Source: a virus
Lineage: Duplodnaviria; Caudoviricetes
IMG/VR virus record: IMGVR_UViG_2791354954_000001
Location: 3,446-67,445 of that record
Reading direction: 5' to 3' (one strand)
Length of the DNA: 64,000 nucleotides
Positions 1-64,000 of this stretch are shown here, piece by piece. Numbering within the stretch: the stretch's first letter is position 1; the number at the start of each line of letters is the position of its first letter. Under the pieces are notes generated by a model. The model did not search any database. It saw nothing but the letters and a program-made list of their open reading frames with translations, and was not told the DNA's origin. The position numbers and the translations under genes are program-made.

Positions 1-147
1 TCCGTTTTTGTCGGTCACAATCCGCTTGCCGTTTGCTTGCCCTTCTAATAATTCAACATATTTTTCTTCACTGATTTCAACCGCACTTTCCGGCACAAAC
101 CCGCCGTAGGCATTATTGTAAAAGCCGTCTTTGTAATAAATTGCCAT
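1..147 (-). CDS. Tail fibre assembly protein (partial, runs off window)
   Basis: Own translation MAIYYKDGFYNNAYGGFVPESAVEISEEKYVELLEGQANGKRIVTDKNG; TAATG overlap with fibre stop. Confidence 0.7.
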   Translation of the reverse strand, partial: MAIYYKDGFYNNAYGGFVPESAVEISEEKYVELLEGQANGKRIVTDKNG

Positions 148-1877
148 TATTTCCATCTCCCGATTGCGAAAAATTGAATGCGCACCGCACCTTGGTTTAC
201 ACTGCCGTGTTCGTACAAGTAGTAGTAACAAGCCGATTTATTTGATTTTGAAAGGACGTTAATGCCGGCATCGTGGTCATCATTCACCGATGTGGTCACT
301 TTTGTTAAAATCAGGGGCGTTTCAACAAAGGCTTGCGCCCAATTAAAGGATTTTTCTTTCCAATCGGCTAGGTCATTTTGACTAATGACATAGGTTTGTA
401 TTATCGTGCCGTCAGGGTGGCGACGTACTTCAAAATTGCCTATTTTTTGATAAGTAAAATCCCTGTCCGTCAGCAGTTTTTCGTTAGTCCAACTGTTACC
501 CGATAAATCATCATTGGTGCGGATGTAATGATTGTTTGTTCCCCCCGAAATAATTTGGGTTTTCTGATTGCCTTGGTCGGCAATCTGAATACCCACCCAG
601 TCTGCCCCCGTAGGCAATCCCAATCCGTTTAATGAATTGTCCCCAAAACTTAAAAAGCGTGTACCGGTGATGTTATTAAGGCTTATATCGCTATTTGCCC
701 AATTTGTTAGTGTAAAGACAGGGTTGGTAAAATCTTCCTGCAATGCCACTGTGCCGTTTTTTTCCGGTGTGTAGATGACATAGTGGTTGCTTCCTGATTG
801 TTTGTTACGGCGAATAAAAGCAAAACGATTTCCGTTGCTTTCCATCAACATTTGGTCATTATTGCTTGGTCTATCAATCCGCAAGCCGCCATAATTTCCG
901 GCAGTTGCGTCAATATAAGCACGGTTTGAATAATGGATGCCACCAAGTTCGGAATTGTCAATTTTTAGTTCCAGTCCATTTCTAGTAGGATTCCATCTTA
1001 ATTGAATGTTGTTATTGCTACTTAACCCACGGATATAGCCATTGCCCCCTTTAAAATCATTAATCGTATTGAGTGCCGTTGTGCCTCTGTCGTAGGCAAG
1101 TTTTGCCGCACGGCTGGTCGCTACGGTTTCCGTTGAGCTGCTATCCACCGCATTGCTTTTTTTATTATTAGGGATGTAATTGGCAAAATTAGCGGTATTC
1201 TGGTTTGAAATTGACCGCACTTTGGCAAGTTCGGCATTGACCCAACTTTGATATGCTACAACCTCACCATCATTCCTGATATGCGGGAAAGCAAGATAAA
1301 CTTGTGAACCGCTATTTGGTATCCATTTCATATTGAATCGGCGGTTGTTAGCGGTATGACTATCAGGATGCACTTCTAAATGCCACACGCCTTGTTTGGC
1401 ACCGAATTTGTAAGCAGCCCACTCACCGTTTACGCTTTCTGCTTTCAACACACCGTAAATTGACTGATTGCCGTTTTTCTTGAGTGTCGCCTCATCAACT
1501 TGGTTGGCTTTGTCTAGTGCATCTACAGCTTTATCGTATGCAGCTTTCACCGCCTTTGACGTAGCCGCTTCCGTTTCCGAATTACTGTTTGTTGAAGAGC
1601 TTAATTGCACTTCACCTTTTTGTTTTGTACCGGCAGTTCTACGATTATTTTCAATAATTTTCACAATCGCGTCATATAATTGCTTTGTTGAATCATCTTT
1701 CGGTTTAAATCCCGCTTTTTGCAATACATAATGGGCTTCGGTTTGTATATCACGCAATCGGTCTTGCACATCGTTAAGCCACGTTTCGGTTACACGTGTG
1801 CCTTGTTCACCGGTTGCCGGATTGCCGTTGTGAAATAATCCGTCTTTCGTATCAATTTTCGGCAATAGATTTTTCAT
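147..1877 (-). CDS. Mu-like tail fibre protein
   Basis: N-terminal FHNGNPATGEQGTRVTETWLN; fibre repeats GEVQLSSSTNS..AATSKAVKAAYD; follows gp48. Confidence 0.88.
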   Translation of the reverse strand: MKNLLPKIDTKDGLFHNGNPATGEQGTRVTETWLNDVQDRLRDIQTEAHYVLQKAGFKPKDDSTKQLYDAIVKIIENNRRTAGTKQKGEVQLSSSTNSNSETEAATSKAVKAAYDKAVDALDKANQVDEATLKKNGNQSIYGVLKAESVNGEWAAYKFGAKQGVWHLEVHPDSHTANNRRFNMKWIPNSGSQVYLAFPHIRNDGEVVAYQSWVNAELAKVRSISNQNTANFANYIPNNKKSNAVDSSSTETVATSRAAKLAYDRGTTALNTINDFKGGNGYIRGLSSNNNIQLRWNPTRNGLELKIDNSELGGIHYSNRAYIDATAGNYGGLRIDRPSNNDQMLMESNGNRFAFIRRNKQSGSNHYVIYTPEKNGTVALQEDFTNPVFTLTNWANSDISLNNITGTRFLSFGDNSLNGLGLPTGADWVGIQIADQGNQKTQIISGGTNNHYIRTNDDLSGNSWTNEKLLTDRDFTYQKIGNFEVRRHPDGTIIQTYVISQNDLADWKEKSFNWAQAFVETPLILTKVTTSVNDDHDAGINVLSKSNKSACYYYLYEHGSVNQGAVRIQFFAIGRWK

Positions 1878-1880
1878 AAA

Positions 1881-2474
1881 TTAAGATCTCGTTTGATAAG
1901 CAAAATAACAGTAGGTATGTGCCGGTTTTAAATCTTTAAAAAACTCTTCGATAATCGGGTCGCCAAATTCCACAAGGTGATCGCCGGCGAAAGATTGTCC
2001 CGCCCGAAAATACACGATGTTGTCATCCCCATTTAGCACATCAACCCGCCACATAAAAATCAGGTTTTCTTGGGCTTCATCCCGAAATTGCTCCAAGTCA
2101 CCGGGATTGGGTAAATCATTGGCAAAGGGCGAAAATTCTTTGATGTCAATCTGATAACCAATGCTTTCGGCAATGCGTTTAAAATAAGGGATTGACAAGC
2201 CACCCACTGCATTTAATTGGGCAATCACCCGTTTTACCCGAGCTTGATAATTTTTCGATAAATCGGTTTTAATGCCACATAATCGTTCCCAGTCGGCGAG
2301 CATCGTATTTGACATAGTCGGCTCAATCACATTGAGCATTTCAACCGCACTTTGTTGCACACGGTCAAACGCATTGCCGTCTATTTCACATTGCGCTAAA
2401 AACCGCTCCCCGTTGATGTTGTAAGATACCGGCGGATAAAGCCGCGAAAGCACTTTTTTATGTTCAATTTGCAT
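1881..2474 (-). CDS. Baseplate protein Mu gp48 (YmfQ/DUF2313-like)
   Basis: MLADWERLCGI, GGLSIPYF, KPAHT motifs; start moved to MQIEH, coupled to gp47 stop. Confidence 0.85.
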   Translation of the reverse strand: MQIEHKKVLSRLYPPVSYNINGERFLAQCEIDGNAFDRVQQSAVEMLNVIEPTMSNTMLADWERLCGIKTDLSKNYQARVKRVIAQLNAVGGLSIPYFKRIAESIGYQIDIKEFSPFANDLPNPGDLEQFRDEAQENLIFMWRVDVLNGDDNIVYFRAGQSFAGDHLVEFGDPIIEEFFKDLKPAHTYCYFAYQTRS

Positions 2475-3538
2475 TATGTAAGCTCCGTCACCGTCACAGT
2501 GCCAAGCCGAAACCATTCGATTTTGCTTGTTACATCAGCTTTGCGATTAGCGGTTGGTGCAGTAAATTTACGGTCAACCACGCCTACCAAATTATTCACC
2601 ACGGCTTCGCATTGCGACACAATTAAATCATCGCCGGGGATAAGCGTGTTAAAATAATCGGAAAGTGCGGTCTGAATAGCTGTCCGAATTTCGGCAAGCG
2701 TCACCCCGCTGATTTTTACTTTTATCGTAAAATTGACTTTGGTCACATCCGGCTTGACTACTTTGCTTTCTCTTGCCGTAACCGGGCGCACATCATCAAT
2801 ATATTCTTGACAACGGCGCACCGTCTCATCAGACGGCACGTCATTATTGGACGTAATAGCAATATCTACTGTGCCAAGTCCTCGGCGCAACGGATACACA
2901 TAAGCCGCATCAACACCGTCAACAGATAACGCCCAGGTGCGATAGTCGTAGCGATTGCCACCGGCTGGCGGTCGGCGAATAATTTCAAGCAGCCGTTCAA
3001 GCAAAGATGAATCACTTTCGGCATCCGTTGCCCCAATCACCTCATTGAGTATCACATCCGATTGCACGCCAACGGGGGCTGCCATAAAACTCGCTTTAGT
3101 TTCTGTTCGGATATTTTGATTTGCCCCGGTGGCAAGTGAGCGCACCGGCACAACGACTGAACCTTCCCGAGAAATAACCGCACTTTCACTGGTTTCATAA
3201 AAGCGATTATCATCGGTCTTAATTTGCAAACCGGCTTTAATCTCCGCACCCGGTTGTCCGGTAATCAATGCACCAAACCCACTGGCATAAGTCGCATTTC
3301 GGCGGCGAATACCGCGCAATCCGGCGTGCTTTTCAAGAAAATCCGTGTCAGCGGTATCAGGGAAAAATTGTTTGATGACCCATTTTTGATGTGCATAAAT
3401 GCCTTCTGCAACGGCGGCAAGACTGCTTGCGCGCACATAATAATCACTATCTACGCTAATATCGGCTTGCGGTTCAAGGGATTGCACATCACGTAAAATG
3501 GCTTGACGAATATCTTCTAAACTCGGCACGATAAACAT
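2474..3538 (-). CDS. Baseplate J-like protein Mu gp47
   Basis: FPDTAD..LEKHA, PPAGGNRYDY, RRGLGTVD motifs. Confidence 0.9.
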   Translation of the reverse strand: MFIVPSLEDIRQAILRDVQSLEPQADISVDSDYYVRASSLAAVAEGIYAHQKWVIKQFFPDTADTDFLEKHAGLRGIRRRNATYASGFGALITGQPGAEIKAGLQIKTDDNRFYETSESAVISREGSVVVPVRSLATGANQNIRTETKASFMAAPVGVQSDVILNEVIGATDAESDSSLLERLLEIIRRPPAGGNRYDYRTWALSVDGVDAAYVYPLRRGLGTVDIAITSNNDVPSDETVRRCQEYIDDVRPVTARESKVVKPDVTKVNFTIKVKISGVTLAEIRTAIQTALSDYFNTLIPGDDLIVSQCEAVVNNLVGVVDRKFTAPTANRKADVTSKIEWFRLGTVTVTELT

Positions 3539-3552
3539 ACTTTAAACTCCGT

Positions 3553-3903
3553 TTAAATCACTTTTACCGGGTGTTTAAACTGATAAATATCGCCCCGGTT
3601 ATCACGAATGGAAATCGCTAAAATCACCGTGCCGTTATGCGGTTGGGTATGATTGACCGTGATTTCTTCGGCACGTCCGTCATCAATTAAAGGCTGCAAG
3701 GCTTCTTCGGCGTATTGCTGTGCAATGAGTCCCACGCGTGATAAATCTTTTTCTTTTGGAATGAGATGGAGCAGAGAGCCTACACGCCCATCTGCCCACC
3801 AAGAGCCTAAAGGTGTGGTTAATCTGATATACGCCGCATTAGCAAGCGTACTGATTTGTTTATTGGTATAGTCCCCGGTAAGCGGGCTGATCTCTCTGTC
3901 CAT
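3553..3903 (-). CDS. Baseplate protein Mu gp46
   Basis: GSWWAD..GSLLHL and YAEEALQPLIDDG motifs; start at MDREISP. Confidence 0.85.
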   Translation of the reverse strand: MDREISPLTGDYTNKQISTLANAAYIRLTTPLGSWWADGRVGSLLHLIPKEKDLSRVGLIAQQYAEEALQPLIDDGRAEEITVNHTQPHNGTVILAISIRDNRGDIYQFKHPVKVI

Positions 3904-3909
3904 ACGGGC

Positions 3910-3963
3910 AGGATAAGCGAAAAGAGAATAAAAAAAGCGGTGAGAGAGTTCCACACCGCTTTT
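3910..3963 (-). promoter_or_regulatory. Late promoter box GTGTGGAACTCTCTC with -10 TATCCT, box overlapping a terminator-like hairpin
   Basis: 15-mer at 3942-3956 is identical to 15989-16003 and 23853-23867; -10 at 3910-3915. Confidence 0.7.
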
Positions 3964-3974
3964 GGGTTGATATG

Positions 3975-4568
3975 TTATTGAGGACTTCCGGTCATTCCAC
4001 CGCTGTCACCGCGATGAAGATGATTAACAAGGGACTTACCGCTTGCCGTCACATCACCGTCTGTTGTAATACTGCCGCCTTGGATAGCCATACCGCCATT
4101 GCCGTTAATTTGCCCCTGTGCGGTAAAAACGTGGTCGGTCTCAACTAAAGGGCTTGAAATAGCCACTTTGGTCTCGGCTTTAATTTTCAATATATCGCAA
4201 TCAATTTCAATTAATCGCCCCTGCTTTAATACAATGCTTGAGCCGCTTTCGTCATAAACTGCCACCTCGCCGCCTTGCAGATTTTTTACCCGAAACGCCC
4301 CATTTTCGGTGGCAATCACAATACCGTGGCTGGTTTGCCCACCGATTGGGATAATCACTGCCTGTGTGTTTGCCGGTGGCACAGACGTAAAACCAAAATG
4401 TTGCATCAATTCCACATCTTGCAAGGTTTCGTCCGCAAGCCCGGATACTTGCACTTTCTGGATATTGTCCGCACTTTTTACTAAATTTAATACGCCCCGA
4501 AAGGCTTGTCGAATATCATTTACTGCATTTTGCGTTTTTTGCTGAATGGCTTGAGCTAATCTTCTCAC
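3975..4568 (-). CDS. Baseplate spike Mu gp45
   Basis: ELMQHFGFTSVPP, GEVAVYD and C-terminal HxH (NHLH). Confidence 0.9.
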   Translation of the reverse strand: MRRLAQAIQQKTQNAVNDIRQAFRGVLNLVKSADNIQKVQVSGLADETLQDVELMQHFGFTSVPPANTQAVIIPIGGQTSHGIVIATENGAFRVKNLQGGEVAVYDESGSSIVLKQGRLIEIDCDILKIKAETKVAISSPLVETDHVFTAQGQINGNGGMAIQGGSITTDGDVTASGKSLVNHLHRGDSGGMTGSPQ

Positions 4569-5698
4569 TAGGATGTCCCCTCAAAAATAGATGCAACAGC
4601 ACGTTTTCCTTTTTTCCCTTTTTTACCCTTACGTTTACGGGCTTTTTCCGCTTTCGCCGAATAGGCATCCGGTGTCCACACGCCGTCTTCTTTAAAGCGT
4701 AGTTCGGTTTGCGTGCCACCATTTCGGCTTAACGTAAAACGTCGCCCCATCAAAAAGAAAATGGCATCAATATCATATTCTTCGCAAATGATGTGTACCC
4801 GTTGCCCCGGTTGCCATAATGTCCCGTCTTGCATTTTATGATCCGGCACAATAATCGTGAGCGTAAAACCCTCTAAAATACTGTCGGCAATATACTTCTT
4901 CGCCCACTTTTGCAGTGCTTCAAGATTATCCACATCTGACACAACCACAGTTTTGGGTTTATAAGTCGTCATATCCGGCGCGCGATAAACCCATTTCAAA
5001 TCATTTTTATTGTCTGTGCCTTGCTTACCGTGGCTTTGCGCAAGAAAGGTCACCTCGCTGAAACGATTGGACATATCAAAGGTTAAATCCGCTTGCTCAA
5101 AGTTATTGCGCTTGCCGTCTTTGGTGCAACAAAGTGTCGCTACAGGCGGCGTACTGTAATCTGCGCCACCTACAATCAATGTGCCATTTGGCTCAAACCA
5201 AATATGCACCCCGGCAGCATTTGCACAGCGCATTGCCGCATTCCACGCGGTTTCGCCTACTTCAATGTCCACTTTATCCAGTGTTGGGTTGTTTTCGGCT
5301 TTGAGTTGCACTTGTTTAATCCCAAGCGGCGCAACAATTTTTTTAATGGCATCTAACACCGTCAAGCCTTTTACATTCGTAATAGGGGCGGAGCAGTCCA
5401 CTAAAATGCTCGCACGGTCGCGACCGTTTAAACTATAAGAACGTCCCATTTTACCGATTGAATGCTGTGTCGTATCCACAATGCCCGTCATCACCAACTC
5501 ATTATTTATTCGCACTTTGACTTCCGCCCCTGAAAAATCAGGCAAGACAGTGCTGTCAGACGGCACACCCAAATCAAATCGAAACGCATCGGCAGGAATT
5601 AAAAAATCGCTATCAATGTCATAGCTTTTCCAACGATTATGCACGCGGCCATCAATTTCAACGACCACGTCGTTGTTATACGGATAATTATTTGACAT
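4568..5698 (-). CDS. Baseplate hub Mu gp44 (P)
   Basis: GRDRASILVDCSAP, RFSEVT, LWQPGQRV motifs; synteny. Confidence 0.9.
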   Translation of the reverse strand: MSNNYPYNNDVVVEIDGRVHNRWKSYDIDSDFLIPADAFRFDLGVPSDSTVLPDFSGAEVKVRINNELVMTGIVDTTQHSIGKMGRSYSLNGRDRASILVDCSAPITNVKGLTVLDAIKKIVAPLGIKQVQLKAENNPTLDKVDIEVGETAWNAAMRCANAAGVHIWFEPNGTLIVGGADYSTPPVATLCCTKDGKRNNFEQADLTFDMSNRFSEVTFLAQSHGKQGTDNKNDLKWVYRAPDMTTYKPKTVVVSDVDNLEALQKWAKKYIADSILEGFTLTIIVPDHKMQDGTLWQPGQRVHIICEEYDIDAIFFLMGRRFTLSRNGGTQTELRFKEDGVWTPDAYSAKAEKARKRKGKKGKKGKRAVASIFEGTS

Positions 5699-7025
5699 AA
5701 CTATTTAACCACTCCCCACGTTCAACTAAATTTGGATAACGAATTTGCGGATTTAGTCGTAATAATTCATCTGCACGTTGATAGTCGCCGTAAAAAGCGT
5801 GTGCAATTTGTTGTACTGTGCCGTCAAAAGGCACTTCGCGTACCATTAGAGGCGGTTTGCGATTAATTGCGGCAAGCGCAAGCTGGGTAAATTTATGCGC
5901 TTTATTGCGTAATTGTTCAGCCGTCTTATGCGCAGCCGCATAAAAGCCGGTGTTGGGCGTAGTTAATACCGTAATATTTGCTCCACTGTGTTCTTTATCA
6001 ATTTGCTCACGCAATAACTGTAAATTCTCCACAATTTGCGACCGCACTTTCATCGTGATGTCATCAATATCTTGTGGCAATAAATCATCTTCTTCGATTA
6101 ATTCCGTCCCAATGCGTAATAACGTCATACTCACCGCAAGCTGCATCATCAAATGTACCGATTCGATGTCCGCTTTGCTAAAAGAGGCGGTAAGCGATTT
6201 TAATGCGGCTTGTTCTTTTGCCGATTTAATATTTTTCCCGCTTGCCAAATCACCGGGAATGGCTTTAATTTGTCTTATAGTGCGTAACACTTCGTCAAAT
6301 TTTGCGCGCGTGGTTAAATCTTTACGGGCAGCAGTTTGTCGTAAGCCCAAATCAATCATTGTGATTAAATCACGCACCGCACGGGTCGATTTAGTTTTAA
6401 AACTCTCTTGGGTTACAATCGGTGAGACAGCATAATGGGTTTTATCAAAATCAAATAAATGGCGGATTTGCTCAAAACAACCGAACAACGCCCCATACAC
6501 GCCAAGCAAACGCGATTTTGCATTCGCCGCAAAGGCGACAATTTCCATAAATTCGCCATATAACGCCATTGCATCATCAACAAAATTTTCAAGTTCATTG
6601 AGCAATGCGTCAATTTTTGCCAACAACGAATGATTAAACACAAAAATCGGTTTGGCGGGCGTGGACTCAATAAAGGTTAAATCCAATGCCACATAATCAA
6701 TCATCTCGGCTTTGTGGCGAAAATTTGCCCCGGTGCAAATCATATTTTGCAAACGACCACGAATAGGATGTACCAACGTTGCTGCGCCTGATTGCTGCAA
6801 CACATTCAAAAAGCGTTTAAAGTCTGTGTAATAACCGTCCCCATAAAACACGGCTTGCATTCGCACATTCAGAGGATTTAACCCCAAATCTTCTACGTCT
6901 GCACCATTGACAAAGGGGTAAGCGTGTTCGATTGTGGAGCGATAAAAATCATCATCAACCGAGATCACATCAAAACGCACGCCCCGAAAGCTCGCGTGCT
7001 GAACAGGTATTGTCCAACCTTTCAT
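5688..7025 (-). CDS. DNA circularization protein Mu gp43 (N)
   Basis: ASFRGVRF..HAYPF..VEDLG and LVHP motifs; C-terminal RADELLRLNP. Confidence 0.9.
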   Translation of the reverse strand: MKGWTIPVQHASFRGVRFDVISVDDDFYRSTIEHAYPFVNGADVEDLGLNPLNVRMQAVFYGDGYYTDFKRFLNVLQQSGAATLVHPIRGRLQNMICTGANFRHKAEMIDYVALDLTFIESTPAKPIFVFNHSLLAKIDALLNELENFVDDAMALYGEFMEIVAFAANAKSRLLGVYGALFGCFEQIRHLFDFDKTHYAVSPIVTQESFKTKSTRAVRDLITMIDLGLRQTAARKDLTTRAKFDEVLRTIRQIKAIPGDLASGKNIKSAKEQAALKSLTASFSKADIESVHLMMQLAVSMTLLRIGTELIEEDDLLPQDIDDITMKVRSQIVENLQLLREQIDKEHSGANITVLTTPNTGFYAAAHKTAEQLRNKAHKFTQLALAAINRKPPLMVREVPFDGTVQQIAHAFYGDYQRADELLRLNPQIRYPNLVERGEWLNSYVK

Positions 7026-7027
7026 TT

Positions 7028-9472
7028 TTACCCCCAACGTTTCATTTCTTGATATTGATGTTCAGACGTTTGCTCCGCCACAATTCGCCCGTCTAAATCC
7101 ACTTTAATTTGGTTTTGAATGGTAAAGTTTTGGCTCTCAATCGCTGTTCTTAATCCATCGCTAATCGTCTGCCCCAAATGTTGAAATTCGGCTTGGTAGT
7201 TTGAAAACACAGATAGTTCACCCAATGTGCGATGTAAAGCTGAATTTGTATCATTGGCACTATTGGTTAAACCACTGTAATCTGTTGTTCTTGCTGCCAT
7301 AATTTGTTGATACTGTTTAGGGTATTTAGCTGCAAGACGAGCATTTTCTTCTGCTTGTGCAGCAGATTTAGCCGAATAATCATCTAATATTGCCTGAATA
7401 GCTTTACTATCCGCGTCTGTCACATCACCTTTTTCTAATCGTGATTTCAAATAATCCAAGGAGGCATTTTTTTGTTGCTTTGAGGTAAAAAGTGAATAAA
7501 AACGACTAAAGTCATTAAAGGCAGCATTAAGCTCATCATCCACATAACGCACACTATTCATTCCTTTAAACTCCGCTTGCTCCGCTTCGTTTGCAGAACC
7601 GTCACGAACTTTATTGAGTAATGTTTTTGTGCGTAAATTACGATCTGTCACTTGTTTTTCTTTTTCGGGATCTTTTTGAGTATCGCCACTCAAGGTCAAA
7701 ACAGAACCAAATATACCGGCTAATCTAGCCACGCTAGCCAACACACTTGAACCAGCCCCACTCAAAGTACTTGCCGTCGTTGCGCCTGAACCTGTCACTG
7801 TGGTTCCAACGCCTAACCCTAAACTTCCTAATCCCCCCATCATATAGCCGCCCAAACCATACATTGCGGCAGAACCGGCAACACTTGCCACTTGCCCGAT
7901 ACCGGCTAATTCGGGGTGATCTTTCATTTGGCTAATGAACCACTGATCATAGGCTTTACCGAGATCATTAACTTTGCCTAGTAATGGTTGGGATTGTAAA
8001 AATTTCAATGAATCCGCTTTCGCTTCTACGGCGGCAGAAGTGGAATTTTTGACACTGACCGCTTTATCAATATTCTTACCTAATTTTCCCTCTTCTAAAT
8101 TTTCAGAATATTGTGCCGTTTGTTCTTTGTCGGTGGCTGCAATAACCCCTGCTTTAGCTTGAACATCCGGCATAACTTGAGAAATCAAAAAACCACGTTT
8201 TAAATCTAATTGGCGTTGGATTTCTTGTTTTTCGGTTTCTTTGGTGGCATTGGCGAGCTTTTTACGCAGAGCTTGATACGCTTTATCACCTTTTAGCATT
8301 TCCTCTACGATTTTTAATAACACCTGCATCGGGTTCATCCCTTTTTTTGCGCCATCGAGCATGGATTTTTCCACATCAATGCCTTTTCCTTTTAATGCAG
8401 GGTGATCTAATTTTTTAAGACGGGTTACCGTGTCTGCCGCCGTTTGTTTGTTTAACGCATTGCTAACGTTAGTTGCTGCTTCGTCATTTGAACCTGCTTT
8501 ATTTGCCGCACTTTGTAGCCACGATAAGATAAATTTAAAATCCTCTATACCAGAATAAGCATTGTTTTTTGCCGTAGATAAGATAGAAGGCAATTTACTC
8601 ACCATATCCGAGACTTCAAATTTTCCGTCATAACCGGATTGCAACACCATTTCTAACGCTTTATTAAGATCATTGCCCTTAAAGCCATAATCACTCAACG
8701 TTTTAACCAGTGACCCCACATCTTCGCCGCTCGCATTTGCCGCGATTTGCATTTTTTGAGATGTCCCTAAATTAGCCACGGCTTCATCAAAGTTCATTCC
8801 GCCTTTTAGCATACCGTCTAAGCCTTGTAAGGCTTGATCAGCAGTTCCCCCATATTTATCGACAGTATCTAATACGGCTTGATTAATTTTGGCAAAACCC
8901 TCATTTTTGATATAGTCGGCAGACTTATCGCTAAATGCTGTTAATGCCACTTCTGCAACATTGCTATCCCATTGCTTTTTATCATTAAGGGCAGGGGCAA
9001 TCTTATTTTTTATGCCTACCGCACCGGCAACTATCGCACCACCTGCACGCATAAAACCAGCAGCACGCTGTCCCCAAGTCGTTTTCCCCATTTCCGCATT
9101 TAAACTTGCAATTTTAGCTCGTGTAACTTCTGCCGCACGAGCAAGTTCTCGGCTGCTTGCCATGCCACTGGCTCGCAAACGTTGATAAGCAGCAATAGTC
9201 TGTGCAATTTCCCGCTGAATGGTATTCTCACTACGTATACCAAGGCTCTCACGGTCGCGAGCCACAACGCGGGCGGCTTGTTGCATTTGACGGAATGATT
9301 GTTCCGTAACTCTCGCTGTACGACGTACACTTTCTTGTTGTCTTGTGCCACTTTGTACCGTTTGATTTGTTATTTCTTGTGTCGCTTTATTTACATTGCC
9401 ACGCATTTTATCAATCACGCGACTGGCATAATCCTGCGCTTTTAATGCTAACGCCAAGGTCATTTTTGCCAT
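7028..9472 (-). CDS. Tail tape measure protein
   Basis: 814 aa Ala/Gly-rich helical protein between tail chaperones and N. Confidence 0.88.
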   Translation of the reverse strand: MAKMTLALALKAQDYASRVIDKMRGNVNKATQEITNQTVQSGTRQQESVRRTARVTEQSFRQMQQAARVVARDRESLGIRSENTIQREIAQTIAAYQRLRASGMASSRELARAAEVTRAKIASLNAEMGKTTWGQRAAGFMRAGGAIVAGAVGIKNKIAPALNDKKQWDSNVAEVALTAFSDKSADYIKNEGFAKINQAVLDTVDKYGGTADQALQGLDGMLKGGMNFDEAVANLGTSQKMQIAANASGEDVGSLVKTLSDYGFKGNDLNKALEMVLQSGYDGKFEVSDMVSKLPSILSTAKNNAYSGIEDFKFILSWLQSAANKAGSNDEAATNVSNALNKQTAADTVTRLKKLDHPALKGKGIDVEKSMLDGAKKGMNPMQVLLKIVEEMLKGDKAYQALRKKLANATKETEKQEIQRQLDLKRGFLISQVMPDVQAKAGVIAATDKEQTAQYSENLEEGKLGKNIDKAVSVKNSTSAAVEAKADSLKFLQSQPLLGKVNDLGKAYDQWFISQMKDHPELAGIGQVASVAGSAAMYGLGGYMMGGLGSLGLGVGTTVTGSGATTASTLSGAGSSVLASVARLAGIFGSVLTLSGDTQKDPEKEKQVTDRNLRTKTLLNKVRDGSANEAEQAEFKGMNSVRYVDDELNAAFNDFSRFYSLFTSKQQKNASLDYLKSRLEKGDVTDADSKAIQAILDDYSAKSAAQAEENARLAAKYPKQYQQIMAARTTDYSGLTNSANDTNSALHRTLGELSVFSNYQAEFQHLGQTISDGLRTAIESQNFTIQNQIKVDLDGRIVAEQTSEHQYQEMKRWG

Positions 9473-9519
9473 TTTTTAAACCCTTTTTAAACTCATTTTA
9501 AATCTACAAAAAAAGGGGC

Positions 9520-9726
9520 TTATGCCCCCTTATTTTTACGACGCATAAAGTTGTAATGCACCGTATCGCCTTTTTCCGCCTGCGGTTTAATCCCTTGCGA
9601 TTTTTGCCAGCTCGCTATCCACGCAGCCACTTCTGCGTGACACATTGCCCGCACTTGTGTCGCCGTAAAGCCAAATTTTGCAAGCAACATTACCGCACTG
9701 CGATAATTTTGCTCTGCTTCAAACAC
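9520..9726 (-). CDS. Tail assembly chaperone C-terminal part (likely reached by -1 frameshift)
   Basis: Lies in the -1 frame, which is open from the A AAA AAG site of the upstream gene. Confidence 0.7.
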   Translation of the reverse strand: MFEAEQNYRSAVMLLAKFGFTATQVRAMCHAEVAAWIASWQKSQGIKPQAEKGDTVHYNFMRRKNKGA

Positions 9727-9740
9727 ACCATAGCGTTGTT

Positions 9741-10082
9741 TTATTCGGCGTTTGCTTGGCTCAGGTTTTCCCCAGCGTCGATATGCTTTTTTCGCAAATC
9801 CGCAATCGCTTCCGTTATCAGCACATAATCATCGGTGGCAAGCGTATTCAGCAAAAATTGCGGTGTAAGCGTCTCTTTCGGTATGCCAATCACCTTAAAT
9901 TGCTCGGATAAATACGCTAAATCCACTAACATTTGCTCGGCTTTATTGAGTTTTTCTTTGCCGTCTAAACCCAAATCGGCGATTTTCTCAAGTGCCGCAC
10001 ATTCTCTACCTAAGGTCAGTAAACGTGGCTCAATATCAAAATAACGTTTGCCCTGATAAGGGATACCCAATAATAAACGCAT
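9741..10082 (-). CDS. Tail assembly chaperone (Mu gp41-like)
   Basis: Position between tube and TMP; slippery site near the 3' end. Confidence 0.78.
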   Translation of the reverse strand: MRLLLGIPYQGKRYFDIEPRLLTLGRECAALEKIADLGLDGKEKLNKAEQMLVDLAYLSEQFKVIGIPKETLTPQFLLNTLATDDYVLITEAIADLRKKHIDAGENLSQANAE

Positions 10083-10453
10083 TATTCTTTCACCTCTTTT
10101 AACGCATTCATTTGGATGTCAATCACCGCCTCGTTATCCACCGTGTATTTTTCGCCTACTTGGGTGGTAAAACAGCCGAGATAAGAGGTGCGTTTATCAT
10201 CTTGGTTGAGCGGATAAATGGTGATTTTGGCATCACTGATTTCAGCCCAATCAATTTCCGAACCGTCAATCGGCATTGCCGCAGTGAGCGAGATTTCCCA
10301 CGTGGCAATGCCTTTGGCAAAACCACGCGCACGCCCTTCAGAGTTCATCGTTTTTACCAGCTTGCGCCCGGTTTGCTTGGTGATGTTTAAATCTTGGATT
10401 TCGATTTCAACACCATCCACCTCTAATACGGCAGAGCCTGCATATTTTTCCAT
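10082..10453 (-). CDS. Tail tube protein
   Basis: 123 aa immediately after sheath. Confidence 0.8.
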   Translation of the reverse strand: MEKYAGSAVLEVDGVEIEIQDLNITKQTGRKLVKTMNSEGRARGFAKGIATWEISLTAAMPIDGSEIDWAEISDAKITIYPLNQDDKRTSYLGCFTTQVGEKYTVDNEAVIDIQMNALKEVKE

Positions 10454-10462
10454 TTATGCCCC

Positions 10463-11878
10463 CTATAAAATTAAATCAATACGATTTGCCACAATGTGCA
10501 AGCCATTCACTACATCAGCCGGAATGGCTGTATCTACGCGATTTGGATCTTTGCCGTTACGTACAACCAACAAATTCACTTTGTGCTTATCCACCCCTTC
10601 TAAAATTTCTTGGTCTTCTAGGCGGTAAAGCACATCAAGGATTTCTGACCGCACTTTAGGTGGCGTTTTGTCGGATAACTTATCGCGCGGAAAACGTAAC
10701 GCAATGCGTTGTTCAATGGCTTTGCGTGTGTAGTCTAAGGTGCGAATTGTGGTTAAATCCAACCAAGTTGGGTCATCTACATTACTTGGCGATTTCGTGT
10801 AAGTGGTAATAGCTCGCACAATTTGCACCCGATTATTCACCACCATAATCGGCGTCAAACCGTGAAATAAGGCTTGGTTTACTTCGGTTTTAAGTGGCGT
10901 TTCAGTGGCATTGACCGGTGTCAAACCTTTAATTTCAAGTGTATTAAGCGGTTTTGCCGGATCTTCTTCGCCTGCAATAATCGCGCCAAAACCGGCTGCG
11001 ATTAAGGCATTGGACTCAATCGCCCCTTTATACCACCCCACGGTTACACGTTTATCATTAATGTTGCCCGCATAAGTTGTACCGCCCGCCATTGAACCGC
11101 GCCAACCCAAGACACCGATACCCGGTTTTTTCTCGGTTGGGCTTGCAACGGTCTCTAAATGCTCACGTAACACTCTGGCATTTTTGTCATCGGCAAACGG
11201 CGAGATAATCACGTGATAATGCTCACCGGCAACGCTGGCAAGGGCAGCGGATAAATCCGCATTTTCTGCGCCATTGGCAAGAGCTGTCACATTCACTGCC
11301 ATATCGGCGACGGTCAGCGTTGCACTTACCTGAATTTCATTACCAATTTCACCTTTGCATTTCGCCGTTAAATTGACTGTGCCTTCATTCGCTTCGGCAT
11401 TTACCGGGCAATAATCACCGGCATTAATCACCGCACTTAAACGGGTAGCAATGTTTGCTGCCGTTTCTGATTTAGCAATCGACACCGAATAATCCACACC
11501 GCCAATCAGCACTTTCAATACACCGGCATTGCTCGCCGTACCGTTTAAAACAATAGTACCGGTTGCAGCAACACCTGCTTCATTATCTTTTAAACCGATG
11601 GCGGTCAAACGGATCATCGCGTTATTTTGGATTGCCACACGTGCCATCAAATGCACCCAAGACCCTGCACCAAACGCATTTTTTGCATCGAGATCAGAAT
11701 AAATCGGGGTTGGTGCGCTAAAAGCTGTTTCACCGCCCAACATCGGTGCAACAATCAAGACATTTTGTTCATTTTGCGGTAATGCACTGATTGCATTACG
11801 TGCGTTATATTCCGTGTAAACACCCGGCAGACGAATACTGCCCGGAATATTGTCAAATTCAATATGGGTTTCACTCAT
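10463..11878 (-). CDS. Tail sheath protein (Mu gpL)
   Basis: IPGSIRLPGVYTE, DPAKPLNTL, TIRTLDY, DVVNGLH motifs; start MSETH with AGGAG RBS. Confidence 0.93.
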   Translation of the reverse strand: MSETHIEFDNIPGSIRLPGVYTEYNARNAISALPQNEQNVLIVAPMLGGETAFSAPTPIYSDLDAKNAFGAGSWVHLMARVAIQNNAMIRLTAIGLKDNEAGVAATGTIVLNGTASNAGVLKVLIGGVDYSVSIAKSETAANIATRLSAVINAGDYCPVNAEANEGTVNLTAKCKGEIGNEIQVSATLTVADMAVNVTALANGAENADLSAALASVAGEHYHVIISPFADDKNARVLREHLETVASPTEKKPGIGVLGWRGSMAGGTTYAGNINDKRVTVGWYKGAIESNALIAAGFGAIIAGEEDPAKPLNTLEIKGLTPVNATETPLKTEVNQALFHGLTPIMVVNNRVQIVRAITTYTKSPSNVDDPTWLDLTTIRTLDYTRKAIEQRIALRFPRDKLSDKTPPKVRSEILDVLYRLEDQEILEGVDKHKVNLLVVRNGKDPNRVDTAIPADVVNGLHIVANRIDLIL

Positions 11879-12047
11879 TGTTTTTCTCCTGTTTGCGTGA
11901 ACGGTCACTTACCACAACTAAATCACCGTCTTGGATACGGCGTTGATAATAAACAGACGGTTCAACATCCACCGGTGTTTGTTCAATATAAGCAAAGGGG
12001 TGGTATTCCATCGGGACTTTCACTCCGGCTTTAGCTTTAACTTTCAT
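11871..12047 (-). CDS. Mu gp38-like (DUF2635) small protein, not in ORF track
   Basis: Own translation MKVKAKAGVKVPMEYHP...SVYYQRRIQDGDL, 58 aa; AGGAG RBS. Confidence 0.8.
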   Translation of the reverse strand: MKVKAKAGVKVPMEYHPFAYIEQTPVDVEPSVYYQRRIQDGDLVVVSDRSRKQEKNNE

Positions 12048-12051
12048 TTTT

Positions 12052-12483
12052 TTACTCCTTACTCACATCAAGGGCTAACCAAGTGTTGTTATAGAGGGGG
12101 AGCAACGTGATACGATGCACCTTGTTATATCCGTGCGCCTTGGCAAACTCCTCTGGACTGACGGAAACATTTTTGTAACGCTGGAACCAACCATCATCAT
12201 TGATAATTCTTTTTTGACACAGTCCCCCTTTTACCCATTCGCAACGAATAATCACGTGTCCGCTTCCCGCTTCAACGGTTAATCCGCCTTGTTGTGCAAT
12301 CTGATTCACTACTTGCGCCTGTTGCTCTGCGTGTTTTCTTTTTTCCGATTGCTGTCGGGCGTTATTATTGGCAGAAATTGCTGCCGTTGTAGCTGCTGTG
12401 GTTGCCGCAATAGGCATTACCACCGCATTCGCAGAGATAGCGACAGCGGCACATAAAATTGCAGTTAAATAATGTTTTTTCAT
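12052..12483 (-). CDS. Exported hypothetical protein inserted in tail operon
   Basis: Signal peptide MKKHYLTAILCAAVAISANA; ATGA overlap with gp37. Confidence 0.65.
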   Translation of the reverse strand: MKKHYLTAILCAAVAISANAVVMPIAATTAATTAAISANNNARQQSEKRKHAEQQAQVVNQIAQQGGLTVEAGSGHVIIRCEWVKGGLCQKRIINDDGWFQRYKNVSVSPEEFAKAHGYNKVHRITLLPLYNNTWLALDVSKE

Positions 12484-13118
12484 TCTTTTGTCTCCACTTC
12501 AAACGGCACGACTGCACCGCTCATTGGGTCATAAATACCACCGCCAATACGTTCCAACATTGGCGCAGGCTCGGAATGCTCGCCCTGATAACGGGTAAAC
12601 ACATAATCAGGATTTTCAATATCACGGGTTTCTTCTGGGAATAAACCGTCTTCAAGCGGGGCTAAATCGTCATACACTGCTTCATACTCAATGGCATAGG
12701 CGGTAATTGCGCCACCTTTAAAAGCGGCATTGTTAAAAATGGTGCGCACATTGGTAGGTTTGAGTGGTTTAACTAACCGTCCCAAGGTTTGCGCATCCAA
12801 TAAACGCCGCACCGCTGTAATCAACTGATTGACACCCACTTCGCGCTCATTCACCCCACCTTGTCGGGCGGCAAGATTGCTGCGCAAAGAATTGACGGCT
12901 ACGATAATTACAAAAGTTGCCGTAGATTGATGCCGTTTAGCGTTTGTCCCCATTCGCTCAATACGTGACCCGCCAAAGGTCACTAAACACATCGGTAAAC
13001 GTGACGTGCCTAGGCTGTCTTTGTCCAGTTCGCCGCCATAGCTTTTTACCGTATTGACTAACCGCCCCAAACCACGTTGTAAACGGTCAACAAGGGCTTG
13101 CTCAATTTGTGTTATCAC
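12480..13118 (-). CDS. Mu gp37-like tail terminator (DUF1834-like)
   Basis: VKSYGGELD motif; synteny. Confidence 0.8.
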   Translation of the reverse strand: MITQIEQALVDRLQRGLGRLVNTVKSYGGELDKDSLGTSRLPMCLVTFGGSRIERMGTNAKRHQSTATFVIIVAVNSLRSNLAARQGGVNEREVGVNQLITAVRRLLDAQTLGRLVKPLKPTNVRTIFNNAAFKGGAITAYAIEYEAVYDDLAPLEDGLFPEETRDIENPDYVFTRYQGEHSEPAPMLERIGGGIYDPMSGAVVPFEVETKE

Positions 13119-13530
13119 GACTAAAAATCCTGTTTTTGGGATTAGTAAAAATCACGCCGTTGTCATTGCTGTCTGCATTGTCATCAGCCGGCGGCAAACC
13201 AAGCGACATTTTGCCCGTGCTAATATCTTCAAGCTCTTTTAAGCTCAATTTATAACGGGCAATAATCTCATCGGTAATATCTACGCCCGACATACTCGCC
13301 AAACGATACCGAGCCAAATCACAACAAAGCCGTACAAGATTTTGTGGCACGTTCTCAAGCGGTAGGCGATAACGCGCTGCCAAATAACCATCAATTTGAC
13401 CGGCACTATCGGACAATGCAATATTCAACACGTTTTCATTCACTTTGCCTTCTAAATCACGGTCAGTCAGTTCAATGGCTTGTACTTCACCGACACGCAA
13501 TACAAAATCTTCAACACTGGCGTAATTCAT
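13102..13530 (-). CDS. Mu gp36-like head-tail adaptor (DUF1320)
   Basis: IDGYLAARYRLPL..CCDLARYRL motif. Confidence 0.88.
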   Translation of the reverse strand: MNYASVEDFVLRVGEVQAIELTDRDLEGKVNENVLNIALSDSAGQIDGYLAARYRLPLENVPQNLVRLCCDLARYRLASMSGVDITDEIIARYKLSLKELEDISTGKMSLGLPPADDNADSNDNGVIFTNPKNRIFSRDNTN

Positions 13531-13532
13531 CG

Positions 13533-13907
13533 CTACTCCTCACACACAGGGATAAGCTCTAACCACGGATCTTCGGCAAGTAAAATCACTTTATCCGGCG
13601 TAATGTCATTCACATCGATGACAGTTTCAGCTTCTTTCGTAAAACGAAAGCCGGCACGCCCATAGCTTGATTGCGGATGAATAGGACGTAATTTCACGCT
13701 GTAAGCCACAGGCTCAATAACATTGCTCTCTATTTTGACTTGTTCCGCATTGGATTTTTCCGCTTCGTTTTCATCCGGTTTTGGCGTTTCATCCAATACT
13801 TTCTCTTCCGGTTTCGGAACATTATCCGAGACCGTTTCGTCAGCTGGCGGCGGAGTATTGATTTTTTCATCCTTTTCGGATGGCGTTGTTTGTTTTTGAC
13901 GACCCAT
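13533..13907 (-). CDS. Mu gp35-like / HI1506-like protein
   Basis: Acidic low-complexity N-terminus, YGRAGFRF..DPWL C-terminus; follows capsid gene. Confidence 0.7.
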   Translation of the reverse strand: MGRQKQTTPSEKDEKINTPPPADETVSDNVPKPEEKVLDETPKPDENEAEKSNAEQVKIESNVIEPVAYSVKLRPIHPQSSYGRAGFRFTKEAETVIDVNDITPDKVILLAEDPWLELIPVCEE

Positions 13908-13955
13908 TTTCTTTCTCCTAAAGGTGGGCTTAAACCCACCATTTAAATATGTTGA

Positions 13956-14879
13956 TTACTCAACAATTTGCGTTGACACCATCACTTTTAATGTGCCTTT
14001 TAATACATTAGATGTGCCATTGATAATATCGGCCTCTAACATTTTCTTCGCGGCATACTCAAGAGAAGGTGGGACGAGTAGCACATTTGGTCGAATATTA
14101 AGTAACTTGCCTCCATCGCCTTTTAATGATTTCATTTTCGCAATAACATCCATCAACACTTGTTCAGTGAGTTCTGAATCTTCTACACGGTGGGCTAACT
14201 GCCAGAATGCAAAACCGGCATTACCACGCGCTCGAACACCCCACACATATTGATCTTCCATAAAGACCGTATCGGATTTAGACGGGTCAAATTTTGTTTC
14301 AATTTCAGGACGTGTGCGTTCTTGCCAAATCAGTGGCTTAATTGAATTCGTGGTATCTAACACGTAAAATGCCGGTTTACCTGCTGCGGTGCCTTTGGTA
14401 ATGTTGCTTTGTGTCGTCTGATTACCTGTCCCATCAACTTCAGCATAGACAGGGTGGTCATCATCAAAAAAGTTTTGACCGTCATAGCAAAGCATTGATT
14501 TACCTTGTTTAAGTAAGCCAAACACTAAGTCGTCCGGCAATTCTGCGGCACTTTGCCCCATTTGTTTCACCATCGGACTAAATAAACCCACCTGATCATC
14601 TTCAATGTTTGTACGCGGAATGGCGACGGTACTTTCAAAAAGTTTATTGGTGACTTGCATACCTTGGGCTTGCATTTTGCGTAAACGACGTTTACCCACC
14701 CATTCTTGGAGTTTTGGGAAATGACCTAACCAGCCATAAGTATTTGTTTCAGTGGAACTTGATACTTTCATTGCCACTTCCGCCCATTGTGGGGTTACCA
14801 AACTTAATCCGCCACTAAACTCTTTTTTAAAGGCTTGGTCGAGGGCATTTAAAAGTTCCGATTTTTTAAATTTATCCAT
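13956..14879 (-). CDS. Major head subunit (Mu gpT)
   Basis: YGWLGHFPKLQEWVG, CYDGQNFFDDDHP, GFAFWQLA motifs. Confidence 0.95.
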   Translation of the reverse strand: MDKFKKSELLNALDQAFKKEFSGGLSLVTPQWAEVAMKVSSSTETNTYGWLGHFPKLQEWVGKRRLRKMQAQGMQVTNKLFESTVAIPRTNIEDDQVGLFSPMVKQMGQSAAELPDDLVFGLLKQGKSMLCYDGQNFFDDDHPVYAEVDGTGNQTTQSNITKGTAAGKPAFYVLDTTNSIKPLIWQERTRPEIETKFDPSKSDTVFMEDQYVWGVRARGNAGFAFWQLAHRVEDSELTEQVLMDVIAKMKSLKGDGGKLLNIRPNVLLVPPSLEYAAKKMLEADIINGTSNVLKGTLKVMVSTQIVE

Positions 14880-15421
14880 TATTTTTGCTCCTTATAAGCA
14901 GTCATATATTCTTGTTCACTTAAACCTAGGGCTTTTGCAGCTGCAGCTTCACCTGCACTCAACGCAACCACTTTCTGATTCGGATCTTCTTTCGCCTGAC
15001 TTTCACCGCCTAAAGCCTGATTTGGCGTTGCTACGGCTAAATAATCAGATAATGCGGTCACATCCGCTTTACCTAATTTTTCTGCCCAGTCTTTTTGCGA
15101 AGGCAATAAACGTCCATCCGAAAGTGCGGTTTGAATTAAATCTGCCACTTTGTCGTTTTGCACCTGTGCGGTCAATGCGGCTAATTTGTCTTGCACGTCT
15201 TTCATTACAGACACCTGCACATACTTTGTCGGGTCAGGTTCTGCGCCAACTTTGGCACTTAATGCAACGACCTCGTTGTCTTTTTCTTTTAACTTTTCAT
15301 ACACATCACTTAATGCCACCGGGCTATCGCCTTTTGCGGCAGAAAGTGCGGTCAGTTTTTGTTTCATTTCGTCTTCGGTCGCTTGTGGTGTACCGAATAA
15401 TTGACGTAATAACTCCAACAT
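14879..15421 (-). CDS. Nested in-frame scaffold protein Z
   Basis: AAGGA RBS before internal ATG (MLELLRQ); same arrangement as Mu I/Z. Confidence 0.7.
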   Translation of the reverse strand: MLELLRQLFGTPQATEDEMKQKLTALSAAKGDSPVALSDVYEKLKEKDNEVVALSAKVGAEPDPTKYVQVSVMKDVQDKLAALTAQVQNDKVADLIQTALSDGRLLPSQKDWAEKLGKADVTALSDYLAVATPNQALGGESQAKEDPNQKVVALSAGEAAAAKALGLSEQEYMTAYKEQK

Positions 15422-15922
15422 AGAATTATCCTTTTTTTGCTGTTGATTAAATCGGGATGAAAAGGCAATCGCCTCTGCCAAATCGTGACAAGCCGGACGG
15501 TTGGTGAGAGCGGCATTTAGCACCTTTGTGACTTTGCCGTCTTTAGCGCTTAAAAACATCGGCGAAATATACCGGTATTCACCGTCTTGAATTTGTTGAT
15601 GGGCTTTTTTTGTCCAATCCACATCGACAAAAATCCCTTCGCCGGAAATATATTCCGCCTTTTCCATCCACCCTGCGGCAGGATTGGGTTTGCCGTTTGT
15701 TTCGATAAAGAGTGTTTGATGTTCGTAGTCAATCATCAGCTTAATCTTTAACTGATTAATTTCTTCAGCTAAAGCGTAGCCGTTACTGTCATCTACATAC
15801 CAGCCTCCTGCACCTTCGGTGCGTTCATCTTGCGGATAAAAACGACCAAAGGGGAATAACTGAATACGCCCGTTTGTTTTTTTATCTAGCTCGAAACTTA
15901 ATGCAATCGGCGTGAGATTCAT
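14879..15922 (-). CDS. Head protease I (Mu gp32)
   Basis: IDYEHQTL, PAAGW, EYRYISP, ALTNRP motifs. Confidence 0.92.
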   Translation of the reverse strand: MNLTPIALSFELDKKTNGRIQLFPFGRFYPQDERTEGAGGWYVDDSNGYALAEEINQLKIKLMIDYEHQTLFIETNGKPNPAAGWMEKAEYISGEGIFVDVDWTKKAHQQIQDGEYRYISPMFLSAKDGKVTKVLNAALTNRPACHDLAEAIAFSSRFNQQQKKDNSMLELLRQLFGTPQATEDEMKQKLTALSAAKGDSPVALSDVYEKLKEKDNEVVALSAKVGAEPDPTKYVQVSVMKDVQDKLAALTAQVQNDKVADLIQTALSDGRLLPSQKDWAEKLGKADVTALSDYLAVATPNQALGGESQAKEDPNQKVVALSAGEAAAAKALGLSEQEYMTAYKEQK

Positions 15923-15956
15923 CGTTTGTTATCCTCGTTCTTTAATAGCGGATAAC

Positions 15957-16003
15957 AGAATAACGGAAAGGATAAAATGAAAAGAGAGGAGAGAGTTCCA
16001 CAC
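15957..16003 (-). promoter_or_regulatory. Late promoter upstream of protease I (PI-equivalent)
   Basis: GTGTGGAACTCTCTC, then 26 nt, then TATTCT. Confidence 0.72.
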
Positions 16004-16127
16004 GTTCCACTTTGTGTGAAAAATAAAAAGAGAAGAGATTTTTACCTCAAACCCATTTTAAAACGTTTTAAAACCGCTTTAAATTGTTTTAAAAAATAAA
16101 GGACGAAAAATGATACCCATAAAAAAG

Positions 16128-16161
16128 AAAATCGCCCTGTGTGCGATTAAGGGCGATTTTT
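16128..16161 (-). terminator. Intrinsic terminator after gpG
   Basis: AAAATCGCCCT...AGGGCGATTTT hairpin with A/T tracts on both sides. Confidence 0.65.
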
Positions 16162-16164
16162 GAT

Positions 16165-16650
16165 TTATTTCATCAGGCTTTGAAAATAACTTTGCACATC
16201 ATCTAAAATATCCGCTTCATCTTGCGGGGTTAAAACAAGGAAAGGGCGTGCCTGAATTTTGCTGCCGGGGTGATCTACCGACTTGCGCACAATACCATTA
16301 AATGCCAACCCTTTTTTTGTTACTGGCTTGATTTTATGCGGTTTGGTTTCTCCGCCAAAATGATGAATAGCCGCATACACTAAATTTGTGCCAACTTGTG
16401 CTTCATCATTGTCCCAACGGGCGTGAATACTATTACGTAATGCACCGCTGTCAATCAGGGGCGAACCACCCGGACGACTTTTTACGCCAAGCCATTTCGG
16501 GCGACCACCGGCTTCAAAGTTCTGATCTACCGCACTTTGCATTGTACCGGCAATCGTGCGCATTAACGGAACATTATAACGAATGCCTTCTGCCACCCGT
16601 TCTAACAGTGCCACCACTTCTTTTTCATTGTTGATTTTTATTTCAATCAT
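16165..16650 (-). CDS. Virion morphogenesis protein Mu gpG
   Basis: LIDSGALRNSI, VGTNLVYAAIHHFGG, ARPFL motifs; start MIEIK. Confidence 0.9.
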   Translation of the reverse strand: MIEIKINNEKEVVALLERVAEGIRYNVPLMRTIAGTMQSAVDQNFEAGGRPKWLGVKSRPGGSPLIDSGALRNSIHARWDNDEAQVGTNLVYAAIHHFGGETKPHKIKPVTKKGLAFNGIVRKSVDHPGSKIQARPFLVLTPQDEADILDDVQSYFQSLMK

Positions 16651-16659
16651 CGTTATATT
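16631..16659 (+). promoter_or_regulatory. sigma70 promoter antisense to head operon
   Basis: TTGATT-17 nt-TATATT; predicted start coincides with the 5' end of the cloverleaf at ~16667. Confidence 0.65.
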
Positions 16660-16666
16660 GTCCTTT

Positions 16667-16762
16667 GCCACTAGAAAAGCGATGAATCTCGAGGATCGCG
16701 GACGATAGGTTGAAAGAGTACCTTGGATTGTGTGTAGGTGGTTCGAGCCCTACCTAGTGGCG
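16667..16762 (+). ncRNA. tRNA-like cloverleaf RNA (non-canonical)
   Basis: 8-bp GCCACTAG/CTAGTGGC closing stem, GCGAT/ATCGC arm, AGGT/ACCT arm, T-arm with GGTTCGAGCCC; no encoded CCA. Confidence 0.65.
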
Positions 16763-18037
16763 TTATTTAAATGCCTTTTTCCATTGTTTTTCACTCACAA
16801 AACGAACAGATTGCATAAATATTTCGTTTTCTTTTCTAAGCACTTTCAACACTGCAACTATTTTTTTACCCTCAATTTGTTTATAAAACTGATACCCAAA
16901 TTCATCCGGTATGACTTTGTCAGGTTTATTAATAACATCAGGTAATAGCGCATATTCTTCAAGCCCAAATCCCTGCCCATCACGGCTATTAAATTGTTTA
17001 ATGAGTGTATCATCCGACAACCACACCGTTGCCGTTTCACTCATTAATGCCTTTTTATCGGTAGCATTTAATACACCGGCCGCAAATTTATATTCACGGC
17101 GAAGTTGATTTCGCACCGCCGTTAAATCGTCCGAGGTCAGTTTCTCGCTTAAATTTAGTCGTTGTTTAGCTTGTTTAAATTCGTTTTCAAACTGCTTAAA
17201 ATCAAATTTAAACCCCTCACCGCCCATTTCACGTTTGGCAAACTGATACGCTAAGGCTTCCGGATATAAATCTAAGTTCGGTTTATAAGTGGTGCGTCCC
17301 ACGTTGTAATCAAACCCACGGTCTGTGACCACCCATTTGTCATCTGACACCTTAAATGCGGTGGTTTTTTCCGTTTGAGTCGCATTGATTTTGCGATTGT
17401 ACTCAATCAAGCGTTCTTGGCTTTCGCCGACCACAAGATGACGCCGCGCAATATCCCGCTCGGCAAGGGCAATCACCGAGCAACGACAATTAAAGCCATT
17501 CGGGGGATAAAACACATTCCAAAATGGGTCATCATAACGATACACTAATCCGCTCATCGCCGAATGGCTTGGGCGGGTTCTGTCATCATTAACCGCCGAA
17601 TATTGCCAATAAGGGCGGCTGTCGGCATTATCCCGCATTTGTTGATAACGCTCGCTCGAATATGCCGCCTGCATATTGGTGCGATAAATGGTCTCTAACC
17701 GCCGTGGCGTACCAAAATATTCACCGGTTTTTGGATCAGCCAGTAAATAGCCTTTATCGTAACCGGCAATCCAACCTTTCTTTTTAAAATGCTCAAAAAT
17801 GCCTTTTTTCCACTCGCCGAAAGATTGTCCTTGTTGCTGTGCTTCAATCAGTGATTGGTAAATATCTTTCGTCATTTCAAGACTTGAAAGATTGGCAATA
17901 CGTGTTGCTTTTGCCCGTGCGCTGTCCATCAAGCCTTTTTCATCAATATGATCTAAAAAGGCTTTTTTACTTTTCAAAAATTCAATGGCTTTTTTCGGCG
18001 GTAAGCCTAATGCAAAACTAAGGTTTCGTTTTGGCAT
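16763..18037 (-). CDS. MuF (gp30) head morphogenesis protein with C-terminal extension (PBECR-like nuclease fold suspected)
   Basis: RLETIYRTN, RTRPSH, PPNGFNCRC motifs plus ~170 extra residues after GFDYNVG. Confidence 0.85.
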   Translation of the reverse strand: MPKRNLSFALGLPPKKAIEFLKSKKAFLDHIDEKGLMDSARAKATRIANLSSLEMTKDIYQSLIEAQQQGQSFGEWKKGIFEHFKKKGWIAGYDKGYLLADPKTGEYFGTPRRLETIYRTNMQAAYSSERYQQMRDNADSRPYWQYSAVNDDRTRPSHSAMSGLVYRYDDPFWNVFYPPNGFNCRCSVIALAERDIARRHLVVGESQERLIEYNRKINATQTEKTTAFKVSDDKWVVTDRGFDYNVGRTTYKPNLDLYPEALAYQFAKREMGGEGFKFDFKQFENEFKQAKQRLNLSEKLTSDDLTAVRNQLRREYKFAAGVLNATDKKALMSETATVWLSDDTLIKQFNSRDGQGFGLEEYALLPDVINKPDKVIPDEFGYQFYKQIEGKKIVAVLKVLRKENEIFMQSVRFVSEKQWKKAFK

Positions 18038-19682
18038 TGGACACTCCAAGCAGTTCGGCTAAAAACACCGCACGGGTTAAATACTCGTGATGGGCTTTTG
18101 AGGTTAATTCCGGATAAAGGGTTGCAAGTTTTTCCTGCGCTTCTTCATAAGAATGACAAGACAACATCACCCGCACCGCTTTTTGTACCATTGGATCAAG
18201 TTGTTGATTAAAATCCACCTGTTCCAAGGCTTCGTCTAAACTTTCATCCAACCACGCCTGCTCATCCCTTTCCTCTGATGTTTTCGACAATGCGACCACT
18301 TTTTTACCCAAACACCCGTCACACTGACAACCGACCACGTGGGCGGCAGAAGATTGAGAAGAAAGTGCGGTGGTTTTTTTCGGTGTTTTTTCTTCGTTTA
18401 AATCGGTTTTAACTGCGCTTTGAAAAGGTTTTAACAGTTCGTCATCTTCCTGTGCTTCCGGAATACCGAGTTTATCTCTTGCCCAGCTTTCCGGCACTTT
18501 CACGCCAATTTGCACCAGTTTTGGCAATGCTTCCGCGAGTACAGATAAATCGTCATATTCTTTGGTATCAAACTCAAAGTACGGCACACGGTGCGGCGCG
18601 ATATTTGGATCAACGTTAATTTGTAAATACGGCAAAATAATTTGTTGGGTGATGGTTTGAGCGATTTGCTTGGCATCACTTATCATCAAATCACGGCGTA
18701 CCTCGTTATGCACGTTGCCGAGCGCATTGGTTGAGCTTTTACCATCCGCGCCACTGGTTAAAGTTTGCCCCAAAATTAAGCGTGCAATGGATTTTTCGCA
18801 CCAATCGACCATTTGCAAAAAGGGATTATTGCCTGCTGATGTACCCGTAGCTACATTGTGCAACTCAATTTGCATTGACTCCGGCATAATCCCCGCCGCA
18901 TTGTGACCGATTTCGGCAAGGGCGCGCAGTAATGTTTGTTTTTCCTTATGCGTTGCCCCCGCCCCATATTTCCCGATACGAATAGGCATACCGTAAAGCT
19001 CTAAAAACTCCGCAAAATCCCGCACGGAATAGTGCTTATACATATAAAGCCACGCCAACGTGCGGTATAACCCATCACGGGCTAATTGGGTTGAGCGGGA
19101 TTTATGACGATGCACCACCCAGCCAAAAGGGCGTAGCGGCTCACCGGTTGGATTATCCGGTGTGCGTAATAAAAGATTGTCGTGTTTATCAAGGTTAAAC
19201 CACGATTGCGGACAAGGTTTAAACCCTTTCGGTATCCATTTGCCGTCCACTTGCGCCCATTGGATTTCAAGGGCGGCAAAACCGTGTCCTACCGCATCCA
19301 TTAAATCCACAAACAAATCTTCAAGGTTTGGATATTGATGAAACAGTTCATCAATTTCCGCTTGCAGTTTTTCTTCTGCGGGCGTGGCGTTGCGTGGTTC
19401 AATAATACGCCAGTCAAGGGTCAATACTGACCGCTTGCGGGTCATCATATTGGCGGCAATGCTGCTGTCTTGTTCTTCAATATCCATAAAAAGCTGATGC
19501 TGCGCCTGAATATCGCCGTTTTCAGCGTCCTCTAAAATGCTTTTGAGTTTGCCCGGGGTAATTTTTGCCGAAGGGTGATCATCCAGCACCCGACCCGTTT
19601 CGGTCACACGGGCTTCATCGGTTTGTGTTTCTTCGGTTTCGCTTGGCTTAAAAAAGCCTTTTACTTTATCTAAAAATCCCAT
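18018..19682 (-). CDS. Portal protein Mu gp29 (DUF935)
   Basis: FLELYGMPIRIGKY, ILGQTLTS, ALGNVHNEVRRD motifs. Confidence 0.93.
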   Translation of the reverse strand: MGFLDKVKGFFKPSETEETQTDEARVTETGRVLDDHPSAKITPGKLKSILEDAENGDIQAQHQLFMDIEEQDSSIAANMMTRKRSVLTLDWRIIEPRNATPAEEKLQAEIDELFHQYPNLEDLFVDLMDAVGHGFAALEIQWAQVDGKWIPKGFKPCPQSWFNLDKHDNLLLRTPDNPTGEPLRPFGWVVHRHKSRSTQLARDGLYRTLAWLYMYKHYSVRDFAEFLELYGMPIRIGKYGAGATHKEKQTLLRALAEIGHNAAGIMPESMQIELHNVATGTSAGNNPFLQMVDWCEKSIARLILGQTLTSGADGKSSTNALGNVHNEVRRDLMISDAKQIAQTITQQIILPYLQINVDPNIAPHRVPYFEFDTKEYDDLSVLAEALPKLVQIGVKVPESWARDKLGIPEAQEDDELLKPFQSAVKTDLNEEKTPKKTTALSSQSSAAHVVGCQCDGCLGKKVVALSKTSEERDEQAWLDESLDEALEQVDFNQQLDPMVQKAVRVMLSCHSYEEAQEKLATLYPELTSKAHHEYLTRAVFLAELLGVSNAKTKP

Positions 19683-19692
19683 TTATGCTGCC

Positions 19693-21327
19693 TTAACTGC
19701 GCCAAACGCTGTATAGATCATCCAGTTCATCATTACGCTCCAAGTCACTCACGCTCACCCATTCAATCGGTGCGGAATTGGTTACCGCATTACGCCACAA
19801 CATTTCCAACGCATCCGGGCCGTCATCGTGATCGGCTTTTGGAAAATGGCGCAACTGGGCAATTAACGTGGCTTGCGAGGTGTGCAACAAAATCAACCCG
19901 TTTGCCATATGCGGTTGCAGGCTTTCAATACGTAACATTTTGTCCGTGTTGGGTTTTGTTGCCGTTGCCGGCACAGGACACCCTCGTTGAGCCGAACGCT
20001 TGACTAATTCGTCTTTTAAAAATTCCTGAAATTGCACAGTTTCGACAAACCAACGTTGACACTGATATTGTTTTTGCAATCGGATCACATCTTCAATAAT
20101 TAAATCGGGTAGGCGTTTTTTTACTTGTGCCTCAACCACATAAAGTTTGCCGGTCGCCCGTTGATAACCGCCGACTAAAATTGCCGAAGGGTCACGACTT
20201 GCTCCGGCTTTGCCGAGCGAAGGATCAAGTGCGCCAAAATAAATCAAGTCTTCCGGCAATTCCGTCCAGTAAACAAGACTGTTGGCAAACATTGCATCAT
20301 CACTGCTTAATGGGTCGTTTTGATACTCGGAGTCAAAGGTGGCGTGTCCGTCACGGGCGCGAATTTTCATCAATGTTAAAATTGGACGAGCCGCCCAACT
20401 GACTACCGCGCCTTTATCCATCTCGGCTTGATGTTGCTGATAAAAGGCATCGGCAACCGCTTCACCTTCGTTTAAGTAAAAATCTTCCCACTTATCCCAA
20501 AGGCTCATATCATCCGGCTGTTTAATTAAGGCTTTAAATTTGGCGGTTTTCCACGCCTTACTTGCCAAAGTGCGGTTTAAAACGCTGTCGTAATGCAAAA
20601 TTGTGCCGATATACACCACATCCAACTTATCCCCGGCAGCCCCTAATGGCAGCACGGTTTTTTTAAGCCAATCGTGCAATTTATCCCGCTGTTCCGGGCT
20701 GCGGACTTGTTCGTCATTTTCAATATCGTCCAACACGACTAAATCGGGACGATACGCACCGTGGCGTAAACCCCGCAATTTCTTACCACTCCCTGCCACC
20801 TGCACTTTCTGATTGGCTTTCGTGATAATTGTTGCCGCTTGCCACACACGCCCTTGTCCGGCAATTTCCGGAAAGTCAATTTTAAGCCGTTGATTAAATT
20901 CCAACTCCACCTTGATTGCCTCAAGCATTGGGTAGGCTTGGTCGATACTGTCCATCACAATGAGGGCATAGCGTTTTTTCTGTGTGACAAGGCAGTAAAG
21001 CGTGAACAACTGCGACACTAAAGTTGATTTAGCCTCACCACGAGGGGCAGCAATGGCTAAATGCACCGAGGTAGGCTGTTGAAGAGTAAGGGGTAACTGC
21101 TCAAAAAGATAATTGTGTAGCTGTGAGCGACTTTCAGAACGGACATAATGCGGAAAATAATTAGACACAAAAAAATCATAGCCTGAAACCGGATCTAACA
21201 CTTTTTTACGCCGTGCAACCACCGCTTCCGGTGTATCATCCCAACCGTCAAATTGCGCTTCAACTTTTTGACGAAGGCTATCCGAATAGGCTTTAAGTTC
21301 TGCTAATAGTGCTTTGTTTTTCATCAT
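19693..21327 (-). CDS. Terminase large subunit
   Basis: APRGEAKST Walker A, VVLDDIE Walker B, HDDGPDAL nuclease motif. Confidence 0.93.
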   Translation of the reverse strand: MMKNKALLAELKAYSDSLRQKVEAQFDGWDDTPEAVVARRKKVLDPVSGYDFFVSNYFPHYVRSESRSQLHNYLFEQLPLTLQQPTSVHLAIAAPRGEAKSTLVSQLFTLYCLVTQKKRYALIVMDSIDQAYPMLEAIKVELEFNQRLKIDFPEIAGQGRVWQAATIITKANQKVQVAGSGKKLRGLRHGAYRPDLVVLDDIENDEQVRSPEQRDKLHDWLKKTVLPLGAAGDKLDVVYIGTILHYDSVLNRTLASKAWKTAKFKALIKQPDDMSLWDKWEDFYLNEGEAVADAFYQQHQAEMDKGAVVSWAARPILTLMKIRARDGHATFDSEYQNDPLSSDDAMFANSLVYWTELPEDLIYFGALDPSLGKAGASRDPSAILVGGYQRATGKLYVVEAQVKKRLPDLIIEDVIRLQKQYQCQRWFVETVQFQEFLKDELVKRSAQRGCPVPATATKPNTDKMLRIESLQPHMANGLILLHTSQATLIAQLRHFPKADHDDGPDALEMLWRNAVTNSAPIEWVSVSDLERNDELDDLYSVWRS

Positions 21328-21431
21328 TTACCCAATAAAACTGCAATAAAAATAAGCCACCCCCAGCCATCTTGACCTTTTGCCGCCATATTGCAGGCAA
21401 TGATCACTAAAATTAACTGGCACAAACTCAC
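21324..21431 (-). CDS. 35-aa hydrophobic peptide between terminase subunits, not in ORF track
   Basis: MSLCQLILVIIACNMAAKGQDGWGWLIFIAVLLGK; GTGA and ATGA overlaps on both sides. Confidence 0.6.
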   Translation of the reverse strand: MSLCQLILVIIACNMAAKGQDGWGWLIFIAVLLGK

Positions 21432-21931
21432 GCTTTAAATTCCTTCTCTAACACACTTGCAAACTTATCCAATAAATCGGCAAAATCACTGATAAGCGCA
21501 GGTTTATTGGCGTGGACATAATCGCCAAACATTGTGATCGTCTTAATTGCCGTAGCAAGTTCTGATACTTCCGGCAATAACCGCTTACTGCTTGCAATCA
21601 TTTTTGAATACGAATCACCAAGTCCCTGCATTAATTTGGCTTTTTCGCTCACGGGTAAATCTTCCGTCTTGCGTAACTCATCTAACGTATTTTCAAAATA
21701 AAGCACAAACGAGGTGAGCATACCGCGTGCCACATCTTCCACTTTACCGCTTGCCATTGTGTTCGCATCGCGCACTTTATCCCAATTATCGCCACGTCCT
21801 TCCGCTTCACGCTTCCAACGCCGTGCCGTGTTGTAAGATACCTTAGCTTTTTCGGCGGCAAGTTCTAGTGTTAAGCAATCAAATACATAGTAACGGCGCA
21901 CCTCGGCTTTGGTTTTTTCATCGTGTGCCAT
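21428..21931 (-). CDS. Terminase small subunit (DUF1804-like)
   Basis: N-terminal HTH (TARRWK..GDNWDK) upstream of large subunit. Confidence 0.8.
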   Translation of the reverse strand: MAHDEKTKAEVRRYYVFDCLTLELAAEKAKVSYNTARRWKREAEGRGDNWDKVRDANTMASGKVEDVARGMLTSFVLYFENTLDELRKTEDLPVSEKAKLMQGLGDSYSKMIASSKRLLPEVSELATAIKTITMFGDYVHANKPALISDFADLLDKFASVLEKEFKA

Positions 21932-22201
21932 TTAGCCCCCAAATTTTGCTTTAATCAGTTCAAAACCCACCGAGACAACCAATCCGCCTAAACCACCCAT
22001 AATGGCGGCACGCACGCCAAGTTTTGCAAGGTTTTGTTCTACCTTTGCCAAACGGACATCAATATCATCGACACGCCCGTCCAAACGGTCGATTTTATGA
22101 TTAACTTGCCGTGTTAAACTTAAGATTTCATCTAATTTTTGGTTAGTTTGGTCTTGTTCATTTTTCTGTTGTAACCGTCTTTGATTTGGTATTGCTGGCA
22201 T
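21932..22201 (-). CDS. Coiled-coil protein with C-terminal TM helix
   Basis: Heptad pattern then AAIMGGLGGLVVSVG. Confidence 0.6.
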   Translation of the reverse strand: MPAIPNQRRLQQKNEQDQTNQKLDEILSLTRQVNHKIDRLDGRVDDIDVRLAKVEQNLAKLGVRAAIMGGLGGLVVSVGFELIKAKFGG

Positions 22202-22458
22202 TATTTATCCGCCTTTTTGTCTAGCTTATGATTAATTTCTTTTAACTGGTCGCGCACTTCCTTTAAAATGCTTTCCATGTGCTTATCTTTTACATCCGCT
22301 ATCTCTTTGCGTTGATAATCACGCTCAACGGATTTTTCCAACTCACGAATCGCTTTTTCATTGTTTGCTACCTTGTCATTCACCGATTTCCAAACCCAGC
22401 CGACTAACGTCATAATCAGTGTGGTGCCGATACCGATAAACACTTTATCGTCAATCAT
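22201..22458 (-). CDS. Membrane-anchored coiled-coil protein (Mu gp25-like position)
   Basis: N-terminal TM then coiled coil; start MIDDK. Confidence 0.55.
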   Translation of the reverse strand: MIDDKVFIGIGTTLIMTLVGWVWKSVNDKVANNEKAIRELEKSVERDYQRKEIADVKDKHMESILKEVRDQLKEINHKLDKKADK

Positions 22459-22658
22459 TCTGCCCCCTTGTTGTCGGTGCAAATTGCCCGATAAGTCTCG
22501 TTATGCACTTTAATTTGGCGCAGAGTTTCGGTGGTATCCTGTCGGCTTGCCGAAATCGTTGAAAAGCCTGCACAACTTGCATTAATCACGGAGATCCCCT
22601 GACTTGTGCAACCCGTCAATAAGAGAAGTGCGGTCAGTATTGCGATGGTTTTCTTCAT
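22455..22658 (-). CDS. Outer-membrane spanin (Rz1-like lipoprotein)
   Basis: Lipobox LTGC; overlaps i-spanin 3' end. Confidence 0.78.
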   Translation of the reverse strand: MKKTIAILTALLLLTGCTSQGISVINASCAGFSTISASRQDTTETLRQIKVHNETYRAICTDNKGAE

Positions 22659-22842
22659 TTTGTTTTCTCACGTTAAAATGGGTGACTTGTGTATCTGCCA
22701 CGGCTTTTTCTTGCGAAAGGGTGGCATTGGTTTTTAATAATCGGTCGATTTCGCGCTTTGCTTGGCTTAATTTGTGCCAAACATAGCCCCCCACTAACAC
22801 CGCCCCAATCAATGCAAGTCCAATCTGCTGTAAATTCATCAA
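22582..22842 (-). CDS. Inner-membrane spanin (DUF2681-like)
   Basis: N-terminal TM plus coiled coil in lysis cassette. Confidence 0.75.
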   Translation of the reverse strand: MMNLQQIGLALIGAVLVGGYVWHKLSQAKREIDRLLKTNATLSQEKAVADTQVTHFNVRKQNEENHRNTDRTSLIDGLHKSGDLRD

Positions 22843-23123
22843 ATCCCCTTTGGTTTCGTCTCAAAGTCGACTTCGGCTTGTTCTTGCGTTTCAGCCTTTG
22901 ATTTTTCTCGGGCTTGATAGGCTGCCACTGCGCCTTTTGTCGCCGCCGATCCACCGCAAAAACAGGCAAAATAAAAATACAAATCGGTGGTAATGGCACG
23001 ATCTAAATACACCGAATAAACCAACACGCCAGCCATCACTAAAAAGCCAAAAAACTGAATAAAACCCGTGGTACTGGCACGCCCGTCATTATTCGTAAAC
23101 AACTCGGTAAATTTATTGCTCAT
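22839..23123 (-). CDS. Putative holin (DUF2644-like)
   Basis: Two TM helices; DGRASTTGFIQFFG motif. Confidence 0.72.
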   Translation of the reverse strand: MSNKFTELFTNNDGRASTTGFIQFFGFLVMAGVLVYSVYLDRAITTDLYFYFACFCGGSAATKGAVAAYQAREKSKAETQEQAEVDFETKPKGI

Positions 23124-23292
23124 CGTATAATCTCCACATTATCACTTCAGCCGCTGTAGGCTTGCCTCGGCTGACATAACTCCACGCATTTTTGCTAAAA
23201 GCACGTGGTCGGCGAGCCGGTGTTTTTTGATGTTTACGTTGAAAAAGTCGGTTAAAAAGCCGTTTAAACACCCCTAAAAATTTAAACTTCAT
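23113..23292 (-). CDS. 59-aa basic amphipathic protein in lysis cassette, not in ORF track
   Basis: MKFKFLGVFKRLFNRLFQRKHQKTPARRPRAFSKNAW...; overlaps both neighbours. Confidence 0.55.
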   Translation of the reverse strand: MKFKFLGVFKRLFNRLFQRKHQKTPARRPRAFSKNAWSYVSRGKPTAAEVIMWRLYDEQ

Positions 23293-23785
23293 TGTCTTTC
23301 GCTCCGTATCTCAAATTGCCTGCGATGCGACGTACCCAGCCTTTGCCATAGGTTGCGAAATTGCCGAGTTTGCAATAAAACTCCAGCCGCTCTCCATTCA
23401 GTCGCATAATCACATCAGAAATTGCTATTTTCTTAATAGTAGCAAGGGTCATATTGCCAATAATTCCGTCATCAACGACACCGACTGCCCGTTGCAACAT
23501 TCGGCTTGCATTGCCTAAACCGTGGTTCACCGCGGCATCAAAAAATTGAAATGCGACTGCCGATGGCATTTTTTCGCACTGATAACGCACCCAAAACGCG
23601 GAATAATAAATTTTAAAGGCTTGCTCACGGGTCATTGCACGCATACTGCCTAAATAGCCGTTTGCTTGCGCCGTGCGTTTGGTAATCCCCCAGTTGGTTT
23701 CACCGCCCGGATCGCGTGGGTCATTGACATAACCGCCCTCGTGTCCGATAAGGCGGTCAAAAATTTGTTGAAAGGTTAAAGACAT
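23282..23785 (-). CDS. Endolysin, glycoside hydrolase family 108
   Basis: HEGGYVNDPRDPGGETNWGIT motif; C-terminal peptidoglycan-binding region GKGWVRR. Confidence 0.92.
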   Translation of the reverse strand: MSLTFQQIFDRLIGHEGGYVNDPRDPGGETNWGITKRTAQANGYLGSMRAMTREQAFKIYYSAFWVRYQCEKMPSAVAFQFFDAAVNHGLGNASRMLQRAVGVVDDGIIGNMTLATIKKIAISDVIMRLNGERLEFYCKLGNFATYGKGWVRRIAGNLRYGAKDNEV

Positions 23786-23820
23786 AAAAAAATACCCTCA
23801 TTCATTACTAAATTGAGGGT

Positions 23821-23867
23821 ATTGTGTAATAAAAAACAATGGTTGAAAGGGGGAGAGAGTTCCACAC
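23821..23867 (-). promoter_or_regulatory. Late promoter upstream of lysis genes (Plys-equivalent)
   Basis: GTGTGGAACTCTCTC, then 26 nt, then CACAAT. Confidence 0.7.
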
Positions 23868-23877
23868 GCTCAAAGCG

Positions 23878-24312
23878 TTAAAAAAGGGGGACTTGTTGGT
23901 GTTGATAAAACGACATTGACCGCAGTCCGCGGACTATATCCCACGCGTGCCGGTCTGAAAGTTGATATTTTTTGCAAAGATCTAACATTGCCATACGCCC
24001 ACTTTTTTTCTCAGTTTGCGTAAGAAAATCAAAATCCGCTTTTAATCTTTCATTACGCAACAGGCGCAATGCCACTTCACAACGAGGAATATATACCCAT
24101 TCAGACTTAAAATAACGGCGTAATTTCACCGCATTTTCCAAACCAACTAAGGCTTTCAACTTGGGAAAATACACCTTACCATCAGAAAAAAGAAAGTTTG
24201 TTCCGCCAAACGCTTGAATGATTTTATCCACATTACTAAACCCAACCAAGTCCACCATTTCTAATACGACTTCCGGCAGATAATCGGCAACACGTTCAAA
24301 TTGAGATTGCAT
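23878..24312 (-). CDS. mor: Mor/C family transcription activator
   Basis: FGG..VYIPRC and KYQLSDR HTH; upstream of lysis genes. Confidence 0.88.
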   Translation of the reverse strand: MQSQFERVADYLPEVVLEMVDLVGFSNVDKIIQAFGGTNFLFSDGKVYFPKLKALVGLENAVKLRRYFKSEWVYIPRCEVALRLLRNERLKADFDFLTQTEKKSGRMAMLDLCKKYQLSDRHAWDIVRGLRSMSFYQHQQVPLF

Positions 24313-24393
24313 ATATCCTCCTCGCTTAAATTATTTTGGCGAAATTTAACACGGAATTTTCAAAAGTGAGGGGGTTTTAGGGATATTTTTTTG

Positions 24394-24421
24394 AAAAAAA
24401 ATCCCGCACAAGGCGGGATTA
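24394..24421 (-). terminator. Intrinsic terminator
   Basis: AATCCCGC-ACAAG-GCGGGATT hairpin with A-tract. Confidence 0.7.
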
Positions 24422-24439
24422 TTATAGGCGTAAAAATAA

Positions 24440-24793
24440 TTATTTTTCTTGAGCTTTTAATTGCATAACCTGTGGTAATAACTGCAACGTCATTTTCCAA
24501 GCCTGTTCTGATTCGTCCGGTGATAATGCTTTACAATCCACATACTCATTGCCATAGTCGCCCATATCCGTTTCATTTTGCGCCACAATTAATGTGATTT
24601 TTCGTAGTGCACAGCCTGCTATCGGGTTTTTATCGTGACCGGCAGAGCCATCTTTCATCGAAAATGCGGCATTACGTAACGCTTGATAATCCCCCTGTAA
24701 TGCTTTGTTTAATTCTCCTTTTGCTTTATCTGTCATTGCAAATGCAGAAAACGAAAGAGCGGCACAAATGACACCAACTAATAATTTTTTCAT
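24440..24793 (-). CDS. Exported hypothetical protein
   Basis: Signal peptide MKKLLVGVICAALSFSAFA; two Cys in mature part. Confidence 0.7.
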   Translation of the reverse strand: MKKLLVGVICAALSFSAFAMTDKAKGELNKALQGDYQALRNAAFSMKDGSAGHDKNPIAGCALRKITLIVAQNETDMGDYGNEYVDCKALSPDESEQAWKMTLQLLPQVMQLKAQEK

Positions 24794-24853
24794 TATTTTT
24801 CTCCCATAAAAAAGGCTCAAAAGAGCCTTTAATTTACACCTGACAAAGCATTT

Positions 24854-25258
24854 TCACAATGCCTTTTTATTGTGATCATACACCGACAACATCTGCACCA
24901 CCTTTTTCAACTGCCACGGCTGCAACCAATGCACAAAATCCACTTTAAAAGAGCGTTTTGCGATACCGTCTGCATATTCCTTCGGGAGATTGTGTTTTGC
25001 CAACAGTGCGGTGATTTTGGCGAGATAAATCTTTTTATCTTCACGCGGAGCCGCACGATTTCCCCAAAATTTTGACCGCACTTTAAAGCCTTTTTTCACC
25101 ATTGCATTTAATACTTGCTGTAATTGCTCCTCATTCATCAAGGAGCAACTGGCTATTCCCGTGGTGTTGATAAGTAACTGACGGTAAGTTTCATCATCCA
25201 TTCCCAGTTGGGTTTTGCCGATATGGATTTTAGTGACTAAACTTTTATGATTAACCAT
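24854..25258 (-). CDS. gemA: GemA (gp16, DUF1018) protein
   Basis: KIHIGKTQLGMDDETYRQLL motif. Confidence 0.88.
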   Translation of the reverse strand: MVNHKSLVTKIHIGKTQLGMDDETYRQLLINTTGIASCSLMNEEQLQQVLNAMVKKGFKVRSKFWGNRAAPREDKKIYLAKITALLAKHNLPKEYADGIAKRSFKVDFVHWLQPWQLKKVVQMLSVYDHNKKAL

Positions 25259-25631
25259 TGATTTTCACTCCTGTTAAGATTTCTCGTAATTTTTGGCACA
25301 TTTCGCCTGTACGTTTTCGGTCTTCTTCCGTCATTTTTCGCTCAATCATTAATGTTTCAGGGTAATAGCGTGGTAAGCGGTCAATCAACATTTTCGGATT
25401 AGGAAATCTGTCACATTCTGCGTAAAGTCGCATAAAGGCTTTCTCAATGCGGGGGATGTCACGCTCTTTCTCCCATTTAGTACCTAGCCCTTTGGTGAGT
25501 GCCAACACCCAAACTTGAGCCGTTTTTACGATGATTTCCTCTGGTGGTGTATTGGGCAATCTTAATGTCACAAGCCCCATTAACCCCTTTGCAATGACGG
25601 CATTCAACCAATCATTTTTTTCCATTTGCAA
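25251..25631 (-). CDS. Mu-like early hypothetical protein
   Basis: ORF track; coupled to neighbours. Confidence 0.65.
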   Translation of the reverse strand: MQMEKNDWLNAVIAKGLMGLVTLRLPNTPPEEIIVKTAQVWVLALTKGLGTKWEKERDIPRIEKAFMRLYAECDRFPNPKMLIDRLPRYYPETLMIERKMTEEDRKRTGEMCQKLREILTGVKING

Positions 25632-26103
25632 ACTCCGCTAAATTTGCCAATGCTTGACCTGTTTTGCTGTTTAATGGCGTATGCTGATGATTTTTTGCCG
25701 CAACTCTTGTAGCCGGCTCAAGGGATTGAGATTTTTCCTGCCATTTGCTCATCACTTCAAGCAAATAGCCGTGTCCGACTAATGGGCGTTTAATGTTATG
25801 GCGATTGTTAAGCACCGTGTTAAAGCCATCAATCCACGCCTCTAAAGGTGCGGCATAAATCTGCCCATTACGAGCAAATTCCCCTTGCTTGGCTAAAGTC
25901 ATTAACTCTCCCAATAGCTTTGCGACACGATGCATCGTAAGGGCAGAGACATCCGGACGAAATAATGCTAAATACTGCACCGCCAATCGCCCAAACTCAC
26001 CATTGAACTGCATTGCACTTATTACCGCTTGCGTCGCTTGTTCGTGTTGTAATAACACATCAAGCGATAAGATCGCACCGCAAGCCGGGCATTTACATTT
26101 CAT
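25612..26103 (-). CDS. Mu-like early protein with N-terminal CPACG
   Basis: Start MKCKCPACG with AAGGAG RBS. Confidence 0.7.
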   Translation of the reverse strand: MKCKCPACGAILSLDVLLQHEQATQAVISAMQFNGEFGRLAVQYLALFRPDVSALTMHRVAKLLGELMTLAKQGEFARNGQIYAAPLEAWIDGFNTVLNNRHNIKRPLVGHGYLLEVMSKWQEKSQSLEPATRVAAKNHQHTPLNSKTGQALANLAEFANGKK

Positions 26104-26125
26104 TATTCGCTCCTTTAAACTGAGT

Positions 26126-26186
26126 TTAAAACACATTATTTAGCCCACTTAAAATGTGGTTTAAATGGGCTGTAAATGGGTTTTAA
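26126..26186. repeat. Intergenic long-hairpin repeat, copy 1
   Basis: AAAACACATTATTTAGCCCA...TGGGCTGTAAATGGGTTTT. Confidence 0.75.
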
Positions 26187-26563
26187 TCAGCTAATGCGAT
26201 AATCTCATCAATCGTTGGGTCTTCCATAAAAATACGCTTACTTAACTCAATTAAAGTTCGTCCAATTACATCGTTTATTTCAGTTTTAGCACTGATTTCC
26301 CATTCGTCATCCGCACATTGTTCAAAATCAAAATGTAATTTGTGTGAGAATCCAGACTCAATATTTGGATCAACACGTTCAAGTGCTAACCAACCGGCAC
26401 GAACAACAGCAGGTAATTTGAACATCATTAAATTCATCATATCCTTAACATAATTATTCGGATGATTTCGATACGCTGCACCGACATTAAATGTCAAATC
26501 ATCCTCTGCCGTTGTTACATTAATTTCCAATGTCACTAAATAATGCTTTGTGTTACTAGCCAT
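26183..26563 (-). CDS. Acidic hypothetical protein
   Basis: ORF track; start MASNT. Confidence 0.65.
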   Translation of the reverse strand: MASNTKHYLVTLEINVTTAEDDLTFNVGAAYRNHPNNYVKDMMNLMMFKLPAVVRAGWLALERVDPNIESGFSHKLHFDFEQCADDEWEISAKTEINDVIGRTLIELSKRIFMEDPTIDEIIALAD

Positions 26564-26564
26564 T

Positions 26565-26939
26565 TTATTCCACCACTTGAATAGAAAAGCCACCTGAACT
26601 AAACACTACACTAGCATCATTTTTGGTAAGCTGTTTTATTAATTGATAAGTTTTAGGGCAACGTCCGCTCCCTTTTTCCTCTTTGAACAAACTTTCTAAT
26701 TCTGCCCAATGTTCCACTAATTTTTCCCAAATTGGTGACACTCGTTTCATTTTGTTAAGGTGATAATTCATTTCCGGCACTCGTTCTAACAGCTTGATAC
26801 AACGAGCCAAATCAGACGGATCACGGGGATAATGTTTCCCCCTCGGCACAACACCAAACCCAATCACAAATGCCATACACTTGCTACTGAGTCCAACATC
26901 TTCATCATCAGCCAACCACTGAATAATCTCTTTTTGCAT
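26565..26939 (-). CDS. Phage hypothetical protein
   Basis: VGLSSK..YPRDPSDLARC; AAGGAG RBS. Confidence 0.7.
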   Translation of the reverse strand: MQKEIIQWLADDEDVGLSSKCMAFVIGFGVVPRGKHYPRDPSDLARCIKLLERVPEMNYHLNKMKRVSPIWEKLVEHWAELESLFKEEKGSGRCPKTYQLIKQLTKNDASVVFSSGGFSIQVVE

Positions 26940-26961
26940 AATCGCTCCTTTGTTAATTGAC

Positions 26962-27016
26962 AAAACACATTATTCAGCCCACTTTACGTGGAAAATGGGC
27001 TGTAAATGGGTTTTAA
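26962..27016. repeat. Intergenic long-hairpin repeat, copy 2
   Basis: AAAACACATTATTCAGCCCA...TGGGCTGTAAATGGGTTTT. Confidence 0.75.
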
Positions 27017-27540
27017 GATTTATCCATAAATTCTTGTGGTGGTATCGGAAGCGGACGCCAATATCTTATTTTCGTACACTCTCCGTTAAATCCATAAAAC
27101 CGATTACCTTGCACCATATAAGCTAATACATAAGTTTCATCATCGGGTTCATCGACACCAAAACACATCACAACATCACTACGTTCAAATCCATTATGAT
27201 CAAATACCTTTGGCAATTCTTCCGAACACTTAATCCAACCATTATTCCGGTTATATTCAACAAGCTGAGGATGTTCAACCATATAATTAAAATCATTGCC
27301 GTATTCTTCTTTTTCTGCTTCGGTTAGTGGTCTTGTTGGTAAACTAAAATCACCTAAAATTACACCGAAACAGGTTCTTCTGATTCCATCTTGTAACTCT
27401 TCCGAAAAACTACCATCCCATTCACCGCCATAACAATAAGATTTATCTGCTTCATTTATTGCAGCGGATTTTGCTTCATCTAATGTAGAGTGCAAACTGA
27501 ATTCACCTTCGCAGCCTTCATAGCTAAAATATTTGCTCAT
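27013..27540 (-). CDS. Phage protein with C-terminal DUF551-like domain
   Basis: GWIKCSEELP...YWRPLPIPP motif. Confidence 0.75.
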   Translation of the reverse strand: MSKYFSYEGCEGEFSLHSTLDEAKSAAINEADKSYCYGGEWDGSFSEELQDGIRRTCFGVILGDFSLPTRPLTEAEKEEYGNDFNYMVEHPQLVEYNRNNGWIKCSEELPKVFDHNGFERSDVVMCFGVDEPDDETYVLAYMVQGNRFYGFNGECTKIRYWRPLPIPPQEFMDKS

Positions 27541-27542
27541 TT

Positions 27543-27836
27543 TTAATCCTCCTTGCGTACCTTAATCTTTACATCATTTTCGCCATTGTGATGATGTCTA
27601 ATCGTTACATCATACTCATCAACGCCGATTCTGCCGTCATCCTTCCATCTAATAACCGGCGCAGGGTTGATTTGCACTGCTACGCCTAAGCCATCAATAG
27701 CAACTTGACGTTTCGCAATAAACGCTTTGCGGATAGCAAACCAATGTATAAAATCCGGCAAAAATCGGTTAAATTGCTCTTCACTCATCTGTAAAAAATC
27801 TTCAACGGTTCTGAACTCAAAGATTTTGTTTTCCAT
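27543..27836 (-). CDS. Hypothetical protein
   Basis: ORF track; AAGGAG RBS. Confidence 0.65.
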   Translation of the reverse strand: MENKIFEFRTVEDFLQMSEEQFNRFLPDFIHWFAIRKAFIAKRQVAIDGLGVAVQINPAPVIRWKDDGRIGVDEYDVTIRHHHNGENDVKIKVRKED

Positions 27837-27839
27837 TTT

Positions 27840-28226
27840 TTACTCCTTGATCTCTTTCCAATTAGCAATAATAAAATCATCGCTAGTAATATCCGGCACG
27901 TTGTAACTGTGAAATTTGATACCAAATGATCCATCTAGTGGGAAATACCCTTCCTCACGTTCCATAATCTTAATGATGTGTATCTCAGAATAGTCGTTGG
28001 CAAAGTAAAAAATTCGATGTGCGGCGAGCGGCAACCAAGATGCTAAATGTTCTTTAAAGGGGGCATTTTTATTTGGATGTTCAGCCCAAAATGTTGACAT
28101 TTCAATTACAGCGTCTTTCAATTTTGGATGGTCAAAATCAATCTCAAATTTCACATTTGCTTCAACGCCACACCAACTATCGGTTTCTACGGTTACCAGT
28201 TGTTTTCCTGTTAATTTCATTTTCAT
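27840..28226 (-). CDS. Hypothetical protein (DUF2528-like)
   Basis: EMSTFW and EGYFPLDGSFGI motifs. Confidence 0.6.
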   Translation of the reverse strand: MKMKLTGKQLVTVETDSWCGVEANVKFEIDFDHPKLKDAVIEMSTFWAEHPNKNAPFKEHLASWLPLAAHRIFYFANDYSEIHIIKIMEREEGYFPLDGSFGIKFHSYNVPDITSDDFIIANWKEIKE

Positions 28227-28393
28227 TCCCCCAATACCGGCGCAATTCGCCACGCCACCGTTTTCATCTCCCGACTTGCCCGATGTAATACTTTCAGGGC
28301 ATCGCTATTTTTATCTTCCAGCAAATTGTCTTTGGCAATTTCCAACAGCGTCTGAATATCGACAATTTGTTGCGCAATATCTGCCTTTTTCAT
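28223..28393 (-). CDS. 56-aa hypothetical protein, not in ORF track
   Basis: MKKADIAQQIVDIQTLLEIAK...; ATGA overlaps. Confidence 0.6.
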   Translation of the reverse strand: MKKADIAQQIVDIQTLLEIAKDNLLEDKNSDALKVLHRASREMKTVAWRIAPVLGE

Positions 28394-28554
28394 ACTTCCT
28401 CCACCTCAACAACATCATCAATTTCAACGATTTTGTGTGGCAAATTGTTAATATCAAAAGTGTTTAAATCACATTTTTCTAATACTTGCTCATTGCTTTC
28501 AGCCTCGACCACTGCCTCAACTAAGCAATAAAAACGGGCTATATACTTCGCCAT
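28390..28554 (-). CDS. 54-aa acidic hypothetical protein, not in ORF track
   Basis: MAKYIARFYCLVEAVVEAESNEQV...; GGAGG RBS. Confidence 0.65.
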   Translation of the reverse strand: MAKYIARFYCLVEAVVEAESNEQVLEKCDLNTFDINNLPHKIVEIDDVVEVEEV

Positions 28555-28563
28555 TATTTCCTC

Positions 28564-28791
28564 CTAATTCGGCACATCATTGTTATTGCAGGTGTAGGGA
28601 TAAAAATCCGCATTCACTTTTGGCGTAATTCCCCCTTTGCTATAACCTTCGTAAACCAAATATACAACGCCACTAATACAAGTTTCGTGTATGCTTGCTT
28701 TAATTGATGCTTGTTCGATTTGCTGTTGTGTCGGTCTATCACAAGCAGTTAATGCACAAAGTGCGGTCAAAATCACGATTGCTTTTTTCAT
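28564..28791 (-). CDS. Small lipoprotein
   Basis: Lipobox LTAC; CISGVVY...YTC. Confidence 0.75.
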   Translation of the reverse strand: MKKAIVILTALCALTACDRPTQQQIEQASIKASIHETCISGVVYLVYEGYSKGGITPKVNADFYPYTCNNNDVPN

Positions 28792-28806
28792 TGTTACTCC
28801 TGTTGG

Positions 28807-28865
28807 TTAAAACACTTTATAAACGCCCCTTAAAGCGGGTTTAAAGAGCGTTGAAAAGAGTTTTA
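28807..28865. repeat. Intergenic long-hairpin repeat, diverged copy 3
   Basis: AAAACACTTTATAAACGCCC...GAGCGTTGAAAAGAGTTTT. Confidence 0.6.
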
Positions 28866-29057
28866 CATTTCAGCTAATTGCCCTTTATATTTTTGTTCTA
28901 ATGCCATTAATTCCGCACGTTGCAACCAATCCAGTTCTACAGGGTTTTCGTATGCGTATTTGATTTCATATAACGTATCGCTTTCCGTTGGGCTAATTGC
29001 ATGTACATTGAGTAATTTTTCAGCCAGTTGGTATTCTGATATTGTTGGCTTCCACAT
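28863..29057 (-). CDS. Hypothetical protein
   Basis: Start MWKPTISEY. Confidence 0.6.
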   Translation of the reverse strand: MWKPTISEYQLAEKLLNVHAISPTESDTLYEIKYAYENPVELDWLQRAELMALEQKYKGQLAEM

Positions 29058-29058
29058 A

Positions 29059-29676
29059 TCACACCCCCGCCACATCCAACGCAATCGGCACATACTGATC
29101 GCTTTCACCCACGCGTTCATAAAGTCGCACATAGGCTTTACTGCTCACCACTTGCACGCTTTCGCTAATCGCCTGCATTGCGTTTTGCCAGCGTTCGTCT
29201 TGAATATCCACCCGTCGTAACCCTAAAATGCGAGAGGTATTCAAATTGCCTTCTTTATCCACATTAAACGCCCGCTCAATTAAGGCTTTCAATTCAGGGC
29301 GAGAGCCTTCCGACCATTCACTTAAACATTCATCAATCAGCACTTTTGCCGCTTGAATACGTTCGTCAAATTGCAGATGGTCGTTAATGGCACGTTGGAT
29401 TTTGTATTTGCCGTCATAGCTAAATAGCGTGATATTGCCTTTTGTGCCGCCCACTTTGGCTTGATACTTCTCGGCAGATAACTCAACAAAAGCCTGAATA
29501 TCGCCGAAAATACTGTCCTTAAATTCACTGATTTCTCGGCGAATTGCTTTCCCTTTGCCAATCCATTCCCGCACCAACGCATCACGCTCTTTGTCGATGT
29601 CTTTCACCAAATCGGCAGGGGTTAAATTGCCCTTTGCATCGCGCCAGTATTCTTTTCCTTCAATCATTACTTTCAT
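29059..29676 (-). CDS. DUF3164 family protein (Gam position)
   Basis: KGNITLFSYDG, FDERIQAAK, SKAYVRLYER motifs. Confidence 0.85.
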   Translation of the reverse strand: MKVMIEGKEYWRDAKGNLTPADLVKDIDKERDALVREWIGKGKAIRREISEFKDSIFGDIQAFVELSAEKYQAKVGGTKGNITLFSYDGKYKIQRAINDHLQFDERIQAAKVLIDECLSEWSEGSRPELKALIERAFNVDKEGNLNTSRILGLRRVDIQDERWQNAMQAISESVQVVSSKAYVRLYERVGESDQYVPIALDVAGV

Positions 29677-29871
29677 TTAGAATTCCTCTTTATCTAACTT
29701 AATCACAACCAACCGTTTCCCCGATTGATTTCGCCTGTGAAACCTTGGCGTACTCATACTTTGTATGGTCTTGGCTTGTACGCCCAGTTTTTCTGCTAAT
29801 TCTTCTGCCGTGCCGTCGCCTAAATTTTCCTCTCCGCGATATACGGCATAGATTTGACGACGCTTTGTCAT
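29677..29871 (-). CDS. Small DNA-binding phage protein
   Basis: YAVYRGEE..GTAEELAEKLGV HTH-like segment. Confidence 0.65.
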   Translation of the reverse strand: MTKRRQIYAVYRGEENLGDGTAEELAEKLGVQAKTIQSMSTPRFHRRNQSGKRLVVIKLDKEEF

Positions 29872-29880
29872 AGCCCCTCC

Positions 29881-30090
29881 TTACCAATACACCGTAACAC
29901 CTTGCTCGTCTGCGACATTTCGCACACGTCTTACCCCTTGGCTGTAAGTGGTCATCTGCACGCTTTTTTGCTTTAAACGGCGGCTTGGGTTCATCACCAC
30001 CATCATCGGAAAACGCCCGTCTTTACTTTCCACAATTTGCACGCCTTCACGTCTTAACGCATACGCCACACGGATCATTTGTTCTCTCAT
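29881..30090 (-). CDS. Hypothetical early protein
   Basis: AGGAG RBS; follows B. Confidence 0.65.
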   Translation of the reverse strand: MREQMIRVAYALRREGVQIVESKDGRFPMMVVMNPSRRLKQKSVQMTTYSQGVRRVRNVADEQGVTVYW

Positions 30091-30100
30091 TGTTTGCTCC

Positions 30101-30984
30101 TTAGCTAATCAACATTTTGCTATACTGTTCAATCATTGCTGCACTGATTTGGGTGTCGTTTATTTCTGCCGACCGCACCACACCGCGCATTAATTTGCTT
30201 AATCGGCGGGCGTTCCCTTTGCAGGCTTTAATCAATGGCTCGTTAAATTCGCTGGTATTTAGCGCACTTTGCGCTAACATTGCCAAATCTTCATCGGGTA
30301 GGGCGTTGCCTAAATCGCAGGCAAAACCCACGCGGCTATAAAGCTGTGCCAATTCGTTATTTTTACCTTTTAAATTCACTAATAAGCGAGGCATACCGGC
30401 TAAAATCACGCCACATTGGGTTAAATCGTGAATGCGGCGGATAAACTCTAATGCACGGGTAGAAAGTAATTCCGCTTCATCAATGATTAATAACCGTTCC
30501 GATCCTTTCAGTTTTTCCACAATGCCGGATAACACATCGTTATTAATTCCGCGGCTGTTTGCCCCCACCGCTTCGGCAATCTTGCGGAGCAATACTTTCG
30601 GATTGCAGCTTGGGTCGGTTTCAATCAAAACGGCGGAGCTGTGTTCTTTGGCATATTGTTTCAACATCTGCGTTTTGCCTAAGCCTGCCGCACCGTAAAT
30701 CACGTTAATTTCGCCTTCTGCGTGGGCAAATTGCATAATTTCCATTCCACGTCTTGCTGTCATTGTCGGGACAAACTTGGCGTTATATTTTGCTTCTACC
30801 ACTTTTGCTTTTTGGCGGGCTAAAAGTTCGTCCACTTTTTCATCAATCCATTTGGTATCAGTTGGATATTTACCGTTCAAATATTGGCTCACCGTGGTAA
30901 TGGACACATCAAACAATGTTGCCACCTGTTTTTGGCTCATTTTGTTGGCATCCATAAAGGCTTTTAAGTCTTGGCTTTTCATCA
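30101..30984 (-). CDS. MuB-like transposition ATPase
   Basis: N-terminal HTH, GAAGLGKT Walker A, LLIIDEAE Walker B. Confidence 0.93.
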
Positions 30985-30992
30985 TTTTCCCC

Positions 30993-32951
30993 TTATTCAT
31001 TCACTAACTTTTTTCGTTGTTCCCACGCCTCTTTTTCGGCTTTCGTCAAGAAAATCGGTGTAAGCTCTTTTTTCGGTTTGGCTTTCGTTCGTAATAATTC
31101 AAAGCTCGGTTGATGTTCAATCGTTACAACCGGATTCAATTCCGCATTGATTTCATCGACTTTCTCCATCTCACGTTTCAAACGTCCTTTCATACGTGTT
31201 CTGCGGGTTTGTTCAATAAACGGAAGTGGGAACGCATCACGCTTGTTGCCGTCTAATTCGGCATAACACACAAAACCACCGTCTTGCTTGCGTACTATCA
31301 CTTTTGACGGGTCGTGAATATCAAACATCACCTGCACTTTTTGCCCATCCACATCTAACAACTTCGTGTTGAAATAATCATTGTTAAATAACTGTAACCA
31401 ACCACGTTGTGCGGTGCGTAACACGCTCGGGCGGAATAAATCCCTTGCTTCAACCGGCGTGATGAATACCAAGTCCTCTGCTTTCATTTTCGCCATCAAC
31501 TGACGGCGTTTGGATGCCGGGGTCATCCCGATTTCACGATGAACGTGTTCGTTGTTATACCAATCAATGCCTTCTTGCACGGCACTCAAAAACGCATTCC
31601 AACTCGGCAATTTACCCACCGCCCATTTTTGTTTTGGGGTCAGCTCCGTTACACCTTTGCGTTTGGCTTTATCTAGCGATACCACGGCAGTGCTTACTTG
31701 ACGCACCGTGTCTCGGTCAGCCCCTGAACCGTGATAAGTATCAAACTGACGTGCAACACGATACAAAATCGTCTGATGTACCCGTTCGATAATCCCACGC
31801 CCTTGTGGGTTGCCCGGTATCCCGGTTTGGTGATTAATCCCCAAGCGGGGCAACATCCCGGTAATATCCGCATCCAACATCCAGTTCTTTTCACCTCCCC
31901 CGTTATCGGAGTAATAAACCGCCGGTATGCCGTAGCGTTCAATCCCGTGTCGTAGCGCATCTGCCACCGCTAACACGTTTTCGGCTAAACTAGCCGACCA
32001 CCCTACAATAAAGCGGCAGGCGGTATCCATAATCAACGTGACCTCCGGAATAAAGGGGCGACCGTGAATAGGATGTGCCACTTTCATCTTCATACTGTGT
32101 CCATCACCCACCCACACATCATTTACCAATAACACGCTCCAATCGCGTTTTACATAAGTGTTAAGGGCGCGTAATTCAGAGCCGGTTTTACGTCCAATCT
32201 CTTTAATATGGCGGGGTAATTTCGCCAACGCCGACCGCACTTGGTCGAGGCTCGGTTTCATTGCAAGACGTAGCGGTTCATCTGCAAATCGCTCATCCCA
32301 TTGCGCCGAGAAATAGTGATAGGCTTCCGCCACATTAATGCCGTTAGTTTGGCGATATACCGCCAAAAAATCCGGCAACCACCAAATCTCTTCCGCTTTT
32401 TTCGCCATTCGCTTCATCGGTGCAAGGGCTTTCAAGCGTGCTTCCGGCGTATCCGCTTTCTCATAATCCAACACCCACTGATTTAAAGTGCGGTCGGAAA
32501 GCGTACGATTTTTACCTTTCTTGTTATTGGCAAGCTCCACCAACTTCATCAACTCCGCCGACACCTCGCCGTGTTTAATTTGTTCACATAAAAACTTAAC
32601 GGCTTTATAACGGGGCTGTGCTTGTTCAAGTTCCAACACTTTCACCACCAACGCCATCCTTGCGTCTGCCGCCTCACGCTGTTTTGCTGTTAAGGTTTTT
32701 AACTCAACTTGGCGAAGAGCGAGTGGGGCTCTGGGTTTGGATTTCACGACAGCGGTCGCAAATTTATTGCGGATTTCATCTTGTACCGCCTGTGGCAGGG
32801 ACGATAGGGCATATTCAACACCACCGCCTTTAACCCCTTTTAATGGTTGAGATTGCCATTTTTCTTTTCTAGCTTGTCTATTTACATTGCTTGGATGTTT
32901 AGATAATCCTCCAATGCCAACTAATTCTTTTGCACTAAACCATAATTTCAT
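30993..32951 (-). CDS. MuA-like DDE transposase
   Basis: Mu-type N-terminal HTH, WVGDGH, YSDNGGG, GRGIIER catalytic motifs. Confidence 0.95.
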   Translation of the reverse strand: MKLWFSAKELVGIGGLSKHPSNVNRQARKEKWQSQPLKGVKGGGVEYALSSLPQAVQDEIRNKFATAVVKSKPRAPLALRQVELKTLTAKQREAADARMALVVKVLELEQAQPRYKAVKFLCEQIKHGEVSAELMKLVELANNKKGKNRTLSDRTLNQWVLDYEKADTPEARLKALAPMKRMAKKAEEIWWLPDFLAVYRQTNGINVAEAYHYFSAQWDERFADEPLRLAMKPSLDQVRSALAKLPRHIKEIGRKTGSELRALNTYVKRDWSVLLVNDVWVGDGHSMKMKVAHPIHGRPFIPEVTLIMDTACRFIVGWSASLAENVLAVADALRHGIERYGIPAVYYSDNGGGEKNWMLDADITGMLPRLGINHQTGIPGNPQGRGIIERVHQTILYRVARQFDTYHGSGADRDTVRQVSTAVVSLDKAKRKGVTELTPKQKWAVGKLPSWNAFLSAVQEGIDWYNNEHVHREIGMTPASKRRQLMAKMKAEDLVFITPVEARDLFRPSVLRTAQRGWLQLFNNDYFNTKLLDVDGQKVQVMFDIHDPSKVIVRKQDGGFVCYAELDGNKRDAFPLPFIEQTRRTRMKGRLKREMEKVDEINAELNPVVTIEHQPSFELLRTKAKPKKELTPIFLTKAEKEAWEQRKKLVNE

Positions 32952-32967
32952 AACAGCTCATCCTTAT

Positions 32968-33189
32968 TTAATCTAGATATCTGCTAGGCCATATATCTTT
33001 TGGTTCTTTTCCTAGCGCATCAGCAATAATTTTTTCACCTTTTGGATAACGTTTATCAAAAGCATTTCTCAATGTTGTTTTTGCTAATCCATGCTGAATC
33101 CCTAATTGAGCTAATGAAATCCCTTTTTTAATCAATTCAGCTCTAATGTCTGCTCTATGCATATCATTAGTTCTTCCTTTTTCTTTCAT
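32968..33189 (-). CDS. ner: Ner-like regulator
   Basis: DMHRADIRAEL...PKGEKIIADALG..IWPSRY. Confidence 0.92.
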   Translation of the reverse strand: MKEKGRTNDMHRADIRAELIKKGISLAQLGIQHGLAKTTLRNAFDKRYPKGEKIIADALGKEPKDIWPSRYLD

Positions 33190-33225
33190 TTTGTGCGATC
33201 CTTAAAAACTAGTCGTTTAACTACT

Positions 33226-33387
33226 TGATTAAGTACTTAATCACCTACGATTTGAAATATATATTAAATCATTTTCTTAATCAATAGGTGATTTAACAAT
33301 TTTTTACAAAATCTTTTGAGTGATTGCTTAAATCATTGATTTTGTTTAACTTAATCATTTGAATATTTTTATCCCATTTTGATTAAG
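33226..33387. promoter_or_regulatory. Repressor operators / transposition enhancer with IHF site
   Basis: Repeated TGATTAAG/CTTAATCA, including perfect palindrome 33226-33243; IHF consensus AATCAATGATTTA at 33329-33341 (minus). Confidence 0.65.
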
Positions 33388-33398
33388 AAAGGTGCTTT

Positions 33399-34112
33399 AT
33401 GAAATCATCTGATAAGGTCTGGTTTACTGCTAAAGAATTAGAGGGGCTAAATGGTCTTCCTTCTCATGCGACAAACATTACAAGGAAAGCTAAAAATGAA
33501 AATTGGATAACTAGGGAGGCTAAAGGTGTAAAAGGTGGAGGGTTTGAATATCATATATCAAGTCTACCAAAGCTAACCCAAATGTCTTTAGGATTTAGAG
33601 ATGGAATACAAGCGATAAAAAGCAATTTACATGATTCAGCCGAAAAACATGCAATAAAAGAAAATGGCTTTGCTGATTTCAATCAAGTTAATCCCGATTA
33701 TTATGAACCTATTGATGACTTTAGAGACGTTAGAGTTTCTGCTGGGTTGGGTTCTGAAAACGAAGAACAATATGAACCCGCTTACATAATGGTTGAAAGC
33801 TCTTGGTTTCAAAGAACTGGGATTAAATCTAAAGACTGTGCAATGTTTACAGTCAAGGGTGAAAGCATGGAACCAACTTTAAGGGATGGTGAAGAGATTA
33901 TTGTAGATCGCTCAAAACGCCAATTACAAGAGGGTAAAATTTTTGTCCTAAATCACGGTGGTGCAATGTTAGTGAAAAAAGTGCAATTTACCTATGAGGG
34001 GATTGAATTGTTAAGTGATAACACCGCATACCGCCCCATAAAAATTACCAATGAAGAAGCCGACAAATTACGTGTTATCGGACAACTTGTGAGAGGATAT
34101 CGTAATTTTTAA
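33399..34112 (+). CDS. Mu-like repressor c with S24 peptidase domain
   Basis: N-terminus homologous to transposase HTH; VSAG cleavage site, GESMEP, LVKK. Confidence 0.9.
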   Translation: MKSSDKVWFTAKELEGLNGLPSHATNITRKAKNENWITREAKGVKGGGFEYHISSLPKLTQMSLGFRDGIQAIKSNLHDSAEKHAIKENGFADFNQVNPDYYEPIDDFRDVRVSAGLGSENEEQYEPAYIMVESSWFQRTGIKSKDCAMFTVKGESMEPTLRDGEEIIVDRSKRQLQEGKIFVLNHGGAMLVKKVQFTYEGIELLSDNTAYRPIKITNEEADKLRVIGQLVRGYRNF

Positions 34113-34231
34113 CCTTATAGATTTAAAACCAATAAAAAAGGCTGGATAACCCAGCCTACTATTCACAATTTAAAGCTCCTTAAAACGTATTTTAAAAACT
34201 GTTTAAAAATCGCCTAAATACCGCCAACTTT

Positions 34232-34401
34232 TATGCAAATAAAAAACCAATTTCCGCCCATTTTCAACCAATCCCCACCATTTTCATTTTTTGCATAAAA
34301 TCCCCCACCAAAACCGCCCAAGCCCCACCACACAAGCCTCAAGCCAATTTTTTCGAGCCAAATTTTTTCTTTTTCTCTATGCAAATATTGTCACTACCCC
34401 A
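34232..34401 (-). other. Prophage end with candidate transposase-binding repeats
   Basis: TATGCAAA at ~34232 and ~34378, inverted at ~34290; terminal TG candidates at 34401 or 34393. Confidence 0.55.
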
Positions 34402-34589
34402 TACTGAGTATCCTGTCGGCTCACATTCTGTGATTTTTTTCTGTATTTAGCAAGATCTGATTCAAACACCCGCCAGACTCTCGATCCTTCCATTTGAAAA
34501 AATCCCCACAGTTTTCTTTTGCTGAAAACATATCCATAGCTCATCTTTAATAGCTTGGCTACTTCAGCAATAGTTAGTGTTTGTTCCAT
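34377..34589 (-). CDS. Excisionase-like HTH protein, 3' end replaced by Mu end
   Basis: LTIAEVAKLL..WRV winged HTH; last 7 codons come from the Mu terminus. Confidence 0.65.
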   Translation of the reverse strand: MEQTLTIAEVAKLLKMSYGYVFSKRKLWGFFQMEGSRVWRVFESDLAKYRKKSQNVSRQDTQYGVVTIFA

Positions 34590-34599
34590 ATTTTCCTCG

Positions 34600-34797
34600 T
34601 CACTTCAAAATATCCGGCACTTCAACAACTTTTAGCTGTTCCAGTTTCATATTTTTGTATTTTAGATAATGCTGGACGATTTCTAATGCTTGCTCTTCTG
34701 TTACTGTTTTATAAGTTTCTTCGACTACACTCCAAATGTATTTACATTCAAGTACGATATATCGTTTGCCGTTTATAATTTGTAATTCTTGTGACAT
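34600..34797 (-). CDS. Hypothetical protein
   Basis: GGAGG RBS; ORF track. Confidence 0.6.
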   Translation of the reverse strand: MSQELQIINGKRYIVLECKYIWSVVEETYKTVTEEQALEIVQHYLKYKNMKLEQLKVVEVPDILK

Positions 34798-34858
34798 TTT
34801 TCCTCCAATAAAAAACCGCCTACATTTCTGTGGGCGGTTATTAAATTAATCTATTGTT

Positions 34859-35566
34859 TTAGTGTAGTTGCAATAGCTTAGAGGCTTTAGCGATACCTTT
34901 TGCTGTTACGAGAACTTGATCGCAAATTTTTTCTGTGCCATCTTCTCTGATTGCAGTGTGGGTTTTATGTTCTAGTAATCCTTGTTGGATTTTTTCCTGA
35001 TAAGCGATCCAAGTTTTACCGCCTGCCCGTTTATAAATCCACTTTTGAGCAGAAAGCCAAGCGATAAATTGCTTTGGTGGCATTTGTAGCACTTTCGCCG
35101 TTTCGGTTAAATTGAGCGATCCCTCTGATTTTGTTATGCGATAGTAGGCGGCGACTGTCGGCTGCATTTCTTCTACTTTATGTTCTAAGGTAATCACTTT
35201 TTCTGCATAGTTGCCAAGTAATCCGCGCAAGGCTTGTGGATCATTAAGCATTTGCATTGGATCTACTGGTTGGCGGATTTGATTTTCAAGCTCTTGCCAG
35301 CGATCAATAATGCGTTTGCGAAGCTTAACCTTATAGCCTGCAATTAAGGTAATGGTTAAATCTTTAGGCAAATTGTAACAACGATATGTTCTCCCCTTGC
35401 TATCTTTGTAATCTGCACAAAATTGTGCAGGTTGAATTTCAAGTCCATTTAGCATATTGTCAATATCACGCAATACACCTCTATGTTCTTTCTCGCAAAG
35501 CTCCGCAATCTCACGACTGCTCATTGTCATTTCGTTGTTTTGAGTTAATGTAATTAAGTTTGTCAT
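34859..35566 (-). CDS. Rha-domain / ANT (KilAC) antirepressor
   Basis: TMSSREIAEL..H..VLRDI and C-terminal AYQEKIQQGL..VTAKG motifs. Confidence 0.88.
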   Translation of the reverse strand: MTNLITLTQNNEMTMSSREIAELCEKEHRGVLRDIDNMLNGLEIQPAQFCADYKDSKGRTYRCYNLPKDLTITLIAGYKVKLRKRIIDRWQELENQIRQPVDPMQMLNDPQALRGLLGNYAEKVITLEHKVEEMQPTVAAYYRITKSEGSLNLTETAKVLQMPPKQFIAWLSAQKWIYKRAGGKTWIAYQEKIQQGLLEHKTHTAIREDGTEKICDQVLVTAKGIAKASKLLQLH

Positions 35567-35569
35567 TTC

Positions 35570-35800
35570 TTATTCTCCTTGTCGGGTAGAGAGGGCTTGA
35601 GGGATTAAAGATTGAATTTCATCGGCAATTTCTTCGGCTAATTCAAGTGAATTAATGATAAAGCGATGAGGTAGATTAAACCCATCGTTGATACTGCAAC
35701 CATTTTCAGTTAATAACGCAAGAATTGCTCTTAGTTGTTCGGCTGAAATGGTGAGTTTATCGTATGGGGAAATTTGAGAAGAAGTATGAGAATTTGACAT
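35570..35800 (-). CDS. Small protein in antirepressor operon (icd-like position)
   Basis: First gene after C4-like RNA; RBS overlaps the target box. Confidence 0.6.
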   Translation of the reverse strand: MSNSHTSSQISPYDKLTISAEQLRAILALLTENGCSINDGFNLPHRFIINSLELAEEIADEIQSLIPQALSTRQGE

Positions 35801-35839
35801 TTTTGTACCTTACGTTTTTAGTTAGTAATGACCTTGAGC

Positions 35840-35919
35840 GGTCGGGCTTCAACTACCAAACGTAAGATCGGCGGAGCTTATTTCCTTTCGGTATTTTATT
35901 AGGCTCTCTCGACCCGACC
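35840..35919 (-). ncRNA. C4-like antisense RNA, module 1
   Basis: GGTCGGG/CCCGACC stem, CC-GAAA-GG hairpin, CTTACGTTT complementary to AAACGTAAG boxes up- and downstream. Confidence 0.7.
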
Positions 35920-36014
35920 ATAACAAATATGATCATTTCTACCTAAAATTTAGGTACAAAAAAACCGCTAATTTGTCGGAGCGGATAACCGACTTACGTT
36001 TTGATAGTGCGGTT

Positions 36015-36044
36015 ATCTTAATCCGAAAGGGCGGTGGGTGTCAA
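36015..36044 (-). promoter_or_regulatory. sigma70 promoter of module 1
   Basis: TTGACA-18 nt-TAAGAT. Confidence 0.65.
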
Positions 36045-36133
36045 TGTTATTTCCATAATGAAATCCTCTTTGCTCGGTGATAAGATTATCAGTGACCAAA
36101 CTTTTAATTTAACACTTCTACAAAGAGGATTTT

Positions 36134-36574
36134 ATGAACAAATTCATCATTGGTTTTTATGGCGCTAGCAATAATGGTAAAACGAGTGCATTAAACCAGC
36201 TTATTGATTGTTTTTCTGAAACATTTGAAATGAGTGATTTCAGTGAAGCCAATTCAATAGATCGTGTTGTATGCCTTGACTATAATGGCATTAAGTTAGG
36301 TATTGCAGCAGGTGGAGATGATGGAGATACCGTTTCTAAAAATCTTGAAAAACTTATTCAAGAAAAATGTGATGTCATCATTACAGCTTGTCGGACATTT
36401 GGTGGAACTCACGATGCGATAAATGAATACAAAGATAGATATGATATACATTATATCACATGCCCATATTTGTATTTTCCAGAAGGTAAGCCAAACACTG
36501 AACAGCTAAAACGAGTTGATGTGAGTAACGCGGTGTTTGTTAGAACTTATATAGAACAATTGATTTCTAAATGA
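36134..36574 (+). CDS. Small P-loop NTPase (moron)
   Basis: GASNNGKT Walker A; opposite strand; AT-rich; AGAGG RBS. Confidence 0.75.
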   Translation: MNKFIIGFYGASNNGKTSALNQLIDCFSETFEMSDFSEANSIDRVVCLDYNGIKLGIAAGGDDGDTVSKNLEKLIQEKCDVIITACRTFGGTHDAINEYKDRYDIHYITCPYLYFPEGKPNTEQLKRVDVSNAVFVRTYIEQLISK

Positions 36575-36586
36575 GCCCACCGCACT

Positions 36587-36908
36587 TTAGCGATGTTTAT
36601 GCTGCTTAGGATTAACCACTGGCAATTCCAAAAGGTTGTTGAGTGGTTTTGCTGTGGGCTGGTGTTGATTTCTGTGTTCCGTTATCCACGTTAATAAGTT
36701 GCTAAATTCGTCATAATAACGGGCTTGTTGGGTTGCCTGCCCAATGACAAACGCTCGTTGTTCGCTGTCTAAAAGTAGCCAGTATTTTTTAACTTGTTCA
36801 ATTGCTCTCAGCCTATTAGGTTTTCTGAGATTAAAATTGTCGTGTATGTATTTACCAAACAATTCAGCAAAAAAAAGAATAAGCAATGCTGATATGGATT
36901 TCGTTCAT
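36587..36908 (-). pseudogene. Hypothetical gene frameshifted in a T8 tract
   Basis: ATG 36908 with AGGAG RBS goes out of frame at A8 run 36869-36876. Confidence 0.6.
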
Positions 36909-37348
36909 TGATCTGCTCCTAAAATTCGACTCTTCGCTACTTCAATTAACAGTTGATATTCCCGTTTGGTTTTCTCATCGTGTACTTCTGCTGATTTCGC
37001 TAAAAACTACTCTGTCGTGCCTGTAAAACATCCTCTTGTAACGATTAACCCGTCTTCACCGTTAAATACCGTAAGCGTACCGTTTTCTGACCCAACATTA
37101 CTCGCCCAGAAAATCATTTTTCGCTCGGAAACAATGGCGCAAGATCTAACCTCAGCGTCGCCATATACCCGAGCGTCGTCATATACCCAAGCGTTGCCGG
37201 ATTGATCTAAATTTTTCTCAGCTTCGATATAGCCGCCAAGCTCACCGGCGACTACCGCACCAAAAGAGATTAATGCTTTAATGCGGTATAACGTTCTGCC
37301 CAAATATTCTTTGGTATCGTCTTTCAATAGTTCATATTTTTTCATCAT
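36905..37348 (-). pseudogene. Phage beta-helix-repeat protein with internal TAG
   Basis: NAWVYDDARVYGDA repeats; frame continues past TAG 37007-37009 to 36905. Confidence 0.7.
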
Positions 37349-37396
37349 TTTTGTTTACCTATAAAAAAGCCCACGGTGAGGTGGGCGTTGTGATAA

Positions 37397-38008
37397 TTAA
37401 GGCTTTTCCGAAAGCTCATTTTGCGTGTTTTCTAACTCGGTAAGAAAAGCAATGACTTCAGTTTCAATTTCTATAATTGCTTGTTCATCTCGGGGGATAC
37501 GTGTGCAGAAGTAACTCAAATGTTCCGGAAGTCTGTCGTCAAAGCTAATAAAATCACACCACGCTCGCCCGGTACACGCCATTTGCCACTGCATTTGCTT
37601 GTAGCAGCGGTCGGCGGGCTTTTTCGTTCGGAGCGTGTCAATATGGGTAGCCGTATTAGGGCATTTGATTTCAATTAACCCGTCTTTACCCACTAAACCA
37701 TCGGGGCTTGCGCCGGCAAAATTAATGGTTGGGTGGTCGATAAAGCTGATTTGTTCAACAATTTCTCCCGTTTCGATTTGGTATCGGTTGCGAGCCTCCC
37801 CCTCAAGCTCATTACCTCGTTGCATTGCATCCGATTTATAGCTTTCAACCACTTTTCCGGTCAGTCGCTCACAAAGGAGTTGCATTAAATAGTTTTGGCG
37901 AGAGGTGGAATAACCGCTTTTTGTTTTTGCCATTAGGTCGGCAATGCGTGAAGCGGTTACTTTACCTTTGCGCTGCTCAAACCATTCCGGGCTACCTTGC
38001 TCAATCAT
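37397..38008 (-). CDS. exo: YqaJ / lambda-type exonuclease
   Basis: QGSPEW..R...TAS, ASPDG, IEIKCP, QMQWQM motifs. Confidence 0.92.
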   Translation of the reverse strand: MIEQGSPEWFEQRKGKVTASRIADLMAKTKSGYSTSRQNYLMQLLCERLTGKVVESYKSDAMQRGNELEGEARNRYQIETGEIVEQISFIDHPTINFAGASPDGLVGKDGLIEIKCPNTATHIDTLRTKKPADRCYKQMQWQMACTGRAWCDFISFDDRLPEHLSYFCTRIPRDEQAIIEIETEVIAFLTELENTQNELSEKP

Positions 38009-38784
38009 TGGCTTGCCTCCGTATATTGCGCATCTTGCATTGTGCCTTGTTGATATTGCTCGGCAAGCGCTTTAACCCGTGCAAGCTCTGCGGCCCCGAT
38101 AATTTGACGTTGTTCTTTTGTCAATGCCGTCCAGTGTTTCTGAAAGGCTTCAACACCTTGAGGGGCAATATTTTCAAGGGCAGAAACCAACATTTCATAA
38201 TCCTGATGTGAACTATCACCACTCGTTGCAGATTTTTGGGTAGGCGGTACGTTTTTTTGATTTTCAGTTTGTTGGTTTTCAGTAATACGCTCTGCTTCGT
38301 CCGGTTCGTAAATTCCGGAAAGACTGAACGCAACCCTTGCACATTGAATAGCTGCTTTGTGACGGAGCATACGTTTTGGGTATTTATTCCACGGGTCAGT
38401 ATTACGCTTACATTCGTCCAAATATTCGGTGACGATAGTGGGGCGTTGGCGATCTTTGCGGTAGATTTTGCAAGTGCAACTTTCGTTATCTTGTTCAAAT
38501 TCGATACCGTCAAATTGAGGATGTTTATTGATGATGGCGTACCAGCCATCCACGCCAACAATTGGGATAATCCCTCCACCCTTTGCAGGAAAGGCGTAGA
38601 TTTCATTTGTCCAAGGGTTCAGCTCATATTGATTGGCTACGACCAAAAGGGCTGTCATTTGGTCGGCGGTAACGTTTTGCCCTTTAAATGCAGTTGCCGT
38701 TAAGGTTTGGGCAAGGTTTTCACTTGATCCCATTTCAAAACGCTCGGCAAGTTTATGGGTTAAAGTTTGGAGTGCGGTTGTCAT
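38005..38784 (-). CDS. bet: Recombination protein Bet
   Basis: LNPWTNEIYAFP, IVGVDGW, PKRMLRHKA motifs. Confidence 0.92.
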   Translation of the reverse strand: MTTALQTLTHKLAERFEMGSSENLAQTLTATAFKGQNVTADQMTALLVVANQYELNPWTNEIYAFPAKGGGIIPIVGVDGWYAIINKHPQFDGIEFEQDNESCTCKIYRKDRQRPTIVTEYLDECKRNTDPWNKYPKRMLRHKAAIQCARVAFSLSGIYEPDEAERITENQQTENQKNVPPTQKSATSGDSSHQDYEMLVSALENIAPQGVEAFQKHWTALTKEQRQIIGAAELARVKALAEQYQQGTMQDAQYTEASQ

Positions 38785-38792
38785 TTTTCACC

Positions 38793-39074
38793 TCAATCAG
38801 GATAGTATTCATTTTCTTGGGATTTGAGAAAATCGGTGGCAAGTTTTTCTATTGCCTTATCTCTCAGTTCGTTATAATTCGCATCGCTACCAATAGCGAG
38901 CTAAAAGTTATCATCAGTACCCAGTAATTCGGTGAGTTCATCAAAATAATCACTTTCTTTACCGGAATCTTTTAAATCCTTATCGATATTTTCCTTTTGT
39001 TCCTCAAGAGCTAAATCCCAAGCAGCAAGGCTGTCTAAGTGTTCTTGATGGGCTGTGGCAAGGTGAGGGTTCAT
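38793..39074 (-). pseudogene. Acidic hypothetical gene with internal TAG
   Basis: Own translation MNPHLATAHQEH...DNF*LAIGSD...; TAG at 38901-38903. Confidence 0.6.
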
Positions 39075-39406
39075 TTTTTCACTCCTAAAGTGAGGTCAAT
39101 TTCTGCTTGTTTCTGTGCGGTGTAGTGGAGGAGTTCCTGTTCCACTTGTGGGGTTAAATTAGGCGGTAAACAAAGTCCGTTTTCATATACACCGCCTTTC
39201 AGTTCACAGCGGGTTTCATGGCTGATTTGTTCGCTGAGCTCGTGATTGTGCCAGTCTGTCGGGTTAGCGTAGGCAGGACGAAAAGCGATTAAAATCATCA
39301 CAGCCAGTAATGCGCCTACGGCAAGCCAACCGGCAGTACCTTTTAGAAAGTCTGTGAAGCTATTTTTTTCTTGGAAGAAAGCGTTTTTAGCGCGTTTTGG
39401 TTTCAT
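39071..39406 (-). CDS. Membrane-anchored or exported hypothetical protein
   Basis: Hydrophobic segment followed by AYA. Confidence 0.6.
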   Translation of the reverse strand: MKPKRAKNAFFQEKNSFTDFLKGTAGWLAVGALLAVMILIAFRPAYANPTDWHNHELSEQISHETRCELKGGVYENGLCLPPNLTPQVEQELLHYTAQKQAEIDLTLGVKK

Positions 39407-39415
39407 TTTGTTTCC

Positions 39416-40156
39416 TTATTGGATATTGAGCATTTGTTCTTTTGCTGTTTTGCAGCTATCTTTTTTAATTTCAAAACCATAAGAAGGGCGGTTGAGTTCG
39501 CGAGCGGCGCGAAGTGTGGAGGCGCTTCCTGCAACCGGATCAATCACAACATCTCCTTCATCAGTAAAGATTTCAATAAGACGCTTTAAGACTGCGACCG
39601 GCTTTTGGGTTGGGTGTAGTTTGGGGATTTCTTTTCTGTTATCTTTTTCCCACTGGAACCAGTTTTTGATCATCTTGCCGTTGTTGTTAAATTTAGGCAG
39701 TTTGTCACGGTATAAAATCAAGGCATATTCCGTTGCACCGACCACTTTCATATTGGCTTTTAGCACTTGTGGTGATGATGATTTGATAAAAACCGAAGGG
39801 ATGTGATTTTCAAAACCGTGCTGTTTGGCATAATCAATGACCATTGGGATTTGCTGGAATGCGCAAAACACAATCATACAAGGCGCTTTCCCCCGCTCTT
39901 TGGGTTCTTTAATCAGCATTTTTGAGCAAAAGTGCATAAATTCGGCAATGCGAAAATCCTTGTCGGTGTCAAAAAAGCTGCTGTTGGCTTTGTCGCTTTC
40001 ACCGTTTTTATTATTGCCATCTACATACCATTCAGGGCTTGAGGCATAGGCGTTATTGCCTAGGTTGTAGGGGATGTCAGCAATCACAAGTTGCGCCTTA
40101 GGGATGTGGTAGCGTTTGTAATTTTGGAAATGATCGTTAAATAATTCGGTTTTCAT
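39416..40156 (-). CDS. DNA methyltransferase (N4/N6, beta class)
   Basis: ADIPY, HPTQKP, DPVAGSAST motifs. Confidence 0.88.
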   Translation of the reverse strand: MKTELFNDHFQNYKRYHIPKAQLVIADIPYNLGNNAYASSPEWYVDGNNKNGESDKANSSFFDTDKDFRIAEFMHFCSKMLIKEPKERGKAPCMIVFCAFQQIPMVIDYAKQHGFENHIPSVFIKSSSPQVLKANMKVVGATEYALILYRDKLPKFNNNGKMIKNWFQWEKDNRKEIPKLHPTQKPVAVLKRLIEIFTDEGDVVIDPVAGSASTLRAARELNRPSYGFEIKKDSCKTAKEQMLNIQ

Positions 40157-40255
40157 TTTGTTTCCTTTTTAGTCGATTTACTGAATTTAGGGTGCAGACA
40201 ACCGCCACACGATTTTCACAGGGAAAAGTGCGGTCGGTTTTGGTTAAGTTTTAAA

Positions 40256-40918
40256 TTACTTGGTAGTTATTGGATTTTGGGTCGTAATTGTTGAGATGTG
40301 TTTTAGCACCCGCCAATTACTCTCATAGTCGTATTGAAAATCAGCCGTGAGGCGTTTCAGGAGCTTGTGAACTTCCCGAATGGTGTGTCTATATTCATAG
40401 GCTTGCCCGTAAATTGCACCGGAAAAATTTGAACCGATCGTTTCCATTGCTGGGTAAATCATTCGGCAGGTTTCCGTGCCGCGCAGAGCGATAAACCATA
40501 TCCACGGTAATAACTGAAGCTCGTGTTCGGTAAATTCAAACGTGAATTTCTTTTCAGGTTCGGGCAAAGCAAGCTGTTTCGGTTGATTTTTACTAATCAA
40601 GATTTTTTCGATTTGTTCGTCGCACCAAATAGCAAATTCAACATTTAGCCAACGGGCGAAAGCAACTGCCAATCTGCGGCGTAGCCAAGTGCCTTGTTGA
40701 GATAAATCTTTACCACCTTTGATTGTTTTTACGAAGTGGGATTTTCTCACTTCGGCTTTTTCACAAAGAGCATTGATATATTCTTCTGTGCTTGGTAAAC
40801 GTAACCAGTCAATCGGTTTTTTGTTGAAATGAGCGGCGATTGCAGTTGCATTAAGAAATGCGTCATCTTGGAAGAAAACTTGAGTACCATTGTAATCGGC
40901 AGAAATGATATTAGTCAT
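40256..40918 (-). CDS. KilA-N domain antirepressor (P22AR C-terminal-like)
   Basis: NATAIA..F.K...WLR, QGTW....A..FARWL...FAIWCD. Confidence 0.88.
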   Translation of the reverse strand: MTNIISADYNGTQVFFQDDAFLNATAIAAHFNKKPIDWLRLPSTEEYINALCEKAEVRKSHFVKTIKGGKDLSQQGTWLRRRLAVAFARWLNVEFAIWCDEQIEKILISKNQPKQLALPEPEKKFTFEFTEHELQLLPWIWFIALRGTETCRMIYPAMETIGSNFSGAIYGQAYEYRHTIREVHKLLKRLTADFQYDYESNWRVLKHISTITTQNPITTK

Positions 40919-40975
40919 TTTGATCGTCCTTTGAGATAAGCTTTAACACTCACCACCGCAGAGACCAATCATTGG

Positions 40976-41051
40976 TGGTGAACTGAACGGAATTGGTCTT
41001 ACCGCTCTCAAAGGTTCACGGCGTCCTTTCGGACTTCCATTCAGCTCACCA
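40976..41051 (-). ncRNA. C4-like antisense RNA, module 2
   Basis: TGGTGAGCTGAATGG/CCGTTCAGTTCACCA stem, GTCC-GAAA-GGAC hairpin, loops complementary to two box pairs. Confidence 0.78.
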
Positions 41052-41192
41052 TAGAGAACTTTTTCAGAAATTTCTGAAAAAGGTTGATTTGCTGTTTTGC
41101 AGATATAAAAAAACACGCTTTGAGGCGTGCTATCATCCGCCCTTTGAGATATTTCAGGAGACCAATCCCGACTTCCGTGTGGAAGTGTTTGA

Positions 41193-41221
41193 ATTATAGA
41201 GCGGTTATTTTTATTTGTAAA
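41193..41221 (-). promoter_or_regulatory. sigma70 promoter of module 2
   Basis: TTTACA-17 nt-TATAAT, followed by target boxes and terminator 41107-41129. Confidence 0.7.
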
Positions 41222-41419
41222 CTAGAATTTAAAATCAATTCCTGCTTGTTTTAAAATCCCATTGGCGGTATGTCTATTTTTGATAGTATAAGCCACAGGA
41301 AAGGTGTCATTAACTAGGGGACTAAACCAAATTTCGTGGCTGCCTTTTCCTTGTCTATATAAATAGCAACCTTGCTGTTTTAACACTTTGATGAGCCGAT
41401 CGTAGTAGCCACTTCCCAT
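41222..41419 (-). CDS. hicA: HicA family toxin
   Basis: RQGKGSHEIW..TANGILKQAG; start MGSGYY with GGAGA RBS. Confidence 0.85.
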   Translation of the reverse strand: MGSGYYDRLIKVLKQQGCYLYRQGKGSHEIWFSPLVNDTFPVAYTIKNRHTANGILKQAGIDFKF

Positions 41420-41420
41420 T

Positions 41421-42085
41421 TTACATCTCCAAGCGTTGATGTTCTGTGTGACTTTCTGTTTGAATAAACGAAATTCGGATATTATCGCTTTCTTTACCGT
41501 ACCCTTGTAATTCGTGCATTTCAGGGGCAATTTCCCAAACACGTTCTTGGAGTTCTTCGTAAGTTCTGCCCTCTGTAACAAGGCGTAACTTATCGCAAGT
41601 TCCAATCCAAGACGGGACATTGTCTTCAACATCGTACATCACTTCTACAAGATAAGGGGGATTGATACGATCTAATCGATTTTTTACTGACATAAATAAA
41701 TCCTCTATGGTTCTGCCAAAATATTCACCCGCTTTGGATAAGGCTTTTATGTACCAGTGTGAAAAGGTTCGTACTTGATATGCCGCATTGCGTAAGACAT
41801 CACTCTCAACATCGGTTAATTCGCTATAAGAGGTAACTAAGTTGCCTACAGCGTGAAAATGAATCACTGCACCAATTTCAGATTGCCCTATAATTCCAGA
41901 GGTTATATCGTGTTTATCACCGATGACATTTGGAATACCTTTTCATCTACAAAATAACGATGTGATGTTGGGAAAAAATCATAAAAAATGGTGGTTAAAT
42001 CTGATTTAGAAAAAAATAATTCGTCATTTTTTAAGATAAATCGTAACGGGAATTGTCCAAATTGTGCTGTGAATATTGATTTCAT
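41421..42085 (-). pseudogene. BRO-like N-domain fused to HicB-like (DUF1902-like) antitoxin, split by frameshift near 41940
   Basis: ORFs 41903-42085 and 41421-41867 join with one extra A; C-terminal LVTEGRTYEELQERV; antitoxin domain could still start at an internal Met. Confidence 0.6.
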
Positions 42086-42320
42086 TCTATTTTCCGCTCA
42101 ATATAAAAAAAGCCTACATTACTGTAAGCCACTGCGTATTATTCTATTTTTTAATTAACGACTTTCTGTTGAAAGTGGGAGTAGTTTAGAACAAAGGGCG
42201 GTGGGTGTCAATATTTCTGCGACTTATTTATCCACGCTCGCCAACGTGGTACACTTGCTTTGCGATCACAAGTAAAAAGGGCGACAAAAAGTGTTGCATA
42301 ATTTTTTTACTTAATTTGAG

Positions 42321-43145
42321 GTGACTATGTTTAGTTTTATTTTAAATTGTGTTAAACAAAACCATAATAAGGTGATTAAATTCTTCCAGGGTTTTTTAGC
42401 TGTTCTTGTATGTTTAGTTGGGGGGCTTGTTATTTTCAGTGAAATCTACGGTATTCCAGAAACAAAAATACAAGAATGGATTAAAGGCATTAATGTTTTT
42501 GTAATCATTATTAGTGTCGCTGTATTACTTATGTTATTTATTTCTTATTTATCCCCCAATGACTATAGCGATGACGAACACGTTATTTCTGGTAAATCAA
42601 TATTAGATATTGTTGATAATATGGAAGAAGCAATGGAAGAAACAGAAGAAGAAAAATTGCAAACATATGCTGAATATAAAACACAATGGACAACATCTCG
42701 AATTCTGAGTGCTATCAAGCAGCAGGAAAAGAAATCTATAATTAACTTGTTATTAGGTATTGTATTTAGCTTAACAGGTGCGCTTGTATTACTTTATCTG
42801 GCTCATTCTTTTAATTTTTCACCTAAGGATACGTTAGATTTTATTTCTAATTTCTTACCTAGGTTATCTTTTGTGCTGCTTATCGAAACTTTTGCTTATT
42901 TCTTTTTGCGATTATACAAAGATAATTTACAAGAAATAAAATATTGGAATGATGAACTAACAGCTATTGAACATCGTGTATTAGCTTTAAATCTGGCATT
43001 AAGAAAAAATGATGAGACTTTATGTCAAGATATTCTTAAAAGTTTTTCAAAATTTGAAAAAATAAATCATCAAATAGATAGTAGGGATAATTTAATCATT
43101 TCTCCTGATTATCTAATAAAGATAATTAAATTGATAAAGAAATAG
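42321..43145 (+). CDS. AT-rich multi-pass membrane protein (moron)
   Basis: About four TM segments; RLS..LLIE.FAYFFLRLYK..L.EIKY..ELT motif; opposite strand. Confidence 0.75.
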   Translation: MTMFSFILNCVKQNHNKVIKFFQGFLAVLVCLVGGLVIFSEIYGIPETKIQEWIKGINVFVIIISVAVLLMLFISYLSPNDYSDDEHVISGKSILDIVDNMEEAMEETEEEKLQTYAEYKTQWTTSRILSAIKQQEKKSIINLLLGIVFSLTGALVLLYLAHSFNFSPKDTLDFISNFLPRLSFVLLIETFAYFFLRLYKDNLQEIKYWNDELTAIEHRVLALNLALRKNDETLCQDILKSFSKFEKINHQIDSRDNLIISPDYLIKIIKLIKK

Positions 43146-43273
43146 CTATCTTTTAAATGTAAAAATCAATATTAATGCAAAAATGATTGTGATTGTTGAA
43201 ATAATGATCATTATAATTTTCTCCATAAAAAAGCCAACCTGTTACAGTGGGCGAATAATCTAATAAGGCGTTA

Positions 43274-43580
43274 TTAGTAAACGGTTAGTATTAAATCAGG
43301 AAAAGTTACTGTTTCATCAATTAACTCTTTAGCTGTTTTTTCTATACCGATACCCGAATACTCATCTCTTACGATGAATTTCTGATTTAAATCAATCTCA
43401 CCATACATTTTTTCTTTTAAAATTCTTTCACGATCTTGCTCATCAAAGAATTCGTGAACAATCTCTTCTACTGTATGTCCGGCATATATTTCCGTATCTT
43501 CGTCAATCCAAAATACTTTTTGTATTTTTTGAATATCTTTTATTGCATTGTCTATGCAATCAGCTAGGCTTCCATATCGA
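43274..43580 (-). pseudogene. Lambdoid hypothetical gene truncated at the 5' end by the junction
   Basis: ORF 43274-43615 begins inside P2 portal sequence. Confidence 0.5.
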
Positions 43581-43854
43581 ACTGGGTACGGGGCAAAAGT
43601 GCGGTCGTTTTGCAAGTAGAAAGTAAAATATTTTTCTTCACGGTGATCGCACTTTGATGATGAGATGACGCATTAATCGCCTTGGCGAGATAAGTCAAAT
43701 TAATGGGTGGATAATAATATTTTTGATACATCGCCACCGGCTCAAAGTAATTGAGGATTTCCGCCCGGTCAAGCACCGGAATGGGTTCGCCAAAACTAAA
43801 GGCTTCCGCTTTTGGATGAGAAAGTGCGGTCATTTTTTTACGTGATTTTTTCAT
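43564..43854 (-). pseudogene. P2-type portal Q, N-terminal fragment
   Basis: AFSFGEPIPVLD, YYYPPI, SHHQSAI..KKNIL motifs; only 96 aa. Confidence 0.85.
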
Positions 43855-43863
43855 TTATTTGTC

Positions 43864-45635
43864 CTATTCAAAAGTAAAAATCGTGGCTTGATTGCCGGCA
43901 ATATCAGCGCCAAAGCCGTAAGGTACATTTAAAATGCAGTTCATAATCGCCCACGATAAATCGCCGTGGCTTGCTTCTTCCGAACGGTCGGAAACGTAAG
44001 TAATTCTGCTCGTGCCGGTGGTGCGTTTTTTCACGGTCATAAAACTGGTGATAATTTCTTTGCCGTCAAATTTCAGGCGGCGTTTCTGAATAAGGTTTTG
44101 GGTTTTTAGCACCATTTCGTTTTTTAGCTCTGCGTTATAGTCCAGCCCTTGTGCCATTGGGTAAAATTTTCTTACCTCTTGATACACGCCCGACCCCATT
44201 TCCGTTTTATCAATCACAATGCGGGTGACGTTGTAATCATCACAAAATTGCTTAATCCGCCCTGCTTGGGTTTCATAATCCATTCCGTGAAAGGTTTGCC
44301 AATGCAGCACCCGATAATCCCCGCCTTCTACTTTTGGCGGGGCGACAAGGGCAAGGCGGCACGGTCGCCGGTAAAGGCAGGATCATAGCCCAACCACACC
44401 TCACGATTGCCAAAGGGACGCGCCCAAAATGGCTTGTAATCTTCCCATTCCTCAAGGCTATCCACCTGACATAACTGCAAATCGGCAAATTTAAAGGCGG
44501 CACTGTTATCATCGGCAAATTGACATAAAAATAACTGCTCAAATTCTTCCTTGCTATTTTCCGCAATCAAATCATCAATATTAAACAGATTGCACCCACC
44601 TTCCATTGCATCGTAAATGCTCACAATTTGTTTCCATTGGCGATCAGCACAGAGCTTGCCGGCACGTAAATTTTCGTGAGAAATATCAATATCAACCTTT
44701 TCAGTTTTTGCACGGTTGCGATTAAAGGCTTTGCCGGAAAAGAACGCATAGGCAGGGTGGGCAATGGTTGTGGGCGTAGAAAAATAGGTTTGGCGATACA
44801 TCTTTTGCGCCGCCATACCGCTTGCCACTTTGCGCATCACATCAAATTTTGGCACCCAAAAGATTTCGTCAAAATACAAATTGCCGTGGTAGGATTGCGC
44901 CGTAGCGGAATTCGTCCCCAGAAAAATCAACTCTGCCCCATTTGGCAGTTTGATCGTTTCTCCTTTCAAATCCACATCGGCGGTTTGTTTGGCATAATTG
45001 ACGATATAAGAGCGAAATTGCAATGCCTGCTTTTTACTGGCGGAAATAAAAATTTGGTTATGACCGGTTGTTAAGGCATCCACAAAGGCTTCGTGGGCAA
45101 AATAATAAGTCGCCCCAATCTGACGACTTTTCAAAATATTGCGAATGCGATGTTGCTTGGCTCTATGCCACACCCGTTGATAATCAAACATTCCTTCAAG
45201 AAAGCCATTAATCAACAATTCTTCTTGTTCTTGGCTAATTGCATTTGGCTCGGCTTTCTTGCGTTCGCCTTTGTTGCGATTGGCAAGTTTCGGGTTTAAA
45301 TCCACTTCATTGCCTTCGCCAAAGGAATATTTTTTCACTCGTGCCATACGTTCCATTTGGCGACCGAGTAAATCAATTTCTTTGTAATCTGCCCCGCTCT
45401 TATTTTCTTTCAGAATGAGCAAATTCAAACGGCTTTCAAGTGTTAGTTCGACACGCCCGACCGGTGCAAAATCGTCCCATTTTTCGCGCTCTTTCCAACT
45501 GGAAATAGTAGAAGTTGGAATGTTAAGTTGGCGCGCAATTTCAGCGATTTTATAACCGCTAAAATACATCACTTGCGCTTGGCGTTTGGTGTCTGCCGTG
45601 GTTTCTTGATTATGTTCCAGTTTATCCATATACAA
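43864..45635 (-). pseudogene. P2-type terminase ATPase P, frameshift near 44350
   Basis: LKSRQIGAT, YFDE, GYDP in first ORF; HGDLSWA in second; one base missing in ALALVAPP. Confidence 0.88.
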
Positions 45636-45660
45636 ATCTCAATCTGTTAAATTCTAGTTC

Positions 45661-45689
45661 TTGACATACGCCTATTTCAAGGGTAGGAT
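45661..45689 (+). promoter_or_regulatory. sigma70 promoter of module 3
   Basis: TTGACA-17 nt-TAGGAT. Confidence 0.75.
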
Positions 45690-45797
45690 TTGCTTCAAGG
45701 TCTCAAAAGCCTTATGTTCAACGGTAATTCACCCCGTCAGCGTGATTTTTTTGTATCCGCAAAAAAGTGCGGTCAAAAATAAATATTTTTTTTCAAT

Positions 45798-45875
45798 GGT
45801 CGGCAGTGCGAAGAATAAAACACCCGCAAGGGAAATAATTCCGCCTGATTGAACACAGGTTTTGAGCTGCCGACC
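45798..45875 (+). ncRNA. C4-like antisense RNA, module 3 (overlapped by Ash-like ORF)
   Basis: GGTCGGCAG/CTGCCGACC stem, CCC-GCAA-GGG hairpin, TTGAACA and TTTTGAG complementary to boxes at 45701-45721 and 45895-45914. Confidence 0.75.
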
Positions 45876-45914
45876 GCCCGAATATCGGGATTTCTCTCAA
45901 AAGGAAATGTTCAA

Positions 45915-46511
45915 ATGTCAAATTTAACCATTCTCAACACTTCAATTCATACTCTTGATAATCTTTACTCTTTAAATGATCTCCACGCTATCAGTGGAAA
46001 CAATTCAAAACACCGCCCAAATCAGTTTATTCGTCTTGAAACTACAAAAGATCTCATTAATGAAATTGAGACTGAAAATTTAAATGCGCCGATCTGCGCA
46101 ATTAAAACCTTACGAGGTACAACTGGCGGTACATACGCTTGCAAAGAACTCGTTATCGCTTACGCTGCGTGGATCAGCCCTACATTTCACCTTACTGTAC
46201 TCCGAGCGTTTTTAAATCAAATTGAGCCACAACAAAATCAACTCTTAACACCGGAACCCACGTACACACAATCTTTCTCTCAACAAGAGATACATCAGCT
46301 TGTTTGGTTACTCTTCAGCCACGAAAAAATGCGTTTTTTACTTGAACGCCTTTACAAGCCATTAGCCTTGTTGGATTCTTCAATCAGCCCGAATATTTAC
46401 GGCAATGTCACGGAATACAAACGGATTTATAAAGCCAATAAACCATTCATCAAAAAACTATTGGATAATCTTAAAACAGATAATCCTCAACAATGGCAAG
46501 CTCTCGCATAG
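45915..46511 (+). CDS. KilA-N domain antirepressor
   Basis: YSLNDLH, GTYACKELVIAYAAWISP motifs; start MSNLT with AAGGA RBS. Confidence 0.88.
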   Translation: MSNLTILNTSIHTLDNLYSLNDLHAISGNNSKHRPNQFIRLETTKDLINEIETENLNAPICAIKTLRGTTGGTYACKELVIAYAAWISPTFHLTVLRAFLNQIEPQQNQLLTPEPTYTQSFSQQEIHQLVWLLFSHEKMRFLLERLYKPLALLDSSISPNIYGNVTEYKRIYKANKPFIKKLLDNLKTDNPQQWQALA

Positions 46512-46569
46512 GTGTGAAAAGTCTTCCAGAATGGGCGCAATGATTGAACTCACTCAAATAGGAAAGACA

Positions 46570-47397
46570 ATGCCGAAAAAATCAAAATGGTTTATCGTTG
46601 CAACAGAAGGTGCAACCACAGACGGCCGCACCATCAATCGCGCTTGGATTGAGCAAATGGCGGCAAATTACAACCCGAAAAAATACGGCGCACGGATCAA
46701 TCTTGAACACATCAAATTCAGTATGCTTTGGAAAGGCGAACCCCATTCAAAATGCTATGGCGATGTTTTGGCATTAAAAACCGAAGAAAACGAAGAAGGC
46801 AAATTGCAATTATTGGCACAAATCGACCCAACGGAAGATTTAATCAAACTCAATAAAGACCGCCAAAAAATCTACACGTCCATTGAATGTGATCCGAATT
46901 TTGCCGACACCGGCGAGGCTTATTTAGTCGGTTTAGCGGTGACAGACAATCCGGCAAGCCTCGGCACTGAAATGTTGAAATTTTCTGCCGGTGCGGCTGC
47001 CAATCCCCTTTCAAACCGCAAAGAAAAACCCGAAAACCTTTTCACCGCAGCGATTGAAACGCAATTAGAGTTTGAAGAAGTAAAAGAAAAAGGTTTATCC
47101 ATCTTTGCTAAACTCCAAACCTTGTTTGCAAGTAAAGAAAAATCCGATGATGAACGCTTTGCCGATCATCAAGCAGCATTAGAACTGCTTGGCGAACAGG
47201 TACAAAAAACGCAAGAAAAATTGACCGCACTTTCAGAAGATTTAGCCAAACGTGAAAGCGAATTTGCCGAATTGAAAGCGGAAAATGAAAAAATCCACAG
47301 CAAATTTGCCGAGCTTGAAAAACAACCTGCAACAAATTACACCCCACGCCCGATTGTGGCAGGGGAAAGCCAAAACGCTGACGGTCGTTTTTTCTAA
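46570..47397 (+). CDS. Capsid scaffolding protein O
   Basis: ATEGATTDGR, ARINLEH, AYLVGLAVTDNPASLGTE. Confidence 0.93.
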   Translation: MPKKSKWFIVATEGATTDGRTINRAWIEQMAANYNPKKYGARINLEHIKFSMLWKGEPHSKCYGDVLALKTEENEEGKLQLLAQIDPTEDLIKLNKDRQKIYTSIECDPNFADTGEAYLVGLAVTDNPASLGTEMLKFSAGAAANPLSNRKEKPENLFTAAIETQLEFEEVKEKGLSIFAKLQTLFASKEKSDDERFADHQAALELLGEQVQKTQEKLTALSEDLAKRESEFAELKAENEKIHSKFAELEKQPATNYTPRPIVAGESQNADGRFF

Positions 47398-47455
47398 ATA
47401 AGCGATACCCCCCATTTTAAAATGAACCGAACCACTTACTCATAGGATTTTCTCA

Positions 47456-48514
47456 ATGAAAAAATTTACCCAACAAAAATTTACTCAATACCTTGCAGGC
47501 GTTGCGGCAGACAACAACGTAAGCGAAAGTTTTGTCGCAAGCGGCGGTCAAATTACCATTGAGCCGACCATTCAACAAAAATTAGAAAAAGCGGTGCTTG
47601 AAAATTCTGATTTCTTAAAACGCATCAATGTTATTACGGTTGAAGAAATGAAAGGGGCGACACTGCGTTTAGGTGTATTAAGCCCGGTAGCAAGCCGCAC
47701 CGACACCAACAAAAAAGCCCGTGAAACCACCGATATTCACTCGCTTGAAGAAAACATCTACGACTGTGTACAAACTAATTTCGACACCCATTTAAGCTAC
47801 CCGATTTTAGACGCGTGGGCGAAATTCCCTGATTTTGCGGCGCGCATTGGCAACTTAAAAGCCGAACGCATTGCCCTTGACCGCATTATGATTGGCTTTA
47901 ACGGCGCAAGTGTTGCCACAACCACCAACCGTGTCAAAAATCCATTATTGGAAGATGTCAATAAAGGTTGGCTAGTCCAAATTGACGAAAAAGCCCCTGC
48001 CCGCGTGATGAAAGAAGAAGTCAAAGGCAGCGGCAAAATTGAAGTGGGCGCAGGCAAAACCTACAAAAACCTCGACGCGCTTATTTTTGCGCTTAAAGAA
48101 GATTTTATCCCTGCCCAATACCGAGACGACACCAAACTGGTTGCCATTATGGGCAGTGATTTATTGGCGGATAAATACTTCCCGCTAATCAACCAAGAAA
48201 AACCAACGGAAATGCTAGCCGGTGATACGGTCATCAGCCAAAAACGGGTGGGCGGCTTACAAGCTGTTTCTGTGCCGTATTTCCCGAAAGGTACGGTGCT
48301 TGTTACCTCGCTTGATAACCTGTCTATTTATGTACAGGAAGGCAAAGTGCGCCGCCACATTAAAGACGTGCCGGAACGCAACCGCGTGGAAGATTATTTA
48401 TCGTCCAACGAAGCCTATGTGGTTGAGAACTACGAAGCCGTGGCAATGGCGAAAAATATCACCATTGTCGAAGCACCGGTCGCACCGACCGAACCGCCAA
48501 AAGCAACGGAATAA
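47456..48514 (+). CDS. P2-family major capsid protein N
   Basis: ALDRIMIGFNG, NPLLEDVNKGWL, NEAYVVE. Confidence 0.95.
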   Translation: MKKFTQQKFTQYLAGVAADNNVSESFVASGGQITIEPTIQQKLEKAVLENSDFLKRINVITVEEMKGATLRLGVLSPVASRTDTNKKARETTDIHSLEENIYDCVQTNFDTHLSYPILDAWAKFPDFAARIGNLKAERIALDRIMIGFNGASVATTTNRVKNPLLEDVNKGWLVQIDEKAPARVMKEEVKGSGKIEVGAGKTYKNLDALIFALKEDFIPAQYRDDTKLVAIMGSDLLADKYFPLINQEKPTEMLAGDTVISQKRVGGLQAVSVPYFPKGTVLVTSLDNLSIYVQEGKVRRHIKDVPERNRVEDYLSSNEAYVVENYEAVAMAKNITIVEAPVAPTEPPKATE

Positions 48515-48518
48515 ACCA

Positions 48519-49175
48519 ATGCGCCCAACCAAACGTCATTTTCTGGAAACCTCTGCCGCTTTAGCGAATGCGGCAGAAACCGAAGATTTAAGCCAATTTA
48601 GCGAATACGACAAAATGCTCCGTCTGCTTGCCCGTCATAAAAAGGATTTAAAACAAATCCAATCTACGGCACGCAAAGCAGACTTCAAAAAACGCATTTT
48701 GCCGGATTATCTGCCGTGGCTTGAGGGCGCGTTATCGACCGGCAGCGGCAAGCAAGATAACGTGCTGATGATGTGGTGTGTTTGGGCGATTGACTGCGGC
48801 GAATATCACCTCGCCTTAACCATTGCCAACTATGCGATTTTTCACGATTTACGCCTGCCTGAACCGTTCACCCGAACCTTAGGCACGCTTATCGCCGAAG
48901 AATTTGCTGACGCAGCCAAGGCGGCACAAGCGACCAATCAACCCTTTGAAGTCGCCTACTTGGAACAGGCAAACCGCCTGACCGCCGATTGCGATATGCC
49001 GGATGAAAGTCGGGCAAGGTTATTGCGGGAACTAGGGTTACTCACCGCCCCGAAAAATCCAACACAAGCTCTTGAATATCTTGAACGCGCACTTGGATTA
49101 AATCAAAACATCGGCGTAAAAGGCGAGATTAAAAAATTAAGAAAACAACTTGAGAAAAACGACAGTGAATCTTGA
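48519..49175 (+). CDS. Terminase endonuclease subunit M
   Basis: LPDYLPWLEGAL..QD.VL..VWAIDCG; start MRPTKRH. Confidence 0.9.
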   Translation: MRPTKRHFLETSAALANAAETEDLSQFSEYDKMLRLLARHKKDLKQIQSTARKADFKKRILPDYLPWLEGALSTGSGKQDNVLMMWCVWAIDCGEYHLALTIANYAIFHDLRLPEPFTRTLGTLIAEEFADAAKAAQATNQPFEVAYLEQANRLTADCDMPDESRARLLRELGLLTAPKNPTQALEYLERALGLNQNIGVKGEIKKLRKQLEKNDSES

Positions 49176-49182
49176 TGTTGTT

Positions 49183-49349
49183 TAAGCCCCGTGTAAATCG
49201 CCCGAGCGTGAATGAATTTTTAGGAAAATTTGTACTGTTTGAGCGTAGCGAGTTGACAAATTTTCCGTCAAAAAATGCATTCTAAGCACGGAAAAGCGAT
49301 TTAGTCGGGGTGTGTTCTTTGGTTCTTTCTTGCACAAGCAAGAAAGAAC
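49183..49349. repeat. ~165-bp highly palindromic element (MITE- or REP-like candidate)
   Basis: Long imperfect hairpin 49187-49310 plus perfect 12-bp hairpin 49322-49349. Confidence 0.5.
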
Positions 49350-49460
49350 GTAACCAAGCAAACCACGCAGCCGCGGGGCGGAGAAAGTGCGGTTAAATTT
49401 TTCTCCTTTTTTGACCGCACTGATTCTCCCCACCCCGCTCTTTTTTTAAAGGTCAACATA

Positions 49461-49973
49461 ATGTCAGACGGTGCAATTTCTATCAAACTCGCCCCCAATT
49501 ATGAAATGGGGGCAGTACAACAGCGGCTCGAAACCCCTTCCGGTGTAAATGATGATCTCATTATCAATGAGGCATTTTTCCCCGATTTATCCCTTGCACA
49601 ATGTCGTAATCAAATGCGCATTGACGGCACCGTAACAGAAACCCGTTTACTTGACGCGCTGATTGAAGCCGTTGCCTCGGTGAACGAAGAACTGGCGGCG
49701 TTTAAACAAGAAAACGCCGAACACGGCACACTGGCACAGATTCCGGCACAACGTATCAACAATGAAAGCATTTTGGTGCAACGTTATCGCCGTGCCGTCC
49801 TTTGCCTTGCAGCAGCCAATTTGAACGAACGCTACGCCGCCTACGACAACACCAATGACGGCGAAAAGAAAATGGAACTGCTCAAAGACAGCATCGACCA
49901 ACTGCGCCGTGACGCTCGTTTTGCCATTAGCGATTTGTTAAAAATCCGCCGAATTGATGTGGAGCTGATTTAA
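49461..49973 (+). CDS. Head completion protein L
   Basis: FFPD....R..MRIDGTVT..RL and ARFAISDL motifs. Confidence 0.9.
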   Translation: MSDGAISIKLAPNYEMGAVQQRLETPSGVNDDLIINEAFFPDLSLAQCRNQMRIDGTVTETRLLDALIEAVASVNEELAAFKQENAEHGTLAQIPAQRINNESILVQRYRRAVLCLAAANLNERYAAYDNTNDGEKKMELLKDSIDQLRRDARFAISDLLKIRRIDVELI

Positions 49974-50182
49974 TGAAAGTGCGCGCCCAACAAAATGACA
50001 ATCTTGATGCCATCGTTTATCGCCATTTCGGCAAAAGCCAAGGCTTGCTCGAAATTGCCTGCGAATTAAATCCGCACTTAATGCACTTGGCCGTCATTCC
50101 TATTGGAACAGAAGTCAACCTGCCTGATCCGGACACCGAAAAAATTAACGTGGCGCAAGATACCTTACAACTTTGGAGCTGA
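49973..50182 (+). CDS. Tail protein X
   Basis: AQQNDNLDAI.YRH.G...LNP...LQLW. Confidence 0.9.
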   Translation: MKVRAQQNDNLDAIVYRHFGKSQGLLEIACELNPHLMHLAVIPIGTEVNLPDPDTEKINVAQDTLQLWS

Positions 50183-50183
50183 T

Positions 50184-50411
50184 ATGCACGAAAAAGCCAC
50201 TCAAAACGCCTACACGGGCGCATTCACGAGTTTTATTATGGGGCGCATTGCCGATATGTACGCAAATATCAACTGGGCGGATGTCGCCTCGGTGGTCGGT
50301 ATTTTGATTGCTGTCGCCACCTTTATCGTCAACTGGTATTACAAGAAAAAAGATTTTGAACTAAGAAAACTGGAAATTGAAGGAAAAATCAATGGTAAGA
50401 AAAGCCGCTAA
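50184..50411 (+). CDS. Holin (HP1-like)
   Basis: GILIAVATFIVNWYYKKK; start MHEK with GGAG RBS. Confidence 0.82.
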   Translation: MHEKATQNAYTGAFTSFIMGRIADMYANINWADVASVVGILIAVATFIVNWYYKKKDFELRKLEIEGKINGKKSR

Positions 50412-50910
50412 ATGGGGTTGCTCGGTGGTTGCCGTGGTTGCCCTAGTGATTGCCGCACACGGCAATGAAATTCGCACATCAGAACAAGGCTTGCTCTTAA
50501 TCGGCAATGCCGAAGGCTGCCAACGTAAGCCCTACACCTGCCCTGCCGATGTCCTCACTTTTGGCATTGGCACAACAGACACGGTGGAAAAAATCAATCC
50601 CAATAAAATTTACACAGACGAAGAAATTGCCCGCGCCTTTGCCAAAGGCGTACAACAGGCGGAAAAATGTGTCAACACCTACGCCAACGGGCAAACAATG
50701 CCACAAGGCGCATTTGATGCCTTAACCTCGATCACCTTCAATGTCGGTTGCGGAAAGCTCAAAAACAGCACCCTGTTTAAACTCGCCCGTCAAGGTTACA
50801 GCCCCGCAATGTGCGGTCAATTTGAACGTTGGATTTATGCCGGCGGTAAACCGCTCAACGGCTTAATTGACCGCCGCCAAAAGGAGAAAGCCCTATGTTT
50901 AACTTTTTAA
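50392..50910 (+). CDS. SAR endolysin (GH24 lysozyme)
   Basis: N-terminal hydrophobic anchor; EGC...Y.CPA.V.T.GIG; FNVG. Confidence 0.9.
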   Translation: MVRKAAKWGCSVVAVVALVIAAHGNEIRTSEQGLLLIGNAEGCQRKPYTCPADVLTFGIGTTDTVEKINPNKIYTDEEIARAFAKGVQQAEKCVNTYANGQTMPQGAFDALTSITFNVGCGKLKNSTLFKLARQGYSPAMCGQFERWIYAGGKPLNGLIDRRQKEKALCLTF

Positions 50911-51245
50911 GCCTCAAAGAAAAAGGCATTTTATTCATCGGGCCAATGTTGATGGGGTTGGTTATCCTTTTTCTTGGTTGGCAGGCAAATCACTGGCGTG
51001 CCGAAATGATAAAAGAGGAACAACTCAAAGCTAAGTGGCAAACGGCTTACTTTGCGTTAAACAATCAAGTCCAACAATTTGCCGAACAGCAAAAACAGCT
51101 CACCGCCGCCGTGAATGATCTCAAAACCCAACAAACAAAACAAACACAGGATTTAAAAAATGCGCTTAAACAACATCAAACGTGGGCTGATAGCCCTGTG
51201 CCTGACAGCGTGCGCGGCGTGTTCAACGCCCCCGCAAATCATTAA
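50895..51245 (+). CDS. Inner-membrane spanin (LysB-like)
   Basis: TM, coiled coil, WADSPVPD.V. Confidence 0.8.
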   Translation: MFNFLSLKEKGILFIGPMLMGLVILFLGWQANHWRAEMIKEEQLKAKWQTAYFALNNQVQQFAEQQKQLTAAVNDLKTQQTKQTQDLKNALKQHQTWADSPVPDSVRGVFNAPANH

Positions 51246-51426
51246 ATCGCCGATACTTTGTCCGCAGGTTGCCGAGTGCGGTCGGTTTTCGCCACCAATT
51301 CGCACCAATGGCGAACTCGCCGAAGCCTATCAACAGACACAGCACAGGCTAAATTTGTGCGTGATAGAAAACGACAGCCTAAAAAAATGCATCGAAGATT
51401 TTAACCAAAAGGAACAAAACCAATGA
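51160..51426 (+). CDS. Outer-membrane spanin (LysC/Rz1-like)
   Basis: Lipobox-like CAAC; CP.V..C....I.TNG.L. Confidence 0.8.
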   Translation: MRLNNIKRGLIALCLTACAACSTPPQIIKSPILCPQVAECGRFSPPIRTNGELAEAYQQTQHRLNLCVIENDSLKKCIEDFNQKEQNQ

Positions 51427-51638
51427 CCGACCAATTCGACCGCGCACAACAGCTTGAAGAAATACACCGTGAAATCGCCCTCAAAAAACACCGCACGTTT
51501 AAAGCGGTCAGCCGTCTTTATTGCGAAGATTGCGAGGCACCCATTCCGGAAAAACGCCGCCAAACTATTGTAGGCGTAACCCGTTGTGTAACTTGCCAAG
51601 AACGTGAAGAAAAACGCCAACGGAACTTTAGAAAATGA
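51423..51638 (+). CDS. TraR/DksA C4 zinc-finger protein
   Basis: D..DRAQ and CEDC...IP..RR....C..CQ. Confidence 0.88.
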   Translation: MTDQFDRAQQLEEIHREIALKKHRTFKAVSRLYCEDCEAPIPEKRRQTIVGVTRCVTCQEREEKRQRNFRK

Positions 51639-52102
51639 AAAAGCCCAACCAACTACGCAACATCCTTGAACAAAGTCACGCCGACTTTATCAACAATCCC
51701 GACCGCCTGCAGCTTTATGTTGACGGCGGTCAAATCATTGCCACCGGTAGCCATTCATTCAGCTTTGAATATCGCTACACCCTCAACGTGGTTGTCACGG
51801 ATTATGCCGGTGATATTGCCGCCCTTGTCGTGCCAATCATTGCTTACCTACGCACCAATCAGCCTGAAATATTTGAAAACCCTGCACGGCGTGAAAATGC
51901 CTTCAAGTTTGAAGTAGATTACAACAATAACAACACCGCCGACATCAGTTTTGAAATCCAACTCACCGAACGGGTGGTGTCTAAAAATGAGGTTGAAGGC
52001 GTGCAAATTCGTTATGCCAAAGAACCGGTGCTTGACGAAGCCCGCCGCGTGAAAGTGTATTTGCAGGATTGGGATAATTTGATTTTTGAGGGGAACGTTT
52101 AA
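51635..52102 (+). CDS. Tail completion protein R
   Basis: MKKP..LR, SFEYRYTL, LTERV motifs. Confidence 0.9.
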   Translation: MKKPNQLRNILEQSHADFINNPDRLQLYVDGGQIIATGSHSFSFEYRYTLNVVVTDYAGDIAALVVPIIAYLRTNQPEIFENPARRENAFKFEVDYNNNNTADISFEIQLTERVVSKNEVEGVQIRYAKEPVLDEARRVKVYLQDWDNLIFEGNV

Positions 52103-52563
52103 TGGCAACGGTGCAAGAAATCCAAGCAAAATTAACCGCACTTATCAACAACTTATCGCCCCAAGCACGCCGCAAACTGGCAAAAAACATCGGACAATCC
52201 TTGCGAAAAAATCAAGCCGCACGCATTGCCCGACAACAAAACCCGGACGGCAGTGCCTTTGAAGCCCGCAAGCCCCGTAAACATTTTGGCAAAAAGCAGG
52301 GGCGCATTAAACGCAAAGCAATGTTCGCCAAGTTGCGCACCGCCCGCCATTTAAAAGTGCGGTCAAACGGCAATGAGGTTTTAGTGGGCTTTAACGGCTC
52401 AAGTGCGGCGATTGCAACGGTGCATCAATATGGGTTAAAGGGCACGGTAGATAGAAAGAAAGGGATTAAAACAAAATATGCCCAACGGGAATTGTTGGGC
52501 TTTACGGAACAGGATTTAGAATTGATTGAAGAACTGGTGCTAACTCAATTATCACATAATTGA
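52102..52563 (+). CDS. Tail completion protein S
   Basis: RI..Q.NPDG, MF.KLR, VHQYG, RELLG. Confidence 0.9.
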   Translation: MATVQEIQAKLTALINNLSPQARRKLAKNIGQSLRKNQAARIARQQNPDGSAFEARKPRKHFGKKQGRIKRKAMFAKLRTARHLKVRSNGNEVLVGFNGSSAAIATVHQYGLKGTVDRKKGIKTKYAQRELLGFTEQDLELIEELVLTQLSHN

Positions 52564-52564
52564 A

Positions 52565-52806
52565 TTAGGCTTTAGCGTTATTATCCGGTATTGCGGCAAC
52601 AATAAAACCCAAAATTATCGTGATAAATAGAGATAAAAGAATACTATCGGTTATTAACCAAAGCACGAAAACCAATGCCACAATCGGAATAAACGCAACC
52701 GTTGCCATACTAAAAATAGCAGAAATCACCGCAATAGTGAGGCTTCCGGCAAAAAATAATCCTAAACAGATAATCAACGAAATGCCAATGCCAGTATCAG
52801 TGCCAT
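52565..52806 (-). pseudogene. Small hydrophobic membrane protein moron, frameshift near 52780
   Basis: GGGAGG RBS and ATG 52806 are out of frame with the TM-rich ORF by one base. Confidence 0.5.
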
Positions 52807-52875
52807 ATTTCCTCCCTTTATTTTGCTGATTATTAAACCTAACACAAAAATTTGTCAATAAAAAAGCGAGTTTTT

Positions 52876-55791
52876 ATGAATAATTTACAGCTTACCGTAT
52901 TACTCAATGCCATTGATAAAATTTCCGCGCCGGTAAAAAATGCGGCTAAAAGTGTCAATGCCCTTTCAGAACAATTAAAAAATAGCAAATCAGCATTGCG
53001 TGAACTTGAAAAAGTACAAAATCAAATGAATTCATTTTCTCGCACCACAGAGAAAATAAATAAAAGCACCGAGGCAATCAATAAACACGCCAAAAAATTA
53101 GATAACCTACGCAATAAAATTTCTAAAATGAAAAATGAGCGGGTTGATCTCAAAGGTCAAATTAAAGATGCCGAGCTTTATCATTCAAGTTTAATTTCTA
53201 AGGGAAAGGTTGCCGAAGCCTTGGCAGTCCGTGTCAAAATTGGCGATCTCACCAAACAATATGAAAAGCTACAAGGAAGCATTAGCGAAACCGGCAGAAA
53301 AATAAGTAAAGAAAATGCTGAATGGAAAGCCGGTCGCCGTGAAAAAGCCAAACAACTTTTACAACTTCGAGAGTTAAAGCGCAAGTTGAAAGAGGCAGGG
53401 ATTGATACAAAGCATTTTGCCCAACAAGAAACCTTGCTTGCTGAAAAAATTAAAGCAGCCAATAAAACCATTGAGCAACAACAAGCACGCTTAGCGAAAT
53501 TAAACGCTAAACAGGCTGCCTATCAAAAATATCGTGGGCAAGTCGAAAATCTAAAAGAAATCAGCGGAAAAGCGCAAATGATTGGTGCGCAATCTATGGC
53601 AGCCGGTGCGACTATCACCGCTCCACTTGCCAACGTCACCAAAGATTTTATGAATTTTGAAGATGCAATGATTGGTGTGGCACGCCAAGTTCCGGGCTTA
53701 AAAGATGAATTCGGAAACTTTACCCCTGAATTTGATGAGTGGAAAAAGAAAATCCAAAATCTATCAAAAACGCTACCGCTAACCACTGTTCAAATCGCCA
53801 ATATGATTGAAAGTGCGGCAAGAATGGATATTCCGAAAGAGCAACTGGAAGAATTTGTGCGGATTAACACACAAATGGCAACTGCATTTGATGCAACCAA
53901 TCCGGATGAAATGGTTGAGGCGTTCGGAAAAGTCAGTAAAAACTTTAAACTCACTCAAGAACAAACAAGAGAACTTGCCGATACGATCAACTATTTGGAC
54001 GATAACACCATTTCTAAAGGTACGGGCATTATAGGCTATATGAACAGAGTGGCAGGTATTGCCGGCATTGCCAAAATCACCGATAAAAATATGGCTGCTC
54101 TTGGCTCAACATTACAAACATTAGGCGCGGCAGAAGAAGATAGTGCCACAGCCGTTACCACGATTTTTACCCGTTTAGGTGTGGCAGGAAACCATAAAGA
54201 AGTGGATGGCGCACTTAAAAAATTAAGGTTAGATCCGAAAAAAATTGCAAGTGGAATGGCAAAAGATGCACAAGCCACATTGATGTTGATTGTCGAAAAA
54301 ATCAAAGGGTTAAAAGACAGTGAACAAACTGATGTAATGAAAGGACTTGTGGGGATTCCGCATATTAAAACCATTTCAAAATTAGTGACAAATACCGAAG
54401 AATGGCGTAGACAAATTAAACTTGCCAATAGCGAGGCAGCAAAAGGCTCAATGGCGAGAGAGTTTGAAACAAGAATGAAAGCCCTTTCGGCATCGACACA
54501 GATTTTTGAAAACCAACTTTACAATTTAAAAGCAACGATTGGAGGCGTGCTTGCACCTACACTAAATTCAGTAATGGTTAAAATTGGGGGGATCATTGAC
54601 AAGGTCAAAGCGTGGATAGAAGCTAATCCGGAACTCGCAAGAAAAATTCTTATTGTTGCGGGTGCAATCGGCACAACGCTTACTGCTTTCGGCGCATTAA
54701 GCCTTGCATTAAGTTTTGTGGTTTATCCTATTGCCCGATTATTTCTTGGCTTGTCAAAGCTAAAAATTTTATTGCCTAAAATTAGTGCGTCCTTCAAAAC
54801 TGTCGATGGCTCAATTCTACGCGGTTTATTGTCACCACTTAAATTATTGATGTTTGCCTTCACGCCTTTAGGGGCAGTTATTATTGCAACAGTTGGAATA
54901 ATAGCCGGTTCAATTTATAAATATTGGACACCAATCAAAGCCTTTTTCGGTGGTTTTTGGGAAGGATTAAAATCAGGGCTTGCACCGGTTATTGAAAAAT
55001 TTAAACCGTTGGGCGATCTATTTGGCGTTGTAGTCGGCTGGATTGAAAAAGCCGTGAAATGGTTTATGGATTTGCTCTCGCCGGTTCAAAGCACACAAAA
55101 AGATTTAGATGCCGCCGCAAGTGCCGGTAAAAAATTTGGTGAATGGGTAGCAAAAGGAATTGATCTCGCGCTCACACCGTTGAAATTATTACAAGATGGC
55201 ATTCAATGGGTATTAGATCATATGCCAAGTATTGAAGGTATCAGTAACGCCCTTGATAAAGGAAACCAAATCACCGAACAAGCCCAACAAATAAAAGAAG
55301 AAGGAATCAAAAAGGCTTTTGGGGACGGTATTTTAGGCAAAACTATGCAACTACTAAGCGATCCTAATTTACAACACTGGAAAGGCGGATTAGTGAAAGG
55401 CTATTCAGCAGGCGGCTACACCGGCAACGGCGGTAAATATCAACCAATGGGGATTGTTCACGGCGGCGAATATGTGATGACAAAAGAGGCGACCTCACGC
55501 CTTGGCATTCACACCCTAAACGCCCTCAATTATGGCAAACAAGCCTTAATTGCAGGCGGCTTGGGCGTAAGTGTTGCCACGGCCGCACCGGTGCAGGCTG
55601 ATAGCCGACCGCCCATTTCAGCACGTCCCGTTGCCGCACAAGTCACCCAACCAATGACAGTGCAAATCACCATTAATGCCGCACAAGGTATGGACGAGCG
55701 AATGATTGCACAACAAGTGGCAAAAGAATTTCAACGCATCCAAAACCAACAACAGGCACGCGCACGCAACAGCTTACGCGACAGGGGGTAA
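52876..55791 (+). CDS. Tail tape measure protein
   Basis: Coiled coil, INYLDDN core, GGYTG.GG.Y...G.VH.GEYV. Confidence 0.9.
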   Translation: MNNLQLTVLLNAIDKISAPVKNAAKSVNALSEQLKNSKSALRELEKVQNQMNSFSRTTEKINKSTEAINKHAKKLDNLRNKISKMKNERVDLKGQIKDAELYHSSLISKGKVAEALAVRVKIGDLTKQYEKLQGSISETGRKISKENAEWKAGRREKAKQLLQLRELKRKLKEAGIDTKHFAQQETLLAEKIKAANKTIEQQQARLAKLNAKQAAYQKYRGQVENLKEISGKAQMIGAQSMAAGATITAPLANVTKDFMNFEDAMIGVARQVPGLKDEFGNFTPEFDEWKKKIQNLSKTLPLTTVQIANMIESAARMDIPKEQLEEFVRINTQMATAFDATNPDEMVEAFGKVSKNFKLTQEQTRELADTINYLDDNTISKGTGIIGYMNRVAGIAGIAKITDKNMAALGSTLQTLGAAEEDSATAVTTIFTRLGVAGNHKEVDGALKKLRLDPKKIASGMAKDAQATLMLIVEKIKGLKDSEQTDVMKGLVGIPHIKTISKLVTNTEEWRRQIKLANSEAAKGSMAREFETRMKALSASTQIFENQLYNLKATIGGVLAPTLNSVMVKIGGIIDKVKAWIEANPELARKILIVAGAIGTTLTAFGALSLALSFVVYPIARLFLGLSKLKILLPKISASFKTVDGSILRGLLSPLKLLMFAFTPLGAVIIATVGIIAGSIYKYWTPIKAFFGGFWEGLKSGLAPVIEKFKPLGDLFGVVVGWIEKAVKWFMDLLSPVQSTQKDLDAAASAGKKFGEWVAKGIDLALTPLKLLQDGIQWVLDHMPSIEGISNALDKGNQITEQAQQIKEEGIKKAFGDGILGKTMQLLSDPNLQHWKGGLVKGYSAGGYTGNGGKYQPMGIVHGGEYVMTKEATSRLGIHTLNALNYGKQALIAGGLGVSVATAAPVQADSRPPISARPVAAQVTQPMTVQITINAAQGMDERMIAQQVAKEFQRIQNQQQARARNSLRDRG

Positions 55792-55814
55792 CAAAAGGGC
55801 GAAAGCCCTTTTTT
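55792..55814 (+). terminator. Intrinsic terminator
   Basis: AAAAGGGC-GAAA-GCCCTTTTTT. Confidence 0.8.
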
Positions 55815-55878
55815 GTTTGATAAAAAAAATCACTCGGGTTATAGTAGCGAACCTATCCATCCCATAGGAGTGTGAAAA

Positions 55879-56058
55879 ATGTTCAAAGAAAAAGGCTATG
55901 ATGAATTTTTAGCAGCAAGTATTAAACGTGGTGAAGCGGACGTTGCTGCAGGGCGCGTATTTACTTTAGAACAAACTAAAGCACATCTGCAAAAAACAAT
56001 CGAAAAAAAAGCACGAGAACTTGAAGATACTGAACGTGAAGTATTGATTTATGGCTAA
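55879..56058 (+). CDS. Antitoxin of RelE/ParE pair, not in ORF track
   Basis: MFKEKGYDEFLAASIKRGEADVAAGRV... 59 aa; AGGAG RBS; overlaps toxin start. Confidence 0.75.
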   Translation: MFKEKGYDEFLAASIKRGEADVAAGRVFTLEQTKAHLQKTIEKKARELEDTEREVLIYG

Positions 56059-56335
56059 GATTATCTTTACCCAAGAAGCCGATCGTAACTTAAACGAGAT
56101 TGTTTCAAACGTTATTGAATATACGGGTTATGAGTTAAGCGGAATTAAGTTAGCCGATGATATTTTTGCTAAAATTGATGTGATCGCCTATATGCCTATG
56201 GCCGCAGGCAGAATTATTCAAGATAACCGCCGTGAAGCTTTTTGCCGTGGTTATCGTATCGTTTATGATATTGTCGGCGGTGAAGTATATATTCAAACTA
56301 TTATCCACTCCCGCCGATTATATCCTCGCCCCTAA
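56051..56335 (+). CDS. RelE/ParE family toxin
   Basis: IIFTQEADRNL..I, YRIVY, I.HSRR. Confidence 0.85.
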   Translation: MAKIIFTQEADRNLNEIVSNVIEYTGYELSGIKLADDIFAKIDVIAYMPMAAGRIIQDNRREAFCRGYRIVYDIVGGEVYIQTIIHSRRLYPRP

Positions 56336-56473
56336 ATCTTTTCCTTTTTCTATCTAAAGCAAGTCTCACGCTTGCTTTTTTTGTTACCCCACACTTCACA
56401 CGCCCCCACCCTCGCAATCTTCCTTTATCTCACCAACAATAGGGCTATTTATTACATCATCACAATCTACCCT

Positions 56474-57010
56474 ATGTCTGCCGAAATCAACCGCCGAATT
56501 GATAACCTGATCCGCTTTGGGCTGATTGCCGAAGTGGATTATGCGCAAGCCCGTGCGCGGGTAAAGAGCGGTCAAATTCTGACGGATTTTTTACCCTTTG
56601 TAACCTTTCGTGCCGGCACAACCCAAACGTGGTCGCCGCCAACCATAGGCGAGCAATGTGTCATTTTGGCGGCAAGTGGTGAATTTACCACGGCTTGTGT
56701 GCTTGTGGGGCTTTATACCCAAAACAGCCCAAGCCATTCCCAAGATTTGCACCTCATTCAATTTGCAGACGGGGCAATCATTGAATACAACCAAGCCACA
56801 GGCGCATTGACTGTCAGCGGTATTAAAGTCGCCAATATTACGGCAGCAAACCAAATCAATATTGATTGCCCCTTCGTCAATATCAAAGGCAATGTAAAAG
56901 TCGAAGGCAGCATCACCGCAAGCGGTGATGTAAAAGGCGGCAAAATTAGCCTACAAAATCACAAACACCTTGAGCAAGGTGACGGTAAAGACACAGGCAA
57001 AGCAAAATGA
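56474..57010 (+). CDS. Baseplate spike V
   Basis: NLIRFG.I, RAG....WSPP.IGEQ, C-terminal HKH; start MSAEI. Confidence 0.9.
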   Translation: MSAEINRRIDNLIRFGLIAEVDYAQARARVKSGQILTDFLPFVTFRAGTTQTWSPPTIGEQCVILAASGEFTTACVLVGLYTQNSPSHSQDLHLIQFADGAIIEYNQATGALTVSGIKVANITAANQINIDCPFVNIKGNVKVEGSITASGDVKGGKISLQNHKHLEQGDGKDTGKAK

Positions 57011-57342
57011 ACCGATACACAGGCGAACAGTTAGCGGACGAAACCGCTCACATCAAACAATCTATTGCAGATATTCTGCTCACGCCCATTGGCTCCCGCC
57101 TGCAGCGGCGTGAATATGGCAGTCTTATTCCAATGTTGCTTGACCGCCCGATTAATCGCACGCTTTTATTACAACTTGCCGCTTGTGCGGTTACGGCGAT
57201 CAACCGTTGGGAACCGCGCGTGCAAATCACCCAATTTAAACCGCAGCCGATTGAAGGCGGCATTAATGCAAGCTATGTGGCACGCTTTCGCAAAAACAAT
57301 CAAGAAATCCGAAACGAACAATTATTACTAAGTGGCAAATAA
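57007..57342 (+). CDS. Baseplate wedge W
   Basis: HI.QSI.DILLTP.GSR..RREYGS, RWEPR. Confidence 0.92.
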   Translation: MNRYTGEQLADETAHIKQSIADILLTPIGSRLQRREYGSLIPMLLDRPINRTLLLQLAACAVTAINRWEPRVQITQFKPQPIEGGINASYVARFRKNNQEIRNEQLLLSGK

Positions 57343-58256
57343 TGAGCGAACTTGTTGATTTATCCAAACTTGAAGCCCCCAAAGTGCTTGAAGATTTAAA
57401 CTTTGAAACCTTACTTGCCGAACGCAAAGCGGAATTTATCGCCCTCTATCCGCCGGAAGAGCAGCCCTTTTGGCAGGCACGGCTCAATCTTGAAAGTGAA
57501 CCCATTACCAAATTATTGCAAGAAGCCGTGTATTTGCAGTTGTTGGAACGCTCACGTATTAATCAAGCGGCACAAGCCACAATGTTGGCTTATGCCACCG
57601 GCAGCGATTTAGATGTGATTGCGGCAAATTACAACGTGCAACGCCAAGTCATCCAAGCAGAAGATAACAGCGTTACACCGCCCATTCCTGCCATTTTGGA
57701 AGACGACACCGCCCTACGCCTGCGCACCCAATTAGCCTTTGAGGGGCTTTCGGTTGCAGGGCCGCGTTCAGCTTATGTGTTTCACGCCCTTTCTGCTCAT
57801 CCTGAAGTGGCGGATGTTTCCGTGGTTTCACCCGAACCGGCACAGGTTACCGTCACCATTTTAAGCCGAATCGGACAAGGCACGGCAAGCGAGGCAGTAC
57901 TCAACGCCGTGCGGGAAAAACTCAACGATGAAAACACCCGCCCTATTGGCGACCGTGTCACCATACAAAGTGCGGTGATCAATCCTTATCAAATCCACGC
58001 CAAACTGCATTTATATCGTGGCCCGGAATATGAACCAATCAAAGCGGAAACCTTAAAAAAACTTACCGCCTACACGGAAGAAAAACGCCGACTGGGACGG
58101 GATATTAGCCTATCCGGCATTTACGCCGCTTTACATTTAGAAGGTGTGCAACGGGTAGAACTGCTTTCCCCAACCACCGATATTGTGCTGCCAAGCTCAA
58201 AATCGGGTTACTGCACCAACATCAATATTGAAATAGTCACCAGCGATGATTACTAA
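57342..58256 (+). CDS. Baseplate J
   Basis: DLSKL.AP, LESEP, SVAGP..AY.FHA. Confidence 0.93.
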   Translation: MSELVDLSKLEAPKVLEDLNFETLLAERKAEFIALYPPEEQPFWQARLNLESEPITKLLQEAVYLQLLERSRINQAAQATMLAYATGSDLDVIAANYNVQRQVIQAEDNSVTPPIPAILEDDTALRLRTQLAFEGLSVAGPRSAYVFHALSAHPEVADVSVVSPEPAQVTVTILSRIGQGTASEAVLNAVREKLNDENTRPIGDRVTIQSAVINPYQIHAKLHLYRGPEYEPIKAETLKKLTAYTEEKRRLGRDISLSGIYAALHLEGVQRVELLSPTTDIVLPSSKSGYCTNINIEIVTSDDY

Positions 58257-58785
58257 CCATTTATTGCCCATTGGCTCAACACCCCTTGAAAAACGGGCAG
58301 CGAAAATCCTCAAAAGTGCGGTCGAGAATCCCATTATTATTGCGGATTTAATCAACCCCGACCGTTGCCCACCCGAACTCCTGCCCTATTTAGCGTGGGC
58401 GTTTTCGGTGGATAAATGGGACGAACATTGGACAGACGAAGTCAAACGCATTGCCATTAAGCAATCTTATTTTGTGCATAAACACAAAGGCACGATTGCC
58501 GCCGTGAAACGGGTGATTGAGCCTATCGGCTATTTGATTGAATTAAAAGAATGGTTTAACACCCAACCGCAAGGACAACCCGGCACCTTTAGTTTAACCG
58601 TTGAAGTGCCGGAAAGCGGCTTGACTGAACAAACTTACAATGAGTTGGTGCGTTTGGTGAATGATGTCAAACCCGTCTCTCGCCACCTGACACAACTCGC
58701 TATCGCCATTTCGCCAACAGGGGCATTGAACACCTTTATCGGACAACAAGAAGGCGAAATCACCACCCTTTACCCACAAGGATAA
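58246..58785 (+). CDS. Tail protein I
   Basis: CP..LLPYLAWAFSVD.W, HKHKGT, KPVSRHL. Confidence 0.93.
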   Translation: MITNHLLPIGSTPLEKRAAKILKSAVENPIIIADLINPDRCPPELLPYLAWAFSVDKWDEHWTDEVKRIAIKQSYFVHKHKGTIAAVKRVIEPIGYLIELKEWFNTQPQGQPGTFSLTVEVPESGLTEQTYNELVRLVNDVKPVSRHLTQLAIAISPTGALNTFIGQQEGEITTLYPQG

Positions 58786-58788
58786 TTT

Positions 58789-60407
58789 ATGGCATCACAA
58801 TATTTTGCACTTTTAACAGATTACGGCACTGCCGCTTTTGCCAAAGTCATCAGCAGTAGCCAACCGCTACAACTTACCACCTTTGCCGTGGGCGATGGCA
58901 ACGGACAAACCGTTACGCCAACTGCCAATCGCACTTCCCTTGTGCGTGAAAAGCACCGTGCAACAGTGAGTGCCGTCACATTAAGTGTCGATCACAGTGT
59001 GATTTTTGTCCCCCGCCAACAACTCACCCCGAAAACTATCACCGCTACGACGAAAATGGCTTTGATGAAAGCGGTCACAATCACAAAATAGACAAAGCTA
59101 CGACAAGTCAAGCAGGGATTGTACAACTCTCAAATGACGATAACAGCGATGACGAGACTAAAGCTCCAACACTGAAAGTGATTAAAAAATTTAAGGGACT
59201 GATTGACAGCCTCACCCGAAGCCTTGGGAATTACATTCCAAACAGCAAAAAATCCAACGCTACCAATAGCTCAAGTAGCGCCACCATTGCAACAAGTGCG
59301 GCGGTAAAATCTGCAAACGATAACGCCAACGAACGAGTTTCAAAATCAGGCGATACGATGACGGGTAATCTGATTATTGATTATGGTGATTACTCCAACA
59401 TTGAATTGCGAAACCGCGCTGGACAGCGAATTTTATTTGAGCATAAACCTTATTCATTAGGCTCTGATACTTTTGGTAATTTTATTCTAAGAAATGCGAA
59501 TGGCGACAACTTAAACGTACTAGGGTTACCCAAAAAAAATGCCACACTTGCAACAATAGAAGATGTCAATAGCCGCATTCCCCTTGATGGCAATGCTGAT
59601 ATCAACGGGATAAAAAATTTCGTAGGAACTGTCCGTTTAAAAAACGGATTAGCATTAGCTAATTCGGAGTATGTAGATAGCATTCGTCTAAGCAACTGGG
59701 ATTGGAAACGTCCTATCAAAATAGGAAACGATACTTTAATAGGCAATGATGTAGCAGCGATAGGATTTAACTCCAATGGTACTTTTCATTTTTTCAATTT
59801 GACTCAAAAGCAAGAAATTGCTGCCGTGTACGAAAACGGAAAAATATTCGGACAAGATTTTATTGCTCAAGGCAAGTCATTATCTCAAGCTGTCATGCTA
59901 AGGCATTTAATTGGCATACCACAACCCTATCCGCTCGGTAATGTTCCCGAAGGCTTTTTGGCGATGAATGGCTCTCGTTTCGATAAGAATCGTTATCCTA
60001 TTTTGGCGGAGCGTTATCCATCAGGCTATTTACCCGATTTACGGGGGGAATTTATTCGGGGTTGGGATAACGGAAGAAACGTAGATGCAGGACGAAATTT
60101 ATTAAGTTCTCAAAGCGATGCCATTCAAGACCATTTCCATTTATTGCCAACACAGAATGGCGACTCATCAAAGTGGGAAGAGGATATTCAATCAGTATTC
60201 TTAGATAACGGTGGCAATAGAAAAATCGATGGTGCATTAATTCGTGTTAGTGCATTAGGGAGCAATAATGGAAATAATCCAAATATCGCCGACAATGGGA
60301 TAGCAAGAACTTACCGCGCTAGTGCTAAATATAACACCGACCAACGAACCGCAGGCGAAACCCGTCCTCGCAATATCGCTTTTCAGTACATTTGTTTAGC
60401 TGGGTAA
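58789..60407 (+). pseudogene. Tail fibre H with internal deletion and frameshift
   Basis: AVGDGNG N-terminus; frames join with one extra A near 59055; collar domain LPDLRGEFIRGWD and ETRPRNIAF. Confidence 0.82.
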
Positions 60408-60434
60408 TTCACTATTTAACAAAAAATAAAAGGA

Positions 60435-61181
60435 ATGACAATGACCGTTCAGTTTAACGCAGAAGGCTTTGCCCTTAAAAGTGGCGAAGTAACCGTTTAT
60501 GTGGTAGATAGCCAAGGCATTTACCATCACAGTGAAAATGAATATGTGAGTATTGGCGCCGGTTTAAGCGCCGGAGCATTTTTAGATGCTCCGCTACAGG
60601 ATAAAGCAGGTTTTGCGATTATCCGCACCGACAAGGGTTGGGAGTATATTGCAGACCACCGAGGCAAAATCTGTTACGACAAATCGACCCGAACAGAAAC
60701 AATCATCTCAAAACTCGGGGAAATCCCCCAAAATTTAACCGCACTCAAACCGGATAGCGAATACGACATGTGGAATGAAGATGCGGGTTGCTGGGAAGTT
60801 TCGCAGGAAAAACTGACCGCACTTTTAACCGACCGAAAAACAGCGTTATTACAACACATTGCAGATAAAACCGACCAATTAAAAGCACAGTATTTGCTGG
60901 GCTATTCCCAAGCTGAAATTGATAGTTTTTATCGACAGGAACGTGAAGCACGGGGCGAATTACCGTTGATGTTATTGACCGAACTATTCGAGGGGCGGGA
61001 CGATTTAGTCAATATTGAGCAACTCAAGGAAAAAGTTATCGAAAAAGCGGATTTGTTTGCAATCATTATGGGCAAAACCTTTGCCGTTAAGCAGAATTTT
61101 GAAACCCATATTGAACAAGCCCAAACTTTAGAAGAACTGGAAAACATTAGTAAGGAGATTGACAAATGGCAATCTATTTAG
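60435..61181 (+). CDS. Tail fibre assembly protein
   Basis: W.Y.ADHRG, I..LG.IP...T.L.P motifs. Confidence 0.85.
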   Translation: MTMTVQFNAEGFALKSGEVTVYVVDSQGIYHHSENEYVSIGAGLSAGAFLDAPLQDKAGFAIIRTDKGWEYIADHRGKICYDKSTRTETIISKLGEIPQNLTALKPDSEYDMWNEDAGCWEVSQEKLTALLTDRKTALLQHIADKTDQLKAQYLLGYSQAEIDSFYRQEREARGELPLMLLTELFEGRDDLVNIEQLKEKVIEKADLFAIIMGKTFAVKQNFETHIEQAQTLEELENISKEIDKWQSI

Positions 61182-61627
61182 CCATTTACAAAGGCAAAGC
61201 TAAAAATCTCGTTGAACGGCTGCAAGACAGTATTATTCGTTTTTTTACAAAAGGTCAATATTCGCACTGTGAGTTAGTTGTTGAACGGTTAGAACAATGG
61301 GGACAATATGACTACCGCCCTGTTTATGATTGTTACAGCTCAAGCCCTCGGGACGGGGGCGTGCGTTGTAAACAAATCAACGTTGCCGACAGTTCAAAGT
61401 GGGATTTAATCCCAATCGATAACCTCACCGAAGCCCAAATTAAGGCGTATTTTGACCGCACTTGTGGGGCGAAATATGACTGGTGGGGCGTGTTGGGGAT
61501 TGTATTCGGCATCAAGCAAAAAAGAAGCAAGTATTTTTGTAGCGAGTGGTGTTTTAATGTGATATTTAACTCGGACAATGGATGGAGGTTTAGTCCTAAT
61601 GACTTAGCAATTATCTTTAAAAAATGA
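61166..61627 (+). CDS. Permuted papain-like (NlpC/P60) amidase-type protein
   Basis: YSHCE precedes G.KYD and FCSEW. Confidence 0.7.
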   Translation: MAIYLAIYKGKAKNLVERLQDSIIRFFTKGQYSHCELVVERLEQWGQYDYRPVYDCYSSSPRDGGVRCKQINVADSSKWDLIPIDNLTEAQIKAYFDRTCGAKYDWWGVLGIVFGIKQKRSKYFCSEWCFNVIFNSDNGWRFSPNDLAIIFKK

Positions 61628-61718
61628 AGACGGCGACACAGTAGGTGTTACCGCACCCGCTGTGCCAGCTACGCAATCCTAGCTTGCATATAGCCATCTG
61701 CCGCCTGCCTCGCGAGGC
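61627..61718 (-). ncRNA. Structured RNA upstream of com
   Basis: Multi-stem junction; extended -10 TGTTAAAAT at 61725-61733 on minus strand. Confidence 0.5.
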
Positions 61719-61760
61719 GTGCGGATTTTAACAAAACCATTAAAAGTGGGAAATGCTTAT

Positions 61761-61877
61761 ATGCAAAAAATGAAAGAAATCCGGTGCAAGTGCTGTAAAA
61801 AATTACTTGCACGAGCAGAAAATGTACAACGCTTAGAAATTAAATGCGTGCGTTGTAAAACTTTAAATCAATTTTAA
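61761..61877 (+). CDS. com: Com-family zinc-finger translational activator, not in ORF track
   Basis: MQKMKEIRCKCCKKLLARAENVQRLEIKCVRCKTLNQF. Confidence 0.85.
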   Translation: MQKMKEIRCKCCKKLLARAENVQRLEIKCVRCKTLNQF

Positions 61878-61884
61878 CAAATTT

Positions 61885-61940
61885 GAGTATCGGAGCACCA
61901 AGCTAAGAGTGCCGGAATGCCATAGAATAAAACTATGGCA
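61885..61940 (+). promoter_or_regulatory. Candidate Com-binding repeats and start-codon-sequestering hairpin
   Basis: GAGTATC, GAGCACC, GAGTGCC, GAATGCC; TGCCATAG/CTATGGCA stem contains ATG 61935. Confidence 0.65.
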
Positions 61941-62775
61941 AATCAAACTATCTTCAAACAAGCCCCGCTCCCATTTGTCGGTCAAAAACGAATGTTTCTG
62001 AAACATTTTGAAAACGTTCTTAATGAAAATATTCTCGGTGACGGCGAAGACTGGACTATTATTGATACCTTTGGTGGTTCGGGTTTATTAAGTCACACGG
62101 CAAAACATATCAAACCCAAGGCGAGAGTGATTTACAATGACTTTGACGGATACGCCGAGCGATTAGCGCATATTGATGACACTAACGCATTGCGTTCACA
62201 ACTTTATGCTGCAATCGGTGACGGTACGCCAAAAAACAAACGAATGCCAAAGGTATTAAAGGCAGAACTCGTCAAAATCATTCAAAATTTTGAGGGATAT
62301 AAAGGACTTAAATTGCTTGGCGAGTTGGTTGCTTTTTAGTGGTCAGCAAGTCGGCACGCTCGAAGATCTATTCAAAAATGATTTTTGGCGTTGTATTCGT
62401 CAATCTAATTATCCAAGCGCAGACGGTTATTTAGACGGAGTTGAGATTATTCGGGAGTCGTTTCATACGCTCTTACCTAAACTTACAGACAATCCGAAAG
62501 CGTTATTTGTGTTAGATCCGCCATATTTATGTACAAAGCAAGAAAGCTATAAACAAGCGACTTACTTTGATTTGGTTGATTTCTTGAGGTTGATACATTT
62601 AACCCGCCCGCCGTACATCTTTTTTAGCTCGACTAAAAGCGAGTTTATCCGCTTTATCGAAGCGATGGTTGAAGATAAATGGCAAAACTGGAAAGCGTTT
62701 GAAGACTATAAACGAATAACGTTACAGACAAGTGCGAGTTATATCTGCAAGCAGGATTATTATGGCATTAAATAA
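61935..62775 (+). pseudogene. DNA adenine methyltransferase (Hin1523-like), frameshifted and probably 3'-truncated
   Basis: APLPFVGQKR, DTFGGSG, LDPPY; one extra base near 62304. Confidence 0.85.
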
Positions 62776-64000
62776 AGCATATTTAACCATGCAACCAGGG
62801 GAAGTACATGCGCTGCTTGGCGAAAATGAGGCTGGCAAATCAACCTTACTCAAAGCGCTTTCCAGGGCGCAGCCTCAAACAAGAGGTGAAATTATCTTCA
62901 ACGGTGAAGTACTTTCATTGCATGATTCCCCCTTTTGATCGCCAATTAAAAGGGATTGTGACCATTTATCAAGAGTTTAATTTATTACCAAATATGACCA
63001 TTGCAGAGAATTTCTTTCTCGGTAGAGAGCCAACCCATGGCCTATTTATCAATGAAAAAATAATGAATGAAGAAGCTCAAATGGTGTTGGATAATTTAGG
63101 GTTGAATATCAAATCGGATACTCAGGTCGCCCGTTTAAGTATCGCTCAACAGCAGATGGTAGAAATTGCCCGAGCGATGACGCTGAATACCAAGCTGATT
63201 ATTATGGATGAACTTTCTGCCGCATTGAGCGATAAAGAAGTAGAAACACTCCATAAAATCGTGCGAGATCTTAAAAAACGTGGTGTTAGTGTTATTTATA
63301 TAACCCACCGTTTAAATGAAGTGTTTGCCTTATGTGATCGTTTTACTGTTTTTCAAGACGAATGTTATGTCGGGGAAGGTAATGTTTCAGACACTTCAGT
63401 GGATAACATTATAAAAATGATGGTTGGGCGAGAGGTGGCTTTTACCCGCCGTCCCTCGGAAGAAACTCATCATGCCGATAAACCGATTGTACTTACCGTA
63501 AAAAATCTAACACGGGAAAAACCGATACTTGATCCGCACGGTATCGCTTTACATGATATCTCTTTTAGTATTCATCAAGGCGAAATATTGGGTATTGCCG
63601 GCTTAGTCGGTACCGGACGAACTGAAATCGCCCGTTGTCTATTTGGACTTGAGAAATATACCGCAGATGTATTGACACTCAATGGCAAACCCTATCAAGC
63701 CACCTCACCGCTTGATGCGCTTGAAAAAGGGATCGCGCTCGTACCAGAAGAATTGTTGATGAACCAACCAGGGGAATTGATATAGGAGCAAAATCTGAAA
63801 TTCATCAAGTGCTATTTGATATGACAAAACAGGGAGTTGCCATTTTAGTGATTTCATCTGATTTACCGGAAATTATGGCAATTTCCGACCGTATTATTAC
63901 CCTTTCTGAAGGAAGGGTAACAGGTGAAATTCACGGTGATGAAGCAACTGAAGAAAAATTAATGTCGATGATGGCAATAGGCGTACAGCGTAACAATTAA
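62746..64000 (+). pseudogene. Sugar ABC transporter ATPase (RbsA/MglA-like), decayed
   Basis: GEVHALLGENEAGKST (Walker A G to E), frameshift near 62930, internal deletion near 63750, ISSDLPE C-terminus. Confidence 0.85.

What the first reader, a model, noticed from the sequence alone, without database searches (positions are those of the whole stretch)
16631..16765. tRNA-like RNA with its own promoter abutting a MuF gene with a nuclease-like tail: candidate RNA antitoxin or decoy system
Seen: the F-G gap is filled by a plus-strand cloverleaf (16667-16762). It has an 8-bp acceptor-like stem GCCACTAG/CTAGTGGC stacked directly on a T-arm with GG-TTCGAGC-CC, a GCGAT/ATCGC arm, and an AGGT/ACCT arm with a 9-nt loop TGAAAGAGT. 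A TTGATT-17-TATATT promoter would start transcription at about its first G. Its 3' end touches the MuF stop codon (16763). The arms are non-canonical and no CCA is encoded, so it is unlikely to decode. Known: MuF proteins are virion-borne, often carry C-terminal toxin domains (including Barnase/EndoU/colicin E5-D/RelE-like folds), and are usually followed by an immunity gene; colicins E5 and D cut tRNA anticodons. Inference: the immunity slot here holds a host-promoter-driven tRNA mimic that could bind or decoy the MuF C-terminal domain in lysogens, or decoy host anticodon nucleases.
Basis: partly seen in the sequence, partly recalled or inferred. Interest (0 to 1): 0.88.

Follow-up and report, generated by a model that had tools for sequence, protein, structure and literature searches.

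The report
tRNA-shaped RNA gene partnering phage MuF
Right behind the head-protein gene F of this Mu-like prophage, on the opposite strand, lies a real and apparently undescribed gene for a small tRNA-shaped RNA that travels with one type of RNase-like tail on protein F and is probably that tail's RNA partner, perhaps its antidote.

Summary
Window 16667-16761 (+) is a ~95-nt four-arm RNA gene. It has its own TTGATT-17-TATATT promoter and ends 1 nt before the MuF stop codon. ARAGORN and Rfam 15 do not recognise it.

Covariation is very strong: 97-98% of cells paired and 15-22 of 27 pairs changed on both sides. G-U pairs (29 against 4) and the promoter place the RNA on the plus strand, antisense to the late operon.

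In a protein-first test, 78 of 78 testable IMG/VR loci encoding the TVWLSDD..KQ..R type of PBECR3 tail carry the RNA at the same spot. So do 4 of 4 distant GC-rich relatives. It is absent beside E. coli Mu F and beside His-bearing PBECR3 tails. Tandem arrays (up to six copies) and orphan chromosomal copies also exist.

The "anticodon" loop is not conserved, so an anticodon decoy is unlikely. Function is inferred, and no expression data were available. My best reading is an RNA antidote or partner of the MuF tail.

This scan has noted the same RNA family before on several other genomes. Some of those notes tie it to a conserved histidine, which my data contradict.

The parts
16631..16659 (+). 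Sigma-70-type promoter of the RNA: -35 TTGATT (16631-16636), 17-nt spacer, -10 TATATT (16654-16659). It lies over the first codons and 5' leader of gene G on the other strand.
   Evidence: Found by the consensus scan. TTGNNN-16..18-TANNNT ends 3-11 nt before P1 in 71 of 97 distinct copies, against 17 of 1940 random positions in the same loci. It is kept in SuMu, where a different gene lies upstream, and in orphan copies.
16667..16761 (+). The RNA gene (~95 nt): a four-way junction with tRNA-like topology, made of P1, P2, P3 and P4.
   Evidence: Covariance model R1 scores 112.1 bits, E 2e-31, and this is the only real hit in the window. It is single-copy in the genome. Covariation is shown. G-U pairs number 29 on the plus strand against 4 A-C/C-A, which sets the strand.
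16667..16674 (+). P1 5' strand GCCACTAG. It pairs with 16754-16761 (CTAGTGGC) to give an 8-bp acceptor-like closing stem.
   Evidence: All 8 pairs change on both sides in the 41-sequence set, with 98.8% of cells paired.
16675..16678 (+). J1/2, AAAA. Invariant in the 27-copy alignment and A-rich in GC-rich relatives.
16679..16699 (+). P2 (D-like arm): GCGAT / ATCGC with the 11-nt loop GAATCTCGAGG. CTCGA (16688-16692) is the 5' half of the kissing helix.
   Evidence: P2 is invariant among close copies. It covaries to GCGGU/ACCGC and GCAGU/ACUGC in distant ones.
16707..16723 (+). P3 ('anticodon-like' arm): AGGT / ACCT with loop TGAAAGAGT. This is the variable arm; its loop is not conserved across the family.
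   Evidence: The stem covaries. The loop is replaced by GNRA or GTAA tetraloops or by long hairpins in other members.
16730..16734 (+). Invariant GUGUG at the J3/4-P4 boundary.
   Evidence: Invariant columns G64 T65 G66 T67 G68.
16734..16753 (+). P4 (T-like arm): GTAGG(T)G / CCCTAC with loop GTTCGAG. TCGAG (16743-16747) is the 3' half of the kissing helix. P4 stacks directly on P1 (J4/1 = 0 nt).
   Evidence: Four of the 5 counted pairs covary. The pseudoknot is 100% paired and 99.5% paired. All 92 MuF-adjacent distinct copies have at least 4-5 bp of loop-loop complementarity, in at least 9 different sequences: CUCGA/UCGAG, CUCCC/GGGAG, CUCGG/CCGAG, CUCUC/GAGAG, CUCGC/GCGAG, CAGCC/GGUUG, CUGC/GCAG and others.
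16759..16785 (+). U-rich 3' flank with a weak terminator-like hairpin (GGCGTT..AATGCC then TTTTT). It lies inside the last MuF codons on the other strand.
   Evidence: Found by the consensus scan. At least 6 T occur in the first 12 nt after P1 in 61 of 97 distinct copies. The actual 3' end is not known.
16763..18049 (-). MuF (head protein F) gene. The longest ORF gives 428 aa. The stop codon is at 16763-16765, 1 nt from the RNA's 3' end.
   Evidence: Pfam Phage_Mu_F covers residues 62-193 at E 6.2e-26. It is 33% identical to E. coli Mu gp30 over the first ~256 aa only.
16775..17089 (-). C-terminal PBECR3 (BECR-fold, RNase-like) domain of MuF, residues 321-425. It carries the motif TVWLSDDTLIKQFNSR ... 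LPD ... EIFMQSVR and contains no histidine.
   Evidence: Pfam PF18812 at E 5.3e-16, 59 bits, cutoff 30. The AlphaFold2 model has pLDDT 89.2. The best structural matches are all BECR/RelE toxins: 7vd7_A Z 7.7, BrnT Z 7.3, CdiA-CT NC101 Z 6.5, colicin D Z 5.7. There is no conserved His column in 79 distinct RNA-linked tails.
16168..16650 (-). Gene G (virion morphogenesis). Its start codon is at 16648-16650 and its Shine-Dalgarno AAGGA at 16661-16665.
   Evidence: Pfam Phage_tail_S at E 1.7e-18.

Best explanation
The element is a gene for a ~95-nt structured small RNA, probably derived from or converged on a tRNA. It has an 8-bp acceptor-like stem stacked on a T-like arm, a D-like arm, a variable third arm, and a Watson-Crick D-loop/T-loop kissing helix.

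It is transcribed from its own constitutive-type promoter, against the direction of the late operon. It should therefore be made in lysogens as well as during lytic growth.

It is the dedicated partner of one particular kind of C-terminal BECR-fold (PBECR3) domain on the virion protein MuF. Most likely the folded RNA binds that domain and neutralises it. That would make it an RNA in the role of an immunity protein or antitoxin. It would protect the lysogen, and hosts carrying orphan copies, from MuF delivered or made by related phages.

Shown: the RNA fold, the strand, the promoter conservation, the strict co-occurrence, the arrays and the orphans.
Inferred: transcription, binding and neutralisation.
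For: 1. The RNA is real.
- 97.0% and 97.7% of cells pair; 15 and 22 of 27 pairs change on both sides; slid controls give 30-40% paired.
- The pseudoknot is not part of the covariance model, yet it is 99.5-100% paired with 2-3 covarying pairs. It is present in all 92 MuF-adjacent distinct copies.

2. Strand and promoter.
- 29 G-U pairs against 4 A-C pairs.
- A promoter is found in 71 of 97 distinct copies against 17 of 1940 random positions.

3. Coupling to the domain.
- 80 IMG/VR loci were chosen by the peptide motif TVW[LF]SD[DE][TS] alone. 78 have the RNA on the opposite strand just after the ORF. The other 2 are cut about 30 nt after the ORF.
- In 92 of 93 distinct pairs, the RNA's 3' end lies -11 to +11 nt from the stop codon.
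- 4 of 4 distant GC-rich (58-79% GC) relatives of the domain carry a diverged copy at the same place, scoring 49, 41.6, 22.8 and 13.5 bits.
- In 236 genomes of the family, 41 of 46 above-cutoff PBECR3 places have the RNA.

4. Natural controls without the RNA.
- E. coli Mu: F and G overlap and the tail is not alignable.
- Five His-bearing PBECR3 MuFs of another phage type, L111-L115.
- A Mu-like prophage, L130, whose F-G slot instead holds an 88-aa ORF.

5. Immunity-like population genetics.
- The domain's second half is hypervariable: 16 tail clusters shuffled over 12 N-terminal clusters.
- Prophages carry 2-6 diverged tandem copies (L040, L010, L125, L117).
- Orphan copies and arrays sit between housekeeping genes in genomes with no PBECR3 hit (G030, G173) and in Bergeriella.
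- Extra copies resemble RNAs that are MuF-adjacent in other phages, at 74-98% identity.
- RNAs persist beside MuF stubs of 26-83 aa in metagenome contigs.
Against: - There is no expression, binding or toxicity evidence of any kind. No RNA run was listed.
- The RNA-linked tail has no conserved histidine, and 15 of 79 tails have none at all. Iyer et al. 2017 (PMC5512222, passages read) regard some MuF tails as inactive RNA binders. If the domain does not cut RNA, no antidote is needed.
- A late-expressed virion protein in a dying cell has no obvious need for immunity.
- Perfect co-occurrence is equally expected for an RNA needed for MuF function or head assembly.
- The kissing-loop class is not one-to-one with the tail class; several tail clusters share CUCGA or CUCCC. 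Tail and RNA are adjacent, so their joint inheritance may be mere linkage.
- The plus-strand minimum-free-energy fold of the window copy alone is not better than shuffles.
Confidence: 0.4

Rival explanations
1. Assembly or cargo RNA. The RNA forms a ribonucleoprotein with the (possibly non-catalytic) MuF tail. That particle is either needed for MuF incorporation or head morphogenesis, or is packaged and delivered with MuF. This would loosely resemble phi29 pRNA, whose loop-loop pairing is intermolecular; the kissing helix here could likewise pair between molecules.
For: - Co-occurrence is strict over deep divergence: 78 of 78 and 4 of 4.
- The gene sits inside the head module.
- No His is conserved in the tail, and RNA binding has been predicted for inactive MuF tails (PMC5512222).
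- Loop-loop complementarity covaries and cannot by itself tell cis from trans pairing.
- MuF is a virion protein in SuMu by mass spectrometry (PMC3447690, passages read).
Against: - The promoter is of the constitutive sigma-70 type, not a late-promoter type.
- Orphan copies and arrays lie in host chromosomes away from any phage.
- Up to six diverged copies occur in one prophage. These are hard to explain for an assembly factor.
- E. coli Mu and His-type MuF phages assemble heads without it.
Confidence: 0.2
2. Cis- or trans-antisense regulator. The RNA acts by base-pairing with the late polycistronic mRNA, to which it is fully complementary across the F-G junction. It would promote cleavage or alter F/G expression. 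Orphan copies would target incoming phages' transcripts.
For: - It is transcribed convergently through the 3' end of F. Perfect complementarity to the late transcript is unavoidable.
- It overlaps the last F codons by up to 11 nt in many loci.
- The sense strand also folds well (z -2.87).
Against: - Selection acts on the plus-strand three-dimensional fold. There are compensatory changes in four helices and in a pseudoknot that sequesters both loops, and G-U pairs work only on the plus strand.
- Its position tracks the F stop codon, not the downstream gene's ribosome site. SuMu has another ORF in between.
- The distance to the next gene varies.
Confidence: 0.1
3. tRNA mimic acting on host machinery independently of MuF. 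It could be a decoy for tRNA-targeting defence nucleases, or a substrate or titrator of tRNA-processing or tRNA-binding factors.
For: - The topology is tRNA-like: acceptor/T stacking with J4/1 = 0, a D-loop/T-loop contact, and a GTTCGAG(Y)CC T-like loop. Distant members have a 2-nt UA J1/2 and a 4-bp D-like stem.
- Orphan copies work without a neighbouring MuF.
- Tandem copies about 6 nt apart would need tRNA-type processing.
Against: - No anticodon-like loop is conserved.
- No CCA is encoded.
- ARAGORN and the Rfam tRNA models do not match.
- It does not explain why the RNA is tied to one MuF tail type and absent beside others in the same hosts.
Confidence: 0.1
4. Not a functional RNA: a chance hairpin, a DNA-level repeat or miniature transposable element, or a decayed tRNA gene.
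For: The plus-strand fold energy of the single sequence is ordinary. P1 looks like terminal inverted repeats.
Against: - Massive two-sided covariation, including a pseudoknot.
- A conserved promoter.
- Single-copy in the genome.
- A fixed position relative to one gene across GC contents from 46% to 79%.
Confidence: 0.02

Closest known systems
Type III toxin-antitoxin systems (ToxIN, CptIN, TenpIN)
   Same: A protein of an endoribonuclease fold is encoded next to a structured, pseudoknotted RNA that would bind and neutralise it. The RNA can occur as tandem copies. Both are linked to phages.
   Different: - The RNA here is a ~95-nt four-way junction with its own promoter, convergent to the protein gene. 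It is not an array of short identical repeats upstream in the same operon.
- Nothing shows that the protein processes it.
- The protein is a BECR-fold domain fused to a virion structural protein, not a ToxN, CptN or TenpN family toxin (Pfam).
- The description of type III systems is recalled and taken from the search listing and abstracts only.
MuF polymorphic toxins with protein immunity (Jamet et al. 2017, PMC5576092)
   Same: A MuF N-terminal domain carries a variable C-terminal toxin-type domain, followed by a small 'immunity' slot. The tail is mosaic. Orphan and arrayed 'immunity' copies occur.
   Different: - The slot holds an RNA gene on the opposite strand, not a small ORF. The paper reports that 89.4% of 191 MuF toxin genes are followed by an ORF under 150 aa (passage read).
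- That paper treats phage Mu GpF as a monodomain 'short' MuF.
PBECR / MuF-C domains (Iyer, Burroughs, Anand, de Souza, Aravind 2017, PMC5512222)
   Same: The MuF tail here is a Pfam PBECR3 member. The paper predicts virion-delivered RNases, and RNA binding for inactive versions. It notes one PBECR family with Arg in place of the catalytic His (passages read).
   Different: In the passages I read, the paper describes no partner RNA. In alignment, the two His of the His-type tail correspond here to invariant Lys and Arg.
tRNA and tRNA-like RNAs (tmRNA tRNA-like domain, YrlA, viral tRNA-like structures; recalled)
   Same: Four-arm topology, acceptor-like stem coaxial with a T-like arm, a GTTCGAG T-like loop, and a D-loop/T-loop contact forming an 'elbow'.
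   Different: - 8-bp P1, 4-nt J1/2 and 7-nt J2/3.
- A 5-6 bp Watson-Crick kissing helix instead of the G18/G19-Psi55/C56 contacts.
- No conserved anticodon loop and no CCA.
- Not detected by ARAGORN or by any Rfam model.
phi29 prohead (packaging) RNA (recalled)
   Same: A phage-encoded structured RNA tied to the head and portal module, with covarying loop-loop Watson-Crick complementarity.
   Different: There is no sequence or structural homology. It belongs to a different phage group. The partner here would be MuF rather than the portal. Orphan host copies and arrays are not a pRNA feature.

Membership tests
tRNA | Recognised by tRNA detectors and covariance models | tested here: not met
   ARAGORN finds 0 genes in the window, in 29 loci and in 14 loci that include the most tRNA-like members. 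Rfam 15 at E<=10 / E<=5 gives no tRNA-clan hit on the element.
tRNA | Conserved 7-nt anticodon loop on a 5-bp stem | tested here: not met
   The window's P3 loop is 9 nt. Across the family it is replaced by tetraloops or long hairpins.
tRNA | 3' CCA (encoded or added) and aminoacylation | tested here: inconclusive
   No CCA follows P1 in the copies aligned with flanks. Post-transcriptional addition cannot be tested here.
Any Rfam 15 family | Match at or above the family's gathering score | tested here: not met
   Only sRNA-Xcc1 and C4 reach the gathering score in the window, and both lie elsewhere. Nothing falls on the element at E<=10 or on five distant members at E<=5.
Type III toxin-antitoxin system | Toxin of the ToxN/AbiQ, CptN or TenpN families | tested here: not met
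   Pfam finds Phage_Mu_F and PBECR3 above cutoff (plus sub-cutoff IstB_IS21 and PBECR2 hits), and no ToxN, CptN or TenpN family. The fold matches BECR/RelE toxins.
Type III toxin-antitoxin system | Antitoxin is an array of short direct repeats upstream of, and co-transcribed with, the toxin and processed by it | tested here: not met
   The window has a single 95-nt unit with its own promoter, convergent to the protein gene. Arrays elsewhere consist of diverged 90-106-nt units. Processing is not testable.
Type III toxin-antitoxin system | The RNA binds and inhibits the protein | not testable with these tools
   No RNA-protein prediction or assay was available.
PBECR3 (Pfam PF18812), for the MuF tail | Profile match above the curated cutoff | tested here: met
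   59 bits against a cutoff of 30, residues 321-425.
PBECR3 (Pfam PF18812), for the MuF tail | [quoted passage not shown] | tested here: met
   The AlphaFold2 model has pLDDT 89.2. Rank 1 to about rank 27 of the VIA-align hits are almost all BECR/RelE/ParE-type toxins, with Z 7.7-4.3. These Z values are middling and no Foldseek hit reaches E<=0.001.
PBECR3 (Pfam PF18812), for the MuF tail | Catalytic histidine in the N-terminal helix | tested here: not met
   There is no His in the window's tail. No column has His in more than 17 of 79 distinct RNA-linked tails. The His positions of the His-type tails align with invariant K and R.
MuF polymorphic toxin system | MuF N-terminal domain plus a variable C-terminal toxin-type domain | tested here: met
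MuF polymorphic toxin system | Small immunity ORF immediately downstream | tested here: not met
   The 112-nt gap between F and G holds no conserved ORF. It holds the RNA instead.

The most novel reading that the evidence does not exclude
An RNA-based immunity layer of a polymorphic, virion-delivered toxin system. Mu-like phages would inject or carry a BECR-fold MuF tail whose variants are each matched by a tRNA-shaped 'immunity RNA'. Prophages would stack several such RNAs, and bacteria would keep orphan arrays in their chromosomes as a heritable RNA defence against superinfecting phages. The D/T-loop kissing 'elbow' and the acceptor-like stem would serve as recognition surfaces. This would be the first RNA filling the role of an immunity protein for a polymorphic toxin domain, and a new use of the tRNA fold.
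Probability: 0.3. Interest if true: 0.9.

Novelty: new variant of a known kind. Interest (0 to 1): 0.8.

Why it matters
If the RNA neutralises or serves the MuF tail, it links three fields that have so far been separate: tRNA-like RNAs, RNA antitoxins, and phage polymorphic toxins or 'polyvalent' virion proteins.

- It would give the first experimental handle on what the widespread PBECR tails of MuF proteins do. This has been an open question since 2017.
- It would explain why these MuF genes lack an immunity ORF.
- It would suggest that bacteria can hold small RNA genes as anti-phage immunity.
- Even without the function, this is a clean new structured-RNA family with very strong covariation and a pseudoknot. 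It is suitable for Rfam and for structural work.

Tried and rejected
Things tried that led nowhere or were rejected:
- Canonical tRNA: rejected (ARAGORN; Rfam).
- Known Rfam family: none.
- Genomic repeat or miniature transposable element: rejected. The element is single-copy in the genome.
- Structure on the mRNA (minus) strand: rejected on G-U counts of 29 against 4, even though the minus-strand fold z-score is better.
- Anticodon-decoy idea: rejected because the P3 loop is not conserved.
- Kissing-loop sequence as a one-to-one specificity code for the tail class: not supported. Several tail clusters share one class. I did not build a tree because adjacency alone would explain co-inheritance.
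- RNA-seq: no RNA holder was listed.
- 'Solo' forms of the domain: the profile search gave 380 hits at E<=0.001, many of them short. The four relatives I could place on contigs are full-length MuF genes.
- Cultured phages: tblastn of the tail finds only SuMu and Mannheimia phage 3927AP2.
- Class-wide sample: 0 of 150 genomes from other families matched the model under strict filters. Yet GC-rich relatives exist in IMG/VR, so this sample says little.
- Foldseek against the PDB gave no hit at E<=0.001.
- Literature searches for a description of this RNA found none. I saw only listings, abstracts and the passages named above. Supplements were closed and might hold relevant gene lists, for example those of PMC5512222 and PMC5576092.
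- Of the 8 sub-cutoff PBECR3 places, only 3 were tested for the RNA (L128-L130).
- Rows dropped: six chance pattern hits (L035, L037, L044, L046, L053, L057; all under 15 bits) were left out of later counts. Loci L001 and L003 (copies of the window) were left out of the alignments.


Full report
**Anatomy in the window**

The late genes run on the minus strand:
- portal, 18021-19682;
- MuF, 16763-18049;
- G, 16168-16650.

Its parts are:
- P1: GCCACTAG / CTAGTGGC (16667-16674 / 16754-16761)
- J1/2: AAAA
- P2: GCGAT / ATCGC, with loop GAATCTCGAGG
- J2/3: GGACGAT
- P3: AGGT / ACCT, with loop TGAAAGAGT
- J3/4: ends in GTGTG
- P4: GTAGG(T)G / CCCTAC, with loop GTTCGAG. P4 abuts P1 with no spacer.

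TTGATT-17-TATATT lies at 16631-16659. The MuF stop codon (16763-16765) is 1 nt beyond P1.

ARAGORN sees no tRNA in the window. Rfam 15 has nothing on the element at E<=10. The only gathering-score hits in the window are C4 and sRNA-Xcc1, both elsewhere. Alone, the plus strand folds no better than shuffles (z -0.43). The minus strand does better (z -2.87).

**The element is a conserved structured RNA**

Phage SuMu has the same element directly after its MuF stop codon. It carries a compensatory change in P1 and the same promoter, although a different ORF lies upstream.

A BLAST search of 236 genomes of the host family found matches in 39 genomes and 22 of 50 genera, some of them partial.

A MAFFT alignment of 27 distinct copies (A2) was scored with my hand-drawn structure:
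- 97.0% of 724 cells paired;
- 15 of 27 pairs changed on both sides;
- 0 of 500 shuffles reached the observed covariation score;
- partner-slid controls gave 30-37% paired.

The alignment showed something new. The P2 loop and the P4 loop change together: CUCGA/UCGAG, CUCCC/GGGAG, CUCGG/CCGAG and CUCUC/GAGAG. This is a 5-6 bp kissing helix, 100% paired.

A covariance model without the pseudoknot (R1) was then used for searching. It recovered the window copy at 112.1 bits as the only real hit.

On an independent, protein-selected set of 41 distinct RNAs:
- 97.7% of cells pair;
- 22 of 27 pairs change on both sides;
- the unmodelled pseudoknot is 99.5% paired, with three covarying pairs;
- P2, invariant among close copies, now covaries.

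All 92 distinct MuF-adjacent copies have at least 4-5 bp of loop-loop complementarity, in at least nine different sequences.

**Strand, promoter and ends**

Paired positions hold 29 G-U cells on the plus strand. Only 4 A-C/C-A cells would be G-U on the minus strand.

A TTGNNN-16..18-TANNNT promoter ends 3-11 nt before P1 in 71 of 97 distinct copies. The rate at random positions in the same loci is 17 of 1940. Most of the other 26 copies are either second members of tandem pairs spaced about 6 nt apart, or Neisseriaceae-type copies with an extended -10 (TGGTATKAT).

The promoter is kept where the upstream gene differs and in orphan copies. It is therefore not just a by-product of gene G's coding sequence.

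After P1 the flank is U-rich in 61 of 97 copies. The true 3' end is unknown.

**Which arm matters**

P3, the 'anticodon' arm, is the least conserved. Its loop is UGAAAKAG in many Pasteurellaceae copies. It is a GNRA tetraloop in Neisseriaceae copies, GTAA in L032, and a long hairpin in array copies.

The conserved core consists of the junction-proximal part of P1, the A-rich J1/2, P2 with AAUCU in its loop, GUGUG before P4, P4, and the kissing helix.

Some distant members look more tRNA-like, with a 2-nt UA J1/2, a 4-bp D-like stem and a GTTCGAGTCC T-like loop. ARAGORN still rejects them.

**The neighbour**

The window's MuF has the Phage_Mu_F domain at residues 62-193 and PBECR3 at residues 321-425 (E 5.3e-16).

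An AlphaFold2 model of the last 135 residues, built from a 25-sequence alignment, has pLDDT 89.2. Foldseek gives only weak hits. VIA-align's top rows are almost all BECR/RelE-type toxins: 7vd7_A Z 7.7, BrnT Z 7.3, CdiA-CT NC101 Z 6.5, colicin D Z 5.7. These Z values are middling but point consistently to one fold.

The tail has an invariant first half, TVWLSDDxLIKQxNSR..Y..LP[DE], and a hypervariable second half that keeps E-[IL]-[FY]..S-x-R. No His column is conserved in 79 distinct RNA-linked tails, and 15 of those tails have no His at all, the window's among them.

In His-type PBECR3 tails, the motif IRHTFKQHGN aligns its two His with the invariant K and R of the RNA-linked tails. This fits the Arg-for-His PBECR family mentioned by Iyer et al. 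2017 (PMC5512222, passages read).

**Co-occurrence**

1. Family genomes. Of 46 above-cutoff PBECR3 places in 236 genomes, 41 have the RNA beside them, found by BLAST or by the model with filters off (one of them weak, L120 at 20.3 bits).
   - The 5 without it (L111-L115) are one His-bearing subclass. They belong to a different head module, where a scaffold-like gene follows. In L113 a complete DUF2513 ORF follows, and a shorter homologous ORF follows in L114.
2. Protein-first test. 80 IMG/VR loci were picked by the peptide motif alone. 78 have the RNA on the opposite strand right after the ORF. The other two loci end about 30 nt after the ORF.
3. RNA-first test. A 21-base pattern found 33 genome loci.
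   - 27 of these are real: many Pasteurellaceae genera plus the Neisseriaceae Bergeriella, Conchiformibius and Neisseria musculi.
   - 6 are chance hits below 15 bits.
   - The same pattern found 45 of 45 real viral loci.
4. Position. In 92 of 93 distinct pairs the RNA's 3' end lies -11 to +11 nt from the MuF stop codon. The exception, L080, is a frameshifted ORF that reads into the RNA.
5. Deep relatives. A profile search gave 380 hits. Four GC-rich relatives could be placed in IMG/VR (58-79% GC). All four are full-length MuF genes. All four have a diverged copy of the RNA at the same place, scoring 49, 41.6, 22.8 and 13.5 bits. P1 covaries, and the kissing pairs are CUCCC/GGGAG, CUCGC/GCGAG and UAUC/GAUA.
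6. Controls.
   - In E. coli Mu, F and G overlap, only the first ~256 aa align, and no RNA is found.
   - L130, a Mu-like prophage of the same host family, has a His-type weak PBECR3 tail. It has an 88-aa ORF of no Pfam family in the F-G slot and no RNA.

**Arrays, orphans and mosaicism**

- Lonepinella (L040) has six diverged copies filling the F-G gap. Two pairs within this array are spaced 5-6 nt apart.
- L010, L117, L125 and L127 have two copies each.
- Bergeriella has a four-copy array between a GNAT gene and a DUF4149 gene, near greA, in addition to a prophage copy.
- Other orphans lie between housekeeping genes: an inositol monophosphatase and a SpoU methylase; AcrB and a histidine kinase (a tandem pair); UPF0149; and an HslU-like ATPase.
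- G030 and G173 have orphans but no PBECR3 hit.
- Extra copies are 74-98% identical to RNAs that sit beside MuF in other phages.
- In metagenome contigs, 38 of 61 model hits abut an intact tail-bearing ORF, 7 have too little flank to judge, and 16 do not. Among those 16, about eight sit beside MuF stubs of 26-83 aa and about eight are orphans.
- Sixteen tail clusters are shuffled over twelve N-terminal MuF clusters. So the variable half-domain and the RNA move as a cassette. The kissing class follows the tail cluster but is not unique to it.

**Interpretation**

The fold, strand, promoter and coupling are shown. Function is inferred.

Three features fit an RNA that binds and neutralises the MuF tail, which would be an immunity RNA in a polymorphic-toxin-like system:
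- a constitutive-type promoter inside a late operon;
- strict linkage to one hypervariable BECR-type tail;
- stacked and orphan copies.

I put this reading at about 0.4.

The main rival is an RNP role in assembly or delivery (0.2). It is favoured by the lack of a catalytic His and by the perfect linkage. It is disfavoured by the orphans and arrays.

Pure antisense action (0.1) and a MuF-independent tRNA mimic (0.1) explain less.

**Comparison with what is known**

- No Rfam family matches.
- Five literature searches found no description of this RNA. I saw only listings, abstracts and selected passages, and supplements were closed.
- The SuMu paper reports MuF in virions and does not mention tRNA or non-coding RNA in its text (PMC3447690).
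- Earlier notes of this scan describe the same RNA family on at least seven other genomes, with the same leading interpretation. Several say the RNA is kept only where the tail keeps its histidine. In the family studied here that is not so.

**Limits**

- There are no expression data.
- The alignments are fitted to the model and lean towards its helices. A2 (MAFFT only) and the unmodelled pseudoknot are free of that bias.
- Related genomes are not independent samples.

Noticed in passing
window 40971-41056 (-) and 45798-45883 (+): Rfam gathering-score hits: C4 antisense RNA (58.8 bits) and sRNA-Xcc1 (70.1 bits), elsewhere in the window.
   Followed up: no
window 16096-16160: A GC-rich hairpin (AAAAUCGCCC...GGGCGAUUUU) with A and U runs on both sides lies just after gene G. 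It looks like a bidirectional terminator closing the first late operon. It attracted several weak Rfam hits, for example RefA9 at 32.3 bits, E 0.011.
   Followed up: no
L111-L115 (G090, G092, G098, G138, G127): A second kind of MuF-PBECR3 occurs in the same host family. It is His-bearing (IRHTFKQHGN), has the highest Pfam scores (79-83 bits), and sits in a different head module without the RNA. In L113 a 119-aa DUF2513 ORF follows it, and L114 has a shorter homologous ORF in the same place. These are candidate protein immunities.
   Followed up: partly
L130 940-1206 (-), G057: A Mu-like prophage with a His-type weak PBECR3 tail has an 88-aa ORF of no Pfam family between F and G, where the RNA sits elsewhere. 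The same genome also has two RNA-bearing Mu-like prophages.
   Followed up: partly
L002 1248-1448 (SuMu gp29): SuMu carries an extra 66-aa hypothetical ORF of no Pfam family between the RNA and gene G.
   Followed up: no
L040 1039-1843 and L033 2029-2793: Lonepinella has a six-copy array of diverged RNA copies in the F-G gap, with an internal duplication of a two-copy unit. Bergeriella has a four-copy chromosomal array outside any prophage.
   Followed up: partly
L248, L261, L267, L216, L260, L272, L275, L278 (metagenome contigs): Intact RNA copies sit beside MuF remnants of only 26-83 codons. The RNA outlives the protein gene.
   Followed up: no
L080 4887-5589: A MuF ORF has lost its stop codon or frame and reads through the antisense of the RNA. 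This is either a frameshift or an assembly error.
   Followed up: no
L097 553-1854: A chimeric MuF tail: the body is of the 'KEIFVLSFR' class, while the last helix (LVSDKQWRKAFKE) and the adjacent RNA (CUCGA class) are of the other class. This points to a recombination junction at the S-F-R motif.
   Followed up: no
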